In this document: positions 1 to 64,000 of the stretch, in pieces
Layout of the letters: the number at the start of each line of letters is the position of its first letter
Position numbering within the stretch: the first letter of the stretch is position 1
From: Marinicella sp.
Lineage (GTDB): Bacteria; Pseudomonadota; Gammaproteobacteria; Xanthomonadales; Marinicellaceae
Direction: 5' to 3'
Length of the DNA: 64,000 nucleotides
Assembly: GCA_965230295.1 (NCBI GenBank)
Contig: OZ246001.1
Location: 672,001-736,000 of the forward strand
Position numbers and translations under genes: made by a program
The notes under the pieces: generated by a model
Seen by the model: only the letters and a program-made list of their open reading frames with translations
What the model was told of the DNA's origin: nothing
Databases searched by the model: none

Positions 1-870
1 ACGACTGGAAGTAAAACTGACCACTTCATACGCTGATTCGTCAGCCAACAAAGCCCTGGCCAATTCATTGTTCAATGCATGCCCGGATTTATATCCGTGG
101 TAGGCACCTATGATGGGATGACCCAACTGATAGATGTCGCCAATGGCGTCCAGCAGTTTATGTCTGACAAATTCCGCTTCATAACGCAATCCATCGTTAT
201 TCAGGACCCGATAATCATCCAATACGATGGCATTGTCCATACTGCCACCTAAGCCCAGGTTGTTATTACGCAACATTTCAATGTCACGCATAAACCCGAA
301 TGTTCTGGCTCTGGAAATTTCTTTGATAAATGACTGACTGTTCAAGTCAATATCGGCATGATTGCAATGGTCCTCAAATGCCGGATGATCAAACTCAATA
401 TCAAATGAAAACATACTGCCTGAATAAGGCTTGAGCGAAGCATGCTTATCAGCCACTTCGATCTTGACTTCTTTTTTGATTTTAATGAATTTTCGTGCGG
501 CTTTTTGCTCTTCTACACCAGCTGACTGGATTAAAAACACAAAAGGTCCTGCGGAACCATCCATCACCGGCACTTCTGAAGCACTCAAATCAACATAACA
601 ATTGTCAATATTCATACCGGCAAAAGCTGCCATCAAGTGTTCAACAGTTCCAACTTTGATGCCATTTTTTACCAGTGTGGTGGACATGCTGGTCTCACCA
701 ACATGGGTCGCCATGGCTTTGATTGAAACCGGACGTTTGTAGTCGACACGGCGAAACACAATCCCGGTATCAACTGGTGCTGGTCTTAAAGTGATGAATA
801 CTTTTTGTCCCGAATGTATCCCTACACCCGTTGCTCTGACGGTATTTTTTAAGGTTTTTTGTGTAATCAT
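1..870 (-). CDS. lpxC: UDP-3-O-acyl-N-acetylglucosamine deacetylase (3' end runs off window)
   Basis: Manual translation from ATG at 870: [21 protein letters not shown]...TVEHLMAA...HKLLDAIGD...KSGHALN; follows ftsZ. Confidence 0.96.
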
Positions 871-1016
871 AGGCGAATATTACTGATTGTTATAATCAAT
901 TTTTGTGAATTGTATCACACTGATGACATCAATCAACGGCTTTTGTGGTATTTTTACAACGACTGTGACTTTTATGCCACAAAATCCAGCGTACACCAAT
1001 CCAGTCCGATGTGAAC

Positions 1017-1053
1017 TTAAAAGGTGCCGGCCACAGGAGGTGGTGTGGCCGGC
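1017..1053 (-). terminator. Intrinsic terminator-like hairpin after ftsZ
   Basis: Minus strand GCCGGCCACA-CCACCTCC-TGTGGCCGGC-ACCTTTT; perfect 10-bp stem, short U tract. Confidence 0.6.
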
Positions 1054-1139
1054 TAAGTTGACGTTTTATGCTGACGACCTAAACGGGGTGATTCGGCCGA
1101 CTTATCGTTATTATTCTTAACCTGATCAATTCACACACA

Positions 1140-2318
1140 TCAATCCAGTTGATTCCTTAAAAATGTTGGAATGTCTAAATAATCATCGTTCTCAACATCG
1201 GCTTTACCATCTCGCAGTTGATCAATCACTGCTTGACCACTGCCGCTGGTAGCTGCCGGGGCCACTTCCTGGTCATCTCGAGTGGCTCTGATGGGTTGCT
1301 CAACGCGATTGTTGGTGGCATTGCGCACAATTTCAACCGACTTGAATTGCTTTTGTTTAACGGTCTTGTTCAAACCAGTGGCCACCACAGTCACTCTGAT
1401 TTCATCCTTCATATCCATATCAATCGATGTACCCACAACCACTGTGGCTTCATCAGAAGCATACTCTTTGATCAAATCACCAATTTCTTCATATTCACCA
1501 ATGGTCATATCCATGCCAGCTGTGATGTTAACCAAAACACCGTTGGCACCATGCATATCAATGTCTTCCAACAGGGGTGAATTCATGGCCAATTCGGTGG
1601 CCGCAGCGGCTCGGTCATCGCCTTTTCCAGCGCCTGAGCCCATCATGGCCATACCCATTTCTGACATCACTGTTTTGACATCAGCGAAATCAACATTGAC
1701 CAAACCCGGGCAAGTGATCAACTCAGCGATGCCTTGAACAGCACCTTGCAACACGTCATTGGCTGCTTTGAATGCATTCAGCAAAGTCACATCACGGCCA
1801 AAGTGAGTTAATAACTTGGCATTAGGAATGGTGATTAACGAATCCACATGCTGCTCAAGGTCCTGGATACCTTTGTTGGCCACATCCATTCTTCTCTTGC
1901 CTTCAAAAGGAAATGGCTTGGTCACCACTGCCACCGTTAAAATGCCCATTTCTTTGGCAATTTGAGCAATCACTGGTGCCGCTCCGGTCCCAGTACCACC
2001 ACCCATACCTGCTGTGATGAATACCATATCGGTGTTGGCCAAACACTCTTTCAAGTTTTCTGTATCCTCCAAAGCGGCTTGTCTTCCCACTTCCGGGTTG
2101 GCGCCTGCGCCCAAGCCTTTGGTGACATTTTGGCCAATTCTGACCACATTTTTACAATGGGTCTTTTCCAAGGCCTGCATATCAGTATTGGCGCAGATGA
2201 ATTCCACACCATCGATGTCAGCCTCAACCATCTGTTGTACGGTGTTACCACCGCCGCCGCCAACGCCAATCACTTTGATGACTGCGCCGTTGTCTTCTGT
2301 TTCCATTAATTCAAACAT
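1140..2318 (-). CDS. ftsZ: Cell division protein FtsZ
   Basis: GVGGGGGN, GGGTGTG tubulin signature, C-terminal LDIPTFLR. Confidence 0.99.
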   Translation of the reverse strand: MFELMETEDNGAVIKVIGVGGGGGNTVQQMVEADIDGVEFICANTDMQALEKTHCKNVVRIGQNVTKGLGAGANPEVGRQAALEDTENLKECLANTDMVFITAGMGGGTGTGAAPVIAQIAKEMGILTVAVVTKPFPFEGKRRMDVANKGIQDLEQHVDSLITIPNAKLLTHFGRDVTLLNAFKAANDVLQGAVQGIAELITCPGLVNVDFADVKTVMSEMGMAMMGSGAGKGDDRAAAATELAMNSPLLEDIDMHGANGVLVNITAGMDMTIGEYEEIGDLIKEYASDEATVVVGTSIDMDMKDEIRVTVVATGLNKTVKQKQFKSVEIVRNATNNRVEQPIRATRDDQEVAPAATSGSGQAVIDQLRDGKADVENDDYLDIPTFLRNQLD

Positions 2319-2383
2319 GTTATATACCTCCGATCATTATTTTTAATCTCATTGATGATTATTCGATTGCTCATTGCAGTCCC

Positions 2384-3607
2384 TCAGTAATCACCTAAAA
2401 ACCACTTTTTAAATTGATGTAACCAACCTTCTGATTCCATCACAGTGTCGGTAACGAAGTCTGTGTTACCGCCATATTGCAACAATCCAACACCCGTGGC
2501 ATGTACTGGATTATTAACAACCTCTTTCAATCCAGCCACATCGACTGGTAAGCCCAAACGTACGGGCACATGAAATATTTCTTCTGCCAACTCGACAGCA
2601 CCTTCCATTCTGGAGGCCCCACCGGTCAGTACAATGCCAGCTGCTATCAAATCTATGTAGCCACTGCGTTGTAAATCAGCTTGCACCAAGCTGAATAATT
2701 CTTCATATCTGGGTTCCACCACTTCAGCCAGCGTTTGTCGAGCCAATCGCCTGGGTTGACGATCACCGACACTGGGCACTGAAATGGTTTCTTCTGCTGA
2801 TGCCAATTGACGTAAAGCGCAAGCATATTTCAACTTGATATCCTCAGCATGTTGGGTCGGCGTACGCATCGATACAGCAATGTCATTGGTCACCTGATCA
2901 CCAGCAATGGGGATGGCCGATACATGCCTGATGGCGCCATTGGTGAATACGGCTATGTCAGTGGTCCCTGCTCCGATGTCGACCATACAAACGCCCAATT
3001 CTTTTTCATCTTCAGTCAACACCGCAGTAGATGAGGCCAACTGTTCGACAATCATTTGATCCACCGACAAACCACAACGGGCCACACACTTGGTGATGTT
3101 CTGCGCTGCGCTTTCCGAACCAGTGATTAAATGTACACGTGCTTCTAATCGCACACCTGACATCCCGATGGGATGCCTGATGCCATCTTGGCCATCAATG
3201 ACATATTCTTGTGGCAACACATGCAGCACTTTCTGATCATTGGGAATGGGGACTGCTTTGGCAGCATCCAATACCTTTTCAACGTCAGTTTTACTGACTT
3301 CTTTATCTTTAATGGCCACAATGCCATCTGAATTGATGCTGCGGATGTGGCTACCTGCTATGCCCACATAAACTGACTGAATTTCACAACCCGCCATTAA
3401 CTCTGCCTCTTCGATGGCTCTTTTGATTGATTGCACGGTTGATTCGATATCAACAACCACACCCCGTTTCAACCCACGGGAGGGCGATGAACCGATACCA
3501 ACCACTTCAATTGAACCATCAGGGTGGTGTTCACCAACAATGGCAACCACTTTGGAAGTACCAATGTCTAAACCAACCTGTAATTTTGTTTCATGCTTCT
3601 TTGCCAT
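2384..3607 (-). CDS. ftsA: Cell division protein FtsA
   Basis: GLDIGTSKV, DIGAGTTD, C-terminal amphipathic helix; dcw position. Confidence 0.98.
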   Translation of the reverse strand: MAKKHETKLQVGLDIGTSKVVAIVGEHHPDGSIEVVGIGSSPSRGLKRGVVVDIESTVQSIKRAIEEAELMAGCEIQSVYVGIAGSHIRSINSDGIVAIKDKEVSKTDVEKVLDAAKAVPIPNDQKVLHVLPQEYVIDGQDGIRHPIGMSGVRLEARVHLITGSESAAQNITKCVARCGLSVDQMIVEQLASSTAVLTEDEKELGVCMVDIGAGTTDIAVFTNGAIRHVSAIPIAGDQVTNDIAVSMRTPTQHAEDIKLKYACALRQLASAEETISVPSVGDRQPRRLARQTLAEVVEPRYEELFSLVQADLQRSGYIDLIAAGIVLTGGASRMEGAVELAEEIFHVPVRLGLPVDVAGLKEVVNNPVHATGVGLLQYGGNTDFVTDTVMESEGWLHQFKKWFLGDY

Positions 3608-3609
3608 TT

Positions 3610-4350
3610 TTATCCCATGTCTCGCAAACCAAAGTTAAACTTCTTCATCGTCATTTCATTGCCTTCACGCCACTTGACCACATAGCCATTGCTGTAACGC
3701 AAATCCACCCTTTCAGGCAAACGATCGGAAGCAGCCAATAACTGTTCCCATGTTTCTGCCAATCGCAACACCCTGGCTTCATGTTTCTCAGATCCCAGCA
3801 AAACTTCTAATCCATTTCTGAGGATCAGTTGCCAATCGCCTCGTTCATTGACCCTGGCTTCATTGATTTCATAACCCACCGGTTTCAACAGTTGGTTAAA
3901 GCGCTTGAAATGTTGCAGCGTGATTTCAGAGTTTTCACTGATACCATATATTCTGGGTAATGCCTTGAGGTGATCAACAGCATCCACTTTGAACACTTCA
4001 CCCGATTGATTCAACAAATCGTTACCATTCCAAATGGCGATGGCCTGATGTTCCTTTATAGTAATTTTCAGGGTGTTCGGCCATTGCTTCACAACATGTG
4101 CATAGCGAACCCAAGACATCGATTCAATGTTGTCTTTAACCTGTTCTGCATCCAGTCTAAAAAAAGAACGCTCTGGTGTTTTAGCGACCATCAGCCGCAA
4201 CTGCTCTGGTGTGATTCTTTCATATTCTGCGGCCACTTCTAATTGAGTGATGCGCCAGCGATCGGATTGAATCAAACCACTCATCATTGCCACAACCAGT
4301 AACAACACCAACAAAGAAAAAATAATGGTCAGTTGCAATGTCTTACTCAT
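3610..4350 (-). CDS. ftsQ: Cell division protein FtsQ
   Basis: N-terminal TM, POTRA (WV..V.KQWPNTL.I.I.E), VDLRYSNG; start moved to ATG 4350 overlapping ddl. Confidence 0.93.
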   Translation of the reverse strand: MSKTLQLTIIFSLLVLLLVVAMMSGLIQSDRWRITQLEVAAEYERITPEQLRLMVAKTPERSFFRLDAEQVKDNIESMSWVRYAHVVKQWPNTLKITIKEHQAIAIWNGNDLLNQSGEVFKVDAVDHLKALPRIYGISENSEITLQHFKRFNQLLKPVGYEINEARVNERGDWQLILRNGLEVLLGSEKHEARVLRLAETWEQLLAASDRLPERVDLRYSNGYVVKWREGNEMTMKKFNFGLRDMG

Positions 4351-5251
4351 CACCACCTCCCTGCTCTGCTGTTGACAAGATGGTTGCCACCAATTGTTTG
4401 AAATCCCAGCCATAGACAGCAGCGGCTTTAGGCAAGAGGCTGTTGTTGGTCATCCCAGGTGTGGTGTTGACTTCCAAGAACCAACGCCTGCCTTGTTCGT
4501 CAATGATGAAATCAACTCGACACCAACCTCTGATTTTCAATGCTTGGTAAGCGGTTTTGGCATCTTCCTGTAAAGCCAATTGCCACTTTTCAGCAAAGTT
4601 TGCCGGGCAGTGGTATTGGGTTTCTGAACTTTGGTACTTGGCCTGGTAATCGTACAACTCCGAGGCCGGCACGATGCTGACAACAGGTAACACCACATTT
4701 CCCACCACGCCAACAGTGCATTCAATGCCCTCAATGTAATCTTCCACCAATAAGCTCTCAGCCACTTCAAAAGCACTGGCAACAGCTTGTCTAAGTTCTG
4801 CTTCGTTGTTGGCCTTATATAACCCCACACTTGATCCTTCTGTGGCAGGTTTAACAATCCAAGGCCCAGTTCCCTGGACATCCAATTCATCCGGGGAATT
4901 TAACAATTGACTTTTTGGTGTCAACAAACCTGCTTGTGCAACCAGTGTTTTCGCCAAGTCTTTGTGCCAGCTGACGCAGGCTCCACTGAAATCGCCACAT
5001 GTTGACCGGTATCCTTCCAAATTCAACCAAGCAGCCAGTTGGCCATCTTCACCATCGGCACCATGTAAAATATTGAAGACCACATCAATGTCATTTTTAT
5101 CAATCCGCTTCAAGGCTTCCAAGTCATTGACCTTCAACACTTGATGCCCCAATGCAATCAATGCTTGCTCAACAGCGGCGCCAGACTGTAAAGAAACCGA
5201 ACTTTCTGCTGTTGAACCGCCCATCAATAAAGCCACCGATAATTCAGCCAT
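4343..5251 (-). CDS. ddl: D-alanine--D-alanine ligase
   Basis: LHG..GEDG, VKP..EGSSVG, YDYQAKY, LEVNTTPGM; start at ATG 5251. Confidence 0.95.
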   Translation of the reverse strand: MAELSVALLMGGSTAESSVSLQSGAAVEQALIALGHQVLKVNDLEALKRIDKNDIDVVFNILHGADGEDGQLAAWLNLEGYRSTCGDFSGACVSWHKDLAKTLVAQAGLLTPKSQLLNSPDELDVQGTGPWIVKPATEGSSVGLYKANNEAELRQAVASAFEVAESLLVEDYIEGIECTVGVVGNVVLPVVSIVPASELYDYQAKYQSSETQYHCPANFAEKWQLALQEDAKTAYQALKIRGWCRVDFIIDEQGRRWFLEVNTTPGMTNNSLLPKAAAVYGWDFKQLVATILSTAEQGGGDE

Positions 5252-6677
5252 GAGTGCCTCCTGTTGATTGCCCGGCAACCATGCTTTGAATCAAGGCGCC
5301 AATGTTGCCTGCACCCACCATCAAGACCACATCATCCGCTTCAACCACATGATTCAAGGCATTGGGTACGGTGTTGATGTCATGAACAAACACAGGATCC
5401 AATTTACCCCTGTTGCGAATACTGCGGCACAAGTCATTACCAGTGGCACCAGAAATGACCGCTTCACCCGCTGGATACACTTCACTGAGCATCAGCAAAT
5501 CCACGCCATTGAGCACATCACTGAAGTCATCAAACAAATCACGGGTTCTGCTGAACCTGTGCGGTTGAAATACCAGAACCAAACGATTACCCGGCCAACC
5601 ATCACGACATGCCTTAATCGCAGCAGCCAGTTCAGTTGGGTGGTGAGCATAATCATCAATCAATGTCACTTGGACATCATTGATCTGTTGTTCAGGGTAT
5701 ATATTGAATCGTCTGCCCACTCCATTGAATTCAGCCAAAGCTTTTTTCATGGCAGCCAAATCAACGTCCAACTCGATACCAATCGCTATGGCAGCCAAGG
5801 CGTTTTGCACGTTGTGCTCACCCGGTAGGTTAAGTATCACCTGTTGTAAAACCGGTTGATCATTGATCATCACATCAAATGTTATGTGTTGCTTCACTTG
5901 CTTTAAGTTGATCGCTTGCACCTGTGCACGATCGGTCAACCCATATGTGATTTGGTGCCTGGAAATGTTGTTAGACAACTGATACACATGATCATCATCT
6001 ACACATAAAACAGTCACGCCATAAAAAGGTACTCGGTGCAAGAAGGTTTCAAATGATTGTTTCAACTGATCCAAGTCATTATCGAAAGTGGCCATGTGGT
6101 CCTCATCAATGTTGGTAACCACTGCCATCACAGGTTGTAACAATTGGAACGAACCATCTGACTCATCGGCTTCAGCCACCAAATATTCGCTGGTGCCTAA
6201 ACCTGCATTGGTTCCTGCAGAAGTCAACAAACCACCTATCACAAAAGTTGGATCCATCCCGGCTTCTGTTAAAATACTGGCCACTAAACTGGTCGTGGTG
6301 GTTTTACCATGGGTTCCTGCCACCGCAATGCCCACTTTAAATCGCATCAATTCAGCCAGCATTTCTGCCCGGGTTAGCACTGGAATTTGTGCTGCTCTGG
6401 CTGCTTTCAGTTCCTGGTTTTCTGCTTTGATTGCTGATGAATACACCACCACATCAGCCAATTCAACATGAGCTGCATCATGGCCAATCTTCACACCTAT
6501 ACCCATCTGGATCAAACGGTCAGTGACTTTTCCAGCATTCAAATCAGAGCCACTGACTTTAAAATCCAGGTTGTGCAAAACCTCAGCAATGCCTGACATG
6601 CCTGAACCACCAATACCAATCAAATGGATACTTCTCATGCGGCTGGCAAATTTATGTTCCGGGTTCAGGTAGCTCAT
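5244..6677 (-). CDS. murC: UDP-N-acetylmuramate--L-alanine ligase
   Basis: GIGGSGMSG, AGTHGKTTT, EADESD, DDYAHHP. Confidence 0.98.
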   Translation of the reverse strand: MSYLNPEHKFASRMRSIHLIGIGGSGMSGIAEVLHNLDFKVSGSDLNAGKVTDRLIQMGIGVKIGHDAAHVELADVVVYSSAIKAENQELKAARAAQIPVLTRAEMLAELMRFKVGIAVAGTHGKTTTTSLVASILTEAGMDPTFVIGGLLTSAGTNAGLGTSEYLVAEADESDGSFQLLQPVMAVVTNIDEDHMATFDNDLDQLKQSFETFLHRVPFYGVTVLCVDDDHVYQLSNNISRHQITYGLTDRAQVQAINLKQVKQHITFDVMINDQPVLQQVILNLPGEHNVQNALAAIAIGIELDVDLAAMKKALAEFNGVGRRFNIYPEQQINDVQVTLIDDYAHHPTELAAAIKACRDGWPGNRLVLVFQPHRFSRTRDLFDDFSDVLNGVDLLMLSEVYPAGEAVISGATGNDLCRSIRNRGKLDPVFVHDINTVPNALNHVVEADDVVLMVGAGNIGALIQSMVAGQSTGGTHG

Positions 6678-7723
6678 GCTTCCAACACCTCCTCACAAAT
6701 GTCAGCAATGGTTGCTGAAACATGGGGCTTTTTGATTGCAATCAATGCATTTTGCATGGCTGTTCGGTTGTCTGGCTCTAACAAGTATTTGAATTGTTTG
6801 ATGAACTCAGATTGATCTGAAGATTCCTGCCAAATCAATGCGGCATCTTTATTAACCAAACTCTGCGCATTGTGCGTTTGGTGATCATCCACTGCATGTG
6901 GGTAGGGCACAAATATGGTTGGAATGCCTACCAATGAAATTTCCGCAATGGTCAAAGCCCCTGCCCGGCATATACACAAGTCTGCCCATTGATACGCCGC
7001 TGCCATGTTTTGAATAAATTCCTTTAAATCAACTTCCATAGATAAATCACCATAGGCAGCTTTGGTGGCACTTAATTTTCCTTTGCCACACTGATGCTTG
7101 ATTTTTATTTCTCCTTGTTCAATCCAACTTGAAAGACAATTTGGAATCAATGCGTTCAAACTTTGCGCACCCAATGAACCACCCAACACCAGTACATTGA
7201 TGGGGGCGCTGCGATTGAATTGCTTTTCAATCTTTTCAATGCTGTCGCGAACAGGGTTCCCCACCCATTGTGAATTGAATTGTCCGTTCAAATCGAAACC
7301 TGTCAGCACCGCATTGGCTTTTTTAGCCAAATTCCTATTGGTCATACCAAACACACTGTTTTGTTCGTGCACAATCAGCTTGGTTGAACATAACCTGGAT
7401 GCGAAACCCCCAGGTGCTGCGACATAACCACCCATGCTGATGGCAGCGTCGATGGCGTTACTTTTGAAAAATCGGCGCGCTTGCCAGATGCCTTTCAACA
7501 ACCTGAACGGCATCGTCATTAAGCCCAAAATTCCACGCCCGCGTAATGGCTTGATCGACAATAAAGTTAATTGGATGCCATGCTGCTTAACAATGCGTTC
7601 TTCCATGCCACCAACGGCACCCAACCAAAAAATTCGATGCCCTTTCTTTTGTAATGATTTGGCCACCGCAATACCGGGGAAAATGTGTCCGCCGGTACCT
7701 CCGGCCATGATGGCAAAGTTCAT
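6674..7723 (-). CDS. murG: Lipid II GlcNAc transferase MurG
   Basis: AGGTGGHIFP, HEQN, GGSLGA, RAGALT, DDHQ; start at ATG 7723 (ATGA overlap with ftsW). Confidence 0.97.
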   Translation of the reverse strand: MNFAIMAGGTGGHIFPGIAVAKSLQKKGHRIFWLGAVGGMEERIVKQHGIQLTLLSIKPLRGRGILGLMTMPFRLLKGIWQARRFFKSNAIDAAISMGGYVAAPGGFASRLCSTKLIVHEQNSVFGMTNRNLAKKANAVLTGFDLNGQFNSQWVGNPVRDSIEKIEKQFNRSAPINVLVLGGSLGAQSLNALIPNCLSSWIEQGEIKIKHQCGKGKLSATKAAYGDLSMEVDLKEFIQNMAAAYQWADLCICRAGALTIAEISLVGIPTIFVPYPHAVDDHQTHNAQSLVNKDAALIWQESSDQSEFIKQFKYLLEPDNRTAMQNALIAIKKPHVSATIADICEEVLEA

Positions 7724-8895
7724 GCGGCCACCTCCCCTTTCACTGCCCTGAAATGCATTTTTCGATTTTCGTAAGAAATCCTGAAAACCACACTCATGGC
7801 TATGATATTCATCATGATGGCACTGCCACCAGAAGAGATGAACGGCAAGGTCAATCCTTTGGTCGGCAACATGCCCAAATTCACACCCATGCTTAAAAAT
7901 GCTTGCAAAGCCATCCAAACAGCAATGCCAGTGCACATAAAGCCAGCAAAATCATTGCCTTGATCAAACGCCGTTCTGGCCACCTTAAATATCCTAAAGA
8001 TCAGCAACACAAACAGACCAATTAAAAACAACACGCCAAGAAAACCCAACTCCTCTGCGTAAACAGCAAAAATGAAATCGGTGTGTGCTTCAGGTAAATA
8101 AAACAATTTTTGGATACTTGAACCAATGCCCACACCGGTGATTTCACCACGGCCTACAGCAATCAATGCCTGCACCAACTGGAACCCTGCATTGAATGGA
8201 TCTTGCCAAGGATCAACGAAATTAACCAACCGTTTCACCCGGTAAGGCTCAGCCCAAGCTATCACCATCATGGCAGACCCAGCCAATAAACTGATGACTG
8301 ACAAATCACGGTATCGAGCTCCGGCTATGTAGATCATGATCAAAGTGATGATCAACAACAGCACGGCTGAACCAAAATCAGGCTGTACCAACAACAGCCC
8401 GGCAATCACCACCACCATCACCAACGGCTTCAGCACACCAAGCATCGAGTGCTGGATGCTCTTTTTGTGTTTAACCACATAAGTGGCCAAGGACATGATC
8501 AAAGCCAACTTAATGGCTTCAACCACCTGAAACCTTGAAATGCCTAAATTGATCCACCTTCTGGCACCATTGACTTCCACACCAATTCCAGGGATCAACA
8601 CCAGGACCAATGCCAACACGCCCAAGATCAAAGCCGGGCGACTCAAGCGATTCATCCAGTCTGATGAAATGTTCATAACCAGAACGCCAATCACAGTACC
8701 CAGACCAATGAACAACACGTGCCTGTTGAAATAATAAAATGGATCATTGACTGAATTTTCCGCCACTGCAATGGATGCCGATGCCACCATGACTGCACCA
8801 ATGGTCAGCAAAGCCAAAAATGCCAGACCCAACCAAGCATCTACGCCTACCACGTACCAACTTGCTTTGAGTTTTTTGTTATTTGCTGCTGTCAT
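7720..8895 (-). CDS. ftsW: SEDS peptidoglycan polymerase FtsW
   Basis: Polytopic; NGARRW, QPDFG, YLPEAHTDF, LPFISSGGS. Confidence 0.97.
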   Translation of the reverse strand: MTAANNKKLKASWYVVGVDAWLGLAFLALLTIGAVMVASASIAVAENSVNDPFYYFNRHVLFIGLGTVIGVLVMNISSDWMNRLSRPALILGVLALVLVLIPGIGVEVNGARRWINLGISRFQVVEAIKLALIMSLATYVVKHKKSIQHSMLGVLKPLVMVVVIAGLLLVQPDFGSAVLLLIITLIMIYIAGARYRDLSVISLLAGSAMMVIAWAEPYRVKRLVNFVDPWQDPFNAGFQLVQALIAVGRGEITGVGIGSSIQKLFYLPEAHTDFIFAVYAEELGFLGVLFLIGLFVLLIFRIFKVARTAFDQGNDFAGFMCTGIAVWMALQAFLSMGVNLGMLPTKGLTLPFISSGGSAIMMNIIAMSVVFRISYENRKMHFRAVKGEVAA

Positions 8896-8898
8896 GCT

Positions 8899-9981
8899 TT
8901 ATCTGATCTTCAATGTAGCCAAACCAATCAATACCAAAATGATCGAAATGATCCAAAAACGCACGATCACTTTGGGCTCTGCCCAACCTTTCAGTTCGAA
9001 ATGATGATGAATCGGCGCCATTCTAAAAATACGTTTGCCAGTCAGCTTATAGGAAGTCACTTGCAAGATAACCGACACGGTCTCCATCACAAAAATTCCA
9101 CCCATGATGAAAAACACAAATTCCTGTCTGGTCACAAAGGCCACCAATCCCAATGCGGCACCTAAAGCCAAGGCACCCACATCGCCCATGAATACTTGTG
9201 CCGGATAAGTGTTGAACCACAAAAAGCCCAATCCTGAACCAGCAATCGCAGCACAAAAGATAGTCATCTCACCGGTTCCTGGAATGAATGGCAGTAACAA
9301 GTAATCTGAAATAACAGCATTGCCTGATACATAAGCAAACACACCCAACGCAGACCCAACCAACACGGTTGGCATGATTGCCAACCCATCTAAACCATCG
9401 GTTAAATTAACCGCATTACTGGAACCCACAATGACAAAGTATCCCAGGGGAATGGCCAACAAACCCAAAGACCAGTTGTAGTCACTGATCATTGGCAGAA
9501 CCAATTGCTCTCTGATGCTGCTGTGTCCATATTCATACAAATACAAAACAGCCAAAATACCGACTAAAGATTGCATGCTGTATTTCCACTTGGCGGAAAG
9601 TCCAGCTGAGCTTTTTAAATGAATTTTTTTGTAATCATCTACCCATCCAATCAAACCAAAGCCAAACAACACGAACAATGACAACCAAATGTATTGATTG
9701 GTCAAATCACCCCACAATAAAGTGGTCATGATGATGATCGCCAGTATCATGGCACCACCCATGGTGGGTGTGCCTTGTTTACTTAAGTGAGACTCAGGGC
9801 CTAGACTTCTGACTTGCTGTCCAATTTGTTTGATTTGCAAAGTTCTGATAAACCAAGGACCCAAAAACAAAGACAACAACAAAGCCGATAAAGCTGCCAT
9901 GATGGCCCTGAAGGTCAAATAATTAAACAAGTTCAAACCTGAAAACTGTTCACTGAACTGTTGTGCCAACCAATAAATCAT
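8899..9981 (-). CDS. mraY: Phospho-N-acetylmuramoyl-pentapeptide transferase
   Basis: [32 protein letters not shown]. Confidence 0.99.
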
Positions 9982-11339
9982 GCGACTTTCCCCTTAATGA
10001 GTACATCGACCACACGTTCCAAACGCATGCTTCTGGATCCTTTCACCAAGACCGTTCCCTGGTCTGGCTGGTGTTGTTTTAAATGGGTCATCAAATCTTC
10101 AACCGCATTGAAGGACAAACATTCAAACCCTGCTGCTGTTGTGTCGCCAGTAGATTCAATTTGGCACACGGTATCGGCATATTCTCCCACTGCCAAAATT
10201 CGGTCTATCCCTTGTTGTTGTGCATATTGGCCCACTGCCTGGTGCATTTGGGTGGCAAATTCACCCAATTCAGCCATGTCACCCAAAATCAATGTGGTTG
10301 GTTTTGATTGTTCTTTCAATACATCAATCGCAGCATTCACCGAGGCAGGATTGGCGTTGTAGCTGTCATCAATCACTTGAACCTGGTTGTCATCTTTGAC
10401 ACATTGCAGGCGGCCCGCTTCAGGAATGAATCCCCGCAAACCGGTTGAAATTTCAGCAAAACTGACATGTAGAGACAGTGCAATCGCAACCACAGCAGTC
10501 GCATTGATGTAATTGTGCCGCCCAATGACAGGTAAATCCAGGTCAAATGTTTCACCTCGCCTTGTAATGACCTGATAAGACTGGTCTTTTTCAATCAATC
10601 GAAAGTCCGCACCCTCAACTGTGCCAAATTTAACCAATTTGCCTTTAACTTTTTGCCCAAACTCAGCTGCATAAGGGGAATCGGCATTGATCACCGCCAA
10701 GCCATCACGGCTCAATGCCTCATAAATTTCTGCTTTACCAATCGCGATGTTGGCCTCACTGCCAAATCGTCCCACATGGGCGTTACTGACATTGGTGATC
10801 AAAGCCACATCTGGCTTAATGATGCTGGTTAAGTGTGCAATGTCACCGATTTGTGCAGCCCCCATTTCTATGACGGCCACCTGGTCAGTTTTACTGATTG
10901 ATAACAACGACAAAGGCACACCAATTTCATTGTTGTAATTGCCGCTGGTGGCATAACAATCGTATTTTTGGGTCAACACAGAAAACAACATGTTTTTCAC
11001 AGTGGTCTTACCGTTTGAACCGGTGATACCAACGACTTTTACACCGGTCTGTTTAACCCAAGCCGCTGACAAAGCCTGCAAGGCCACCAAAGTGTCTTTG
11101 ACGATCAACTGAGGCACATCAACTTCAACCGCATTGGCCACCAATACGGCTGCTGCGCCTTGCTGAACGGCCGCTTGACAAAAGGCTTCGCCATCAAAGA
11201 ACTCACCTTTCAAAGCCACAAATAATTTGCCACTGCAATCTGTTCGCGAATCTGTTGTGACACCTTGGATCCGGGCTTCTTTGCCGACCAAGCTACCCCC
11301 AACCACAGCTGCAATTTGATGTAAATTCATCTGAATCAT
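9978..11339 (-). CDS. murF: UDP-MurNAc-tripeptide--D-Ala-D-Ala ligase
   Basis: [29 protein letters not shown]. Confidence 0.97.
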
Positions 11340-12841
11340 ACCGCCACCTGCAACAGTTCTTTGATCACATCCAAGTCGTTGAATGGCATCAATTTACCTT
11401 CCACTTCTTGGGTCGACTCATGACCTTTACCGGCCACCAACACAATATCTCCCGCTTGACTTTGATCAATGGCATACACAATGGCCTGCTGGCGATTATT
11501 GATCACATGCGGTTTACTTTGCATACCAAACTCAATGTCCTCAATGATTTGTCCTGAGGCTTCATAGCGGGGGTTGTCATCGGTCAAAACCACCCTATCA
11601 GCCAATTTTTCAGCAATGGCTCCCATCATGGCACGCTTGCCTTTATCTCTATTACCACCACAACCAAACACACACCACAATTGGTTTTTGGTATGCGCCC
11701 TCAAGGCTTTCAACACCTGCTCCAAGGCATCGGGGGTGTGCGCATAATCAACCACCAAAATCGATTCATTGCTGTGGTTGTCAATGCGATTCATACGACC
11801 TGGAACGGGTTTCAACTGCGACACCACTGGTTCCAACTGATTCAATTCAAAACCCTGGTGGTGCAATGCCGCCACAACAGCCAAGGTGTTGTGGACATTG
11901 AATTCGCCCAACAAAGCCGTAGCAAAAACATATTCTTCATTGTTGGTTCGCAGGTCAAATGCGATTCCAGAAGGTAATAACCTGATGTTATTGGCCAAAT
12001 AATCTGATGCTTTGTTGGTGATGCCATAAGACAATGTAGCCACTTTTCTCAGCGAGTCATCTAACCAATTTTTGCCGATTTCATCATCACCATTGATCAC
12101 ACTGATGCCTGGCTTAAAATCAACAAACAGTTTTAATTTGGCTGCAGCATAGGCCTTCATGGTCTTGTGGTAATCCAAATGGTCACGACTTAAGTTGGTA
12201 AAAATCGCTGTTTGTACTTCAGTGCCTTTGAACCTGTGTTGTTCCAATGCATGAGACGACACTTCGATACAAACTTGTTGGTAACCTGCTGCCAGCATTT
12301 GTGCCATGCTTTTTTGAATGGCCAAGGCCGATGGCGTGGTATTTTGCATGCTGGTCAATTGATCTATACCACCCACACCCAGCGTACCAATGTAACCAGC
12401 TTTAACACCCAATTGCTCCAAAGCATGCATCATCAACCATGCTGTTGAGGTTTTGCCGTTGGTTCCGGTAATGGCTGTGACTGAAAGTTGTCGACTGGGG
12501 TGATCGTAAAAGGCACAGGCCAGATCACCCAACGCATCACTCAAGCCAGGACATTCAATGACAGGGATTTTCAATGGTTTCTGGCGACCCACATAAGCCG
12601 CCCTTTCAGCCTTGGTTGGCTCTGCCAAAACTGCAATGGCGCCAGCTCGCTCTGCTTGATAGGCATAGTCCAGGCCATGTACATTGAATCCTGACAATGC
12701 AATGAACACATCGCCTGGTTGAACTTCGCGACTGTCTAAGCACAAGTCGTTGATCTTTTGTGCCACATCATTGACAGCTGTGTCACTGGCGGATAAGTCC
12801 AAGGCTGTCAACAGCCACTGCATATTTTTAACCTTCAGCAT
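11336..12841 (-). CDS. murE: UDP-MurNAc-dipeptide--meso-DAP ligase
   Basis: TGTNGKTS, EVSSH, VDYAHTPD, DNPR (mDAP-type), AGKGHE; start likely 12841 (ORF open to 12880). Confidence 0.97.
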   Translation of the reverse strand: MLKVKNMQWLLTALDLSASDTAVNDVAQKINDLCLDSREVQPGDVFIALSGFNVHGLDYAYQAERAGAIAVLAEPTKAERAAYVGRQKPLKIPVIECPGLSDALGDLACAFYDHPSRQLSVTAITGTNGKTSTAWLMMHALEQLGVKAGYIGTLGVGGIDQLTSMQNTTPSALAIQKSMAQMLAAGYQQVCIEVSSHALEQHRFKGTEVQTAIFTNLSRDHLDYHKTMKAYAAAKLKLFVDFKPGISVINGDDEIGKNWLDDSLRKVATLSYGITNKASDYLANNIRLLPSGIAFDLRTNNEEYVFATALLGEFNVHNTLAVVAALHHQGFELNQLEPVVSQLKPVPGRMNRIDNHSNESILVVDYAHTPDALEQVLKALRAHTKNQLWCVFGCGGNRDKGKRAMMGAIAEKLADRVVLTDDNPRYEASGQIIEDIEFGMQSKPHVINNRQQAIVYAIDQSQAGDIVLVAGKGHESTQEVEGKLMPFNDLDVIKELLQVAV

Positions 12842-14561
12842 CTGCACCTCCATTGGCAGCGGATTGCGCTGCTCTGACATCGGCCAAAGTCCTGTTCAAT
12901 TGATCTGCAGGGACATTCAACAACCGCAATCCAGTTTTCATGATCTCGGCAAAAACCGGTGCAGCCACCAACCCCCCATAGTAATCTTCACCTTGTGGAT
13001 TGTTGATACTGACAGCCACCACCAAGCGAGGTGAATTGACTGGAGAAAAGCCAACAAATGACGACATGTATTTGTCTGAATACCCGCCTTTTTCAGCGAT
13101 TCTGGCCGTTCCTGTTTTACCGGCCACACTGTAATTTGGAATGAAGGCCTTGTGTCCTTCGTTGTCGTTAACCACATGAGACAACATGTCTGTTAACTGC
13201 GAGGCAATCATCGGATCAATGATGGCTTTGTCTTCATTGATGTTGCCTTTAATGAATGTGGGCGCACGGTACCTGCCCTGATTGGCTATCACGGCATAAG
13301 CGGACGCCAACTGCAATGTAGTCACCGACAAGTTATATCCTCTGGACAAAGCGGCGTGGTCGGCCGTACGCCAACGGTCATGGTGGGGCAAATACCCTGC
13401 TGACTCACCCATAAACCCGCTGCCTGAAGACTGACCAAAACCAAATCGCTGATAGACATCCCACAAATGCTCTTTGCCCAAACCCAGCACCAATTTAGCC
13501 ACCCCAATATTACTGGACTTAACCAAAATATCCACCAGGCTGAGCTCGCCATAATCTCTGAAATCATGGATCACGAACCCATCAACCTCATATTCTCCTG
13601 GTGAAGTGTTAACCACTGAGTCTGGCGTGTATTCCGCGCTCTCTAGCGCAGCAACCACGGCGAAAGGCTTCATCACTGATCCAGGCTCATAGATGTCTGT
13701 AACCGACCGGTTGCGCAAACCTTCATTGGTCTCTTTACTGCCATTGGGGTTAAACGAAGGTTGGTTAACCATGGCCAATATTTCACCGGTTTTCACATCC
13801 AGAATAACCGCAGAACCTGATGTGGCCCGATGTAAATATACGGCTTTTTTCAATGCCAGATAAGCGGCATACTGTAACCGCCGATCTAAACTCAAATGCA
13901 AATCCTTACCAGGCTTGGCAGCCACCAACTCATCCACATCTATGTCTGCAACCACCTGTCCCAACAGGTCTTTAACCACTGTCTTTTTACCTGACGTGCC
14001 TGTTAACCAGTTATCATATGTTCGCTCTAACCCTTCTTGACCCACATCTTCCACGTCGGTAAAACCAACCACATTGGCCAGTATTTCACCTGTTGGATAA
14101 TACCGCTTAAACTCTGTTCTGAACTCTACGCCTTTCATATTCAATGCCTTTACTGAATCAGCAAGCATGGGCGTGATGCGCCGTTTGATGAATAAGAACT
14201 GACGGTCTTTTCTGGATGTGATGACCTGTTTCAATTCATCGGCATCCAAATCCAACACCTCGGCCAACTGCTCAACCTTGCTGAATTGATCCAACAGTTG
14301 TCCAGGCACAATACCGACCGATACCATGGCTGTGCTCAAGGCCAAAGGTTCGCCATTGCGGTCATAAATAGAACCCCTTGAAACCGGAATCTCCACTTCA
14401 CGTACATGTCGTTTTTCACCTTGGCTTTGATAGAATTCTGCGCCTTTGATTTGAATTGAAAAGGCCCGAACAACCACCACCACAAAGCAACACAGCAAAA
14501 ATGCCATCACTATGGCAATCCTTAAACTGATGTTAACTTGTTTGTGTTGTGATTTTCTCAT
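12828..14561 (-). CDS. ftsI: PBP3 transpeptidase FtsI
   Basis: RGSIYDRNG, SVMK (SxxK), SSN, KTG motifs. Confidence 0.97.
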   Translation of the reverse strand: MRKSQHKQVNISLRIAIVMAFLLCCFVVVVVRAFSIQIKGAEFYQSQGEKRHVREVEIPVSRGSIYDRNGEPLALSTAMVSVGIVPGQLLDQFSKVEQLAEVLDLDADELKQVITSRKDRQFLFIKRRITPMLADSVKALNMKGVEFRTEFKRYYPTGEILANVVGFTDVEDVGQEGLERTYDNWLTGTSGKKTVVKDLLGQVVADIDVDELVAAKPGKDLHLSLDRRLQYAAYLALKKAVYLHRATSGSAVILDVKTGEILAMVNQPSFNPNGSKETNEGLRNRSVTDIYEPGSVMKPFAVVAALESAEYTPDSVVNTSPGEYEVDGFVIHDFRDYGELSLVDILVKSSNIGVAKLVLGLGKEHLWDVYQRFGFGQSSGSGFMGESAGYLPHHDRWRTADHAALSRGYNLSVTTLQLASAYAVIANQGRYRAPTFIKGNINEDKAIIDPMIASQLTDMLSHVVNDNEGHKAFIPNYSVAGKTGTARIAEKGGYSDKYMSSFVGFSPVNSPRLVVAVSINNPQGEDYYGGLVAAPVFAEIMKTGLRLLNVPADQLNRTLADVRAAQSAANGGADAEG

Positions 14562-14827
14562 CGCACTATGACCAAAACCTGTTCATCTTCTGGCAATTTC
14601 ATGTTCAATTGCTCTCTTGCCACTTGCTCTATGCGGTTATTAGAGACCAGCGTGGACTTTTCAATTTGTAAACGCGCCCATTCGGCGTTCAATTCCAATT
14701 TCTCTTTCTCAATTTGCTGGGTTTCAGCAAACAATTTTCTTGTTTCATTCTGGTTGTACACATAGCTGACCAACACACTGATCAGCAACAACGCCAACAC
14801 CACAGTCAAAACATTGTGCAGGCTCAT
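14558..14827 (-). CDS. ftsL: Cell division protein FtsL
   Basis: TM plus coiled coil, W.RLQIE...RIEQVAREQLNM; between rsmH and ftsI. Confidence 0.93.
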   Translation of the reverse strand: MSLHNVLTVVLALLLISVLVSYVYNQNETRKLFAETQQIEKEKLELNAEWARLQIEKSTLVSNNRIEQVAREQLNMKLPEDEQVLVIVR

Positions 14828-15750
14828 ACTTTTTCGGCCACTCGCATGATGGCACTGCGTGCACGCACATTGTCATCATGGTCTACCGCCTTGGTTGGCT
14901 TACCCACCAATTTCAAAACCGGTTGCTTGGCATCTGCCGGAATGATGGGCATGCGCCTGTCAACTTTTTCCGGCTTAGACAAAGTCCGCATAAATCGTTT
15001 CACCAATCGATCTTCCAATGAGTGAAAACTGATCACCACCAAACGCCCGCCTTGATTCAACAATTCCAGAGCCACAGGCAACACACGTTCGACTTGACCC
15101 AGCTCGTCATTGATGAAAATTCGGATGGCTTGAAACACACGGGTTGCCGGATGTTTCTTTACCTTATAAAAAGGCGGATTGATTTCTTTGACCACATCCA
15201 CCAGATCAAATGTTGTTTTGAATGGTTTATCAGCGCGCACTTCAACAATTTTTCGAGCAATGCGGCCGGCATTTTTTTCTTCGGCATAACGCCAAAAAAC
15301 CCTTTTCATTTCCTCGGCAGAGGCCGAATTGATCCAATCTGCTGCGGTCATGCCTGAGGCATTGTTCATGCGCATATCCAAGGGACCGTCTTGCTGAAAA
15401 CTGAAACCCCGATCAGCTTGATCGATTTGTGGCGAAGAGACACCAAAATCAAACAAAATACCATCGAACTTCACATTCGTCTCAGACAGCTCAGTCAACA
15501 CCTGCTCAAAGCCACCGGAATACACAGAAACTCGAGCATCTTTATGCGCCAATGCATCGGCAACAGCTATGGCCTCCGGATCACAATCCACCACCGTCAA
15601 ACGCCCTGATTCGCCCAATTCAGACAAAATCAACTGACTGTGACCACCACGCCCAAAGGTGGCATCCAAATAGGTTCCGGCATTTTTCACAGTGAGGGCT
15701 TCTACTGCTTGGTTAAGTAGAACGGTTTGGTGCAAAGCTTGTTCCATCAC
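14824..15750 (-). CDS. rsmH: 16S rRNA m4C1402 methyltransferase
   Basis: DATFGRGGHS, GVSSPQ, PLDMRM, SFHSLEDR. Confidence 0.98.
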   Translation of the reverse strand: MMEQALHQTVLLNQAVEALTVKNAGTYLDATFGRGGHSQLILSELGESGRLTVVDCDPEAIAVADALAHKDARVSVYSGGFEQVLTELSETNVKFDGILFDFGVSSPQIDQADRGFSFQQDGPLDMRMNNASGMTAADWINSASAEEMKRVFWRYAEEKNAGRIARKIVEVRADKPFKTTFDLVDVVKEINPPFYKVKKHPATRVFQAIRIFINDELGQVERVLPVALELLNQGGRLVVISFHSLEDRLVKRFMRTLSKPEKVDRRMPIIPADAKQPVLKLVGKPTKAVDHDDNVRARSAIMRVAEKV

Positions 15751-16196
15751 AACACCAGGGATTTCATGGCATCAGACACTTCGCCATTCATGGCCGGCAC
15801 CTGATGTCTGGTTTTCTGCAAGGCGTCTTCGTTCCAAATTTCAAACTTACCGCCCAAGCCCAACATCACCACGCGTTTTTCCATGGAAGCCACCTGTCGC
15901 AATGTGATGGGCAATAAAATTCTGGATCCTTTGTCCGGTACCACATGATAAGCACTACCCACCAAGCGGCGTTGCAATGCGCGGTGCATCGGATCAAAAG
16001 TGGACAGCGACATCACTGAATCACGAACTTTTTCCCATTCATGTTCAGGGTACAGCCACAAAGAGTCATTTTCATAGGCATTATAAGTCAGCACCAAACG
16101 GTTTTCGCAGACGTCAGCAATCGGTTGTCGATACATAGAAGGTATCGCCAATCGACCTTTAACGTCTAAATTCAATGCCACTTCACCGTAAAACAC
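15747..16196 (-). CDS. mraZ: Transcriptional repressor MraZ
   Basis: LDVKGRLAIP and EIW motifs; first dcw gene; likely GTG start at 16196. Confidence 0.93.
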   Translation of the reverse strand: MFYGEVALNLDVKGRLAIPSMYRQPIADVCENRLVLTYNAYENDSLWLYPEHEWEKVRDSVMSLSTFDPMHRALQRRLVGSAYHVVPDKGSRILLPITLRQVASMEKRVVMLGLGGKFEIWNEDALQKTRHQVPAMNGEVSDAMKSLVL

Positions 16197-16243
16197 TACA
16201 AAATCCCACAAAAATACTACTTAACTCCACAATTATGCACTTT
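16195..16243 (-). promoter_or_regulatory. MraZ-binding direct repeats
   Basis: Minus strand GTGCA-GTGGA-GTAGT-GTGGG-GTAGT at 10-11 bp periodicity just upstream of mraZ. Confidence 0.65.
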
Positions 16244-16292
16244 ATGACTAAACACAGGCTAAGTCAAGCCAGAAATAGAAAAATATGAATAG

Positions 16293-16346
16293 AATCAATG
16301 ACTTATAAGATATTTTACATTAAATAAACGCTGTAAGTTATTGATT
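16293..16346. promoter_or_regulatory. Two inverted IHF consensus sites upstream of mraZ
   Basis: AATCAATGACTTA (16293-16305, +) and AATCAATAACTTA (16334-16346, -) match WATCAANNNNTTR. Confidence 0.55.
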
Positions 16347-16547
16347 TGTATGGAATGGTTAATGTTTAACCAATGTCATCATAGGCAGAAATACCACCCA
16401 AATCACTCCATAAAGCAGAACTTTTGTGTTGTTAGCACCACCGGTGGTGAAACGTGGGGGAATTATACTTAAAACCATGACTTGAGCCACCTGACAATGC
16501 CATGTAATTATGGTAGTTTGATTATAAGAAACCAAAGGATTGCAACA

Positions 16548-16937
16548 ATGAAATGCCCCCATGATCAAACCCATTTAAAACTGATGGCCAACAGCGCCTC
16601 ATTGTCTCACCGTTGTCCATCATGCTTCGGATTCTTTTTATCTGGCAAAGCTGTACAAGCCTTTAAACACAACCACGAATCTGACATTCTGGATCTACTG
16701 GCCACCACAGCACCGCAAGCAGAATCAGCAACAATTTGTCCAAGCTGTACTCAATCTATGGAATTAAAACATATAGATGACATTGAACTTGATTGCTGCA
16801 CCCATTGTGGTGGCATTTGGTTTGATCCCACAGAACTAGAAAACCTTGTTGACCGACATGGCCACTCACCCAGAAACCACAATGAAACAATAGCTTCTGC
16901 ATTATTAGACTTCTTGGGAGCCCTTATCCCATTCTGA
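16548..16937 (+). CDS. Double Zn-ribbon (zf-TFIIB-like) protein
   Basis: MKCP..., CPSC.G.FL, CPSC..., CTHCGGIWFD..ELE. Confidence 0.75.
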   Translation: MKCPHDQTHLKLMANSASLSHRCPSCFGFFLSGKAVQAFKHNHESDILDLLATTAPQAESATICPSCTQSMELKHIDDIELDCCTHCGGIWFDPTELENLVDRHGHSPRNHNETIASALLDFLGALIPF

Positions 16938-17057
16938 TCGCGCTTTCATCATTGAGCGCTCAAACGCAACACCCAACAGCCCGCACTGAATAAAGTCATT
17001 CGATGGCTCGATCAAATAACTTAAGTTACAATAACATCAGTTTTCACCTTAAAACAC

Positions 17058-18923
17058 ATGGACTTAAAGGTCATTCAATTTACTTTCATTGCCATTCTAT
17101 TGGTCAGCATATCTGACCTCAACGCCCAAGACATCCCTGAACCATACCAACAACTGGACCAACTCATCAGCAGCGACCCCCAGGCGGCGTTACAACAATT
17201 GGTTGCCATAGAAATCGATGAAGCCGATCCCACTGAGACTGCCATTCACCATTACACCTTAAGCCGGGCTTATATCAGCTTGGTCTACCCTGACAAAGCA
17301 CTGGAAGCGGCCAATCTGGCCATGTCCCTGTTGCCAGAAGATCGCCCTGAAAAATTGTATTACCGCATCTTGATGACCCAAACCCAAGCCATGGAAATCA
17401 GCGGTCTGGCTGCAGAGGCGCTACCCATGGCCAAACAAGCCGTTACCTGGACTGAACGAGCCGGCGATATGGAAATGCTGATAGATGCCCTGATAGGCTT
17501 GGGCTACATTGAAAACAGCTTAGGCAATTCTGTTGGGGCATTAAGCGCTTTTTTGCAAGCCTACAACACAGCCCCTGATTCCGGTATCAGTAATTCCAAA
17601 AGTGCAGTGGCCAGCAGTGTTGCTTTGGTGTACGAATACCGCAAAGAATTTGACTTGGCCATCCCTTATTTTCAAGAATCAGTGGACCACCAACGCCAAC
17701 AGAATAACTTATTGGAGCTGTCAATTTCGCTGTATGGCTTGGGCCGAGCCAACAAAAACATTGGGAAACTCGAACTGGGGCATTCCCAACTGCAAGAATC
17801 ATTAGATATCTCAAGGCAGATTGGTGACCACCAGGGTGTTGCCTATGCATTGAAAGAAATGGTGCCCATAGCCATCAATGCCAATGAGTTAGGTTCCGCT
17901 GAAGACATGTTAAATGAAGCCATTGCACTGTTTGAACAAAGCCAAAATCACTACATGCTGTTGGATGTTTATAAGACCATGGCCGTCTTGCAGCTGAAAA
18001 AAGGCCATTCAGACACCGCTCAAGCCAACCTGAACCTGGCCAGAGAGCATGTTAACCAAACGCGGATGCCTAGCCAGTCTCTTGCTCTGGATGAAGTAGA
18101 AACCATGATCATGGCCGCCCGAGGAGAACATGCCAACGCCTACAACAAGCTGACCGAGGTGATGCACAAAAAACAAAAGCTGCTTTCTGGCCAAAGTACA
18201 CGCCAACTGCATGAACTCAGAACCCAGGCAGAACTGGAAAGCAAAGAACAGGCCAATTTATTATTGAGTCAGGAAAACGAGAACCAGAAACTATTGTTGA
18301 AACAAGAAGAGCAGCAAAACCAGATTCTATTGATCAGCTTGCTCACCGCTTTGTTGATAGCCATCATTCTGATCATGGCTGCTTTGCAAAACCGAAAACA
18401 AAAAAGAAAATTATTCCAACTGGCAAACTTTGACCCATTAACCCAGTTACCCAATCGTGCTCACACATTAGATAAATTAAGCACAGAGCAAAGCCTATTG
18501 CATTCAAACGAAGACATGTTGATCGCCATGCTTGACCTTGATCACTTTAAACAAGTCAACGACCAACTGGGCCACGAAGCTGGTGACCAGGTTTTGAAAC
18601 AAATGGGCGAGTTGTGTAGAGAACTGATACACCCTCCTCACTTTGTTGGGCGTTTGGGTGGCGAGGAATTTTTACTGGCATTATTCAACACCAGCCTGAC
18701 TGAGGCTGAAGCCTTGATAGACCAAATGAGGGCAAAATACCAAAGCCTGTTCAAGGATTTACTCAATGATTGCGGAGCAGGCCGGCTGCAGATGGGGTTT
18801 TCTGCAGGCATCACTCAATGCCATCGCAATGACACCCTTAAAACCTGTATCAAAGCAGCTGACATGGCCATGTATGAAGCCAAGAATACCGGCAGAAATC
18901 GAACACTCACCGCTTCACACTGA
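17058..18923 (+). CDS. TPR-containing membrane diguanylate cyclase
   Basis: Signal peptide, helical TPR-like repeats, TM, DPLTQLPNR, DLDHFK.VND..GH..GD, GGEEF, ADMAMYEAK. Confidence 0.9.
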   Translation: MDLKVIQFTFIAILLVSISDLNAQDIPEPYQQLDQLISSDPQAALQQLVAIEIDEADPTETAIHHYTLSRAYISLVYPDKALEAANLAMSLLPEDRPEKLYYRILMTQTQAMEISGLAAEALPMAKQAVTWTERAGDMEMLIDALIGLGYIENSLGNSVGALSAFLQAYNTAPDSGISNSKSAVASSVALVYEYRKEFDLAIPYFQESVDHQRQQNNLLELSISLYGLGRANKNIGKLELGHSQLQESLDISRQIGDHQGVAYALKEMVPIAINANELGSAEDMLNEAIALFEQSQNHYMLLDVYKTMAVLQLKKGHSDTAQANLNLAREHVNQTRMPSQSLALDEVETMIMAARGEHANAYNKLTEVMHKKQKLLSGQSTRQLHELRTQAELESKEQANLLLSQENENQKLLLKQEEQQNQILLISLLTALLIAIILIMAALQNRKQKRKLFQLANFDPLTQLPNRAHTLDKLSTEQSLLHSNEDMLIAMLDLDHFKQVNDQLGHEAGDQVLKQMGELCRELIHPPHFVGRLGGEEFLLALFNTSLTEAEALIDQMRAKYQSLFKDLLNDCGAGRLQMGFSAGITQCHRNDTLKTCIKAADMAMYEAKNTGRNRTLTASH

Positions 18924-18941
18924 GCAAAACTGACTGACAGG

Positions 18942-18971
18942 AAAATCAAGGTGCCCACATAATGAGCACCT
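18942..18971 (-). terminator. Terminator after icd
   Basis: Minus strand AGGTGCTCA-TTATG-TGGGCACCT-TGATTTT. Confidence 0.55.
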
Positions 18972-18984
18972 CAGTATGATTTAA

Positions 18985-21207
18985 TTAAATTGAATCAATG
19001 ATTTTATTGAATGTTTCACTGGGTCGCATCGCTGTTTCAGCCATGGCATCATTGGGTTCAAAATAACCACCAATCTCGACCGGCGAACCTTGTGCGTCAA
19101 TCAATTCCTGCTGAATTTTATCTTCGTTACTTTGCAATTGATCAAAAACAGAACTGAAATTGGCTTTCAATTGGGCATCATCATCCTGACGAGACAGGGC
19201 TTTGGCCCAATACTTAACCAGGTAATACTGCGAACCCCGGTTGTCAATCTCATTGACTTTTCTGGATGGTGCCTTGTTGTGCATCAGATAACGCTGATTG
19301 GCATCATCCAAAGCTTCGGCCAAAACCTTGGCTTGTTGGTTGTTGGTTTTTTCAGCCAAGTCTTCCAAAGAAACTGCCAGTGCCAAAAATTCACCCAAGG
19401 AATCCCAGCGTAAATGCCCCTCTTCAACAAACTGCTGAACGTGCTTGGGCGCCGATCCGCCTGCACCGGTTTCAAACAAACCGCCACCCGCCAATAACGG
19501 TACGATGGACAACATTTTGGCGCTGGTGCCCAGCTCCAAGATCGGAAACAAATCCGTCAGGTAATCTCGCAACACATTGCCAGTCACTGAGATGGTATCC
19601 AGACCAGCAGTGACACGCTCACAGGTGTAACGCATGGCAGCCCGGGGGTTCATCACTTTGATTTCTAAACCATCGGTGTCGTGGTCTTGTAGGTAAGTAT
19701 TGACCTTTTCAATCAAATTGCGGTCATGTGCACGGTTTTCATCCAACCAGAATATCGCGGCTGAGCCTGTGTTTTTGGCCCTGGTCACAGCCAGTTTAAC
19801 CCAGTCACGAATCGGCAAATCTTTGGTTTGACAAGCACGCCAAATGTCACCCACTTCGACATCATGTTGCATCAGGATCTCACCGACTGCATTGACCACT
19901 CGCATCATGCCTGCTTTTGACACTTCAAAAGTTTTGTCGTGTGAACCATACTCTTCAGCTTTTTGTGCCATCAATCCCACATTACAAACATTGCCCATGC
20001 TGACCACATCAAAAGCACCGTTTTCCTGGCAATATTCAATGATTTCCTGGTAAATGCCTGCATAACTGCGATCAGGGATGATGGCCAAAGTATCTTGCAA
20101 CTTACCTTCAGCGTTCCACATTTGGGCAGATGACTTGATGGCGGCAGGCATCGAAGCATCAATGATGACATTGTTAGGCACATGTAAATTAGTGATGCCT
20201 TTGTCGGAGTCAACCATGGCCAAAGCAGGTTGTGATGCATAACAAGCCTCGATATCGGCTTTGATTTCAGCTTGCTTGGCAGCAGGTAAATCTTGTATTT
20301 TGTTATAGACACTGCCAATGCCATTATTGACCTCTACCCCAATTTCCTCAAACAAGTCAGCATGTTTCTTGAACACATCAGCATAGTAGACTTCAACCGC
20401 ATGACCAAACATGATGGGATCAGACACCTTCATCATGGTGGCTTTGAGGTGCAATGAAAGCAACAAATCAGAAGATTTCGCTGATTTGATGGCTTTGTCG
20501 AAGAAGCTTCTTAAAGCAGTGACACTCATGCAAGATGAGTCGATGACTTCATGGGCCTGTAATTGCAAACCTGATTTCATCACCGTAACCTGGCCACTTT
20601 CATCCACATGTTCGATGCGCACTTCGCCAGCGGCTGGCATCACATAAGACTGCTCACTGCCATAAAAATCATTGGCCTCCATATGCGCCACACGGGTTTT
20701 GGAGTCTTTGGCGATGGCACCCAATCGATGTGGGTTTTCCTTGGCATAGGCTTTAACGGCTGCTGCCACTCGGCGATCAGAATTGCCTTCACGCAAGACC
20801 GGGTTTACGGCACTGCCCAATACTTTGGCATACCTGTTTTGAATGTCCTGCTCAGCATCGTTGGCAGATTCTTCAGGGTAATCAGGTAAATCATAACCAT
20901 GGCCTTGTAATTCTTTGATAGCGGCATTCAACTGAGGAATCGAAGCTGAAATATTAGGTAATTTGATGATGTTGGCAGCTGGTGTTTTGGCCAACTCCCC
21001 CAACTCAGAAAGGGCATCTTCAACCCGCTGTTCGGCTTTTAACCGATCTGAAAACTGTGCCAAAATACGGCTGGCCAATGAAATGTCTTTGGTTTCAACC
21101 TCAACACCAGCTTGAGAGGCAAATTTTTGTACGATGGGTAAAAAAGAATAAGTCGCCAAGGCTGGCGCCTCATCTGTGATGGTGTAGATGATGGTCTGTT
21201 TTGTCAT
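18985..21207 (-). CDS. icd: Monomeric NADP-dependent isocitrate dehydrogenase
   Basis: [54 protein letters not shown]; about 740 aa. Confidence 0.97.
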
Positions 21208-21358
21208 GTCCGCTCCAGTATTTTTAATATGGCCCATAATCATCCAGACCTGGGTGCCAGAAATTTCGGAGCGGATTATAACAAATCAGACCTGTGAATA
21301 CACGGCATCACTGGAACTATATCCAATAATCTCTACCTTGTTATGTATCAGGCATCAA

Positions 21359-22738
21359 TCACTGAAATCCATCAGCAAAAATCAGGTCATCCTGAGACTT
21401 GATTCTGATGGCAAAGCCATTGGTTACCTGGTTAATCACTTCAACTTCATAACCATCAATCGGGTCAACAAAGGTCTCACCGACTTTCCACATCACCCCT
21501 TCAGTATCGGCATAATTGGCGGCAGGAGCATCGCCATCGACCACCCAAGGCGGTTCGTTTCTTCCCGTATCCACATGATGAATAATCACCGCTGTATCAA
21601 CAATGTTACTCTCATACTGACCTGATGCTTGTCTGGATTCAATCACATAAAAGGTTCCGTCACTCAAGGGTATGCGGGCAAATTTATAATTGATGAAGGC
21701 GGTTGAAGCGGTCCAATTAACGATCAAAACTTCATCGGTGCTGCTGTTAGCAATGAAACCATCGGAATCATCCACCCAACCCAAGTTGTGTTTAAAATGC
21801 ATGTTGATGTGTTTACCCAAGCGGCCATAGACACTATCGTTTACTGCATAACCAGTGGCTGAACTCATCACATCCCAGGGGCTGTCATAGGGGTTGTCGT
21901 CACCGTCAGAGTTGTTGGCATGCGGCAGACCAAATCCATGCCCCATTTCATGGGCAATCACCCCCTCATTAGCAAATGCCCAGGGAGGATTCCAAGTTGT
22001 ACGCCATAATTTCTGCAAACCATCCAAATTGGCAAAACGACCGCCGCCCCAGGCGCAACAGTCCAACACATCATTGAACATCATGTTGATACCAACAAAG
22101 CTGCTGCCATTGGCACCCGTGGCAAAGTTCACCAAGGGGTCAGCCGCATCGGTGCAATCATCAAACAACAAGTCAAGATCAGAATCAAAATTAGACCCCG
22201 GGTTTGGAATGTAGGTGGTTTGTGGACTGGGTAAATCCACCCAATCAATGGCCAAAGAACCTACCACATTGATTTTATTAAAAGAAACTTCACGCCAATA
22301 ATGATCCAAACCAGCCGGTTGGTTGGCATACATGTTTTGAAAAAACGAGAGGTTTTCAGGCTCAGCATTTTTGTCACTGAACTTACATAAAATCGACACC
22401 CAGGGTTGCGGACCAGTAACACCGCCGACCCCTCGGCTGACTCCTTCAAGCAACTCCAACGCCTGTAATTTATTCTCACGACCATCAAACATTGGCGGGT
22501 GCTTGAGTGTTGCCGAAACCTTCAAACCAGCCCATTCTCTGATTGGCATGCGCTGCTCAAAAGCTGAACTTAAACTGAGCGGAATTTTATGGGTTTCAGT
22601 TTGGATAAAATACCGTTGGTGGTATTGTTCAGATGGTGGCTTGGCATCACCGATTTCATACACCAACACACCTTCTATTTTGTCAGCGTGGACCCAGCTG
22701 CTGATTGAAACAAGACACAATACCCATAGTAACTTCAT
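21359..22738 (-). CDS. Secreted metzincin metallopeptidase (M6/M11-like) with C-terminal DLIFADGFQ tail
   Basis: Signal peptide; HEMGHGFGLPH (HExxHxxGxxH); WDVMS Met-turn. Confidence 0.8.
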   Translation of the reverse strand: MKLLWVLCLVSISSWVHADKIEGVLVYEIGDAKPPSEQYHQRYFIQTETHKIPLSLSSAFEQRMPIREWAGLKVSATLKHPPMFDGRENKLQALELLEGVSRGVGGVTGPQPWVSILCKFSDKNAEPENLSFFQNMYANQPAGLDHYWREVSFNKINVVGSLAIDWVDLPSPQTTYIPNPGSNFDSDLDLLFDDCTDAADPLVNFATGANGSSFVGINMMFNDVLDCCAWGGGRFANLDGLQKLWRTTWNPPWAFANEGVIAHEMGHGFGLPHANNSDGDDNPYDSPWDVMSSATGYAVNDSVYGRLGKHINMHFKHNLGWVDDSDGFIANSSTDEVLIVNWTASTAFINYKFARIPLSDGTFYVIESRQASGQYESNIVDTAVIIHHVDTGRNEPPWVVDGDAPAANYADTEGVMWKVGETFVDPIDGYEVEVINQVTNGFAIRIKSQDDLIFADGFQ

Positions 22739-22761
22739 AACCGTAAAACCTTTTTGTTAAA

Positions 22762-22774
22762 CAAGTCATTGATT
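22762..22774 (-). promoter_or_regulatory. IHF consensus site upstream of the metzincin gene
   Basis: AATCAATGACTTG on the minus strand matches WATCAANNNNTTR. Confidence 0.4.
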
Positions 22775-22829
22775 CTAAAGGTAAGAACCAGATTTGTATC
22801 TATTTTTCAAGCAAAACAGTCTGACAATT

Positions 22830-23609
22830 TCACGATCTGTGAACTGACAACAAATTTCTCAAGATATTTTTCCATAATTGACGCAATATTTCACTCTTTG
22901 TCGATAATGACAAGTCAGGATCAAGATAACAAGACTTGGCATGTTCCAGTTGAATGGCGTGAACATGCTGATGAGGCCGCCCGTAGTGGCGTGTGATGTG
23001 ACCACCCTTGAATCGCCCATTGACGACATGACTGAATTCAGATTGTGCAGTCAGCATCTCATTAACCAGATGCTCGTATTCAGCCGCACAACTTTGGCCA
23101 GAAAATGTACCGACATTGATGTCCGGCAAGTGACCCTCAAAAAATCTGGGCACTTCATCATCGATGCTGTGGGCATCGATCAATAAACAATACCCATGGT
23201 TTTGAACCGCAGTCTGAATCATGGCATTCAGCTGGTCATGATAAGGCTGCCAATACAACTCGATGCGGCGGTTAACCTCTGTTTGATCAGGCTCCTTACC
23301 TGCTTGATATATGGTTTGAAAATCAAAAGTACTGGTGGGACACAACTCTGTTTCAGCTTGGTTGCTGTATAAAGCTTCACCAGAGGCTGGCCGGTTCAAG
23401 TCGATCAAGTGCCGGGAATAATTGGCCGATATTTTCGAATATTTGAGGTCTGTGAACTCGAACACTGGATCGATCAAATAATCCCGATCTGTTGACTCAA
23501 GAATCCCGGGCTTCATGGTAACCAACACCTCATCCGGTATCAGTGCACCATCATGTGGCACACTGATCACCAATGGTGAGTCTGCCTGAATCAGCTCAAA
23601 GATGGACAT
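22830..23609 (-). CDS. hutG: N-formylglutamate amidohydrolase
   Basis: SVPHDG, SR..IDLNRP, YWQPYH, DAHSI, NGRFKGG.ITR; in hut cluster. Confidence 0.93.
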   Translation of the reverse strand: MSIFELIQADSPLVISVPHDGALIPDEVLVTMKPGILESTDRDYLIDPVFEFTDLKYSKISANYSRHLIDLNRPASGEALYSNQAETELCPTSTFDFQTIYQAGKEPDQTEVNRRIELYWQPYHDQLNAMIQTAVQNHGYCLLIDAHSIDDEVPRFFEGHLPDINVGTFSGQSCAAEYEHLVNEMLTAQSEFSHVVNGRFKGGHITRHYGRPHQHVHAIQLEHAKSCYLDPDLSLSTKSEILRQLWKNILRNLLSVHRS

Positions 23610-25120
23610 AAGGCTGGCAGGTATTTATTCAATTCCCCGGAAATCACCAATTGTTGCATGTGATTGATGTCAGGGGACAACAAACGATCCTGGGCCAAAA
23701 AGGGTACGTCCTCACGAACTTTTTCATACACCGCAAACAACGATTGAGAGGTTTTTAGGTTGTCATGAAAATCAATACTTTGGCAGGCTGCCATCATTTC
23801 AATACCCACCACTGCAGCCGAGTTTTCTGCCAAGTCAGTGAGCTTCCTGCCCGCAAAGGTCGCCATACTGACATGATCTTCCTGATTGGCTGAGGTTGGG
23901 ATCGTGTCGACACTGGCTGGATGTGCCAAGGTTTTGTTTTCAGAAGCCAAGGCGGCGGCTGTCACATGGGCAATCATAAAGCCTGAGTTGACTCCAGAAT
24001 CTGGTACCAGGAAAGCAGGCAGGCGACTCAAAGCCGGATCAATCAACATTGCCATGCGACGCTCTGACATGTTGACCATATCCGTCATGCCAATGCCTAA
24101 AAAGTCAGCCACCAAGGCCACTGGTTCAGCATGAAAATTTCCACCAGAGAGCACATCACCCTGTTCAGCAAACACCAATGGATTGTCGGTCGCCGCATTG
24201 GCTTCAATCAATAATTTTTCAGACACGTAATTAATGGTGTCCAGAACGGCACCCATGACTTGTGGCTGACAACGCAAGCAATACGGATCCTGAACCCGAT
24301 CACAATCCTCATGAGAGACCACAATCTCACTGCCTTTAAGCAAACCCCGAATGGCTCTGGCAACCTGGATCTGACCCGTTTGTCGACGCGCCTGGTGGAT
24401 GCGCTCATCAAATGGCGCCAATGATCCTTTGGCCGCATCAATTGATAAGGCACCAGCCAACACGGCTGCATTGAAACAGTTTTCCGCCAGAAACAAACCT
24501 TTCAGTGCCAAGGCTGTGGATACTTGCGTTCCATTGAGCAAAGCCAAACCTTCTTTGGGGCCCAATTTAATGGGTTGTAAACCCGCTTGATTCAAAGCAT
24601 CCATCGCTGGCATCACTTGATCCTGATAGCTCGCTTCACCCAAACCAATCATGACCGCGGTTAAATGAGCCAACGGTGACAAGTCTCCTGAAGCACCCAC
24701 AGAACCTTTTTCAGGTATGATGGGGTAAATTTCGTGATTGATCATGTCTAACAACAACGACAAGGTTTTGGGGTGGATGCCTGACACACCTTGTGACAAA
24801 CTCATGGCTTTGAGCGCCATGATTAATCGAGTGGTGTTGGTATCAATCGGATCACCCACGCCCACTGCGTGTGAAATCACCAAATTTCGCTGCAGTGTGT
24901 CCAATTCATCTTTGGCAATTTTCACATTGGCCAGTAAGCCAAAACCTGTATTCACGCCATAGACTGTGCTTTCTGATGCCGCCACATCTTCGATGGTCTT
25001 TCGTGACTTGATCACACCTTGAAGCATGTGATCATCGACAGTTATCCGGGTGGCTTGTTGCCAGATTTGTCGCAGGTCATGTAATGTAAACCCCTCATGG
25101 GTGATGGTAAATGTCATCAT
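23591..25120 (-). CDS. hutH: Histidine ammonia-lyase
   Basis: [10 protein letters not shown] specificity pair, GASGDL (MIO), NQEDHVSM. Confidence 0.98.
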
Positions 25121-26802
25121 TGCTGCCCCCCTTTGCGGTTAATCATGGGTAAATTCAATCCATGCTCTTCGGCACAGTTGATCGCGATGTCATAACCCGC
25201 ATCGGCGTGACGCATGACGCCGGTTGCCGGATCATTCCACAACACCCGACCAATTCGCTCGGCCGCGGCATCCGTCCCGTCACAACAGATCACCACACCT
25301 GAATGCTGTGAATACCCCATACCCACACCGCCACCATGATGCAGTGACACCCAAGTGGCACCACTGGCTGTATTCAACAAGGCATTGAGCAAAGGCCAGT
25401 CAGAAACGGCGTCTGAACCATCTGCCATGCTTTCCGTTTCTCGATTGGGTGAGGCCACTGAACCAGAATCCAAATGATCGCGACCAATCACCACCGGTGC
25501 TTTCAGTTCTCCGGATTTGACCATTTCATTGAACGCCAGACCTAGTTTATGCCGCTGTCCCAAACCCACCCAACAGATTCTGGCTGGTAAGCCTTGGAAC
25601 TGAATGCGCTCTCTGGCCATGTCCAGCCAATTGTGTAAGTGTGGATCATCTGGAATCAATTCTTTCACTTTGGCATCGGTTTTGTAGATGTCTTCAGGAT
25701 CTCCGGATAAGGCCGCCCAACGGAAAGGTCCCACGCCTCGACAAAACAAAGGCCTCACATATGCGGGTACAAAGCCAGGAAAAGCAAAAGCATCCTCAAC
25801 CCCGACATTGAAGGCCTCTTGGCGGATGTTGTTGCCATAATCTACAGTTGGTATACCCAAAGCATGAAAGTCCAACATGGCTTGTACTTGAACCGCCATA
25901 GATGCCCTTGCAGCTTTGGCCACGCCTTTGGGATCGGTTTTGGCAGATGCGCGCCATTGTTCAACACTCCACCCCTGCGGCAAATAACCATTCACCGGAT
26001 CGTGTGCAGAGGTTTGATCGGTGACCAAATCCGGCCTGATGCCCTGTTGATACATGTCAGCAAACACATCTGCTGCATTACCCAAGAGACCGATTGACAC
26101 GGCCTTTCCGGCATCATTGGCTTGGTTCAACAGAGACATGGCTTCTTCAATTGAGTGGGCTTTTTTATCTACATAACCCGTTTTCAAACGGAAATCTATG
26201 CGGGTCTCATCACACTCTACAGCGATCATGCCATAACCTGCCATGGTTGCCGCCAAGGGTTGTGCACCGCCCATGCCTCCCAAACCTCCTGTCAATATCC
26301 ATTTACCTGCCGTTTGACCATCAAAATGTTGACGGCCAGCTTCAACAAATGTTTCATAGGTGCCTTGAACTATGCCTTGTGAACCAATATAAATCCAGGA
26401 CCCGGCGGTCATTTGCCCATACATCATCAAGCCCTTTTTATCCAACTCATTGAAATGATCCCAATGGGCCCAGTTGGGTACCAAATTAGAGTTAGCGATC
26501 AAAACCCGTGGTGCATCTTCATGGGTTCTGAACACCCCTACTGGCTTACCCGATTGAACCAACAGGGTTTCATTGGCCTGCAACTTTTTAAGTGCTGCCA
26601 CAATGGCATCAAAACAGGCCCAGTTACGGGCCGCTTTTCCAATGCCACCGTAGACCACCAAATCCTCCGGTCGCTCTGCCACCACAGGGTCTAAGTTGTT
26701 CATCAACATGCGCAACGGCGCTTCAGTTAACCAAGACTGGGCATTGAGCTCAGTGCCTATGGGCGCTTTGACCACCCGATTGTTGTTATCCTTTGTTGTC
26801 AT
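25117..26802 (-). CDS. hutU: Urocanate hydratase
   Basis: [30 protein letters not shown]. Confidence 0.99.
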
Positions 26803-26830
26803 GATGTCGTACCAATATGTTTGTCTGATG

Positions 26831-27322
26831 TTATTTCTTTTGAGATTCTTTGGCCGCTTGAAAACGGGCCAATAAATCTCGCTGTTTTAAGCTTTTGATT
26901 GCAGCTGTTAATACCGCATACAGATCAGTGTCAATTTCAGCCGATAGATCTGCATACACTTGGTGCAATGAATTTTCATTCAATAACTGTGCTTGCGTCA
27001 TACCCAAAGGCGTTAATCGATACAGCATCCTGCGCCTGTCATCTGGATCATTTCTCACATCAATCAGGTCCAGCTTCAACAACCTGGGTAACTTTTGTTT
27101 AACCAATTGATGCGATTGTCTCAAAGCTTTGGCCAATTCAGTCACCGATGCCTGATCGACAGTAAAGAGTGTATGGATGATAGAACAGGATTTCACCGGC
27201 ACTATGATACCCAGTGATTGATAAATCGGTTTGATTTGTTCGCTGATCAAATTTCCCAAATCATCAGCCTGCTTACCGATGAAGGAACGTGTCATGAATT
27301 GAATGTTCGAGTCTTTGATCAT
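26831..27322 (-). CDS. MarR-family transcriptional regulator
   Basis: [19 protein letters not shown]...LT..G winged helix; start 27322 or 27295. Confidence 0.85.
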
Positions 27323-27330
27323 GCTTTTAT

Positions 27331-27353
27331 GCAATATGTTGCGCAATATGTTG
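27331..27353. promoter_or_regulatory. Candidate MarR operator (tandem near-palindromes)
   Basis: GCAATATGTTG twice at 12-bp spacing, immediately upstream of the marR start. Confidence 0.45.
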
Positions 27354-27438
27354 TCTATTCTCCCATTGCCATTGGCTCTTGTCAACGAAATGCGCTTGTT
27401 ATTCTTCAATGTTGTATTATTTTAGGTGATTTTATTGT

Positions 27439-27457
27439 AATGAGAATGATTATCATT
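27439..27457. promoter_or_regulatory. Fur box
   Basis: AATGAGAATGATTATCATT: 9-1-9 palindrome with one mismatch, typical proteobacterial Fur site. Confidence 0.8.
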
Positions 27458-27482
27458 TATATTTAGAACTTTAAACAAACCA

Positions 27483-28094
27483 ATGCTTATGACCTGGCAA
27501 ATTAATCTGATCAATGACTTTCGCTGTAGCGGAGAAACCTGTCTTGAATTAACACACCACCACCGTTATTGTCAGTTGCGCAATTGGTTTGGACCATTTG
27601 CTCAACGATTATTCAACAGCATAAAAGATCAATTATTGAGATCCAATGATGATTCCGTAATCCATCAAATTATTGTTGATAAGCAGTTTGCCCAATATTT
27701 ATTGGTTCAAGCCAGCTTCCTTCATCAACGCTGCATGCACCAATACCAGGTCCATCAAGACATTCATGACAAAGGCATCACCTACTCACATGAATTGGGC
27801 GAATTACTGCTGTATGTGCGCATGACTCCTCAACACCCAAGCCAACAAACTTTGGAGCATTTTATTGACACTCAGCTGGCATGGTGTGATGAAACAGAAC
27901 AAGCCATCCATACTTTACTGGAATCAAAGCTCATCCAAAAAATCAAATTCAATCAACAGACTTACTATGATAAGAACCCTTACCCTCACGACCACATACT
28001 GAATCTAGATACCAACATTTTATCCGACTATACAGGTCAAGAATACATGGGCTCAACTTCGCTACAAATCATTAACCACAACCAGACTTTTTAA
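27483..28094 (+). CDS. His-rich protein with degenerate Fur/PerR/Irr-like C-terminal domain
   Basis: KGITYS..LL....QHPS..., L.ESKLI.KI, YYDKNPYPHDHILNLDT resemble the Fur-family fold; N-terminal half not recognised. Confidence 0.6.
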   Translation: MLMTWQINLINDFRCSGETCLELTHHHRYCQLRNWFGPFAQRLFNSIKDQLLRSNDDSVIHQIIVDKQFAQYLLVQASFLHQRCMHQYQVHQDIHDKGITYSHELGELLLYVRMTPQHPSQQTLEHFIDTQLAWCDETEQAIHTLLESKLIQKIKFNQQTYYDKNPYPHDHILNLDTNILSDYTGQEYMGSTSLQIINHNQTF

Positions 28095-28191
28095 CCCCAA
28101 GTCATGACCAGTGTTTAATTTCAGTTCATTGCGCTCAAATCAATTGAAATTAATTTATTTAGATGTTAATCTAATTATCTATTTATATAAT

Positions 28192-29178
28192 ATGACTGAA
28201 CCCATGTACAAACCAACATTAAAATACATGGCCATTGCATCCATGTTGATCAATACCATTGCCGCATCAGCTGAATCGCCAGAAAAAGAGATTCAAGTAG
28301 ATGTCAATGGCTATGTATTAAGTGGCGTTTATCAAGCTGCCACCAAAAACCAAGACTCAATTAAAAAGGCAATCCTTATCATTGCAGGCTCTGGAGCCAC
28401 AGACCGCAATGGCAACAATGAAGGCATGGGGCTGATCAACAACAGCTATAAAATGTTGGCTGATGCATTGAATCAGGCAGGTTTCGCGGTCCTTAGAACC
28501 GACAAACGCGGCGTTGGGAAAAGTGCCAGCCCAGATTTTGATATGAGCCAAACAGTATTCAAAGATTATGTCAATGATGTGTCGATTTGGATTGATTTAT
28601 TACAACAGTCTCATGACGAGATCACCGTCATTGGTCACAGTCTGGGTGGTTTGATGATGATGCAAGCTGCCCAATCATCTGAAGTCGATCATGTCATAGC
28701 CTTGGCCAGCGTAGCTGACTCAGGGTACGCAACCATCAAAAGACAAATGGGGGATCAACCCGAATTTGTGAGTCAAGCCGCCATCCCTCTTTTAGATCGC
28801 CTGGCTAAGCAAGAAAGCATACCAGCTGAAGAAGTACCACCTTTCTTAAATGCCCTGTTCAGTCCAAAGATTCAAAAATACATGCAATCCTTTATGTTGC
28901 TGGAACCCAAAGCTGAATTAGCTAAGCTGGCCATACCTGCCCTGGTGATAATTGGGGATACCGACATCCAAATCACAGTCAAAGAAAGCGAACAAATGGC
29001 AGCAAATTTAAGCCACGTCTCATTCGAAGTCATTAAAGGCATGAACCATGTATTGAAGCCAGCCCCTGAAGAACGTCAAGCCAATCTGGCCACCTACTCG
29101 CAAGCTGAATTACCACTGCACCCAGATTTAGTACCAACGATATTAGAATTCTTGAAAAACAGCCCATACAAGCCGTGA
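28192..29178 (+). CDS. Secreted alpha/beta hydrolase
   Basis: Signal peptide; AGSGATDRNGN, DKRGVG.S, GHSLG nucleophile, D.Q, MNH. Confidence 0.88.
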   Translation: MTEPMYKPTLKYMAIASMLINTIAASAESPEKEIQVDVNGYVLSGVYQAATKNQDSIKKAILIIAGSGATDRNGNNEGMGLINNSYKMLADALNQAGFAVLRTDKRGVGKSASPDFDMSQTVFKDYVNDVSIWIDLLQQSHDEITVIGHSLGGLMMMQAAQSSEVDHVIALASVADSGYATIKRQMGDQPEFVSQAAIPLLDRLAKQESIPAEEVPPFLNALFSPKIQKYMQSFMLLEPKAELAKLAIPALVIIGDTDIQITVKESEQMAANLSHVSFEVIKGMNHVLKPAPEERQANLATYSQAELPLHPDLVPTILEFLKNSPYKP

Positions 29179-29204
29179 AGCAGGAGAATTGTTGACCGAT
29201 CAAA

Positions 29205-29373
29205 TAAGGAATGTTCTTGGGGCTCCATTCACTTTTGTCTGGAACAGACATCCGAAGTGAGCAAACGCGAACTTGAGGTAAAATTAGAGTTAGAAGATGC
29301 TGGTTTTTTTGTGCAACAAAAAAGAAGGCATTTCTAACCATTCTCCAGAATGAAGTCCCAAGGGCATTCCTTA
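29205..29373 (+). repeat. 169-nt structured element (MITE-like or ncRNA)
   Basis: 26-nt imperfect terminal inverted repeats (29205-29230 / 29348-29373) that start and end in TA, enclosing two hairpins. Confidence 0.6.
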
Positions 29374-29456
29374 CTATCTGACTTGAGGATAAGAAAGTGG
29401 TGGTCATCTGAGGTTAAACTTCTGTAAAATGAGGTGATTCAATCAAACATAATCAC

Positions 29457-30140
29457 ATGAAGTTCGAATCAACTGATCGCCAAATTCGCAGTTTTGTTTT
29501 GAGAAAGGGAAAGATGACCACGGGTCAGCGTAAAGCGGTCGAAGAGTTGATGCCTTTGTTTGCCTTTGATCCTAAAGAACCCATTGATTTTCAAAAGTTA
29601 TTTGGCAATGACAATCCGGTATGGCTCGACATCGGTTTTGGCAATGGTGAGTCAATCATTCATGCCGCTCAAATGTTCCCTGACATCAACTTTCTAGGGA
29701 TTGAAGTCCATTTACCTGGCGTGGGTCATTTACTCATGGCCATCAAAGAGCATGAACTGAATAATGTTCGCATCATCAGAAATGATGCAGTTGATATGTT
29801 AAACCTTTATATCAATGACGGCACATTAGCGGCCATCCACATTTATTTCCCTGACCCATGGCACAAGAAACGCCACCACAAAAGACGCATCATGAATCAA
29901 GGTTTTTTAGATTTGATTAAAAACAAACTGAGTCAAGGTGGCCGCTTACATTATGCTTCAGACTGGGAACCCTATGCTGTTGAAGTTCAGGAATTATTCT
30001 CACACAACAATTGGTTATCCAATCAACAAACTGACAATGGTTTTGCACCCCGGCCTGAATGGCGACCTGTGACTAAGTTCGAAAGGCGGGGACAAAAACT
30101 GGAACACGGCACTTACGATTTAATCATGACCAAAAGCTGA
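29457..30140 (+). CDS. trmB: tRNA (guanine-N7)-methyltransferase
   Basis: RSFVLRKG, DIGFGNG, FPDPWHK.RH.KRR, TKFERRG. Confidence 0.97.
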   Translation: MKFESTDRQIRSFVLRKGKMTTGQRKAVEELMPLFAFDPKEPIDFQKLFGNDNPVWLDIGFGNGESIIHAAQMFPDINFLGIEVHLPGVGHLLMAIKEHELNNVRIIRNDAVDMLNLYINDGTLAAIHIYFPDPWHKKRHHKRRIMNQGFLDLIKNKLSQGGRLHYASDWEPYAVEVQELFSHNNWLSNQQTDNGFAPRPEWRPVTKFERRGQKLEHGTYDLIMTKS

Positions 30141-31978
30141 TGGAAATGTTGCCTCTGACCAATGAGATGCTCATGGTGTTTGCCATTTTGGCTTACACCG
30201 TATTGATGTTCGTCACAGAGGTCATACGCATAGATGTCGCCGCGCTGTTGATTTTGGTTATGCTGGGCCTCTCCGGCCTGGTACCTGACACCCACCTGTT
30301 TGATGGCTTTGCTTCCAATGCCGTGATTGCCATCATTGCAGTGATGATCTTGGGAGCCGGTTTAGACCGCACCGGGGTCATGACGGCCGTGGCCAACCTG
30401 ATTTTAAGAATAGGCGGTAAAACAGAAAAAACAGTCATGCCAGTGGTCTCACTCACTGTAGGCGGCATTTCTGGATTCATGCAAAACGTGGGAGCCACCG
30501 CCTTGTTTCTACCGGTCATGAGTAAAATTTCCAGCGCTGCAGAATTGCCCATATCCCGGTTATTGATGCCGATGGGTTTTTGTGCCATTCTTGGTGGCAC
30601 TGTTACCATGGTGGGCTCGTCTCCATTGATCTTATTGAATGATTTGATCGCCACATCAAACCGTTCATTACCTCCCGGCGCGGACACCATGCCGACATTT
30701 AACCTGTTTGCCACCACCCCCATAGGCTTGGCCTTATTGGCCAGTGGTGTCATCTACTTTTTATTGATCGGTCGTTTTTTGTTGCCTCAAGCCAAAGACA
30801 TTGCCCACGGACACAACCACAAATCCGACAGCTATTTCAGGGACAATTACGGCATAGAAAAGACCATCACAGAAATGATTGTGAATAAAGACAGTCCATT
30901 GGTCGGTAAAATGATACAAGAATTGGAATTTGACACCCACATTCCTCATATTGTTGCCCTCTATACCGAAGATGAATCCATGCTGTCACCACCACGCAGT
31001 AAATTTATTTGGAATGGCGCTGTACTGGGCGTGATGGGCAGCAAGCAACAGATTGAAGATTTTGCAGAAGAATTCAATCTGACCATTTTGCCCAAATTGA
31101 AACAGTTTAAATTGGACTTCAACCCATCTATATCCGGGACATCGGAAGCAGTGGTGGTCCCTGGATCTCGTTATTTAGGTGTCAAACTGTCAGAATTCCA
31201 TTTTCGCAAGGAATTTGCCATCACCATTTTGGCCGTTTCCAGAAGCAATCGCATTTACACTGGCGAAGAAATGTATAACCTGGAATTACAGCTGGGTGAC
31301 ACATTCATCATACATGGACGGTGGACTGACCAAATGGGATTGGGTCGATCGCGGAATGTGGCGTTGGTCAGTGATGTACCGGCAGACCCACAACGACCAC
31401 AGAAAATTCCATTTGCATTGTTGTTCTTCTCAATCAGTATATGCCTGGTCATCTTCACTGATCTGAAACTGTCTTTGTCTCTGTTAACTGGCGCCATTGG
31501 CATGATCATTTTTGGGGTGTTGAATATGGACGAAGCCTACCGCGCCGTGAGTTGGAAAACAGTGTTTCTGCTGGCGTGCCTGATACCACTGGGTTATGCA
31601 ATGGAGCACACCGGTGCAGCGGCCTGGATCGCGCAACAAGCCATCAACACATTAGGCACCGTTCCACAAATCATTTATCAACTGGCCATAGCCACACTGG
31701 CCACCCTCTTTTCTTTGGTCATGTCAAATGTAGGTGCCACCGTGTTGTTGGTTCCCCTGGCCATCAACATCGCCTTAGAAACAGGCGGCAACCCAGTGGT
31801 TTATGCATTGATAGTGGCAATTTCAACCTCCAATGCTTTTATACTTCCCACCCATCAGGTGTCCGCCTTGATCATGGGGCCAGGTGGTTACAGTGTTAAA
31901 GAATTTCTCAAAGTCGGCAGCATCATGACCCTCTTGTTCCTGGCCGTTTCACTGACCATGATTAACTGGCTCTTTTAA
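30140..31978 (+). CDS. SLC13/DASS permease with TrkA-C domains
   Basis: Polytopic ends, MQNVGA/MSNVGA motifs, two RCK_C-like regions; 1-nt overlap with trmB. Confidence 0.88.
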   Translation: MEMLPLTNEMLMVFAILAYTVLMFVTEVIRIDVAALLILVMLGLSGLVPDTHLFDGFASNAVIAIIAVMILGAGLDRTGVMTAVANLILRIGGKTEKTVMPVVSLTVGGISGFMQNVGATALFLPVMSKISSAAELPISRLLMPMGFCAILGGTVTMVGSSPLILLNDLIATSNRSLPPGADTMPTFNLFATTPIGLALLASGVIYFLLIGRFLLPQAKDIAHGHNHKSDSYFRDNYGIEKTITEMIVNKDSPLVGKMIQELEFDTHIPHIVALYTEDESMLSPPRSKFIWNGAVLGVMGSKQQIEDFAEEFNLTILPKLKQFKLDFNPSISGTSEAVVVPGSRYLGVKLSEFHFRKEFAITILAVSRSNRIYTGEEMYNLELQLGDTFIIHGRWTDQMGLGRSRNVALVSDVPADPQRPQKIPFALLFFSISICLVIFTDLKLSLSLLTGAIGMIIFGVLNMDEAYRAVSWKTVFLLACLIPLGYAMEHTGAAAWIAQQAINTLGTVPQIIYQLAIATLATLFSLVMSNVGATVLLVPLAINIALETGGNPVVYALIVAISTSNAFILPTHQVSALIMGPGGYSVKEFLKVGSIMTLLFLAVSLTMINWLF

Positions 31979-32144
31979 TTTGGCAGGCCTGTTCAATCTT
32001 CAGTTTAAACAGCTCGCTTAACAATTTCTTGCTTTCCAGGTCGATGCCTTTTTTACAATAATTACATTCAGCCAATTGATTGATGATTGATTCGATTTCA
32101 TTCATCACTTTCTTTAATTCTATTTGATTCATTAATACACCCAT
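31962..32144 (-). CDS. Small hypothetical protein (60 aa, CxxC)
   Basis: AGAGG SD upstream of ATG; fills the intergenic gap; helical, with CNYC. Confidence 0.5.
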   Translation of the reverse strand: MGVLMNQIELKKVMNEIESIINQLAECNYCKKGIDLESKKLLSELFKLKIEQACQIKRAS

Positions 32145-32238
32145 TGTTTATTTTTCCTCTGCCCCCATTTTATAAATTCAGACCCCTTTCAATGCACCGC
32201 AATATTCTGATGCGCGTGTAAGAAAATATTGACAAGCG

Positions 32239-32247
32239 TGGTATAAT
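32239..32247 (+). promoter_or_regulatory. Extended -10 promoter for gpmA-dxs
   Basis: TG-G-TATAAT 27 nt upstream of the gpmA ATG. Confidence 0.5.
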
Positions 32248-32274
32248 TGAACTGTTTCAAATGGCAAATAAAAT

Positions 32275-33021
32275 ATGATTAAATTGGTCTTGTTAAGACA
32301 TGGCGAAAGTGAATGGAATCTGGCCAACCGGTTTACTGGTTGGAAGGATGTGGACTTAACTGATACAGGCATTGAACAAGCCCGATCAGCCGGGCAATTG
32401 TTATCAGAAGCTGGTTTTGAGTTCGACCAAGCTTATACTTCTGTCCTGAAAAGAGCCATCAAGACTTTCAACATTGCTGCCGATGTGATGGATCAGTCCT
32501 GGTTACCGGTCAAACGAAGCTGGCGCTTGAATGAACGCCATTATGGCGCACTTCAAGGATTAAACAAAGCAGAGACAGCAGCCAAATATGGTGATGAGCA
32601 AGTCCATATATGGCGCCGGAGTTATGCCACTCCACCACCAAAGCTTGATTGGGATGATGAGAGAAACATAGCTGGAGATCGACGCTATCAAGCACTGAGC
32701 AAAGATCAAATTCCATTGGGCGAATGCCTCAAAGACACTGTCGCCCGAGTATTGCCTTATTGGCATGAACACATCGTACCTGACCTCCAAGCCGGGAAAA
32801 GACTGATCATCGCAGCACATGGCAATTCATTGCGCTCCTTGGTTCAATATTTAGACAATGTATCCGAAACTGAAATTTTGAAATTAAACATCCCTACCGG
32901 CGTGCCTTTGGTCTATGAATTAGACGATGAGCTCAAACCCATCAAAAGTTATTATTTGGGGGATCAAGAGGCTTTAACTGCTGCCATGGATGCAGTGGCA
33001 AAGCAAGGTCAGGCACATTAA
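32275..33021 (+). CDS. gpmA: 2,3-BPG-dependent phosphoglycerate mutase
   Basis: [29 protein letters not shown]. Confidence 0.98.
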
Positions 33022-33045
33022 CGACACCAGCGATCAGAGTACCTC

Positions 33046-34932
33046 ATGAGCACCAAATACCCATTGTTAGACACCATCAATATCCCGGCTGATTTACGTC
33101 AACTGGAAAAAAAACAGCTGAAACAGGCCGCTGATGAGCTGCGGGCTTATTTGATTGATCACATCTCTCAATGTGGCGGACATTTTGGGTCTGGATTGGG
33201 TACTGTAGAACTGACTGTGGCTTTACATTATGTGTTTCAAACACCACATGATCGATTGGTGTGGGACGTTGGACACCAAGCCTATCCTCATAAAATATTA
33301 ACTGGCAGAAAAGGCCGCCTGACATCAATCAAACAAAAGCAGGGGCTCGCCCCTTTCCCCAAACGTACCGAAAGCGAATATGACACGTTTGGCGTGGGGC
33401 ATTCTTCGACTTCAATCGGGGCCGCCTTGGGCATGTCATTGGGCAGTCAAGTAACGGGGACTGAACGTGAAGTGGTGGCTGTGATAGGAGATGGCGCCAT
33501 GACCGCGGGTATGGCCTATGAAGCGTTGAATCATGGCGGAGAACTGGATACCAACATGTTGGTGGTTCTCAATGAGAACGAAATGTCCATTTCACCTAAT
33601 GTGGGGGCTCTGGCCCGCATGCTCATTAAAATAGTCAGCGGCCGGACTTACAACCGCATGCGTGAAAAATCCAAACGCATTATGCGACGAGGCTCTTGGT
33701 TGTGGAAGTTCATATCTCGCTGGGAAGAACACACCAAAGGCATGTTTGTGCCCAACACCTTGTTTGAAGAATTGGGCTTTCATCACTTGGGACCCATTGA
33801 TGGTCATGATGTTGAACAATTGGTTGAGAAACTCGAAATTGCCAAAGACATCAAAGGCCCTAAATTACTGCACATCATCACCAAAAAAGGCAAGGGCTAT
33901 AAGCCCGCGGAAGCCGATCCGATCAAATACCATGCAGTGGGTAAATTCGACCCCAAAGAGGGCATCCAAAGCAAAGCAAAACCTTCCAAGCCGACTTATA
34001 CCGAGGTGTTTGGCCAATGGTTGTGTGATATGGCTCGATTAGACAAACAATTGGTCGGCATCACCCCTGCCATGCGCGAAGGCTCTGGTCTGGTAGAATT
34101 TTCTCAACTGTTCCCCAAAAGGTATTTTGATGTGGGGATCGCTGAACAGCATGCTGTTACATTGGCGGCAGGCATGGCATGTGAAGGAGCCAAACCTGTG
34201 GTGGCCATTTACTCCACATTTTTACAGCGTGCATACGATCAACTGATCCATGACGTGGCCATTCAAAACCTGGATGTGCTGTTTGCCATCGATCGAGGTG
34301 GTGTGGTCGGGCCAGATGGTGCCACCCATGCAGGCAACATGGACATCAGCTTTTTGCGATGCGTTCCCAACATGACCATCATGGCACCCGCCAATGAAGA
34401 TGAATGCAGACAAATGCTATACACAGGCTATCAACACGCTGGACCAGCTGCGGTTCGTTACCCCAGGGGTAAAGGACCAGGTGCAGCCATATTACCGAAA
34501 ATGACGCCATTAGCGATTGGCGAAGCCCAACGGGTCAGAAAAGGTGATAAGCACATCGCCATATTATCTTTTGGCGCTTTGTTAGAAGAGGCCAAATCAG
34601 TGGCTGAAAAACTGGATGCCACATTGATCAACATGCGCTTTATCAAACCCATTGATCGGAATATGATAGAGAAAGTGGCTCGCACCCATGAACACATCAT
34701 CACTTTAGAAGACAATGTCATCCAAGGCGGTGCTGGCAGCCATGTCAATGAAGTCCTGCATCAACTGAAATTACATACACCTGTATTAAACTTAGGTTTG
34801 CCTGATGTATTCCAAGATCATGGAACCAGAGAAGAGTTGCTGGAAGAAGCCGGCCTGAGTGCTGATCTGATGCTACAACAAATCAATGAATTCACCAAAA
34901 AGAAGGCCAACAACAAAGTATTTTCTTTATAA
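33046..34932 (+). CDS. dxs: 1-deoxy-D-xylulose-5-phosphate synthase
   Basis: [32 protein letters not shown]. Confidence 0.98.
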
Positions 34933-34961
34933 AAAGAATCCCGGGTTGAAATTTAAAAGCT

Positions 34962-35498
34962 TTAACTCTTAGCCAGTATATATTGTGTCATTTCATGATC
35001 CGGGTAATGCCATTTCAAATAGTTTTTGTAACTGGCCGTTTTTTTACCCGCTCCCTTTTCTTCCAAGTAATTGATGATGGCAACCAATGCATCAATAAAT
35101 TCCGGAAGCTCACACTCCTTGCGAATCATGTTGTTGATGATATAAACAGCATTGTTTTCGAATCCATTGGCCGCAAATACGACAGACAGCTTGACCAAAG
35201 TTTCATCATCTAACTGGATGCGACCTTGCGTGGTGGTCATGTATTTAACGAAATCGCTGTGGATTTTCTCACCAGAAACGTCGAACTGCATTTGCAAATT
35301 GAAATAATCTTTGGCTGCATGGTGATGGTAATCATCAAACGGAATGTATTTCCCATATTCAAAGCGCAAGCGAGCCAAATCCAAACTGTTGGGGTATTTT
35401 TTGAAGGTATTGGCCAGTATTTTCATGGCTTTTTTATAATTACCTTTCTCTATGTATTTTTCAGCTCGGGCTACTGGGTTTAATCGATTTCCAAACAC
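34962..35498 (-). CDS. Hypothetical TPR-like helical protein
   Basis: 178-aa ORF; AEKYIEKGNYKKAMKIL....KKYP TPR-like pattern. Confidence 0.65.
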   Translation of the reverse strand: MFGNRLNPVARAEKYIEKGNYKKAMKILANTFKKYPNSLDLARLRFEYGKYIPFDDYHHHAAKDYFNLQMQFDVSGEKIHSDFVKYMTTTQGRIQLDDETLVKLSVVFAANGFENNAVYIINNMIRKECELPEFIDALVAIINYLEEKGAGKKTASYKNYLKWHYPDHEMTQYILAKS

Positions 35499-35554
35499 AA
35501 TCCATCATTGACTAAGTTTAATGGGTACATAGCATAGCAAAAATGGACAATAAT

Positions 35555-36229
35555 TCATATCATTTGATTGGCAGCCATTGAAAATGAATGGTTTGTTGAC
35601 AACACAAAATGATCCAACACTTTCACATCGACCAAAGCCAGTGTTTGTTTCAGTCGGGCAGTGAGTTTGATATCAGCATCGCTGGGTTGAACATCTCCAG
35701 ATGGGTGGTTATGGGCAAAGATGATGGCCGCTGCATTGTGCTGCAAACACAATTGAGCGACCGTTCGTGGATAAACTTGTGCGGCATTGATGGTGCCATT
35801 GAACAGGTACTCAAACTTGATCAATTGATTTTTACTGTTCAAAAAAATACCGGCAAACCGCTCATGCTGACTGTGTTCAAAATTGGCCATCAAAAATCGT
35901 TTCACAACCTCAGGTTCTGAAAAACTGGTTGTGCTGTTAAACCCTTCATTGATGGCCCGTTTCACCAGTTCGTTGGCAGCTTGCAGCTGTGCGTATTTTG
36001 CCAACCCAAGCCCTTTCAATGCATTGAACTCAACCAAGGTAGCATCCAATACTTGTCGCACTCCACCAAAATAACACAACATGTCATCGGCCAATTGAAT
36101 GGCACTTTTACCACGAACACCAATGCGAAGAAAGATGGCCAACAGCTCAGCATCAGACAAAGTATTGGCCCCATCATTGACCAGCTTTTCCCTGGGTCTT
36201 TGTTCTTTTTTATTCAAAATAACCATCAT
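35555..36229 (-). CDS. radC: RadC/JAB-domain protein
   Basis: RPREKL, LSDAELLAIFLR, AHNHPSG...PS.AD, LDH. Confidence 0.95.
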   Translation of the reverse strand: MMVILNKKEQRPREKLVNDGANTLSDAELLAIFLRIGVRGKSAIQLADDMLCYFGGVRQVLDATLVEFNALKGLGLAKYAQLQAANELVKRAINEGFNSTTSFSEPEVVKRFLMANFEHSQHERFAGIFLNSKNQLIKFEYLFNGTINAAQVYPRTVAQLCLQHNAAAIIFAHNHPSGDVQPSDADIKLTARLKQTLALVDVKVLDHFVLSTNHSFSMAANQMI

Positions 36230-36372
36230 TAATTGACAAAGGATGTTAATGATAGACGTCAAGAGGAAACATTGCCGTCAATAGAGTCTTACTTGTCCGT
36301 AGGAATTCATAACATTGGAGATTTTTCTTAATGTGGTTTAAAATCTATTTTTACTGATTGTTCCATGCTTGA

Positions 36373-36828
36373 ATGAAGTCAATTGATTTAAAAATTATGG
36401 CGCCGGAGTTCGCCGCTGAATTTGGCGTGCCAAAATACACAACTGACGGCTCAGCAGGCCTGGACTTGCGGGCCTGTATCGAAGATGATATGACCATTGA
36501 GCCAGGTCAAACCCAACTGATTCCAACCGGCATCGCCATTCACATAGCTGATCCTGCTTTGGCCGCAGTGATCTTACCCAGATCTGGCATGGGCCATAAG
36601 CACGGTATTGTGCTTGGCAATTTGGTTGGATTGATAGATTCGGATTACCAAGGACAACTGTTCGTATCTTGTTGGAATCGATCAGCTAAAAACTTTACCC
36701 TCGACAGAGGTGCCAGATTGGCACAATTGGTCTTTGTACCTATCGTTCAAGTTGAATTCAATCAGGTGGATTCATTTGATCACAGCTTACGGGGCGAAGG
36801 TGGTTTTGGGCATACTGGAGTTAATTAA
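36373..36828 (+). CDS. dut: dUTPase
   Basis: [34 protein letters not shown]. Confidence 0.98.
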
Positions 36829-37619
36829 TGGATTTAAAAGAATTGATCACAGCATTCAAACAAAAATTATCGAAAAACGGTGATGAAAAGGAAGGCGTTA
36901 AAGATGAATCTGAAGAAAACAAAGATGCAACTACTGATGTAAAAGGTAAAAAGAAACCACTGATTGATTTTGGTGAAGAATACTTCTGGACCAGTTGTTT
37001 TGCAGTTGCTGTCATTGCTGCCCTGTTGTTTGGGTATCTGCTTAAGAACAACTATTTTGAATTCCAGGCTTTGACCCATTTAGAAAATCAAAGTGAAAAT
37101 TTGGCCGCCTCTATCGAACAGAGTACCCAAGATGTGAACCAACTGGCTTCGGCCATCATTGCCCTGAACCCAAATGCAGAAAACATCGTTGAATTGATTG
37201 AATCCAGCGTTGATAACACACTGCGAGTCATCAAGGTAGAAGAGCCAATAGACACCATTGAACCCACTCCTGAATTTCCTGGTATCAATTTTGCCACTTA
37301 TGACATGCTCAAACAGACCAGTGAAAAACAGGAAGAACAATTGCCTGAAATTCACTTGTATGGTCAGAGTAATCAGTACTTGAATTATGTCTATATTCAG
37401 AAACCCGATGAAACTTATGTGGTGGTGAGTTATCCAGTTGAACTCATCATCAAACCACAAAAAATGCAATTCGTTGACAGCGAATTGGCGTTGGTACAAA
37501 AATCGGGACCTTACAGCAGCGTGGTGTTACAAAAATGGGGAATGTGGACCCCAATACCTCAAGAAAAAACCAAGAAATCAGTGTTCCAAACACCCACTTT
37601 TATGTCACTTATGCCGTAG
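36828..37619 (+). CDS. N-terminal TM/periplasmic module, probably the frameshifted 5' part of the PMM/PGM gene
   Basis: TAATG overlap with dut; one TM followed by a soluble domain; overlaps the next ORF, which is in the -1 frame. Confidence 0.6.
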   Translation: MDLKELITAFKQKLSKNGDEKEGVKDESEENKDATTDVKGKKKPLIDFGEEYFWTSCFAVAVIAALLFGYLLKNNYFEFQALTHLENQSENLAASIEQSTQDVNQLASAIIALNPNAENIVELIESSVDNTLRVIKVEEPIDTIEPTPEFPGINFATYDMLKQTSEKQEEQLPEIHLYGQSNQYLNYVYIQKPDETYVVVSYPVELIIKPQKMQFVDSELALVQKSGPYSSVVLQKWGMWTPIPQEKTKKSVFQTPTFMSLMP

Positions 37620-39244
37620 AGAAAAACTACAGTGGCTTATTAAATCTGTCCATGACCAACAGTGCCATTGCTTTGATTGCAGCTTGTATATTGGCATGGT
37701 TGACCTTTATGAAAAGAAAAGAAAAATTGGCTGAAATCAAAGCCGCCAAGACCGCTAAACAAGAAGAGCATGTTTATGTTCACACTCCAAATATTAAGAA
37801 GAAAGACGGTTTGCCCAACTTGGAAGACAAACAAGCAGGCACCGAAACTGACAAGAAAGCAGAACCAGTAAGCTTACCTGACAAATCCATTTTCAAGGCC
37901 TATGACATCAGGGGTATCGTTGACCAGACTTTGACGGTCAGTGCAGTTGAACAAATTGGTCATGCCATTGGTTCTGAAAACCTCAATCGAGGTAGAAAGA
38001 GCATCGTGGTGGCCAGAGATGGTCGCATATCTGGCCCATCCTTACTGGAAGCTTTGATAACAGGCATCACCCGCAGCGGCTGCGATGTCATCAACATCGG
38101 TGCTGTACCAACAGGTGTCCTTTATTTTTCAACCCATCATTTAGAGACGGGTTCAGGCGTCATGCTCACTGGCAGCCACAACCCCGCCGATTACAATGGC
38201 TTAAAAATCATGCTTGATGGCGAAACATTGGCTGGTAAATTAATTTCGAACCTGTATGACATGATCGCTTCAAATGATCTACTTCATGGTCAAGGCTCTG
38301 TACAAGAACTTGACATTGCCGATGACTATGTGGATTACATCAGCTCAGAAATACAGTTGGAAAATGAACCCACAGTCGTGGTTGACTGCGGTAACGGCAT
38401 TCCGGGAGTGCTTGGACCGGAGGTGTTGGAAGAGATTGGATGTAACGTCATTCCTTTGCATTGTGAAGTTGATGGTAGTTTTCCCAATCACCACCCAGAC
38501 CCCAGTGTTCCAGAGAATATGCAAGATTTGATAGCCACATTAAAATCAGTGGACGCAGACATTGGAATCGCATTTGATGGCGATGGCGACCGTTTAGGCG
38601 TGGTCACCAAAGAAGGAGAAATCATCAACCCTGACCGATTGTTGATGTTATTTGCCAAAGACGTTTTATTGAGACAACCTGGCTCCAGTATTATTTTTGA
38701 TGTTAAATGTACTGGACACTTGCCCAAATCAATTGTTAAGCATGGCGGCATGCCGATCATGTGGAAAACCGGGCATTCATTCATGAAAGCCAAACTGAAA
38801 GAGACCAATGCCGCATTGGCTGGTGAAATGAGTGGGCACTTCTTCTTTAATGAACGCTGGTTTGGTTTCGATGATGGTATATATGCAGCAGCACGTCTGC
38901 TTGAAATATTGGACCAGGAAGAAGACACACCGCAAGAAGTGTTTGATACACTGCCCAACAGTGTCAATACACCTGAATTGAAAGTTCATATGAAAGAAGG
39001 CGAACACTATTTGTTCATGGAAGAATTTGTTGAGCGAGCAGAGTTCCCAGATGCCAAAATAACTACAATTGATGGCATCAGGGCTGATTTCGCCGGTGGT
39101 TGGGGTTTGGTCAGGTGTTCTAACACCACACCTTGTTTGGTGATTCGATTTGATGCCGACGATGAAGAAACATTAGAAGAAATTAAGGAAGAATTCAGAA
39201 CACAACTTTTGGCTGTCAGTGATTCCTTAGAATTGCCATTTTAA
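37535..39244 (+). CDS. Phosphomannomutase/phosphoglucomutase (AlgC-like) preceded by a TM and linker
   Basis: IFKAYDIRG, TGSHNP, DGDGDR, GEMSGH, RCSNTTP. Confidence 0.92.
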   Translation: MGNVDPNTSRKNQEISVPNTHFYVTYAVEKNYSGLLNLSMTNSAIALIAACILAWLTFMKRKEKLAEIKAAKTAKQEEHVYVHTPNIKKKDGLPNLEDKQAGTETDKKAEPVSLPDKSIFKAYDIRGIVDQTLTVSAVEQIGHAIGSENLNRGRKSIVVARDGRISGPSLLEALITGITRSGCDVINIGAVPTGVLYFSTHHLETGSGVMLTGSHNPADYNGLKIMLDGETLAGKLISNLYDMIASNDLLHGQGSVQELDIADDYVDYISSEIQLENEPTVVVDCGNGIPGVLGPEVLEEIGCNVIPLHCEVDGSFPNHHPDPSVPENMQDLIATLKSVDADIGIAFDGDGDRLGVVTKEGEIINPDRLLMLFAKDVLLRQPGSSIIFDVKCTGHLPKSIVKHGGMPIMWKTGHSFMKAKLKETNAALAGEMSGHFFFNERWFGFDDGIYAAARLLEILDQEEDTPQEVFDTLPNSVNTPELKVHMKEGEHYLFMEEFVERAEFPDAKITTIDGIRADFAGGWGLVRCSNTTPCLVIRFDADDEETLEEIKEEFRTQLLAVSDSLELPF

Positions 39245-39263
39245 TAAATAATAAGAGGTTAAC

Positions 39264-39812
39264 ATGGGCTTAAAAGATCAAACTTCTCATTACGGTTTGG
39301 TGTCACGATTAAACCACTGGGTGGCAGCAATCGCAGTCATTGGCTTGCTTATTGTTGGCCTTTACTTCAATGACATGCCAAGGGGGGACGAAAAGTCCTA
39401 TTGGCTGAAATTACACATCGGCTTTGGCGGATTGGTGTTCTTATTTCTTTGGTTCAGGGTATTGTGGCGTCTATTTTCAAAGTCACCTGAGGCTGCTGAT
39501 CAACGAGCTTCTTTACAAATGGCCACCAAAATTGTTCATTGGCTGTTATTGCTTTCGGTCATGGTGATGGCCGTCAGTGGACCATTTCTCGTTTGGACCC
39601 GAGGTGCAGGTATCAATGTATTTGATTGGTTCACCATTCCGACTCCGATTGGCAAGATGCCAGAGCTGCACGAGTGGATGGAAACAATCCACATGATTGC
39701 ATCAAAAGCTTTGTTAATTGCCATCAGCATCCATATCCTGGCAGTATTAAAACACCAATTCATTGACAAAGACCAAGTGCTGGCTCGTATGGTTAAACTC
39801 CTACGTAAATAA
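39264..39812 (+). CDS. Cytochrome b561 family
   Basis: Four TMs with heme His residues (NHW, LHIG.G, IH, IHILA.LKH). Confidence 0.9.
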   Translation: MGLKDQTSHYGLVSRLNHWVAAIAVIGLLIVGLYFNDMPRGDEKSYWLKLHIGFGGLVFLFLWFRVLWRLFSKSPEAADQRASLQMATKIVHWLLLLSVMVMAVSGPFLVWTRGAGINVFDWFTIPTPIGKMPELHEWMETIHMIASKALLIAISIHILAVLKHQFIDKDQVLARMVKLLRK

Positions 39813-39833
39813 CCACATTAATCAGACGACCAA

Positions 39834-41324
39834 TTACCAAACAAACCTGGACTGACTGACCTGGTCTGACAAGTTCCTCATCAATTGATGAACTTTGTCT
39901 TCATCTAAATAATGAATGTTGATTTCTTGGGTGACCGGATTCGAGCCCGCTGTATCAACAGATAATCTGGCCATGTCATTGCGCCGATCAAATGGAGTCT
40001 GTAAGTAAGAAATGTTTTGAATTTTTCCCACTTTAACAAGCCCCATGGAATGAAAAAACACCCCATGTCTGAAAGCAATGATTTGATCGTTATAAGCATA
40101 TCCGGCATGGCGTACATAGGCTTTTGCATACACAAATGCCAGAGGTAATAGCATCAATGGCAGTAAGCCCCAGGCATGGTAAAAGTACAGTAAAGGAGCC
40201 ATGGCTATCAGGATAAAGAATGTCAGCCTCTTAAAGACCCGCTTCCACGCCCTGGGCTCTAGACTTAACCATTTGATTTTCCCCCAGTCCACTTCAGGTT
40301 GGATGGCGGCGATTAATTTTTGTCCTTCCGGCTTAGGGATCAGCGGTGCAATCCAACTCATGGTGATACCGCTCTGTTCAGTCACCCCGCCAGCAGTTTC
40401 CATTTTGATGCTGACGCGTTTGAAGTAGCGGTGTAAAGGGGTGTGTTTGATTTTCAATAACTGTATCCGTTTGATGGGTATGTTGGCGTTTATTTTCGTC
40501 AGCAAACCCATTTCAGCATGTAAATTTTTATCCACTTTTGATAACTTGAACTGATACAGTTTTAAAAAAGCCAGGGCAATTGAAGACAACCATATGGTAA
40601 TCATCATCACGCCAGCTACAGCCAAACCATAAATGATCCACTCTGACAGTGCCCACTGTTCAACATGTAAATCACCCACGAATTTCTGAACCACCGTGAT
40701 GAACTTACTTCGGTAATAATCATTTTGTGACAGAATTGAACCCACAATGCCAATTGGCACCAATGCCTTGTGAGATATGAAACCATATTTGCTCACTTCT
40801 CGATGACTCATTTGAAACAGTGGCACTGCGCTTTCAGGCTGTTCTTCTACCGATTGTTCCTGTTCTAGATCCTCTGTATCAACCGCATGTTTTGATCGTT
40901 CTTTGATGACCCCTTGAATGTATTTAACTTGTTCGTCAGAAATGACTCTGATGACCGCTTCAGGCTTCACGCCTGATGCAGATTCAACTTGTAAAGTGGC
41001 CACCTTAAAGAATTTATGCAACAGATTCCTTTCAACATTGAGGTTTTGAATTCTCTCATAGGGCACTTGTCGCAAAGACTTGAACAAAATACCTTCTTTG
41101 ACCACCAAACGGTCCTCTTCTAACCAATAATGATAAAACCAAAACTGAATGATGGTCATCACCGAAGCCAATGCTGCTATGCCAATAATGATCATGTCTT
41201 GGCGGTCACCACTGGTACCTACAATACCAATCAGTAAAGGAAGCACCATCTTCTTGATGGCTTCAATAAACAAAAACAGAGGTGAAATGCTGTGGAGCCG
41301 ATAACCGGAAGTTTTTAATTCCAT
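39834..41324 (-). CDS. YdbT-like membrane protein with bacterial PH domains
   Basis: Repeated TM pairs plus G.L....P..RIQ motifs. Confidence 0.85.
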   Translation of the reverse strand: MELKTSGYRLHSISPLFLFIEAIKKMVLPLLIGIVGTSGDRQDMIIIGIAALASVMTIIQFWFYHYWLEEDRLVVKEGILFKSLRQVPYERIQNLNVERNLLHKFFKVATLQVESASGVKPEAVIRVISDEQVKYIQGVIKERSKHAVDTEDLEQEQSVEEQPESAVPLFQMSHREVSKYGFISHKALVPIGIVGSILSQNDYYRSKFITVVQKFVGDLHVEQWALSEWIIYGLAVAGVMMITIWLSSIALAFLKLYQFKLSKVDKNLHAEMGLLTKINANIPIKRIQLLKIKHTPLHRYFKRVSIKMETAGGVTEQSGITMSWIAPLIPKPEGQKLIAAIQPEVDWGKIKWLSLEPRAWKRVFKRLTFFILIAMAPLLYFYHAWGLLPLMLLPLAFVYAKAYVRHAGYAYNDQIIAFRHGVFFHSMGLVKVGKIQNISYLQTPFDRRNDMARLSVDTAGSNPVTQEINIHYLDEDKVHQLMRNLSDQVSQSRFVW

Positions 41325-41328
41325 GCCA

Positions 41329-41814
41329 TTAAACCGTATCTTCTTTGTGGTTGGTGTTGATCAACTCATGCCTCAACGCTACGGCGTCATCATGTAACAA
41401 GCCAGGCAAAGTGACTGAAGCATTGCGGGTACCTGCAGTGTGGACCACCAGTTTACTTAAATCATAACGGCGTTCAATCGGCCCAGTGGTGATGTCAATG
41501 TGCTGTACCCTATTGCGTGGAATCATTGACTGCTGTTGCCAAAAGACACCTTTCTTGATGCTTAAGCCTGCTTCACTGAGTTGGTATTGATACGCTTTGA
41601 ACCAATGAATTGAATACCAATAAAACAAAGAGAACAACAGAGAAAATATGCCTACATAAGTCGCAGCAATAAAATACCACCTGAAATCAAAAGCAACAGA
41701 TAATAAGATGGTGGGACCTATTGCAATAAGAAAAAAAGTCAATGAAGAAACGATTCGGAACACCTTGAGATACACCGGTTCCAGGTTCTTGAAGTCAAAA
41801 GTTAACATGATCAA
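41329..41814 (-). CDS. YdbS-like PH-domain membrane protein
   Basis: Two TMs; PRNRVQHID...GPIER...L...HTAG. Confidence 0.87.
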   Translation of the reverse strand: MIMLTFDFKNLEPVYLKVFRIVSSLTFFLIAIGPTILLSVAFDFRWYFIAATYVGIFSLLFSLFYWYSIHWFKAYQYQLSEAGLSIKKGVFWQQQSMIPRNRVQHIDITTGPIERRYDLSKLVVHTAGTRNASVTLPGLLHDDAVALRHELINTNHKEDTV

Positions 41815-41835
41815 TTCCTTATCAATAATTGGTGA

Positions 41836-41856
41836 AGGCGGGTCAAAAACCCGCCT
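41836..41856. terminator. Hairpin between the SPFH and ydbS-like genes
   Basis: AGGCGGGT-CAAAA-ACCCGCCT 8-bp stem, poor U-tract. Confidence 0.4.
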
Positions 41857-41869
41857 AATCTTGCTTTCC

Positions 41870-42760
41870 TTATTTAGGGTCTGATAAATGCATCAGCGGC
41901 AAAGGTTGCGCTGAGTCACTGTCAATGAAATAGATTTTTGATGCTGGATCTTTGGATATACTTTTCAATGCTTCCAAAGCCTGTAATTTCACATAATTGG
42001 GGTTGTTACCAATGGCTGTGTTGATTTTTTCAATTTCATAAGCTTGGGCATCTGCCAGCAAGCGTCGTTTTTCCGCTTCTTCTTCAGCGGCTTGCTTCTG
42101 CGCTTCGGCTTGTGCAATCAATTGTTGCTGCTCTGTTTTATATCGCTCTAACTCAGCTTTTTGTTTCTCAACTTCTTGCTCTCGCTCTTTCTTCGCTTCA
42201 ATCGCTTTGGTGATGAATGGTGGCAATGAAATGTCTCTGATCAGTACCGCAGACACGTTGATGCCTTTCGGGGCCAAATATTCTTGCATACCAGCTGTTA
42301 AGTCAATTTGTAAACGCTCTTGGGTTTCTTCTAAAAAGAAATCCTCAGCCCGACGGATTGATTTGCCTTGTTCCCTCAACAAAGAACGTAATTTAGGTAC
42401 CAGTTGAACGGTGATCATGCTGTCGATATTACCCGTGTCTTTTAATATATTATTGGCCATATCGCCATTCAATCGGTATTGAACCGACACATCAATTTTG
42501 GTTTGTAACTGATCTTGCGATGGCACTTGAGCTTGCTCAAAGTGGGTTTTTTCACGCACATCAAACTCATGAAATTTAAGCAATGGATTAACTGGAATGT
42601 TCAAACCTTCTTTATAGGTCTCTGTTTGTACTTCACCAAACAATGTCGCCACAGCCACATGCCCTGCAGGCACACTGACCCAAAATCTCGACCCAATTAA
42701 AAACAAAATAAGGATGACTACCAAGGGAATAAACTTGGCAATAGATACTTGATTACTCAT
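41870..42760 (-). CDS. SPFH/prohibitin family protein
   Basis: N-terminal TM, VPAGHVAV..FG, S.D...IDVSVQY, coiled coil AEAQK..AE. Confidence 0.9.
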   Translation of the reverse strand: MSNQVSIAKFIPLVVILILFLIGSRFWVSVPAGHVAVATLFGEVQTETYKEGLNIPVNPLLKFHEFDVREKTHFEQAQVPSQDQLQTKIDVSVQYRLNGDMANNILKDTGNIDSMITVQLVPKLRSLLREQGKSIRRAEDFFLEETQERLQIDLTAGMQEYLAPKGINVSAVLIRDISLPPFITKAIEAKKEREQEVEKQKAELERYKTEQQQLIAQAEAQKQAAEEEAEKRRLLADAQAYEIEKINTAIGNNPNYVKLQALEALKSISKDPASKIYFIDSDSAQPLPLMHLSDPK

Positions 42761-42935
42761 ACGCTGCTCTCTCAAAACAAAGCAATGATTGTACCAATTT
42801 TCCTCATAAAAGTCGCATGCAGGAAGTCATACCAGAATACAGTCGGGATTAATTTTTGAGAACCTGCAATCGGTGCAGTTTGATTCCTTTGGCTTGAACC
42901 ACAACAAACCAGGAAGAAATGAATTTATTCGGGCC

Positions 42936-42967
42936 AAAAAAAAGCCGAATCAACAGATTCGGCTTTT
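42936..42967 (-). terminator. Intrinsic terminator after the M16 peptidase
   Basis: GCCGAATC-TGTT-GATTCGGC followed by T8 on the minus strand. Confidence 0.85.
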
Positions 42968-42983
42968 CAAAAACATGGCTGAT

Positions 42984-45728
42984 TTATTCAGCTGTCATTT
43001 TCTTCGCATCACCGGCTTTGATGATGGAGAAACTGTCAGGCTTGATGTATTTATTGAAAGCCATATTGACTTGTAAAATGGTTAAACCTTCAATGGCTGA
43101 TTCATATTTTTTGTTCCACTGTTGGGTGCGATCCAAATCAATGAAGCTGGCCATTTCTCTTGCCAATCTGTCATCTTTGGCACGATCAATGCGGTTGTTT
43201 TGCAACACACCTTTTCTGGCATCGTCTAACTCTTGTTGTGTAAAACCTTCATCAATCACTTTTTGTAATTCTTCATTGAAACCAATTTCAACTTTTTCAA
43301 GGTTTTCTGGAGCACAAATGGCATACGCACCAAAAGTGGCCAATTCATCATACGATGAAGCACTGAAGAATGAACCGGCGCCATAGCTCAGACCATCTTG
43401 TTGACGCAAGCGATTGGCCAAACGACTGCTGATGAAACCACCACCAAACATTTGGTTGGCCATCATCAAGGCTGGATAATCAGGATGTTCATCACTGATC
43501 GGCAATTTCATCATGGCACCAAAAGCAGCACCTGATTTATCAGGCGTATCAACAAACTTATTGATGCTGTCCACCACTGCGTAACTGGCAGGAACCCGTT
43601 GGTATTCAACTGAACTGCTCCAACCATTCAGAATGTCTTTGACTTTTTCGCTGACATTGTCTACATCAAAGTCACCAACAACACTGACATCGGCATTTTG
43701 CCCCCCATAAAATTTCTTATGGAAAGATTTGACTTGATCGGCTGTGGTGGCTCTGATGGCCTCAATCTCGTCATCGATATCCATTTGGTACCTTGGATGA
43801 CCTGGCTCATATGGATCGAGGTGTTGGCCTAACTGACGAAACACTTGCGTGGTCGGTTGTTGTTTTTGTTGTTCCAAGCCAACAATCAACTCTTGCTTCA
43901 ACACATCCAGTTCCTCATTATCAAATGCTGGTCGTTTAAGCACTTCATCCAACAGTTCAATCACAGCCGGTAAGTTTTCATGGGTGGTGCGAACACTGAC
44001 ATTGGCGCCTCGAGACGAGCCTGAAACACTGACATTGGCTTTCAATTCATCAAACTTGGCCTTCAATTCATTTCTGGAGTACTTTTCAGTTCCGCGATCT
44101 AACATGTTGCCAGCCAAACGTCCCACAATGGATTGGTTGTACAAAGCTTGTTCGTTGCCTAAATCCAATCTGACATTCATCACCACTGAATCGCCGCGGG
44201 TTTCTTTCTTCAAGTGCACCAACTTGGCTTCATTATCAAATGCCACCAACTCAGTACGTGAATCAATGTTGTCAAATGATGGATCAAAATCCTCACCTTG
44301 CGCGACCATTTCGCGACCTTCGTAACCTTCAACCATGGCTTTGACTTCGGCAATTGAGTACCTTTCTATTGAATCGGCACGATCGAAGTCACTTTCTGGA
44401 ATAAACAAACCCAAAGTCCGGTTGTCATTAACCAGGTATTCTTCTGCAGCTGTTTGTACCATTGCTGTGGTGACAGCTTCGGTGCGATCTCGATTTAAAA
44501 ACATCAGGCGCCAATCACCCATGCCAACCCATTCGCTCAATGCCAGTGCAATCCGTTCAGAAGAATTGAAAGACAATTCAAATTGCTTGATCAAATTGGC
44601 TTTGGCTTGTTTGACTTCTTCGTCGGTTATGGGACTGTCTGTTACATTTTCCAAAGTGGCCAACATGGCATCTTTGGCTGCATTCAAATCTTTGTCTTTG
44701 GCCACTTGCATCATGAAGTTGCTGACACCTGGTTCAGCCCACTGGAAGTTAAAGCCGAACGAATTGGCTGCCAATTCTTTTTTAACCACATTTTCATGTA
44801 AACGACCTGATGTTGGATGTGCCATGATTTGCGACAACACATTCAAAGCGGGGAAGTTTTCATCAGAGCCCGCCGGTGCTTTGTACATCACACCAACCAC
44901 TTGCACATCACCAGCTCGTCTGACGGTGACCATGCGTTCACCATCTTGAATGGGTTCTTCGGTATACAACTCACGCAATTTCCGAGTTGGTTTTTCGATT
45001 TTGCCAAAATGTTTCTTGATGAGTTTCAAGGTTTTGTCTACATCAATTTTTCCAGCCACGATCAATGTGGCGTTGTCTGGCTGATAGTACTTCCTGTAGA
45101 AAGCCTGTAAGTTAGAAATGTCGACATTTTCCAGGTCCGATCGTGCACCTATGGTGCTTTTACCATAATTATGCCAATCGATAGCCACTGAGCCCATTCT
45201 TTGTAGTAACACGCGGATGGGGTTGTTGTCGCCGTTTTCTAATTCGTTCCTGACCACCGTCATTTCTGAATCCAAATCTTCTTTGGCGATGAAAGAATTG
45301 ATCATCCGATCAGCTTCCAAATCCAATGCCCATTCAAGGTTGTCATCTGATGCAGCAAACGTTTCAAAATAGTTGGTCCGATCTGTCCATGTGGTGCCAT
45401 TGGGCTCAGCACCTCGATCAGTCAGTTCTTTGGCAATGTTAGGGTGGTTTGGCGTACCTTTAAACACCAGATGTTCTAACAAGTGCGCCATACCTGTTTC
45501 ACCATAGTTTTCATGCTTGGATCCCACATGATAGGTGATATTAACAGTTTGGGTTTCTTGTGACTGGTCTGGAAACAGCAAAACCTGTAGACCATTGTCT
45601 AATCGGTATTCAGTAATGCCTTCTACAGACGTTACTTGTTCAATCCCTTTGGGTAATTTAGCCATGGCAGAATTCATGACAAATACAGTCAGCAGCAACA
45701 GCCACTTTATAGCAGATTTAACTGGCAT
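42984..45728 (-). CDS. Secreted M16 (pitrilysin/PqqL-like) zinc peptidase
   Basis: Signal peptide; HLLEH inverted zincin motif; R...GLSYG in the C-terminal half. Confidence 0.93.
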   Translation of the reverse strand: MPVKSAIKWLLLLTVFVMNSAMAKLPKGIEQVTSVEGITEYRLDNGLQVLLFPDQSQETQTVNITYHVGSKHENYGETGMAHLLEHLVFKGTPNHPNIAKELTDRGAEPNGTTWTDRTNYFETFAASDDNLEWALDLEADRMINSFIAKEDLDSEMTVVRNELENGDNNPIRVLLQRMGSVAIDWHNYGKSTIGARSDLENVDISNLQAFYRKYYQPDNATLIVAGKIDVDKTLKLIKKHFGKIEKPTRKLRELYTEEPIQDGERMVTVRRAGDVQVVGVMYKAPAGSDENFPALNVLSQIMAHPTSGRLHENVVKKELAANSFGFNFQWAEPGVSNFMMQVAKDKDLNAAKDAMLATLENVTDSPITDEEVKQAKANLIKQFELSFNSSERIALALSEWVGMGDWRLMFLNRDRTEAVTTAMVQTAAEEYLVNDNRTLGLFIPESDFDRADSIERYSIAEVKAMVEGYEGREMVAQGEDFDPSFDNIDSRTELVAFDNEAKLVHLKKETRGDSVVMNVRLDLGNEQALYNQSIVGRLAGNMLDRGTEKYSRNELKAKFDELKANVSVSGSSRGANVSVRTTHENLPAVIELLDEVLKRPAFDNEELDVLKQELIVGLEQQKQQPTTQVFRQLGQHLDPYEPGHPRYQMDIDDEIEAIRATTADQVKSFHKKFYGGQNADVSVVGDFDVDNVSEKVKDILNGWSSSVEYQRVPASYAVVDSINKFVDTPDKSGAAFGAMMKLPISDEHPDYPALMMANQMFGGGFISSRLANRLRQQDGLSYGAGSFFSASSYDELATFGAYAICAPENLEKVEIGFNEELQKVIDEGFTQQELDDARKGVLQNNRIDRAKDDRLAREMASFIDLDRTQQWNKKYESAIEGLTILQVNMAFNKYIKPDSFSIIKAGDAKKMTAE

Positions 45729-45955
45729 AATATTCCTCTTAAATGATTAAGTGATTTATCAAAGACACAGGAAAATGAAATAAATTCAACCCCATGACCT
45801 AATTGTGCGTCATACTTTAGCCGAAGAAGTGAATAAAAACACCTTACTAAAGTCACAAATCCTACAAATTGTAGAACATTTAAGGTGTGATTGTAGTGAA
45901 CCACCAACTACCAGATGTGTTATTCTGATACTCTAATCAAACCAATGGTAAAGAC

Positions 45956-46426
45956 ATGAAATTTTCTATTTGTTTACTCATCAGTGTGCTGTGTTTCAGT
46001 ACTGCCCAAACGGAAGAAGCCGAAAACTCAAATCCACCCAATTACAATCAAGCCCTGGCTGAACAATTAGGTGCAGATGATTATGGGATGAAAATGTATG
46101 TCATGGCTTTCTTGAAAAAAGGACCCAATAGAGACCAATCACCTGAAGAAGCCTCAGAAATTCAAAAAGCTCACATGGCCAACATTGCAAAGATGGCACA
46201 AGCTGGCAAACTGGTGCTGGCAGGCCCGTTTGCAGAAAATGATTCAGGCATCCGGGGCATTTATATATTTGATGTGAAAACTGTGGCAGAAGCAGAACGG
46301 TTAACCGCTACTGACCCTGCCATACAGGCTGGTCGTTTGGTGATGGAATTGATCCCATGGTATGGGTCTGCTGCATTGGTGCAAGTCAATGAAATTGGCG
46401 CCACTTTGGCCAAGAAAAGTTTCTGA
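45956..46426 (+). CDS. Exported YciI-like protein
   Basis: Signal peptide; GADDYGMK.Y, AHM.NI..., AGPF, TDPA. Confidence 0.8.
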   Translation: MKFSICLLISVLCFSTAQTEEAENSNPPNYNQALAEQLGADDYGMKMYVMAFLKKGPNRDQSPEEASEIQKAHMANIAKMAQAGKLVLAGPFAENDSGIRGIYIFDVKTVAEAERLTATDPAIQAGRLVMELIPWYGSAALVQVNEIGATLAKKSF

Positions 46427-46429
46427 AAT

Positions 46430-47704
46430 TTAATTGGGAAGGTACAACACTTCACCCACCATCAATCGGTTGGAAGACTTGTTGTTGATCGATTTAATGG
46501 CGGCTAAGCTGGTACCATGACGACTGGCGATGTCACTGAGGGTGTCGCCTGATTGGACAATGTGTTTTTTACCTTTGGCTTGGGCTGCAATCCAAGTGTT
46601 GGGTGGAGGACTCTGGTAAAAGTAATTCCGGATACCGTCAGCGATCTGGCGAGTCAGTTTCTCAACGTGCTTGGGATCTTTGAGTTTTTTCTCATCCCCG
46701 GGGTTACTGATGTATCCAGTTTCAACCAACAACGAAGGCACATCCGGTGATTTCAGTACCAGGAAATTGGCTTGTCCGAATCCATTGCCGTGTAATTTAA
46801 CCACGCTTTTCATCGAAGCATGTACCGACTTGGCGGCTTTATGACTTTCTTCTAATGCGGCATTCTGAGACAAGTCATATAAAACCTTAGACAACATATC
46901 TTGTTTGTCTTCAATCACCACACCGCCAATTTGGTCAGACTTGTTTTCTTTTTCTGCCAACCATTTGGCTGCTTCCGATGAAGCACCTCGCTGTGACAGG
47001 ATATAAACACTGGCTCCATTAACTTTGCGACTGTGAAAAGCATCGGCATGGATCGAAACAAATAAATCAGCATTGTTTTCACGGGCTTTTTCAAACCGTT
47101 TGCGGTGTTTGATGTAATAATCACCGGTGCGAATGATCAAGGCCTTCATACCTTTTTGGGCATTGATTTTTTTCGCCAGCTCTTTGGCAATTTTCAACAC
47201 CACATCTTTTTCATAAGTTCCCGCAGCACCAATGGCACCAGGATCTTCACCACCATGACCCGCATCAATGGCCACAATCACGTCACGGTTGGGCTTGGTG
47301 ACTTCATCTACAGTTTTGATCTGGGGTTTGACATCGCGACTCAAATCCACCACCAATCGATGACCATATTCACCAGCTGGATTGAGCAGAAAGCTTTTTG
47401 ACTTGAGTTGATCATGCAAGTCCAGCACGATACGCACCCTTTTCTTTTCGGAACTGAATCGGACCTTTTTGATGTCTTTGTTGTTTTTAATGGCCAGACT
47501 GGAAGTCAGCACGGAGTCATCCAAATCGATGACCACACGAGGCGGGTTTTGCAGCTCAAATAATTTGTAATCTGCATGACCACTTAAATCAAACACTGCC
47601 CGGGTGTGTTCAGGACCTGTCCACACACGCATGCCTTCTATGTTGGTGGCTTTCAGGTGGCCACAAAACAGCAAAGTGAATAGCAAAAAGCCTGATTTTC
47701 TCAT
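46430..47704 (-). CDS. amiB: N-acetylmuramoyl-L-alanine amidase (AMIN + Amidase_3 + LysM)
   Basis: IDAGHGGEDPGA, SIHADA, LVETGYISN, C-terminal LysM; follows tsaE. Confidence 0.9.
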   Translation of the reverse strand: MRKSGFLLFTLLFCGHLKATNIEGMRVWTGPEHTRAVFDLSGHADYKLFELQNPPRVVIDLDDSVLTSSLAIKNNKDIKKVRFSSEKKRVRIVLDLHDQLKSKSFLLNPAGEYGHRLVVDLSRDVKPQIKTVDEVTKPNRDVIVAIDAGHGGEDPGAIGAAGTYEKDVVLKIAKELAKKINAQKGMKALIIRTGDYYIKHRKRFEKARENNADLFVSIHADAFHSRKVNGASVYILSQRGASSEAAKWLAEKENKSDQIGGVVIEDKQDMLSKVLYDLSQNAALEESHKAAKSVHASMKSVVKLHGNGFGQANFLVLKSPDVPSLLVETGYISNPGDEKKLKDPKHVEKLTRQIADGIRNYFYQSPPPNTWIAAQAKGKKHIVQSGDTLSDIASRHGTSLAAIKSINNKSSNRLMVGEVLYLPN

Positions 47705-47790
47705 AGTCATAAACATCGTATTTGTGCTGATTTTATTTAAACGCAGCCGCCTATTCAAGTATTTTTACATAAAATCAACAAGATAGGGTG

Positions 47791-48213
47791 CTATTTTGAT
47801 GTTATTGTTAAGGTTCTATTAAGGTTTTGCAAAGAAAACAACAAATTCCAATTGGCCTCGGGCAGAATGCCTTGCCCTTTGGCAGGCCATTCAACCAGCA
47901 GGATGTTTTCATCATTGATCAAATCTTCAATGCCCATAAAAAACAACTCTTCCGGATCTGTGAGGCGATATAAATCCATATGCACATAATGACGTCCAGC
48001 GTGTTGATAAGTTTCATACAAAGTATATGTTGGACTTTTCACAGTATCAGTCACACCACAAGCCGCCAGAAAAAATTGACTGAAGGTGGTCTTACCGGCC
48101 CCCAAATCTCCTATCAGATGAATCACATCACCTGGTTTGACTTCGTGACTTAATGCAACAGCCACTTGTTGCAACTCTTCCAGCGTATTGACACTGTTCA
48201 GCTCTTGTATCAT
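47791..48213 (-). CDS. tsaE: t6A biosynthesis ATPase TsaE
   Basis: GDLGAGKTT, VKSPTY, HMDLYRL, VEWP. Confidence 0.97.
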   Translation of the reverse strand: MIQELNSVNTLEELQQVAVALSHEVKPGDVIHLIGDLGAGKTTFSQFFLAACGVTDTVKSPTYTLYETYQHAGRHYVHMDLYRLTDPEELFFMGIEDLINDENILLVEWPAKGQGILPEANWNLLFSLQNLNRTLTITSK

Positions 48214-49670
48214 GCCACCACCAGATGTAATTCTGCGAGTAAATCAGATGCGGTCAAGGTCATCCCATGTGGCGATTGTTCACCCGCTACGGCATGCCAG
48301 AGAACCGCCAGCCATGCTGCCTTCTCAGCTGAAAACCCTTGTACCATCAAACCTGCCACCAAACCTGCCAACACATCTCCTGATCCCGCTGTGGCCAAGT
48401 TGGCATTGCCATATGGACAACACCACGTTTCCACACCGTTACTGATTAAGGTGCCAGAGCCCTTCAACACCGCCACACAACCAAATTTATTGGCCAATGA
48501 TTTCACTGCAGCCCATCGATCATCTTGAATTTCTGCTGTCGATGATTGCAGCATGATAGCAGCTTCTTTGGGGTGTGGCGTGATCACAGCCAAATGCTCC
48601 GGCACGGCGGCGGCTCGTGCCAGCAAGGACAAGCCATCGGCATCCACCACCAAAGGTACCTGGGCCTTTATCGCCGCTTTGAACAACTGTTTAGACCATT
48701 GTGATTGGCCCAAACCCATGCCTAACAACATCACTTGACAGGGCTTGATACCAGGCAGTTCACTCAACCCATCCCAACAGACCGTACCGTCAAAGGCATG
48801 GGTCATCAATTCAGGTGCATGTAAAGGCAACAAATCCGCATGCTTGGGATCGGTCACAATGGTGGTAGAACCAGCACCAGCTTTCAACACAGCCTTTCCA
48901 GCCAACAACACAGCTCCCAGCATACCGGCTTGACCACCAATGGTTAACACATGACCAAACAGGCCTTTGTGGCTGTTGTTCCTGCGCATGTTTGGGATCT
49001 GCATTAAGGCATCGTCAGACAGCAACTGTGCAGTCGCTGGCACAGACGATAAATGTTCAGGTTCAACACCTAAATCTTCGAATGCAATGTCTCCGCAACA
49101 GTCCTTGCCATCCATAGTAAACAAACCAGTGTTTCGTGCCAATATTGCAATGGTTTGAGTGGCTTTGACAGCCGCACCTTCAATTTTCCCAGTGGTACCA
49201 TTCAGACCACTGGGAATGTCTATGGCACACACGGGAACATCTTGCTGGTTGATCCAATCAATCGCTTCGACATAATGCCCCCTGACTGACTGACTTAAGC
49301 CAGTGCCAAAAATGGCATCAACCACACCATCAAATCCTTCGGTGGTAATGGTGTTGAAATCAGGTTTAACCACCACTTCACCTTTGAACTGATCGGCAGC
49401 CAAACGCGCATCTCCAGACAGTTCATCCACAGGCCTCAAAGCCAATACTTTGACCCGCTGACCATTTTGTCTGGCCAGTTCAGCCACCACAAAACCATCA
49501 CCGCCGTTGTTGCCAGGCCCTGTAATGATCAACAGGTTTTTGATCTTTTGCAGGTGTTTAAATATGGCAGCGCCAGCCTGTTGCATCAAGGCAAAAGAAT
49601 CAACCCCCAATGCCGTTGCGGCCAATTGGTCAATTTCCTGGGTTTTGTCATTGCTGTATAGTTGTGCCAT
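48210..49670 (-). CDS. nnr: Bifunctional NAD(P)HX epimerase/dehydratase
   Basis: GPGNNGGDG, DIPSG, HKG.FG, TPHPKE, AGSGDVL. Confidence 0.95.
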   Translation of the reverse strand: MAQLYSNDKTQEIDQLAATALGVDSFALMQQAGAAIFKHLQKIKNLLIITGPGNNGGDGFVVAELARQNGQRVKVLALRPVDELSGDARLAADQFKGEVVVKPDFNTITTEGFDGVVDAIFGTGLSQSVRGHYVEAIDWINQQDVPVCAIDIPSGLNGTTGKIEGAAVKATQTIAILARNTGLFTMDGKDCCGDIAFEDLGVEPEHLSSVPATAQLLSDDALMQIPNMRRNNSHKGLFGHVLTIGGQAGMLGAVLLAGKAVLKAGAGSTTIVTDPKHADLLPLHAPELMTHAFDGTVCWDGLSELPGIKPCQVMLLGMGLGQSQWSKQLFKAAIKAQVPLVVDADGLSLLARAAAVPEHLAVITPHPKEAAIMLQSSTAEIQDDRWAAVKSLANKFGCVAVLKGSGTLISNGVETWCCPYGNANLATAGSGDVLAGLVAGLMVQGFSAEKAAWLAVLWHAVAGEQSPHGMTLTASDLLAELHLVVA

Positions 49671-49726
49671 CTAATTGCTGTCCCATAGTGGTTTATAATT
49701 GGCTGCTTGTTACCCATATTTTAGCA

Positions 49727-50791
49727 GTGAACGACAACGAACAAAACATCGATTATCAGCACCTGAAATCTCAGATTGAACAATGGTCTGCGGAATTAGG
49801 CTTTCAACAAATGGGTATCAGTGATATCGATCTGAGCGAGGCCGGCGATTACTTGAACCGGTGGCTGGCCAAACAATACCACGCCGACATGTCATACATG
49901 CACAGGCATGGGGCCAAAAGATACCAACCTGCCGAGTTGGTTCCCAACACGATCAGCGTGATTTCAGTGCGACTAGATTACATGCCAACCGACTTAACAC
50001 CCTATGAAACTTTAACCGCACAACCTGAAAAAGCCGCCATATCCAGGTATGCCTTGGGGCGTGATTACCACAAGGTTTTGCGCGCCAAGCTGAAACGGTT
50101 GACCCAGAAAATCGAAACTGTCATAGGTCCATTTGGGCATCGGGTGTTCACGGACTCGGCGCCAGTCATGGAAAAAGCCATCGCTGAAAAAGCCGGACTG
50201 GGTTGGATCGGTAAACACAGCAACTTGATCAACAGCAAAGCCGGCTCTTATTTTTTTCTGGGCGAAATCTATACGGACCTGCCTTTACCCGAGGACCAAG
50301 CAGGTGGCTTCCATTGTGGCAGTTGTACCCAATGCATCCAGGACTGTCCCACCGATGCCATTGTGGCCCCATTCCAGGTGGATGCTCGCCGTTGCATTTC
50401 TTACCTGACCATCGAGAACAAAGGCCCCATTCCTACCGAGTTTCGAAAACCCATAGGCAACCGCATTTACGGTTGTGATGACTGTCAGGTGGTGTGCCCC
50501 TGGAATAAATTCACCGTGCCCACCCAAGAAGCAGATTTCGCGCCCAGACACCACATGGATGACATTGAGTTACTTGAGTTGTTTAAATGGACAGAACAAG
50601 AGTTTTTAGATAAAACTGAAGGATCACCCATCAGACGAATTGGCTATGAAGCCTGGCAACGCAATTTAGCCGTCGGACTGGGCAATGCGCAAGCCACTGA
50701 TGACATCATCAACGCATTACAAGCTAAATTAGCCACCAGCACTGAGCTGGTCAAAGAACACATTGAGTGGGCTTTGGAACAATTGGAATGA
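49727..50791 (+). CDS. queG: Epoxyqueuosine reductase
   Basis: SRYALGRDYH, DSAPVME, CGSC..C...CPT, GCDDCQ..CPWN; GTG start at 49727. Confidence 0.96.
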   Translation: MNDNEQNIDYQHLKSQIEQWSAELGFQQMGISDIDLSEAGDYLNRWLAKQYHADMSYMHRHGAKRYQPAELVPNTISVISVRLDYMPTDLTPYETLTAQPEKAAISRYALGRDYHKVLRAKLKRLTQKIETVIGPFGHRVFTDSAPVMEKAIAEKAGLGWIGKHSNLINSKAGSYFFLGEIYTDLPLPEDQAGGFHCGSCTQCIQDCPTDAIVAPFQVDARRCISYLTIENKGPIPTEFRKPIGNRIYGCDDCQVVCPWNKFTVPTQEADFAPRHHMDDIELLELFKWTEQEFLDKTEGSPIRRIGYEAWQRNLAVGLGNAQATDDIINALQAKLATSTELVKEHIEWALEQLE

Positions 50792-50850
50792 TGTATTTCT
50801 ATCAAGATTCCCATTGAACAAGCATACGACTTTGTTGGATGGCTATTCAA

Positions 50851-51067
50851 AAAGACACTGGATGCCAGCCTGCGCCGGCACGACGACAGTCAATGAGTAC
50901 AACCACACTTTTATCTAGATTCATGTTCCATATTGTATTTATACAAGGAATTAATGTGCTCTCTGAATTATGCTAAGAATTTATTCCATCTGACAGGAAA
51001 ACAATGAATCGTCATCCCGGACTTCCTTAAGGGACCTACTTTTGGTGATCCGGGATCCAGTGTCTTT
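50851..51067. repeat. Inverted pair of CGTC-tagged REP-like palindromes
   Basis: 50851-50885 (-) CGTCGTGCCGGCGCAGGCTGGCATCCAGTGTCTTT and 51010-51067 (+) CGTCATCCCGGA...TCCGGGATCCAGTGTCTTT. Confidence 0.75.
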
Positions 51068-51175
51068 GGATGTTTCAGAGTTGCTTATGCACCATCAACT
51101 GGTCACAATTTATGTATTGAATCAATGGAACTGACTCCTTTTATTCAATAACAAGCCCATCTTAGCGATGAGGTG

Positions 51176-51733
51176 TCATTGAACCATCTCTACCAACCCT
51201 GCAGCATCAATCGGGCCCATGTGTTTTTTGTGGCGCATGCCTTCGGGGTTATAGACGATGGTGGTGGGTAAGCCCAAACCGCCCTCTTGAGCAAATTCAG
51301 GTGGGTTGTACACATCAATGGTCAACAAGGGGTAGTTGATGTTGAAATCAGCGGCAAAATTTTGCAGCTTCTCAACTGTGGCATCTTCGTAAGCGATACC
51401 AACCACTTGAACGTTTTCGTTCTCGGCCTGAAATTTGACCAACTCAGGCATTTCATCGCGACAAGGCGCACACCAAGTGGCCCAATAATTCAATACCAGC
51501 CATTTTCCACGATAATCAGCTGCCTGCACAGGTTCTCCTGCCAAGTTGGTTAAACTGAATTCCAAAGGAGCTCCAATGCCATCAGCTGTGACAGCAGATG
51601 CTTGTTCAGCCACAACCTCTTCTTTGGCTGGCATTGACTCTGCTGAAGGTTGTTGGTTGTTGTTTTCACAAGCGGTTAAAAACAGGCTTGCCATTAATGA
51701 GGTTGTTAAGGTTAATTTAAGGTTGTTTTTCAT
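51176..51733 (-). CDS. TlpA-family thioredoxin lipoprotein
   Basis: Lipobox LTAC; NYWATWCAPC..E.P; GLPTT. Confidence 0.9.
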   Translation of the reverse strand: MKNNLKLTLTTSLMASLFLTACENNNQQPSAESMPAKEEVVAEQASAVTADGIGAPLEFSLTNLAGEPVQAADYRGKWLVLNYWATWCAPCRDEMPELVKFQAENENVQVVGIAYEDATVEKLQNFAADFNINYPLLTIDVYNPPEFAQEGGLGLPTTIVYNPEGMRHKKHMGPIDAAGLVEMVQ

Positions 51734-52961
51734 GGTTAATTGGGTTGTTTATGATGTTTTCTATAGATTGGTTGAGCATTCCTGTAACTGGCTGCCAGTA
51801 ATTATCTAATAAGCCTTGGTAACGGGCAAAGTATTTTGTGGCCGTGACCGGTATTTTAAATCCACCATTGGTGTACAGCTGTTTAAAAGTCAAAGCACTT
51901 AAATCATGCCTGACCAAATAATCCCCTGATTGGCTGATGGCGATGTATTGCTTATCCCGCAACCAGTCTAATTGCATATTGAGCTCATCATCAGGAATGA
52001 AATACAGTTGACCGCATAAATCACTATAACTGACAGTTTTTCCTTGTTGACTGGCCTGCCACAACTTATTGAGGATATCGATCACCAGTAAAAGCCTTTG
52101 GTTGGTCTGGTAATTCTGAACATGTAAACGCCATCGAGATGTTTCTAAGGTGGCAGTGATGGTACCTCCCAACAAGATGATGTTCCATGACAAAAACATC
52201 CATATTAAGAACAACGGTATGGTGGCCAAGGTGCCATAAACTTTTTGATAACTGGGTATGGAGGTGACATACAAAGCAAAGCCCTTTTTAGCCAGCTCGA
52301 AACACACGGCTGAAAACAGTGCACCTACGATGGCATTTTTCCATTTGACCTTGCGGTTGGGCACCACCAAGTAAATCAAGAAAAAGGCAATGGTGGATGA
52401 CAACACCGGTAAAGCTTTGACCAAAAACCCTTTCATGCTGGCGAACGCCGAATATTTGAACACCAAAGATGACAAGGCGATACCGCCACCAACCAGCAGA
52501 GGACCCATGGTCAACACCGCCCAATACATCATTAATTTTTGTTTAAAACGACCCGTAGATTTACTGTCAAAAATCCTGTTCAGGGCTTTTTCCATGGTGT
52601 GCATCATCAGTATCGAGGTCACAAACACAGCCAGAAACATGGTCACGGTCAGCCCCCTGGCTTTTTCCACAAAACCAATGATATAACCTTGGATCACTTC
52701 ACCTGTGGTAGGCACAAAATTTTTAAAGATAAAGTCTTGCAGTTGTTGTGAGGCTTCTTCGAACAATGGCATGGCCGAAAACACAGTGATCAAGACCGAC
52801 ATGAAAGGAACCAAGGACAACAAAGCGGTATAAGCCAGGGAACTGGCAGCCAGAGAAGTTTCATCATCGCGGTACCGGCGAACCACTTCAATGGTGAAAT
52901 TCTTCAAATTGGTAGCAAATCGCGTCACTTTATTCATGCGGCTATTGTCTTTTAAATACAT
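51717..52961 (-). CDS. YihY/BrkB family inner membrane protein
   Basis: ASSLAYTALLSLVP, YWAVLT.GP, VPNRKV, YG.LA.IP...W. Confidence 0.9.
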   Translation of the reverse strand: MYLKDNSRMNKVTRFATNLKNFTIEVVRRYRDDETSLAASSLAYTALLSLVPFMSVLITVFSAMPLFEEASQQLQDFIFKNFVPTTGEVIQGYIIGFVEKARGLTVTMFLAVFVTSILMMHTMEKALNRIFDSKSTGRFKQKLMMYWAVLTMGPLLVGGGIALSSLVFKYSAFASMKGFLVKALPVLSSTIAFFLIYLVVPNRKVKWKNAIVGALFSAVCFELAKKGFALYVTSIPSYQKVYGTLATIPLFLIWMFLSWNIILLGGTITATLETSRWRLHVQNYQTNQRLLLVIDILNKLWQASQQGKTVSYSDLCGQLYFIPDDELNMQLDWLRDKQYIAISQSGDYLVRHDLSALTFKQLYTNGGFKIPVTATKYFARYQGLLDNYWQPVTGMLNQSIENIINNPINHEKQP

Positions 52962-53161
52962 GGATTATACAAGTGACACCATTTCATTGATGCAATTGTC
53001 AATAGATGGGGCACAACCATGGCGTCAATTGTTTTCATATAACTTCTGTGCTATATTGAATATGCGTGTTTGCTGGGGGGCATGAGAACGCATGAACAAA
53101 ATCTATTATGTGTTCCACATAGCCTTTCAGTTTAAACTGTGTGTAAAAAACTGGTATAGCT

Positions 53162-53533
53162 ATGAAAACTAAAAACTCAACCCTACCTTTGCTTACTGCC
53201 TTTTTGTTCCTTGGAGCTTGTGGCAATGACTACCCCAAACTCACTCATTTCAAGGCCTTTGATGAAAGGTTCACCACCGTATTAGATACCAAAGATCCAG
53301 ATCAATTGAAACTGATATCAGAAATGTTTTTTGACCGGCAAGAAGCCAATGACGTGCAAGCAGATTTAAGCTTTGACTATTTATTTGATTTGACCACAGC
53401 AGCTGGATCTGAACGTTGGCGTTGTACCAAAACAGGCTATTGCCAACAACGAACCCAAGGCGCAGAACCACTCAGAGAAATATACTACGTGGAACGTTAC
53501 AAAGAATTGTATGAAATTTCTAAACTGGATTGA
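53162..53533 (+). CDS. Hypothetical lipoprotein
   Basis: Lipobox LGAC; 123 aa; Cys pair. Confidence 0.7.
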   Translation: MKTKNSTLPLLTAFLFLGACGNDYPKLTHFKAFDERFTTVLDTKDPDQLKLISEMFFDRQEANDVQADLSFDYLFDLTTAAGSERWRCTKTGYCQQRTQGAEPLREIYYVERYKELYEISKLD

Positions 53534-54221
53534 TTTGTTCAATCAATCTCAGTACCAGCTCAGTTGATTTTTTTCCAGCTTGTTCAATGTATTGATTGAA
53601 ATTAAGCTGCGCTTCGTGACCAGCCACATCGGATAAGTTCCTCAATACCAGAAAATCAATACCGTGCATGTAACAGACTTGCGCAACAGCTGCCGCTTCC
53701 ATTTCACAGGCCACCACATGCTCAAACCTGTCCTTGATTTGAGCGACTTGGTGGTCATGATAGATGAACGACTCACCAGTTGCTATGGTTCCAATATGAT
53801 GGTTATCATTTAAATCATCAGCCACTTGATCCAACAACCTTAACCATTTACTTTTTACGGGGTAATAAATGGGCAACCTGGGTAATTCACCAAATTCAAA
53901 GCCTATCGGGCTGACATCAATGTCATGGTGACAAACCCGCTCTGCGAACACAAAATCTCCAACTTCAGCGGATCTTTTGATGCCACCTGCCGATCCGGTA
54001 TTGATGACCAAATCAGGTTTAAATTCTCTGGCCAGCCATTCAGCAGCAAGTGCAGCATTGACTTTGCCAATGCCAGATTCCATCAGACAAACCTGATGGC
54101 CTGCCCATTCGCCCATGGTGATTTTGATGTCCAGGTACTGACTGTTGCTGGTGGATTCCAATTGAGCCCGAAAAAATTCGCATTCCAGGTGCATGGCACC
54201 TATCAGGCCAATCCGGCTCAT
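53520..54221 (-). CDS. mtnN: MTA/SAH nucleosidase
   Basis: IGAM..E, SGIGKVNAA, NTGSAGG, EMEAAA, R.LSD.A. Confidence 0.93.
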   Translation of the reverse strand: MSRIGLIGAMHLECEFFRAQLESTSNSQYLDIKITMGEWAGHQVCLMESGIGKVNAALAAEWLAREFKPDLVINTGSAGGIKRSAEVGDFVFAERVCHHDIDVSPIGFEFGELPRLPIYYPVKSKWLRLLDQVADDLNDNHHIGTIATGESFIYHDHQVAQIKDRFEHVVACEMEAAAVAQVCYMHGIDFLVLRNLSDVAGHEAQLNFNQYIEQAGKKSTELVLRLIEQINPV

Positions 54222-55051
54222 GCTTCCCCGCGCATTAATTTTTGCAGCTGTTCACCAGGGTTGGCATGCCGCATGAACGATTCTCCAATGAGGAATGTGT
54301 GGATATCCAGATCTTCCAGGAATTCAATGTCAGCGCTACGGTGTATCCCACTTTCGCTGACCACAATGCGTTTCTGTCCTGGGTGATTATCTATCACATG
54401 CTTCAAGTTTTGACTGGTTTCCAAACTGGTTTCAAACGTTTTCAAATTTCTGTTATTGATGCCAATCAATTGTGCAGGTGTAGCCAGGGCACGATGCAAT
54501 TCGCCCAGATCATGGACTTCCATCAACACATCCATGCCTAACCTCACCGCCAGATTGTAAAGCGTTGACAAGCTGTCATCGTCCAAGCAGGCCACTATCA
54601 ACAACACACAATCGGCACCCATGGCCTTGGATTGATATATTTGCCAAGGGTCAATCATGAAGTCCTTTCGTAAAACAGGCAAGTTTACGGCATCACGAAC
54701 CTGAATGAGGTATTCATCGCTGCCTTTAAAATATTGTTGGTCAGTTAATACGGATAAACAACTGGCTCCTCCCTGCAGGTAGGACTGTGCAATTTCTACC
54801 GGATTAAAATCTTCCCGAATGACACCTTTAGATGGTGAAGCTTTTTTAACTTCTGCAATCACAGCCGGTAAGTTTTGCTTCTGCTTTGCTTCAATGGCGC
54901 GGATAAAACCACGACAAGGCATTTGTTGATCAATGATCTTTCTGAAGTCATCAAAAGACTGCTGTTGTTGACCCATGGCCACTTCTTGTCTTTTGGTGGC
55001 TACTATTTTGTCCAGTACATTGGATTTTTTTTGCATGTTATATGGGTCCAT
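54218..55051 (-). CDS. trpC: Indole-3-glycerol phosphate synthase
   Basis: IAEVKKASPSKG, LRKDF, GINNRNL, SESGI. Confidence 0.98.
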   Translation of the reverse strand: MDPYNMQKKSNVLDKIVATKRQEVAMGQQQQSFDDFRKIIDQQMPCRGFIRAIEAKQKQNLPAVIAEVKKASPSKGVIREDFNPVEIAQSYLQGGASCLSVLTDQQYFKGSDEYLIQVRDAVNLPVLRKDFMIDPWQIYQSKAMGADCVLLIVACLDDDSLSTLYNLAVRLGMDVLMEVHDLGELHRALATPAQLIGINNRNLKTFETSLETSQNLKHVIDNHPGQKRIVVSESGIHRSADIEFLEDLDIHTFLIGESFMRHANPGEQLQKLMRGEA

Positions 55052-55066
55052 AATTGACCTCCCAAC

Positions 55067-56095
55067 TCATTGATAAGTTTGTGTGTATCTTGCCAATTGT
55101 TGTAATAATTGCCAAGCGGCACCTGATTGCATAACCTCTTGAGCTTTTGAGACACCGCTTTTCATGTCTACGGCCTTACCAGCCACATAAATGGCAGCTC
55201 CTGCATTCAAAGCCAAGATATCAGCAGCCGGACCTGGCTGCCCGGTCAAAGCCTGTTTGATCAGCTCAAGACTTTGTTGCGAGTCATCTACCACCAAATC
55301 ATTGATCGACTGCTTGCTGACACCAAAATCTTCAGGCTCAATGCTGTATTCGCTGATTTCACCATTTTTCAATTCGGCCACATCAGTGGCAGCCGCTAAC
55401 GAAACTTCGTCCATGCCATCTTGAGAATGTACCACCATGACATGTTTGGCACCCAATTCTCGCAGCACTTCGGCAGCTGTTCTGACCCATTGTTTGGCAA
55501 AGATTCCCATCACTTGAAAAGGGGTGTCTGCCGGGTTGGTCAATGGTCCCAACAAATTAAACATGGTCCTGACCGCCAACTCTTTCCTTGGGCCCACTGC
55601 ATATTTTGTGGCGCCATGATGCGCGGGGGCAAACAAAAAACCAATGTTATATCGCTCTATACAGTCAGCCACTTGACTTGCATCCAAGGTCAAATTCATT
55701 CCTGCCGCTTCCAATACATCGGCGGAACCCGTTGAAGATGACACCGATCGGTTACCATGTTTGGCCACCCGACAGCCAGCTGCCGCAGCAATAAAAGCCA
55801 CGGCGGTTGATACATTGAAAATGCCAACACCATCACCACCGGTACCACAGGTATCGATCAAATGATCTTTGCTGACCGACACTTTGACCGCTCTGTAGCG
55901 CATCACTTTGGCGGCTGCGGTGATTTGTTCAACGGTTTCACCATTGAGCTTCAAAGCCATCAACAACCCACCAATTTGCGCTGGAGTGGCATTGCCATCC
56001 ATAATTTGATTCATCACAGCAGTCATGCTGTCGGCTAGAAGCGGTTGTTGTTCGCCCAACAAATCCAAGGCGGTTTGTATTGGTGATTTATTCAT
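55067..56095 (-). CDS. trpD: Anthranilate phosphoribosyltransferase
   Basis: DTCGTGGDG, KHGNRSVSS, FNLLGPL.NP, DGMDE. Confidence 0.98.
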   Translation of the reverse strand: MNKSPIQTALDLLGEQQPLLADSMTAVMNQIMDGNATPAQIGGLLMALKLNGETVEQITAAAKVMRYRAVKVSVSKDHLIDTCGTGGDGVGIFNVSTAVAFIAAAAGCRVAKHGNRSVSSSTGSADVLEAAGMNLTLDASQVADCIERYNIGFLFAPAHHGATKYAVGPRKELAVRTMFNLLGPLTNPADTPFQVMGIFAKQWVRTAAEVLRELGAKHVMVVHSQDGMDEVSLAAATDVAELKNGEISEYSIEPEDFGVSKQSINDLVVDDSQQSLELIKQALTGQPGPAADILALNAGAAIYVAGKAVDMKSGVSKAQEVMQSGAAWQLLQQLARYTQTYQ

Positions 56096-56121
56096 CTTTA
56101 TTGAGTCGATATAAGGGTTAG

Positions 56122-56703
56122 TCAGAATTGTGTTAAAAAGTTTTGTAGCATTTGGTGACCATGTTCAGTCAGGATACTTTCAGGATGAAACTGTACCCCA
56201 GACATGGCATAATCCCTGTGTCTGAATCCCATGATTTCATCAAACTCCCCATCTTCTGTTTCAGTCCAAGCAGTGATTTCTAAACAGTCTGGCAAAGTAT
56301 TTCTGTCAACCACCAGAGAATGATACCGTGTGGCGTTGAATGGATGGGCCAAACCAGTAAACACATCGTTGTTGTTGTGGTGTACAGCAGAAATTTTACC
56401 GTGCATGATGGTCTTGGCAGCCACCACGTCTCCACCAAAAACTTGACCAATGGATTGGTGTCCCAAGCAAACGCCTAACAAGGGTATGTTACCTGCACAT
56501 GCCTTGATCAGCTCCATAGAGATGCCAGCCATATCAGGGTTCCTTGGCCCAGGTGAAATGACCACATGATCGGGTTTAAGAGCCAATGCTTGTTCCACTG
56601 TGATTTCATCGTTACGATAAACTTTAACTTCACAGTTCAGTTCACCGAAATATTGAACCAAGTTATAGGTAAATGAATCGTAATTATCAAGCATCAACAA
56701 CAT
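56122..56703 (-). CDS. trpG: Anthranilate synthase glutamine amidotransferase subunit
   Basis: [26 protein letters not shown]. Confidence 0.96.
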
Positions 56704-56758
56704 CTGATGTGTCCGGTCAAAACTGGCATTGTACAGAAATTTTTCAACGGGTGAAATT

Positions 56759-56785
56759 AAAAACGGCCTCTTTGAGGCCGTTTTT
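56759..56785. terminator. Bidirectional terminator after the TonB receptor
   Basis: AAAAACGGCCTC-TTT-GAGGCCGTTTTT. Confidence 0.85.
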
Positions 56786-56811
56786 CATATCTAAACTGAA
56801 GCCATGGCTTA

Positions 56812-59730
56812 TTAAAACTTAATGGTCGCCCTGACATAGCCAAACTGTCCTTCTCCATCATAAGTTGATGGGTCGTAACCGTTAAGCGAACAACTGAAAC
56901 AAGTGGGTGGCTGTTTATCAGTCACATTGTTGACACCCGCTTCAAGCTGCACGTTATTCCATTCAGGGAAAATCACCTGTAAATCATGGAACGTGGTACC
57001 ACCTAAGCTGTTGGTTCCAGCCGCTTCATCACTACACAAACCTTGACCAATCAAGAACCCTGCACAGTTTTCAGTCAGGCCATTGATGTACCTTGAACCC
57101 CAGGTGATCTTCCAATCTCGGTAGTTAAGGGTCGTGAACAGGTTAGAATTCCAGTCCGGAATACCCGAATCATTGACTTCGATACCATCCAAATCACGTG
57201 GTGCAAAACCTGATGGAAAATTAACCAAATCATTGGTTGGGTTAAACTCGGTATATTCATTAACAAAAGAATTGTTCCAACTGGCCTGGATATACCCCCA
57301 ATCATAGGTTGGAGATGTCCAATTGACGTTGAAATCCACACCTGAGGTTTCAATCGAACCAATGTTGGTCAATTGTGTACTGAAGTTTTGAATGTTTCCA
57401 TTGGGGTCACGATTAAAGGCATTACATAAAATGCTTGATGCATTGGCTGCACACGAATCTAAAATAAACTGTGCGTCAACAGATTGAATCGCTCCATCGA
57501 CTTCGATGTCGTAATACGTGACTTCAAAATCCAAACTGTTGGACCAACTGGTGTCATCTGCCCATTCTGGTGAATAAACAAAACCTAAAGTCAACGTCTC
57601 GGCTTCTTCGGGTGACAATGCCGGATTACCTCCGGTGATGGTTGAAATCTGTGGATTGATCTGTTGGTAAGTATTGGGAACGCCGGCACAACCAGGTAAG
57701 TTAGGAGTTATAAAATTACCAGGATTTTGCGGATCAGGAATCGCATTACAAGGATCATTCAATTGTGCATCAAAACGAGCCTGGGTGCCAAATAATTCCC
57801 CAATTGAGGGTGCTCTTAAACCTTCAGCAAAGGTGCCCCTGATCATCAAGCTGTTGGTTGGCATGTATTTAAAACCAAATTTACTGGTGGTGTCAGAGCC
57901 TGAAGTGCTGTAATCAGAACTGCGGAATGCCAATGAAAAGTCTAACAATTCTGCAAAACGCTGGTCAGCCAATACCGGCACCAAAAACTCGGCATAAAAT
58001 TCATCCACACTGAATTCACCGGCTGTTGGACTGGCCGGAACACCGTTACTTTCACCAGCAACCACAATTGGATCAGGTTGGAAGAAGCCTGTTTTCTTGC
58101 GGTACTCATATCCGACTGCAACTGACAAAGGCCCAGCCGGTAATTCAACCAAGTCGCCACTGATGTTGGCAGTGAAGTCTGTCAACTCTTGTTCTGAGTT
58201 ATCAGATTGAACAAATGCAATGTAATTCAACATTTCTGGCGTGATGGTGCCTTCACCACCACCTTGACCACCAAAGATGTTCAATGGCACACAACCAGGT
58301 GTGTTGTTACACACATCAACCGGCCCTAAAGCCGTTTCGATTCTGGCAATGTTCAAAGCACCGGTTTTCCGCTGTGACGCTTCGTTTTTGCCATAAACGC
58401 CATTGATGTCCCAGAACCAGTTGCGATCTGCTGCTGTGAATGAACCTTCTAAACCCGTTGAAAAGTAGGTGGTATCAACATTCTGATTGAACACGCGCGG
58501 ACCGGCTTCCAATGGCCTGCGACCAATGAAGCCCTCACCTGTGTAGAATGGGCCGTTTGGATCAAAAATATCGACCCCAAACGGGTTGTATGGGTTACTG
58601 GCTGATATGACGATGTTATCGGCAATGGCACCTGATCCGGCTTCTGGGCCAATGAATATGGGTTCTGGAGCTGCCTGGTTGGTGGATTTTCTGTTGTTAT
58701 AAACACCTTTGACGTACCAGGAAATGTTCTCCGTCAATTCGACCGAAACCTGGCCAAAAATATTGGATCGCTTAGAAGGCGTCACATAATAGTTGAATGG
58801 CGCAAAGTTAAACCGGTCATTGCTGGTAAAAGGGTGAAAATCATCACCACTACAGGGGCTGGATGGATCATAATTAATGGGACCAGTCACACCATCATTC
58901 AGCGTACAATCAATTAAGTTGCCATTGATGTCTCTGACCACAAACCGGCCTTGTGGTGTACCTGAACTCCCACGTGTCACACCGGTGAAAGGCACAGGAA
59001 ACTGTGACAAGAAACGGTCAGCCGCAGAAACTTCCTTTTGATCGGTATAACCCACATTGAGCAACATGTCGACCTTGTCGGTTTGGGTGCCAAAAGTCAG
59101 ATCGAAACTTCCTGTTTCACCATCACCCTCATCAAAAGCACCGGCATAAGCGCGAACTTCAACACCTTGCATGCTTTTTTTGGTGATGATGTTGACCACA
59201 CCAGCTATCGCATCGGCACCGTAAATGGCAGATGCACCGTCTTTCAAAATATCTATGCGTTCAATGATGCCTACAGGAATTGTGTTCATGTCCACAGCAT
59301 TACTGACACCAGAACCCGAACTGCCTGCAACCCAACGCAGGCCATCTACCAACACCAACACCCGACCCGGGTCCAAATGACGCATATCAACTTGAGTGGC
59401 ACCGGCACCAATACCGCCGCCGTTGGCTGGGAAACCAAAGTTTCCACTGGAATTGAAACGCGTGTTCAATGCCGAACCCGACTGGGTCAATTGTTGTAGG
59501 ATGTCACCTACCGATGTTAAACCTGAACGATCAATGTCTTCACGAGATATGGTTTGGGTAGGCTCGATGCCTTCTATTTGTGATTGTCTGATGCGTGAAC
59601 CTGTGACTTGTACTTTGCCCAATTCTTCGACTGAATCGTCTTGAGCCAACACCAATGACGGTGCCGTCACACAACTTAAACTGATGCACAAAGCCGACGC
59701 CAGCTTGGTGCGCTTGAATTTATTTTTCAT
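56812..59730 (-). CDS. TonB-dependent receptor
   Basis: Signal peptide, VQVTGSR TonB box, [28 protein letters not shown] plug, C-terminal Phe. Confidence 0.95.
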
Positions 59731-59979
59731 TTTAATCCCTCTGAGTTACTTGATATAGTTATATTTGTAATGATAGAAATCTCATTGTTATTTTTGCACA
59801 AAAAATCATGTACAAAAACTCACCAATGAGCGCAACAAATATATTTGAAAGTGGAAACTTTTACAATGCAATTTTGGACTAATTTGCTGCACTCATGATT
59901 TCAATATCATGGATCATTACGCATTACTTTTTTGTGAATCAGTTCACTGCTTGTAAAATCGAAGCACAATTTTACGGGA

Positions 59980-61452
59980 CTATAATCCTTTGGTGGCTTG
60001 TTCAACCGCTTTGAATACAGCTTTAGATTTGTTCATGATTTCCTGCCACTCATTTTCGGCCGTACTGTCAGCCACAATGCCAGCACCTGCCTGGACATGC
60101 AATTCTTGATCTTTGATCACTGCAGTGCGAATTGCAATGGCCATATCCATGTCACCATGCCAACCCCAATAACCCACTGCACCAGCATACACATTGCGTT
60201 TTACTTTTTCTAATTCGGCAATCACCTCCATGGCCCTGACTTTTGCTGCACCCGATAAGGTGCCGGCCGGGAATACCGCTTTGATGATGTCGGCATTGGT
60301 TTTGCCCGTCTGTAACTGACCTCGTATTTCTGAAACAATGTGCATCACATGTGAATAATGCTCAATGATCATTTTATCCTTTAATACAACAGTACCAATC
60401 TCAGCGATACGTCCTACATCATTGCGACCCAAATCAATCAACATCAAATGCTCTGCAATTTCTTTGGGATCATTCAACAAGTCCATTTCCAAAGCCTTGT
60501 CTTCTTCAGGCGTTTTTCCCCTGGGCCGCGTACCTGCAATGGGGCGCAAGGTCACTTCATCATCGATGCGGCGCACCAAAACTTCAGGGGAAGAACCCAC
60601 CACCTGATACTCACCAAAGTCCATAAAATACATATACGGACTTGGGTTTGATGCCCTCAAGGCTCGATAAACATCCAAGGGTCTGGCATTGAACCTGGTT
60701 GAAATTCGTTGCGACAACACCACTTGCATGATGTCACCCGATTCGATGTAGGCTTTACACTTGTCGATCGCCACATTGAATTCATCCTGAGTAAAACCCG
60801 TCTTAAAATCTGTGGTGTTGATGCTGTTTTGGTTGATCATCTCAGCGTAACCGGTGGTTCCGGAACGCAGGCGATGGGTCAGGTCATTGAGTCGTTTGCT
60901 GCCTTTTTCATAGGCCAATTCTTCATTCGGGTCAACATGCACAATCAACCACACTTTGCCCGCCAGATTATCGAACACGGCAATGTCTTCAGCCAACATC
61001 ATGTTGATGTCAGGTATGTGTAGCCGATCCTCAGGGGCCAATCCTTTCAGCTTAGGCTCAATCTGTTCAATGATTTCATAGCCGAAATAGCCCACCAATC
61101 CGCCATTGAATGCGGGTAATTCTTCAATTTCCGGCACTTGATATCTGGCCTTGATGGTTTCAACTTGTTGCAACACATCATCGACCTCATATTCATCGAT
61201 CAAGGTGTCGTATGCAAATTCCCGAAATTGGCGACCATAGACTTGGAAGCGAAAATTGGCTGATAAGCCGATGATTGAATAACGTCCCCAACGAGCACCA
61301 CCCTCCACCGACTCCAACAAAAATGTGTGTTTGCCGTTGGCCAGTTTCAACCAGGCACTTAACGGCGTATCTAAATCAGCTGAAATACATTGATACAAGG
61401 GTATGCGGTTGTGGCCTGCTGCTGCCAGTTGGTTGAATCTTTCTTTTTTCAT
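59980..61452 (-). CDS. trpE: Anthranilate synthase component I
   Basis: LLESVEGG, NPSPYM, SSPE, PAGTLSGA, QAGAGIVADS. Confidence 0.97.
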   Translation of the reverse strand: MKKERFNQLAAAGHNRIPLYQCISADLDTPLSAWLKLANGKHTFLLESVEGGARWGRYSIIGLSANFRFQVYGRQFREFAYDTLIDEYEVDDVLQQVETIKARYQVPEIEELPAFNGGLVGYFGYEIIEQIEPKLKGLAPEDRLHIPDINMMLAEDIAVFDNLAGKVWLIVHVDPNEELAYEKGSKRLNDLTHRLRSGTTGYAEMINQNSINTTDFKTGFTQDEFNVAIDKCKAYIESGDIMQVVLSQRISTRFNARPLDVYRALRASNPSPYMYFMDFGEYQVVGSSPEVLVRRIDDEVTLRPIAGTRPRGKTPEEDKALEMDLLNDPKEIAEHLMLIDLGRNDVGRIAEIGTVVLKDKMIIEHYSHVMHIVSEIRGQLQTGKTNADIIKAVFPAGTLSGAAKVRAMEVIAELEKVKRNVYAGAVGYWGWHGDMDMAIAIRTAVIKDQELHVQAGAGIVADSTAENEWQEIMNKSKAVFKAVEQATKGL

Positions 61453-61658
61453 GGGTTATTAGAAATCATGCATTGGTCTTAAGCGGTATCTTACATCTTG
61501 ATATGGCAGCTGCAAACCTTATTTATTCAACATTATTAAAAAGACATGGTGCCAGCTGAGACAGTGCGGTGCTGTGAAGTTTTTTTTAACTCAATCACAA
61601 TTGCCGTCCTTCAGATCCATTACAATGTATCACCAATTAATCCACCTGAGTTCATGTG

Positions 61659-62903
61659 ATGACAAAATTCCTGATTATGCCACTTTGGATTTTGCTCAGC
61701 CAATCCGTAGATGCCAAGCCTCGCTGTGAGCTCATTGCAGGACAAGCAGAGAATGCCAACCAAAACTGGGTTTGGCAATGGCAAGATAAACACCTGCGGT
61801 GTTCGCTACCAAACGCTGAAACCACCCGTCAAGGTTTTGACATGGCTAATTTGTTGATCATCAGAGGACATGGCAAAAACATCAACACCGACAAATACCA
61901 GATCATTCATCGCGCTCATGGCTATCATTTGGTTCTGAATTTGGGCCATAACAACGAACAAAGCCATTCACACAATCACCACTTGGATTTCATTCCTTTA
62001 ACCGATTTCAAGGGCATCAAAAAAGCATCACCATCATTAAAAAAACCCGCCCTGCGCAACGTGCAAAATTTAGTCAACCAAGTGGATGCCAGTCGTTGGC
62101 GTGATGATGTCACCACTTTAAGTTCTTGGTCAAGGAGAACCGGCGAAAGTGGCAATGTGGCTGCTGCCAACTGGATTGAGACAAAACTGACCAACCTGGG
62201 CTACCAAACCAGTCAGCAACCCTTCCAGGTGGGCCAAACCCCCACCAACAACATCATTGGCATCAAACCAGGCATGACCAGACCCGATGATTGGTATTTG
62301 GTTGGCGCACACATGGATTCGGTACCTTCAGGCAATGCGCCTGGAGCCGTCGACAATGCCAGTGGTTGTGCAGCCACCTTAGAAATGGCGCAAATTGCGA
62401 GTGTATATCAGTTTGAAGGCACACTGATATTCATGTGTTTTTCTGGAGAAGAACAAGGACTGATTGGCAGTGAATACCATGCCGACAGCTTGATCAATGG
62501 CGAGGATGACGACAAAATCAAATTGGCGCTGACCTTAGATATGGTTGGCTATACCAGCAACAGTGATCATGAACTGCTGATTGAGTCTTCTTCAACCTAT
62601 CAGCCACTGATGAATGAAATGGCACAATACGCTGCCACTTATGCACCCGGGTTAACCGTTTATACCAGCACCAACTATTTTGGGTCTGACCATGTGTCAT
62701 ATATCGACAATGGTATGCCAGGTATATTATCCATAGATGATGATTGGAACGTATACCCCGCCTACCACCAAAGCAATGACTTGCCGGAAAACATCAACTT
62801 GACTCAAGGCGAATACATCATCAAGACCAACATGGCAACACTGGTGGAAAAAGCTGTTGTCATGGGTTCGTTTGATTTGATTTTTGCAGACGACTTTGAC
62901 TGA
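61659..62903 (+). CDS. Secreted M28 aminopeptidase with C-terminal DLIFADDFD tail
   Basis: Signal peptide; GAHMDS, GAVDNASG, GEEQGLIGS, LDM, SDH, YH. Confidence 0.9.
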   Translation: MTKFLIMPLWILLSQSVDAKPRCELIAGQAENANQNWVWQWQDKHLRCSLPNAETTRQGFDMANLLIIRGHGKNINTDKYQIIHRAHGYHLVLNLGHNNEQSHSHNHHLDFIPLTDFKGIKKASPSLKKPALRNVQNLVNQVDASRWRDDVTTLSSWSRRTGESGNVAAANWIETKLTNLGYQTSQQPFQVGQTPTNNIIGIKPGMTRPDDWYLVGAHMDSVPSGNAPGAVDNASGCAATLEMAQIASVYQFEGTLIFMCFSGEEQGLIGSEYHADSLINGEDDDKIKLALTLDMVGYTSNSDHELLIESSSTYQPLMNEMAQYAATYAPGLTVYTSTNYFGSDHVSYIDNGMPGILSIDDDWNVYPAYHQSNDLPENINLTQGEYIIKTNMATLVEKAVVMGSFDLIFADDFD

Positions 62904-62907
62904 TTAT

Positions 62908-63582
62908 TCAATCAGAATAGTCATACGCCCCACCTTTTTCTAATGCCTTTTGGTATGCAGGGCGTGCTTGAAACTCCCTGACAAAGCGGTAAACATGCGG
63001 ATGTGAAGACTTGGTTATTGAACCTTTGGCCACACTGGCTTCTAAAGGAAAAGACATCTGAATATCGGCACCACTGATTTGATCACCCGTAAAGTACGCT
63101 TGTTTGGCCAAATGATCTTCTACGTATTGAAAATGATTAACAATGTTGGGCGTCACAAACGAATCCATCACTTTATTGGCAATGGCCCTGGCAACGGGCT
63201 TCACAAAAAAAGGCATGGGACTGGTTTTGACCTTATCAAATACAATTTTCAGTAACAAAGGCGACATCATAGATCCTTCTGCATAATGCAGCCAGTACAT
63301 GTATGCCTGATAACGTTTTGAATTGCGTCTTGGCACCCATTCCCCAGCCCCGTATTTGTGCCCCAAGTAATCGATGATGGCTCCGGATTCTGCCAACACC
63401 TGATCACCATCTGTGACCACCGGAGACTTTCCTAAGGGGTGAATTTTTTTCAGTGATTCTGGAGCCAATTGAGTTTTGGCATCGCGTTCATAAAATTTAA
63501 TCTCATAATCAACACCCAATTCTTCAAGCAACCAAAGGATACGTTGTGACCGGGAGTTATTTAAGTGATGAACTGTGAGCAT
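62908..63582 (-). CDS. Glutathione S-transferase
   Basis: SRSQRILWLLEEL, HPLGKSP, AESGAI, SGADI. Confidence 0.95.
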   Translation of the reverse strand: MLTVHHLNNSRSQRILWLLEELGVDYEIKFYERDAKTQLAPESLKKIHPLGKSPVVTDGDQVLAESGAIIDYLGHKYGAGEWVPRRNSKRYQAYMYWLHYAEGSMMSPLLLKIVFDKVKTSPMPFFVKPVARAIANKVMDSFVTPNIVNHFQYVEDHLAKQAYFTGDQISGADIQMSFPLEASVAKGSITKSSHPHVYRFVREFQARPAYQKALEKGGAYDYSD

Positions 63583-63644
63583 AATATATAACGATTGTTG
63601 AATGGTTCGAGTTTACCACCAATGATGTCAAAAAAGGTTCAACG

Positions 63645-64000
63645 CTACCCTTTGATCTCAGCATTGCCCACGTTATAAAAAGAACGAATGGACTTGATCA
63701 GTTCACCTTCCAGTTCATACCACTCACAAACCTCCATGGATAAACCGGTCAATTCATTGTTCTGATGGAACTGAACACACACCTGACGGCCTTGCTTGAT
63801 GTGTTTCAAAACTGTTAACTCATTACCTAAGAAATCATCTTTGTTCTTACTGACTATATCCAAATAAGTTTGTTTTGATTCGATGGTACCGAAGGGACTG
63901 GTGTGTTTGAAATCATCGGCGATTGGCAAATCATCGACCTGCCCTGAATTCCAACAATCAAACCATTTTTGTACCACTGGGTCAATTTCGATTGCATGCA
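63645..64000 (-). CDS. SnoaL/NTF2-like protein (5' end runs off window)
   Basis: Frame open to the window edge (HAIEIDPVVQKWF...); F.HTSPFG, IKSIRSFY pattern. Confidence 0.7.
   Translation of the reverse strand, partial: HAIEIDPVVQKWFDCWNSGQVDDLPIADDFKHTSPFGTIESKQTYLDIVSKNKDDFLGNELTVLKHIKQGRQVCVQFHQNNELTGLSMEVCEWYELEGELIKSIRSFYNVGNAEIKG

Follow-up and report, generated by a model that had tools for sequence, protein, structure and literature searches.

The window analysed here is a 64-kb stretch of the 4.0 Mb genome of a Marinicella, and it holds two tagged genes only, one encoding a metzincin-like peptidase (cargo gene 1) and the other a peptidase of family M28 (cargo gene 2). The relevant features are the following.

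21359..22738, minus strand: ORF of the metzincin-like peptidase, cargo gene 1 (459 aa; C-terminus DDLIFADGFQ followed by the stop; HEMGHGFGLPH motif; M6-like)
21362..21388, minus strand: tag DLIFADGFQ of the metzincin-like peptidase (translation; fits the genome-wide consensus; stop codon at 21359-21361)
22685..22738, minus strand: signal-peptide-like N-terminus of the metzincin-like peptidase, MKLLWVLCLVSISSWVHA (translation; flagged by a home-made heuristic)
61656..62903, plus strand: ORF of the M28 peptidase, cargo gene 2 (415 aa from a GTG start; C-terminus FDLIFADDFD followed by the stop)
62874..62900, plus strand: tag DLIFADDFD of the M28 peptidase (translation; stop codon at 62901-62903)
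61656..61715, plus strand: signal-peptide-like N-terminus of the M28 peptidase, MTKFLIMPLWILLSQSVDA, with GTG start (translation; flagged by the same heuristic)

As a preliminary description of this DNA had pointed out, the translations of both ORFs terminate in DLIFAD[GD]F[QD], and the two proteins sharing this terminal 9-mer are indeed unrelated. The product of cargo gene 2 falls within peptidase family M28 (PF04389; E 7.5e-35, 120.9 bits against a cut-off of 21.3). In the translation of cargo gene 1 the zinc motif HExxHxxGxxH is present as HEMGHGFGLPH, in agreement with the original label of metzincin, but the family models do not back that label to the same extent: TIGR03296 (1e-18, 68.2 bits) stays below its cut-off of 110.8 and PF05547 (1.5e-4, 21.6 bits) just below its cut-off of 22. 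Since M6-type models match this protein weakly and below their cut-offs, its placement in the M6 family, as judged from sequence, is loose. Sec signal peptides had been proposed for both proteins; their N-termini read that way in translation, that of the M28 peptidase being V/MMTKFLIMPLWILLSQSVDA.

The shared ending extends well beyond these two peptidases. In a six-frame scan of the whole genome, the strict pattern put forward in the preliminary description, D.IF.[DN][GD]F[EDQ]$, terminates 39 ORFs of at least 60 aa, and the 7-mer core [ILVM]F.[DNSG][GDNS]F[EDQN] occurs 112 times in 3,376 ORFs called crudely as the longest ORF. The position of this core is strongly skewed, with 86 of the 112 occurrences lying at most three residues from the C-terminus and 16 more at 4-12 residues, which places 102 of them within 12 residues of the end; only two fall within the first 70 residues. 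At the DNA level, the pattern I-F-x-[DN]-[GDE]-F-[EDQH]-stop yields 46 matches as opposed to none for the reversed control. The tag match in the two window ORFs far exceeds chance, and it forms part of a much bigger phenomenon than a resemblance between two proteins.

The tagged ORFs of the genome define a short-form consensus, D-[LV]-I-F-x-[DN]-[GD]-F-[ED]-COOH, in which the final residue may also be Q. Conservation is strong at 6 of the 9 positions, one of them unused in the search, and the Asp two residues ahead of the core, which lies outside the search pattern, is present in 69 of the 86 tagged ORFs. Most of the tagged proteins (60/86) stop exactly after the acidic residue and the others carry at most three further residues; the last residue of the tag is Glu, Asp or Gln in 84 of the 86, and the tag, as anticipated, bears neither a transmembrane helix nor a basic tail. 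Codon choice varies among copies, and hence the tag is conserved at the protein level. Profile searches of the tagged proteins returned no Pfam or NCBIfam model covering it, and a full-text literature search, partly swamped by an unrelated word, retrieved no relevant paper on it. The tag may well behave as an undescribed address label for protein export.

The enrichment in signal-peptide proteins that the preliminary description had called for is apparent. Signal-peptide-like N-termini occur in 69 of the 86 tagged ORFs and in 1,070 of the 3,250 untagged ones, according to a home-made heuristic whose background is high (33%); on visual inspection, most of the 17 tagged ORFs that it misses also seem to start with a signal peptide, in one case apparently of the twin-arginine (Tat) type. 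We estimate that this Marinicella encodes about 90-100 tagged exported proteins, and the carriers span more than 20 unrelated families. The Pfam families identified on 57 tagged proteins comprise S8, M36, M14, M64, trypsin-like, FG-GAP, DUF285, DUF11, GEVED, LamG, GSDH, arylsulfotransferase, DUF1028 and others; for 17 of these proteins no Pfam family was found. Beta-helix surface-type proteins are also among the carriers. A tagged M36 peptidase matches the NCBIfam models for myxosortase-dependent (2.9e-136), rhombosortase-dependent (1.1e-94) and T9SS-dependent (1.6e-23) M36 peptidases. Similarly, a choice-of-anchor Q domain is found in 4 of 46 tagged proteins, and in three of the four only 9-16 residues separate its end from the C-terminus, so that the tag follows it immediately. 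These homologies place the tag exactly where related M36 peptidases and choice-of-anchor Q proteins bear MYXO-CTERM, GlyGly-CTERM or T9SS signals.

AlphaFold2 modelling of the M28 peptidase (mean pLDDT 87.8; 40-sequence alignment) puts the end of the last helix at residue 399 and gives a mean pLDDT of 61 for residues 401-410 and of 42 for residues 411-414. The tag is thereby predicted to be a low-confidence flexible tail outside the preceding fold, and not the last strand of a shared folded domain, as the preliminary description had considered it might be. By our own count, 63 of 98 M28 homologues still end in a tag-like sequence, including some with no more than about 30% identity. Orthologues of cargo gene 1 at 80 loci end in a short tag, a long tag or no tag, the orthologous metzincins sharing the same last strand and continuing into a short tag, a long tag, other domains or nothing; in this family the tag is kept across phyla. 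The long form comprises 20 residues (F.DGFESGD..WS...P). The motif tolerates 1-12 residues after it, and at one locus (L051) a long-form motif, ..EDFESGLGGFW.., runs on into a 228-aa domain. Found on unrelated carrier families and gained, lost or swapped among orthologues, the tag is portable, much as had been surmised from the two window genes.

The distribution of the tag across genomes is close to all-or-none. All genomes of the same genus (23/23) hold 9-52 pattern matches each, and in general the copies in a genome number in the tens or are almost absent, a divide that also separates whole families within the order, some with tens of matches and others with zero. Tag-free genomes remain negative when a stop-independent pattern is used. 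Among 401 sampled Pseudomonadota the tag is frequent only in the window's own order, which fits the similar endings that the preliminary description mentions for Xanthomonadales relatives; in four Acidobacteriota-type MAGs there are 53-187 copies of the long form. The tag is thus common to much of a bacterial order and to about a hundred proteins in this genome.

Among the systems compared, a type II secretion system (T2SS) of the GspC(PDZ) type shows the distribution over genomes that best follows the tag, with a link that fails in some lineages and a correlation that rests on a handful of independent contrasts, because related genomes are not independent samples. Its genes lie at 655.6-659.8 kb of the genome, 12-17 kb upstream of the window start, and in two genera tagged genes directly flank the gspCDEF operon. 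GspC (PF11356) is present in 64 of the 67 order genomes with at least five tag matches, versus 12 of the 36 with zero. In one family (f12), sampled through 81 genomes of 30 genera, it occurs in all 19 tag-bearing genomes, in one of them weakly, and in only 3 of the 62 others; in one genus (g41) both tagged genomes have it and both untagged genomes lack it. An Xps-type T2SS marker, for its part, is present in 119 of 121 order genomes regardless of tags. GspC-type systems are found without tags in many other Gammaproteobacteria, in three genomes of genus g281, in the E. coli and Caulobacter controls, and in family f7, where all 13 genomes have the system and nine have zero tag matches; the system is therefore not sufficient. 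Conversely, PF11356 was not found in some genomes of family f8 holding a few real tags, nor in any of five Acidobacteriota-type MAGs, four of which carry 53-187 long-form tags, and NF041515 returned only generic PDZ matches or PDZ-like fragments in the latter. A complex prediction that paired residues 185-288 of GspC, its PDZ domain (12-row alignment), with residues 385-414 of the M28 peptidase, its tail (40-row alignment), scored 0.02, a value that counts neither way.

Two features in the PDZ sequence of GspC in tag-free genomes may be plain phylogeny, and we count neither as evidence. A gap of five residues interrupts the loop that precedes the second strand in the protein of family f7, and that of f7 and g281 carries a PG(R/A)(D/N)A..F motif absent in tag-rich genomes.

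For the putative reading machine that the preliminary description had postulated, no gene among those compared matches the tag distribution exactly, and we likewise found no partner gene within the window. The recurrent neighbours of tagged genes are regulators, namely pairs of an ECF sigma factor and a Ser/Thr-kinase-TPR protein, and not machinery. All three copies of DUF4915 (PF16261) adjoin tagged genes; as a partner this family was rejected for its patchy distribution (54/121 genomes), being present in tag-free f7 and missing from many tag-rich genomes. A secreted family of g0751 type (11 members of ~470 aa), located beside several tagged genes and the Xps secretin, was discarded as well, for it occurs in 99 of 121 genomes, including those of tag-free f7 and tag-poor f8; it has no Pfam or NCBIfam match, and its Atlas labels read only 'hypothetical' or 'cell surface protein'. 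The metzincin was considered as a tag-processing peptidase, and since it is found in only 16 of 121 order genomes we regard it as cargo and not as machinery. No sortase-type candidate appeared in the neighbourhoods of tagged genes, and no gene was shared near the tags of five few-tag genomes (G028, G029, G040, G043 and G103), a weak comparison given that the ORF caller performs badly on high-GC DNA. As further ideas, the D-[LVT]-I-F stretch of the tag may resemble a TonB box, a TonB-dependent exporter of the Oar type, for which Myxococcus offers a precedent, could be involved, and SurA or BamD might bind the tag.

The data establish that the tag is specific in position, portable, devoid of a fold, carried by diverse families, all-or-none in its spread over genomes and co-distributed with the T2SS within the order. 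Building on these observations, we suggest that the nine residues would represent, in its short form, an address tag that sits at the C-terminus and has no transmembrane segment, a flexible tail set behind a few linker residues on Sec- or Tat-exported proteins. Such a tail would play the role that tripartite signals (MYXO-CTERM, GlyGly-CTERM, PEP-CTERM) or the T9SS C-terminal domain (CTD) play elsewhere, directing proteins routed through the periplasm to the cell surface or exterior, or keeping them there. We hold with about even confidence that the tag is an address for the surface or exterior, with the GspC(PDZ)-type T2SS just upstream of the window as its most likely route. The PDZ domain of GspC is one candidate reader, proposed here only tentatively. 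It seems doubtful that the tag should prove to be the first linear, transplantable T2SS signal, one that would send folded proteins of the periplasm to this system, be read by this PDZ domain or by another periplasmic T2SS part and be accompanied by a sister long-form system in Acidobacteriota; we would be just as hesitant to conclude that in Marinicellaceae, Wenzhouxiangellaceae-like and related families a signal of this kind defines a secretome amounting to ~3% of the proteome.

The same tail could instead act after secretion, as a docking peptide by which enzymes and adhesins, once secreted, attach through strand addition to the surface or matrix of the producing cell or to a scaffold protein, in the manner of a miniature cohesin-dockerin pair or of pilus donor-strand complementation. 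Among the carriers, enzymes stand beside typical repeat proteins of surface or adhesin type, the M28 model shows a flexible, exposed tail, and the signals that it replaces in homologues are surface anchors; moreover, the long form resembles the first two strands of a jelly roll and at L051 extends into the 228-aa domain. Docking nevertheless strikes us as rather unlikely, given that no receptor family was found and that the g0751-type family beside tagged genes is also present in tag-free f7 and in f8, although current data do not separate docking from export targeting. A processing or quality-control motif is more improbable still. Here a peptidase or chaperone of the periplasm or the exterior would recognise the tail, which would work like a pro-peptide cap, as a degron or as a safeguard against premature folding or aggregation, and its removal or use would leave the destination of the protein unaffected. 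Many carriers are peptidases, which commonly have C-terminal pro-segments, Asp/Asn-Gly bonds are chemically labile, and tolerance of 1-12 trailing residues suits an endopeptidase site better than a free-carboxylate ligand. On the other hand, most carriers (FG-GAP, DUF285, beta-helix) are not enzymes in need of activation, no co-varying peptidase was found, the metzincin being patchy, and an address label accounts better for the all-or-none distribution over genomes and for the replacement of known sorting signals.

The tag might, lastly, have no specific reader, being either a functionless, lineage-specific 3' gene end, inherited or recombined, that spreads among genes for secreted proteins or a last structural element. 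Its concentration in duplicating families (FG-GAP and DUF285 clusters) would fit this possibility, but the preservation of residues despite differing codons, the strong conservation at six positions including one that the search did not use, the persistence of the motif in distant M28 homologues and across phyla in the metzincin, the diversity of carrier families and the unstructured tail in the model all speak against it, and we disfavour it as very improbable.

Sorting signals at the C-terminus are the means by which many bacteria choose which exported proteins reach the surface or the outside, and an acidic tail of nine residues without a membrane segment is a different design from the tripartite signals. 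If the tag is an export label, the secretome could be predicted directly from sequence for protein-degrading bacteria of sea and soil that have received little study, and a minimal tag for secreting recombinant proteins would be at hand. If the link to the T2SS holds, the long-open question of T2SS substrate choice could be addressed with peptides and reporter fusions. The tag also merits a family model, as annotation pipelines currently leave it unmarked.

To our knowledge, all short signals of this kind described so far are tripartite and rely on a membrane segment and a membrane-embedded sorting enzyme. Like the tag, the tripartite signals (LPXTG/sortase, PEP-CTERM/exosortase, GlyGly-CTERM/rhombosortase and MYXO-CTERM/myxosortase) occupy the extreme C-terminus of signal-peptide proteins, with tens of carriers per genome, all-or-none presence per genome and unrelated carrier families. 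One account describes all of them as combining a motif with a hydrophobic transmembrane segment and a cluster rich in Arg (Haft, bioRxiv 10.1101/2023.06.07.544157). The tag has the first of these elements, a short motif near the C-terminus (as also in IPTL-CTERM), in 86-102 ORFs; it lacks the transmembrane segment, for which the at most three residues that follow it in 86 ORFs leave no room, and an acidic or Gln ending takes the place of the Arg/Lys-rich one. It is thus an acidic peptide of 9 residues (~20 in the long form), and a scan for a C-terminal transmembrane segment with a basic tail retrieves a different, small set of proteins.

The T9SS CTD resembles the tag in being C-terminal without a membrane segment, in its Sec-exported cargo and in its dozens to hundreds of carriers per genome, and the M36 family also has a T9SS-dependent form. 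The CTD, however, is a folded domain of roughly 70-100 residues found in Bacteroidota and relatives, whereas the tag is a tail of 9-21 residues with low pLDDT and no Pfam or NCBIfam domain, hosted by Gammaproteobacteria and Acidobacteriota-type genomes. Type I (T1SS) signals are also C-terminal, uncleaved and provided with acidic and hydrophobic residues at the extreme end, but T1SS substrates have no N-terminal signal peptide and bypass the periplasm, unlike tagged proteins with their Sec- or Tat-type N-termini. The C-terminal motifs of outer-membrane proteins (the beta-signal and DegS-activating tails) are, like the tag, short and Phe-rich, and the tag too would be read in the periplasm; in these motifs, which are those of beta-barrel membrane proteins, an aromatic residue comes last, whereas the tag ends in Glu, Asp or Gln on soluble multi-domain proteins. 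We know of no linear T2SS signal. In a study on Vibrio cholerae, the EpsC PDZ domain is reported to be required for only one substrate, the GlyGly-CTERM protease VesB (PMC12369372). This EpsC-VesB pair parallels our case in that a PDZ-bearing GspC is the best correlate of the tag, and departs from it in that the PDZ-dependent information of VesB lies in a folded Ig domain, unlike the linear terminal peptide that constitutes the tag.

The C-terminus that the preliminary description had reported as shared by two peptidases was read again from translation and proved correct; among the translations of the window, tag-like C-termini were found on these two ORFs and on none besides.

21359..22738, minus strand: metzincin-like ORF, 459 aa, C-terminus DDLIFADGFQ
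61656..62903, plus strand: M28 peptidase ORF, 415 aa, C-terminus FDLIFADDFD

The identity of the M28 peptidase is clear (PF04389, 7.5e-35, Pfam profile search), and the minus-strand product carries the metzincin zinc motif HEMGHGFGLPH, with weak, sub-threshold M6-type matches. Both have signal-peptide-like N-termini.

The genome as a whole (a single contig of 4,008,074 bp, 44% G+C, with the window at 672,001-736,000) bears the observation out and extends it greatly. A six-frame scan with the strict pattern D.IF.[DN][GD]F[EDQ]$, proposed earlier as a check, returned 39 ORFs and establishes a genome-wide tag rather than a coincidence, and a DNA pattern of tag plus stop codon gave 46-48 matches versus 0-2 for the reversed control. 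A crude set of 3,376 longest ORFs contains 112 copies of the core [ILVM]F.[DNSG][GDNS]F[EDQN], lying at most 3 residues from the C-terminus in 86 cases and at 4-12 residues in 16 more; the remainder are the leading member of a tandem tag pair, two copies near N-termini and seven truly internal ones, and three internal copies are linkers preceding an extra C-terminal domain. Alignment on the core (n=86) yields the consensus D(69/86)-[L34 V16 P9]-I(77/86)-F-x-[D48 N23 S14]-[G49 D22]-F-[E51 D28 Q5], and its last position is also the C-terminal residue in 60 of the proteins aligned. One protein bears a 20-residue long form (..AVFSDGFESGDTSAWSASCP). The tandem and linker cases, on contig C1 of this genome, suggest either fusion of genes or read-through at codons that were once stops; the linker proteins run on for 88-311 residues beyond the tag, and two of these extensions are alike, ending DGDG..N..D.

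1123089-1124372 (L087:90-1373, minus strand): tandem-tag protein
3566529-3569393: internal-linker protein
3172793-3178705: internal-linker protein
1502239-1506363: internal-linker protein

About 15 FG-GAP paralogues are clustered (L099:10608-19779 and genome 3.79-3.86 Mb), with a tag sub-variant of two extra residues, Cys first (..NGFDCI, ..SGFECI, ..DGFDCN).

The possibility that the motif forms the final strand of a folded domain that its carriers share is contradicted by the M28 model and by the endings of homologues of both peptidases. In an AlphaFold2 model of the M28 protein (40-sequence alignment, mean pLDDT 87.8) the catalytic domain closes with helix 381-399, and mean pLDDT then falls to 61 at residues 401-410 and 42 at 411-414. 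Tag-like ends are found on 63 of 98 M28 homologues and variants on 7 (manual count), at identities down to ~30%. The closest named relatives of the window's metzincin locus are Marinicella species and MAGs. Likewise, the 80 orthologous metzincin loci share the same last strand (..GF.V.I..) and then differ: a short tag in Marinicella, Marinicellaceae and Wenzhouxiangella-type sequences, the long form F.DGFESGD..WS...P in Acidobacteriota and Thermoanaerobaculia MAGs and 'Multivoradales', unrelated domains at this position in Chloroflexota, and elsewhere basic tails or nothing at all. By eye, a tag in its short, long or a variant form was counted at some 45 of the 80 loci. In one Thermoanaerobaculia MAG (L051) a long-tag-like motif (..IYQEDFESGLGGFW..) is non-terminal and continues into a ~228-aa domain downstream of the metzincin domain, which hints that the long tag may derive from, or mimic, the opening strands of a domain of jelly-roll type.

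The suggested enrichment on signal-peptide proteins was borne out: a home-made heuristic (not SignalP) was positive for 69 of 86 tagged versus 1,070 of 3,250 untagged ORFs. Of the 17 negatives, most have an obvious signal peptide by eye, three are truncated ORFs, and one has a twin-arginine-like leader; therefore the tag is not confined to Sec substrates, and this protein would fit a route taking folded periplasmic proteins.

3398354-3399637, contig C1: tagged protein with twin-arginine-like leader (MKKMNRRAFLQS..)

Among 57 Pfam-scanned proteins, from 126 meeting a looser tag pattern, FG-GAP and DUF285 proteins are numerous; the peptidases belong to S8, M36, M14, M64 and trypsin-like families, other carriers include DUF11, GEVED, LamG, GSDH, arylsulfotransferase, DUF1028, Calx-beta and beta-helix proteins, and 17 have no Pfam family. 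No Pfam or NCBIfam model aligned to the tag itself in the tagged proteins scanned, and no description of the motif was found in Pfam, NCBIfam release 20 or the searchable literature.

The tag is present in each of the genus's 23 other genomes (9-52 matches), and a second genus of the family reaches 61. Among 121 sampled genomes of the order, families f1, f3, f4, f5, f9 and f11 are tag-rich (up to 65 matches), f7 (0-3) and f8 (0-5) are poor, f12 is divided between tagged and untagged genomes, and f2 (14 complete genomes) shows one single match. Tag-negative genomes are genuinely so, as a stop-independent FxDGFE pattern gave 0-5 matches in five of them. Outside the order, none of 394 genomes in a 401-genome phylum sample exceeded 3 matches, the control level. 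Four Acidobacteriota-type MAGs have 187, 53, 75 and 66 copies of the long-form pattern and a fifth has 3 (controls 0-1); in 20 of 21 occurrences sampled, a stop codon follows 12-17 residues later. This makes the Marinicella tag a truncated version of a wider C-terminal motif that crosses phyla.

The genome has three secretins: PilQ, that of a complete Xps-type T2SS (857-868 kb, L115), and that of a separate gspC-D-E-F cluster at 655.6-659.8 kb whose GspC has a PDZ domain.

L114:9371-14830 (genome 654,370-659,829): gspC(PDZ)-gspD-gspE-gspF, 12-17 kb upstream of the window start

This cluster is without pseudopilin genes, only two more weak pseudopilin-like ORFs being seen elsewhere, and it may share parts with the Xps-type system. 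Phylogenetic profiling, suggested earlier as a way to a partner, singled out GspC (PF11356) as the best correlate of the tag among those found, co-distributed with it within the order. By our own tally, inflated like all GspC counts by genome relatedness, 64 of the 67 order genomes with 5 or more matches encode it, the exceptions being an 81%-complete assembly, a 260-contig assembly and an f8 genome, as do 12 of 36 zero-tag genomes (nine f7, two weak f2 matches, one f9). Within f12 (81 genomes, 30 genera), GspC occurs in all 19 tag-bearing genomes (in one only at 1.3e-4) and in 3 of the other 62, all of genus g281; in genus g41 both tagged genomes have it and neither of two untagged ones does. 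With the Xps marker present in 119 of 121 genomes, the tag's distribution is not simply that of T2SS possession. In two genera tagged genes adjoin the gspCDEF operon, either immediately downstream of gspF or divergent from gspC and accompanied by an ECF/kinase pair. The match is nonetheless broken where GspC without tags is common (f7, g281, control genomes), in f8 genomes with few tags where GspC was not found, and in the long-form MAGs, where a profile search did not detect it; perhaps four independent contrasts support the link and two or three are contrary. The PDZ sequences of tag-free lineages are of their own type, which may merely be phylogeny.

Recurrent neighbours of tagged genes are pairs of an ECF sigma factor and a Ser/Thr-kinase-TPR regulator, whose dedicated task is probably to regulate the tagged cargo genes. 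Five ECF (PF07638) genes are each paired with a ~900-aa kinase protein (8 kinase paralogues), and the pairing recurs beside tagged genes next to gspC in two other genomes (G089, G572; L156, L157). As candidate readers, DUF4915 (PF16261) does not track the tag across the order, and the order-wide profiles of the metzincin and of an eleven-member secreted family do not fit.

L088:7203-10584, L091:2561-6058, L098:3625-6854, L087:13104-15686 (also L094, L095): ECF/kinase pairs adjoining tagged genes
L083:3408-5681, minus; L085:6453-8495, plus; L096:1387-2427, minus: the genome's three DUF4915 genes, all adjoining tagged genes
L115:9497-10918, minus, and 10 paralogues (e.g. L081:8851-10293, plus): eleven-member secreted family, ~470 aa, N-terminus ..GEVLIYPYYTVNNGLNTLY..

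Two of the DUF4915 proteins are fusions, one with an Asp/Asn beta-hydroxylase domain and the other with TPR and a heptosyltransferase-like region. The eleven-member family lacks any Pfam or NCBIfam match; one member is encoded within the Xps operon, several adjoin tagged genes and one bears the tag itself, and the family is found in 99 of 121 order genomes and absent from f2. Among the few-tag genomes, no neighbour gene common to their tagged genes was seen.

Of the earlier proposal of a portable tag read by a dedicated machine, the first half has good support from the tag's anatomy and from comparative genomics, whereas we only infer the existence and identity of the machine. The reading we favour, with about even confidence, is that of an address label directing proteins to export or to the cell surface, probably through the GspC-type T2SS. 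The PDZ domain of V. cholerae EpsC is described as needed only for VesB, via the VesB Ig domain (PMC12369372); VesB is described as a surface-associated T2SS substrate (PMC13393428) with a GlyGly-CTERM domain (PMC6219818). This case shows that substrate selectivity of that kind can occur. A peptide that docks its cargo after secretion is a reading we consider unlikely, and a processing or quality-control role appears quite improbable. Codon choice differs between tag copies, and we therefore see selection on the peptide; a tag without function is very hard to credit.

The tag sits in the position of known sorting signals. The 992-aa M36 peptidase with a tag (C-terminus ..NDLIFVDGF) matches the myxosortase-dependent (2.9e-136), rhombosortase-dependent (1.1e-94) and T9SS-dependent (1.6e-23) models of NCBIfam, which divide one enzyme family by C-terminal sorting signal. 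The choice-of-anchor Q domain, on 4 of 46 tagged proteins, ends 9-16 residues from the C-terminus, directly before the tag, in three of the four. The same genome has a second, conventional sorting signal on about six proteins, an ending of PVPV, a transmembrane or hydrophobic segment and a basic tail, which resembles IPTL-CTERM.

ORF starts 3056, 820214, 982792, 2285626, 2778439 and 3946541, contig C1, outside the window: PVPV-type proteins

Described short sorting signals are reported to have in common a motif, a transmembrane segment and an Arg-rich cluster (Haft, bioRxiv 10.1101/2023.06.07.544157). The Marinicella tag differs from them in having neither segment nor cluster, and the 86 aligned C-termini thus uphold the earlier statement that it lacks a transmembrane helix and basic tail.
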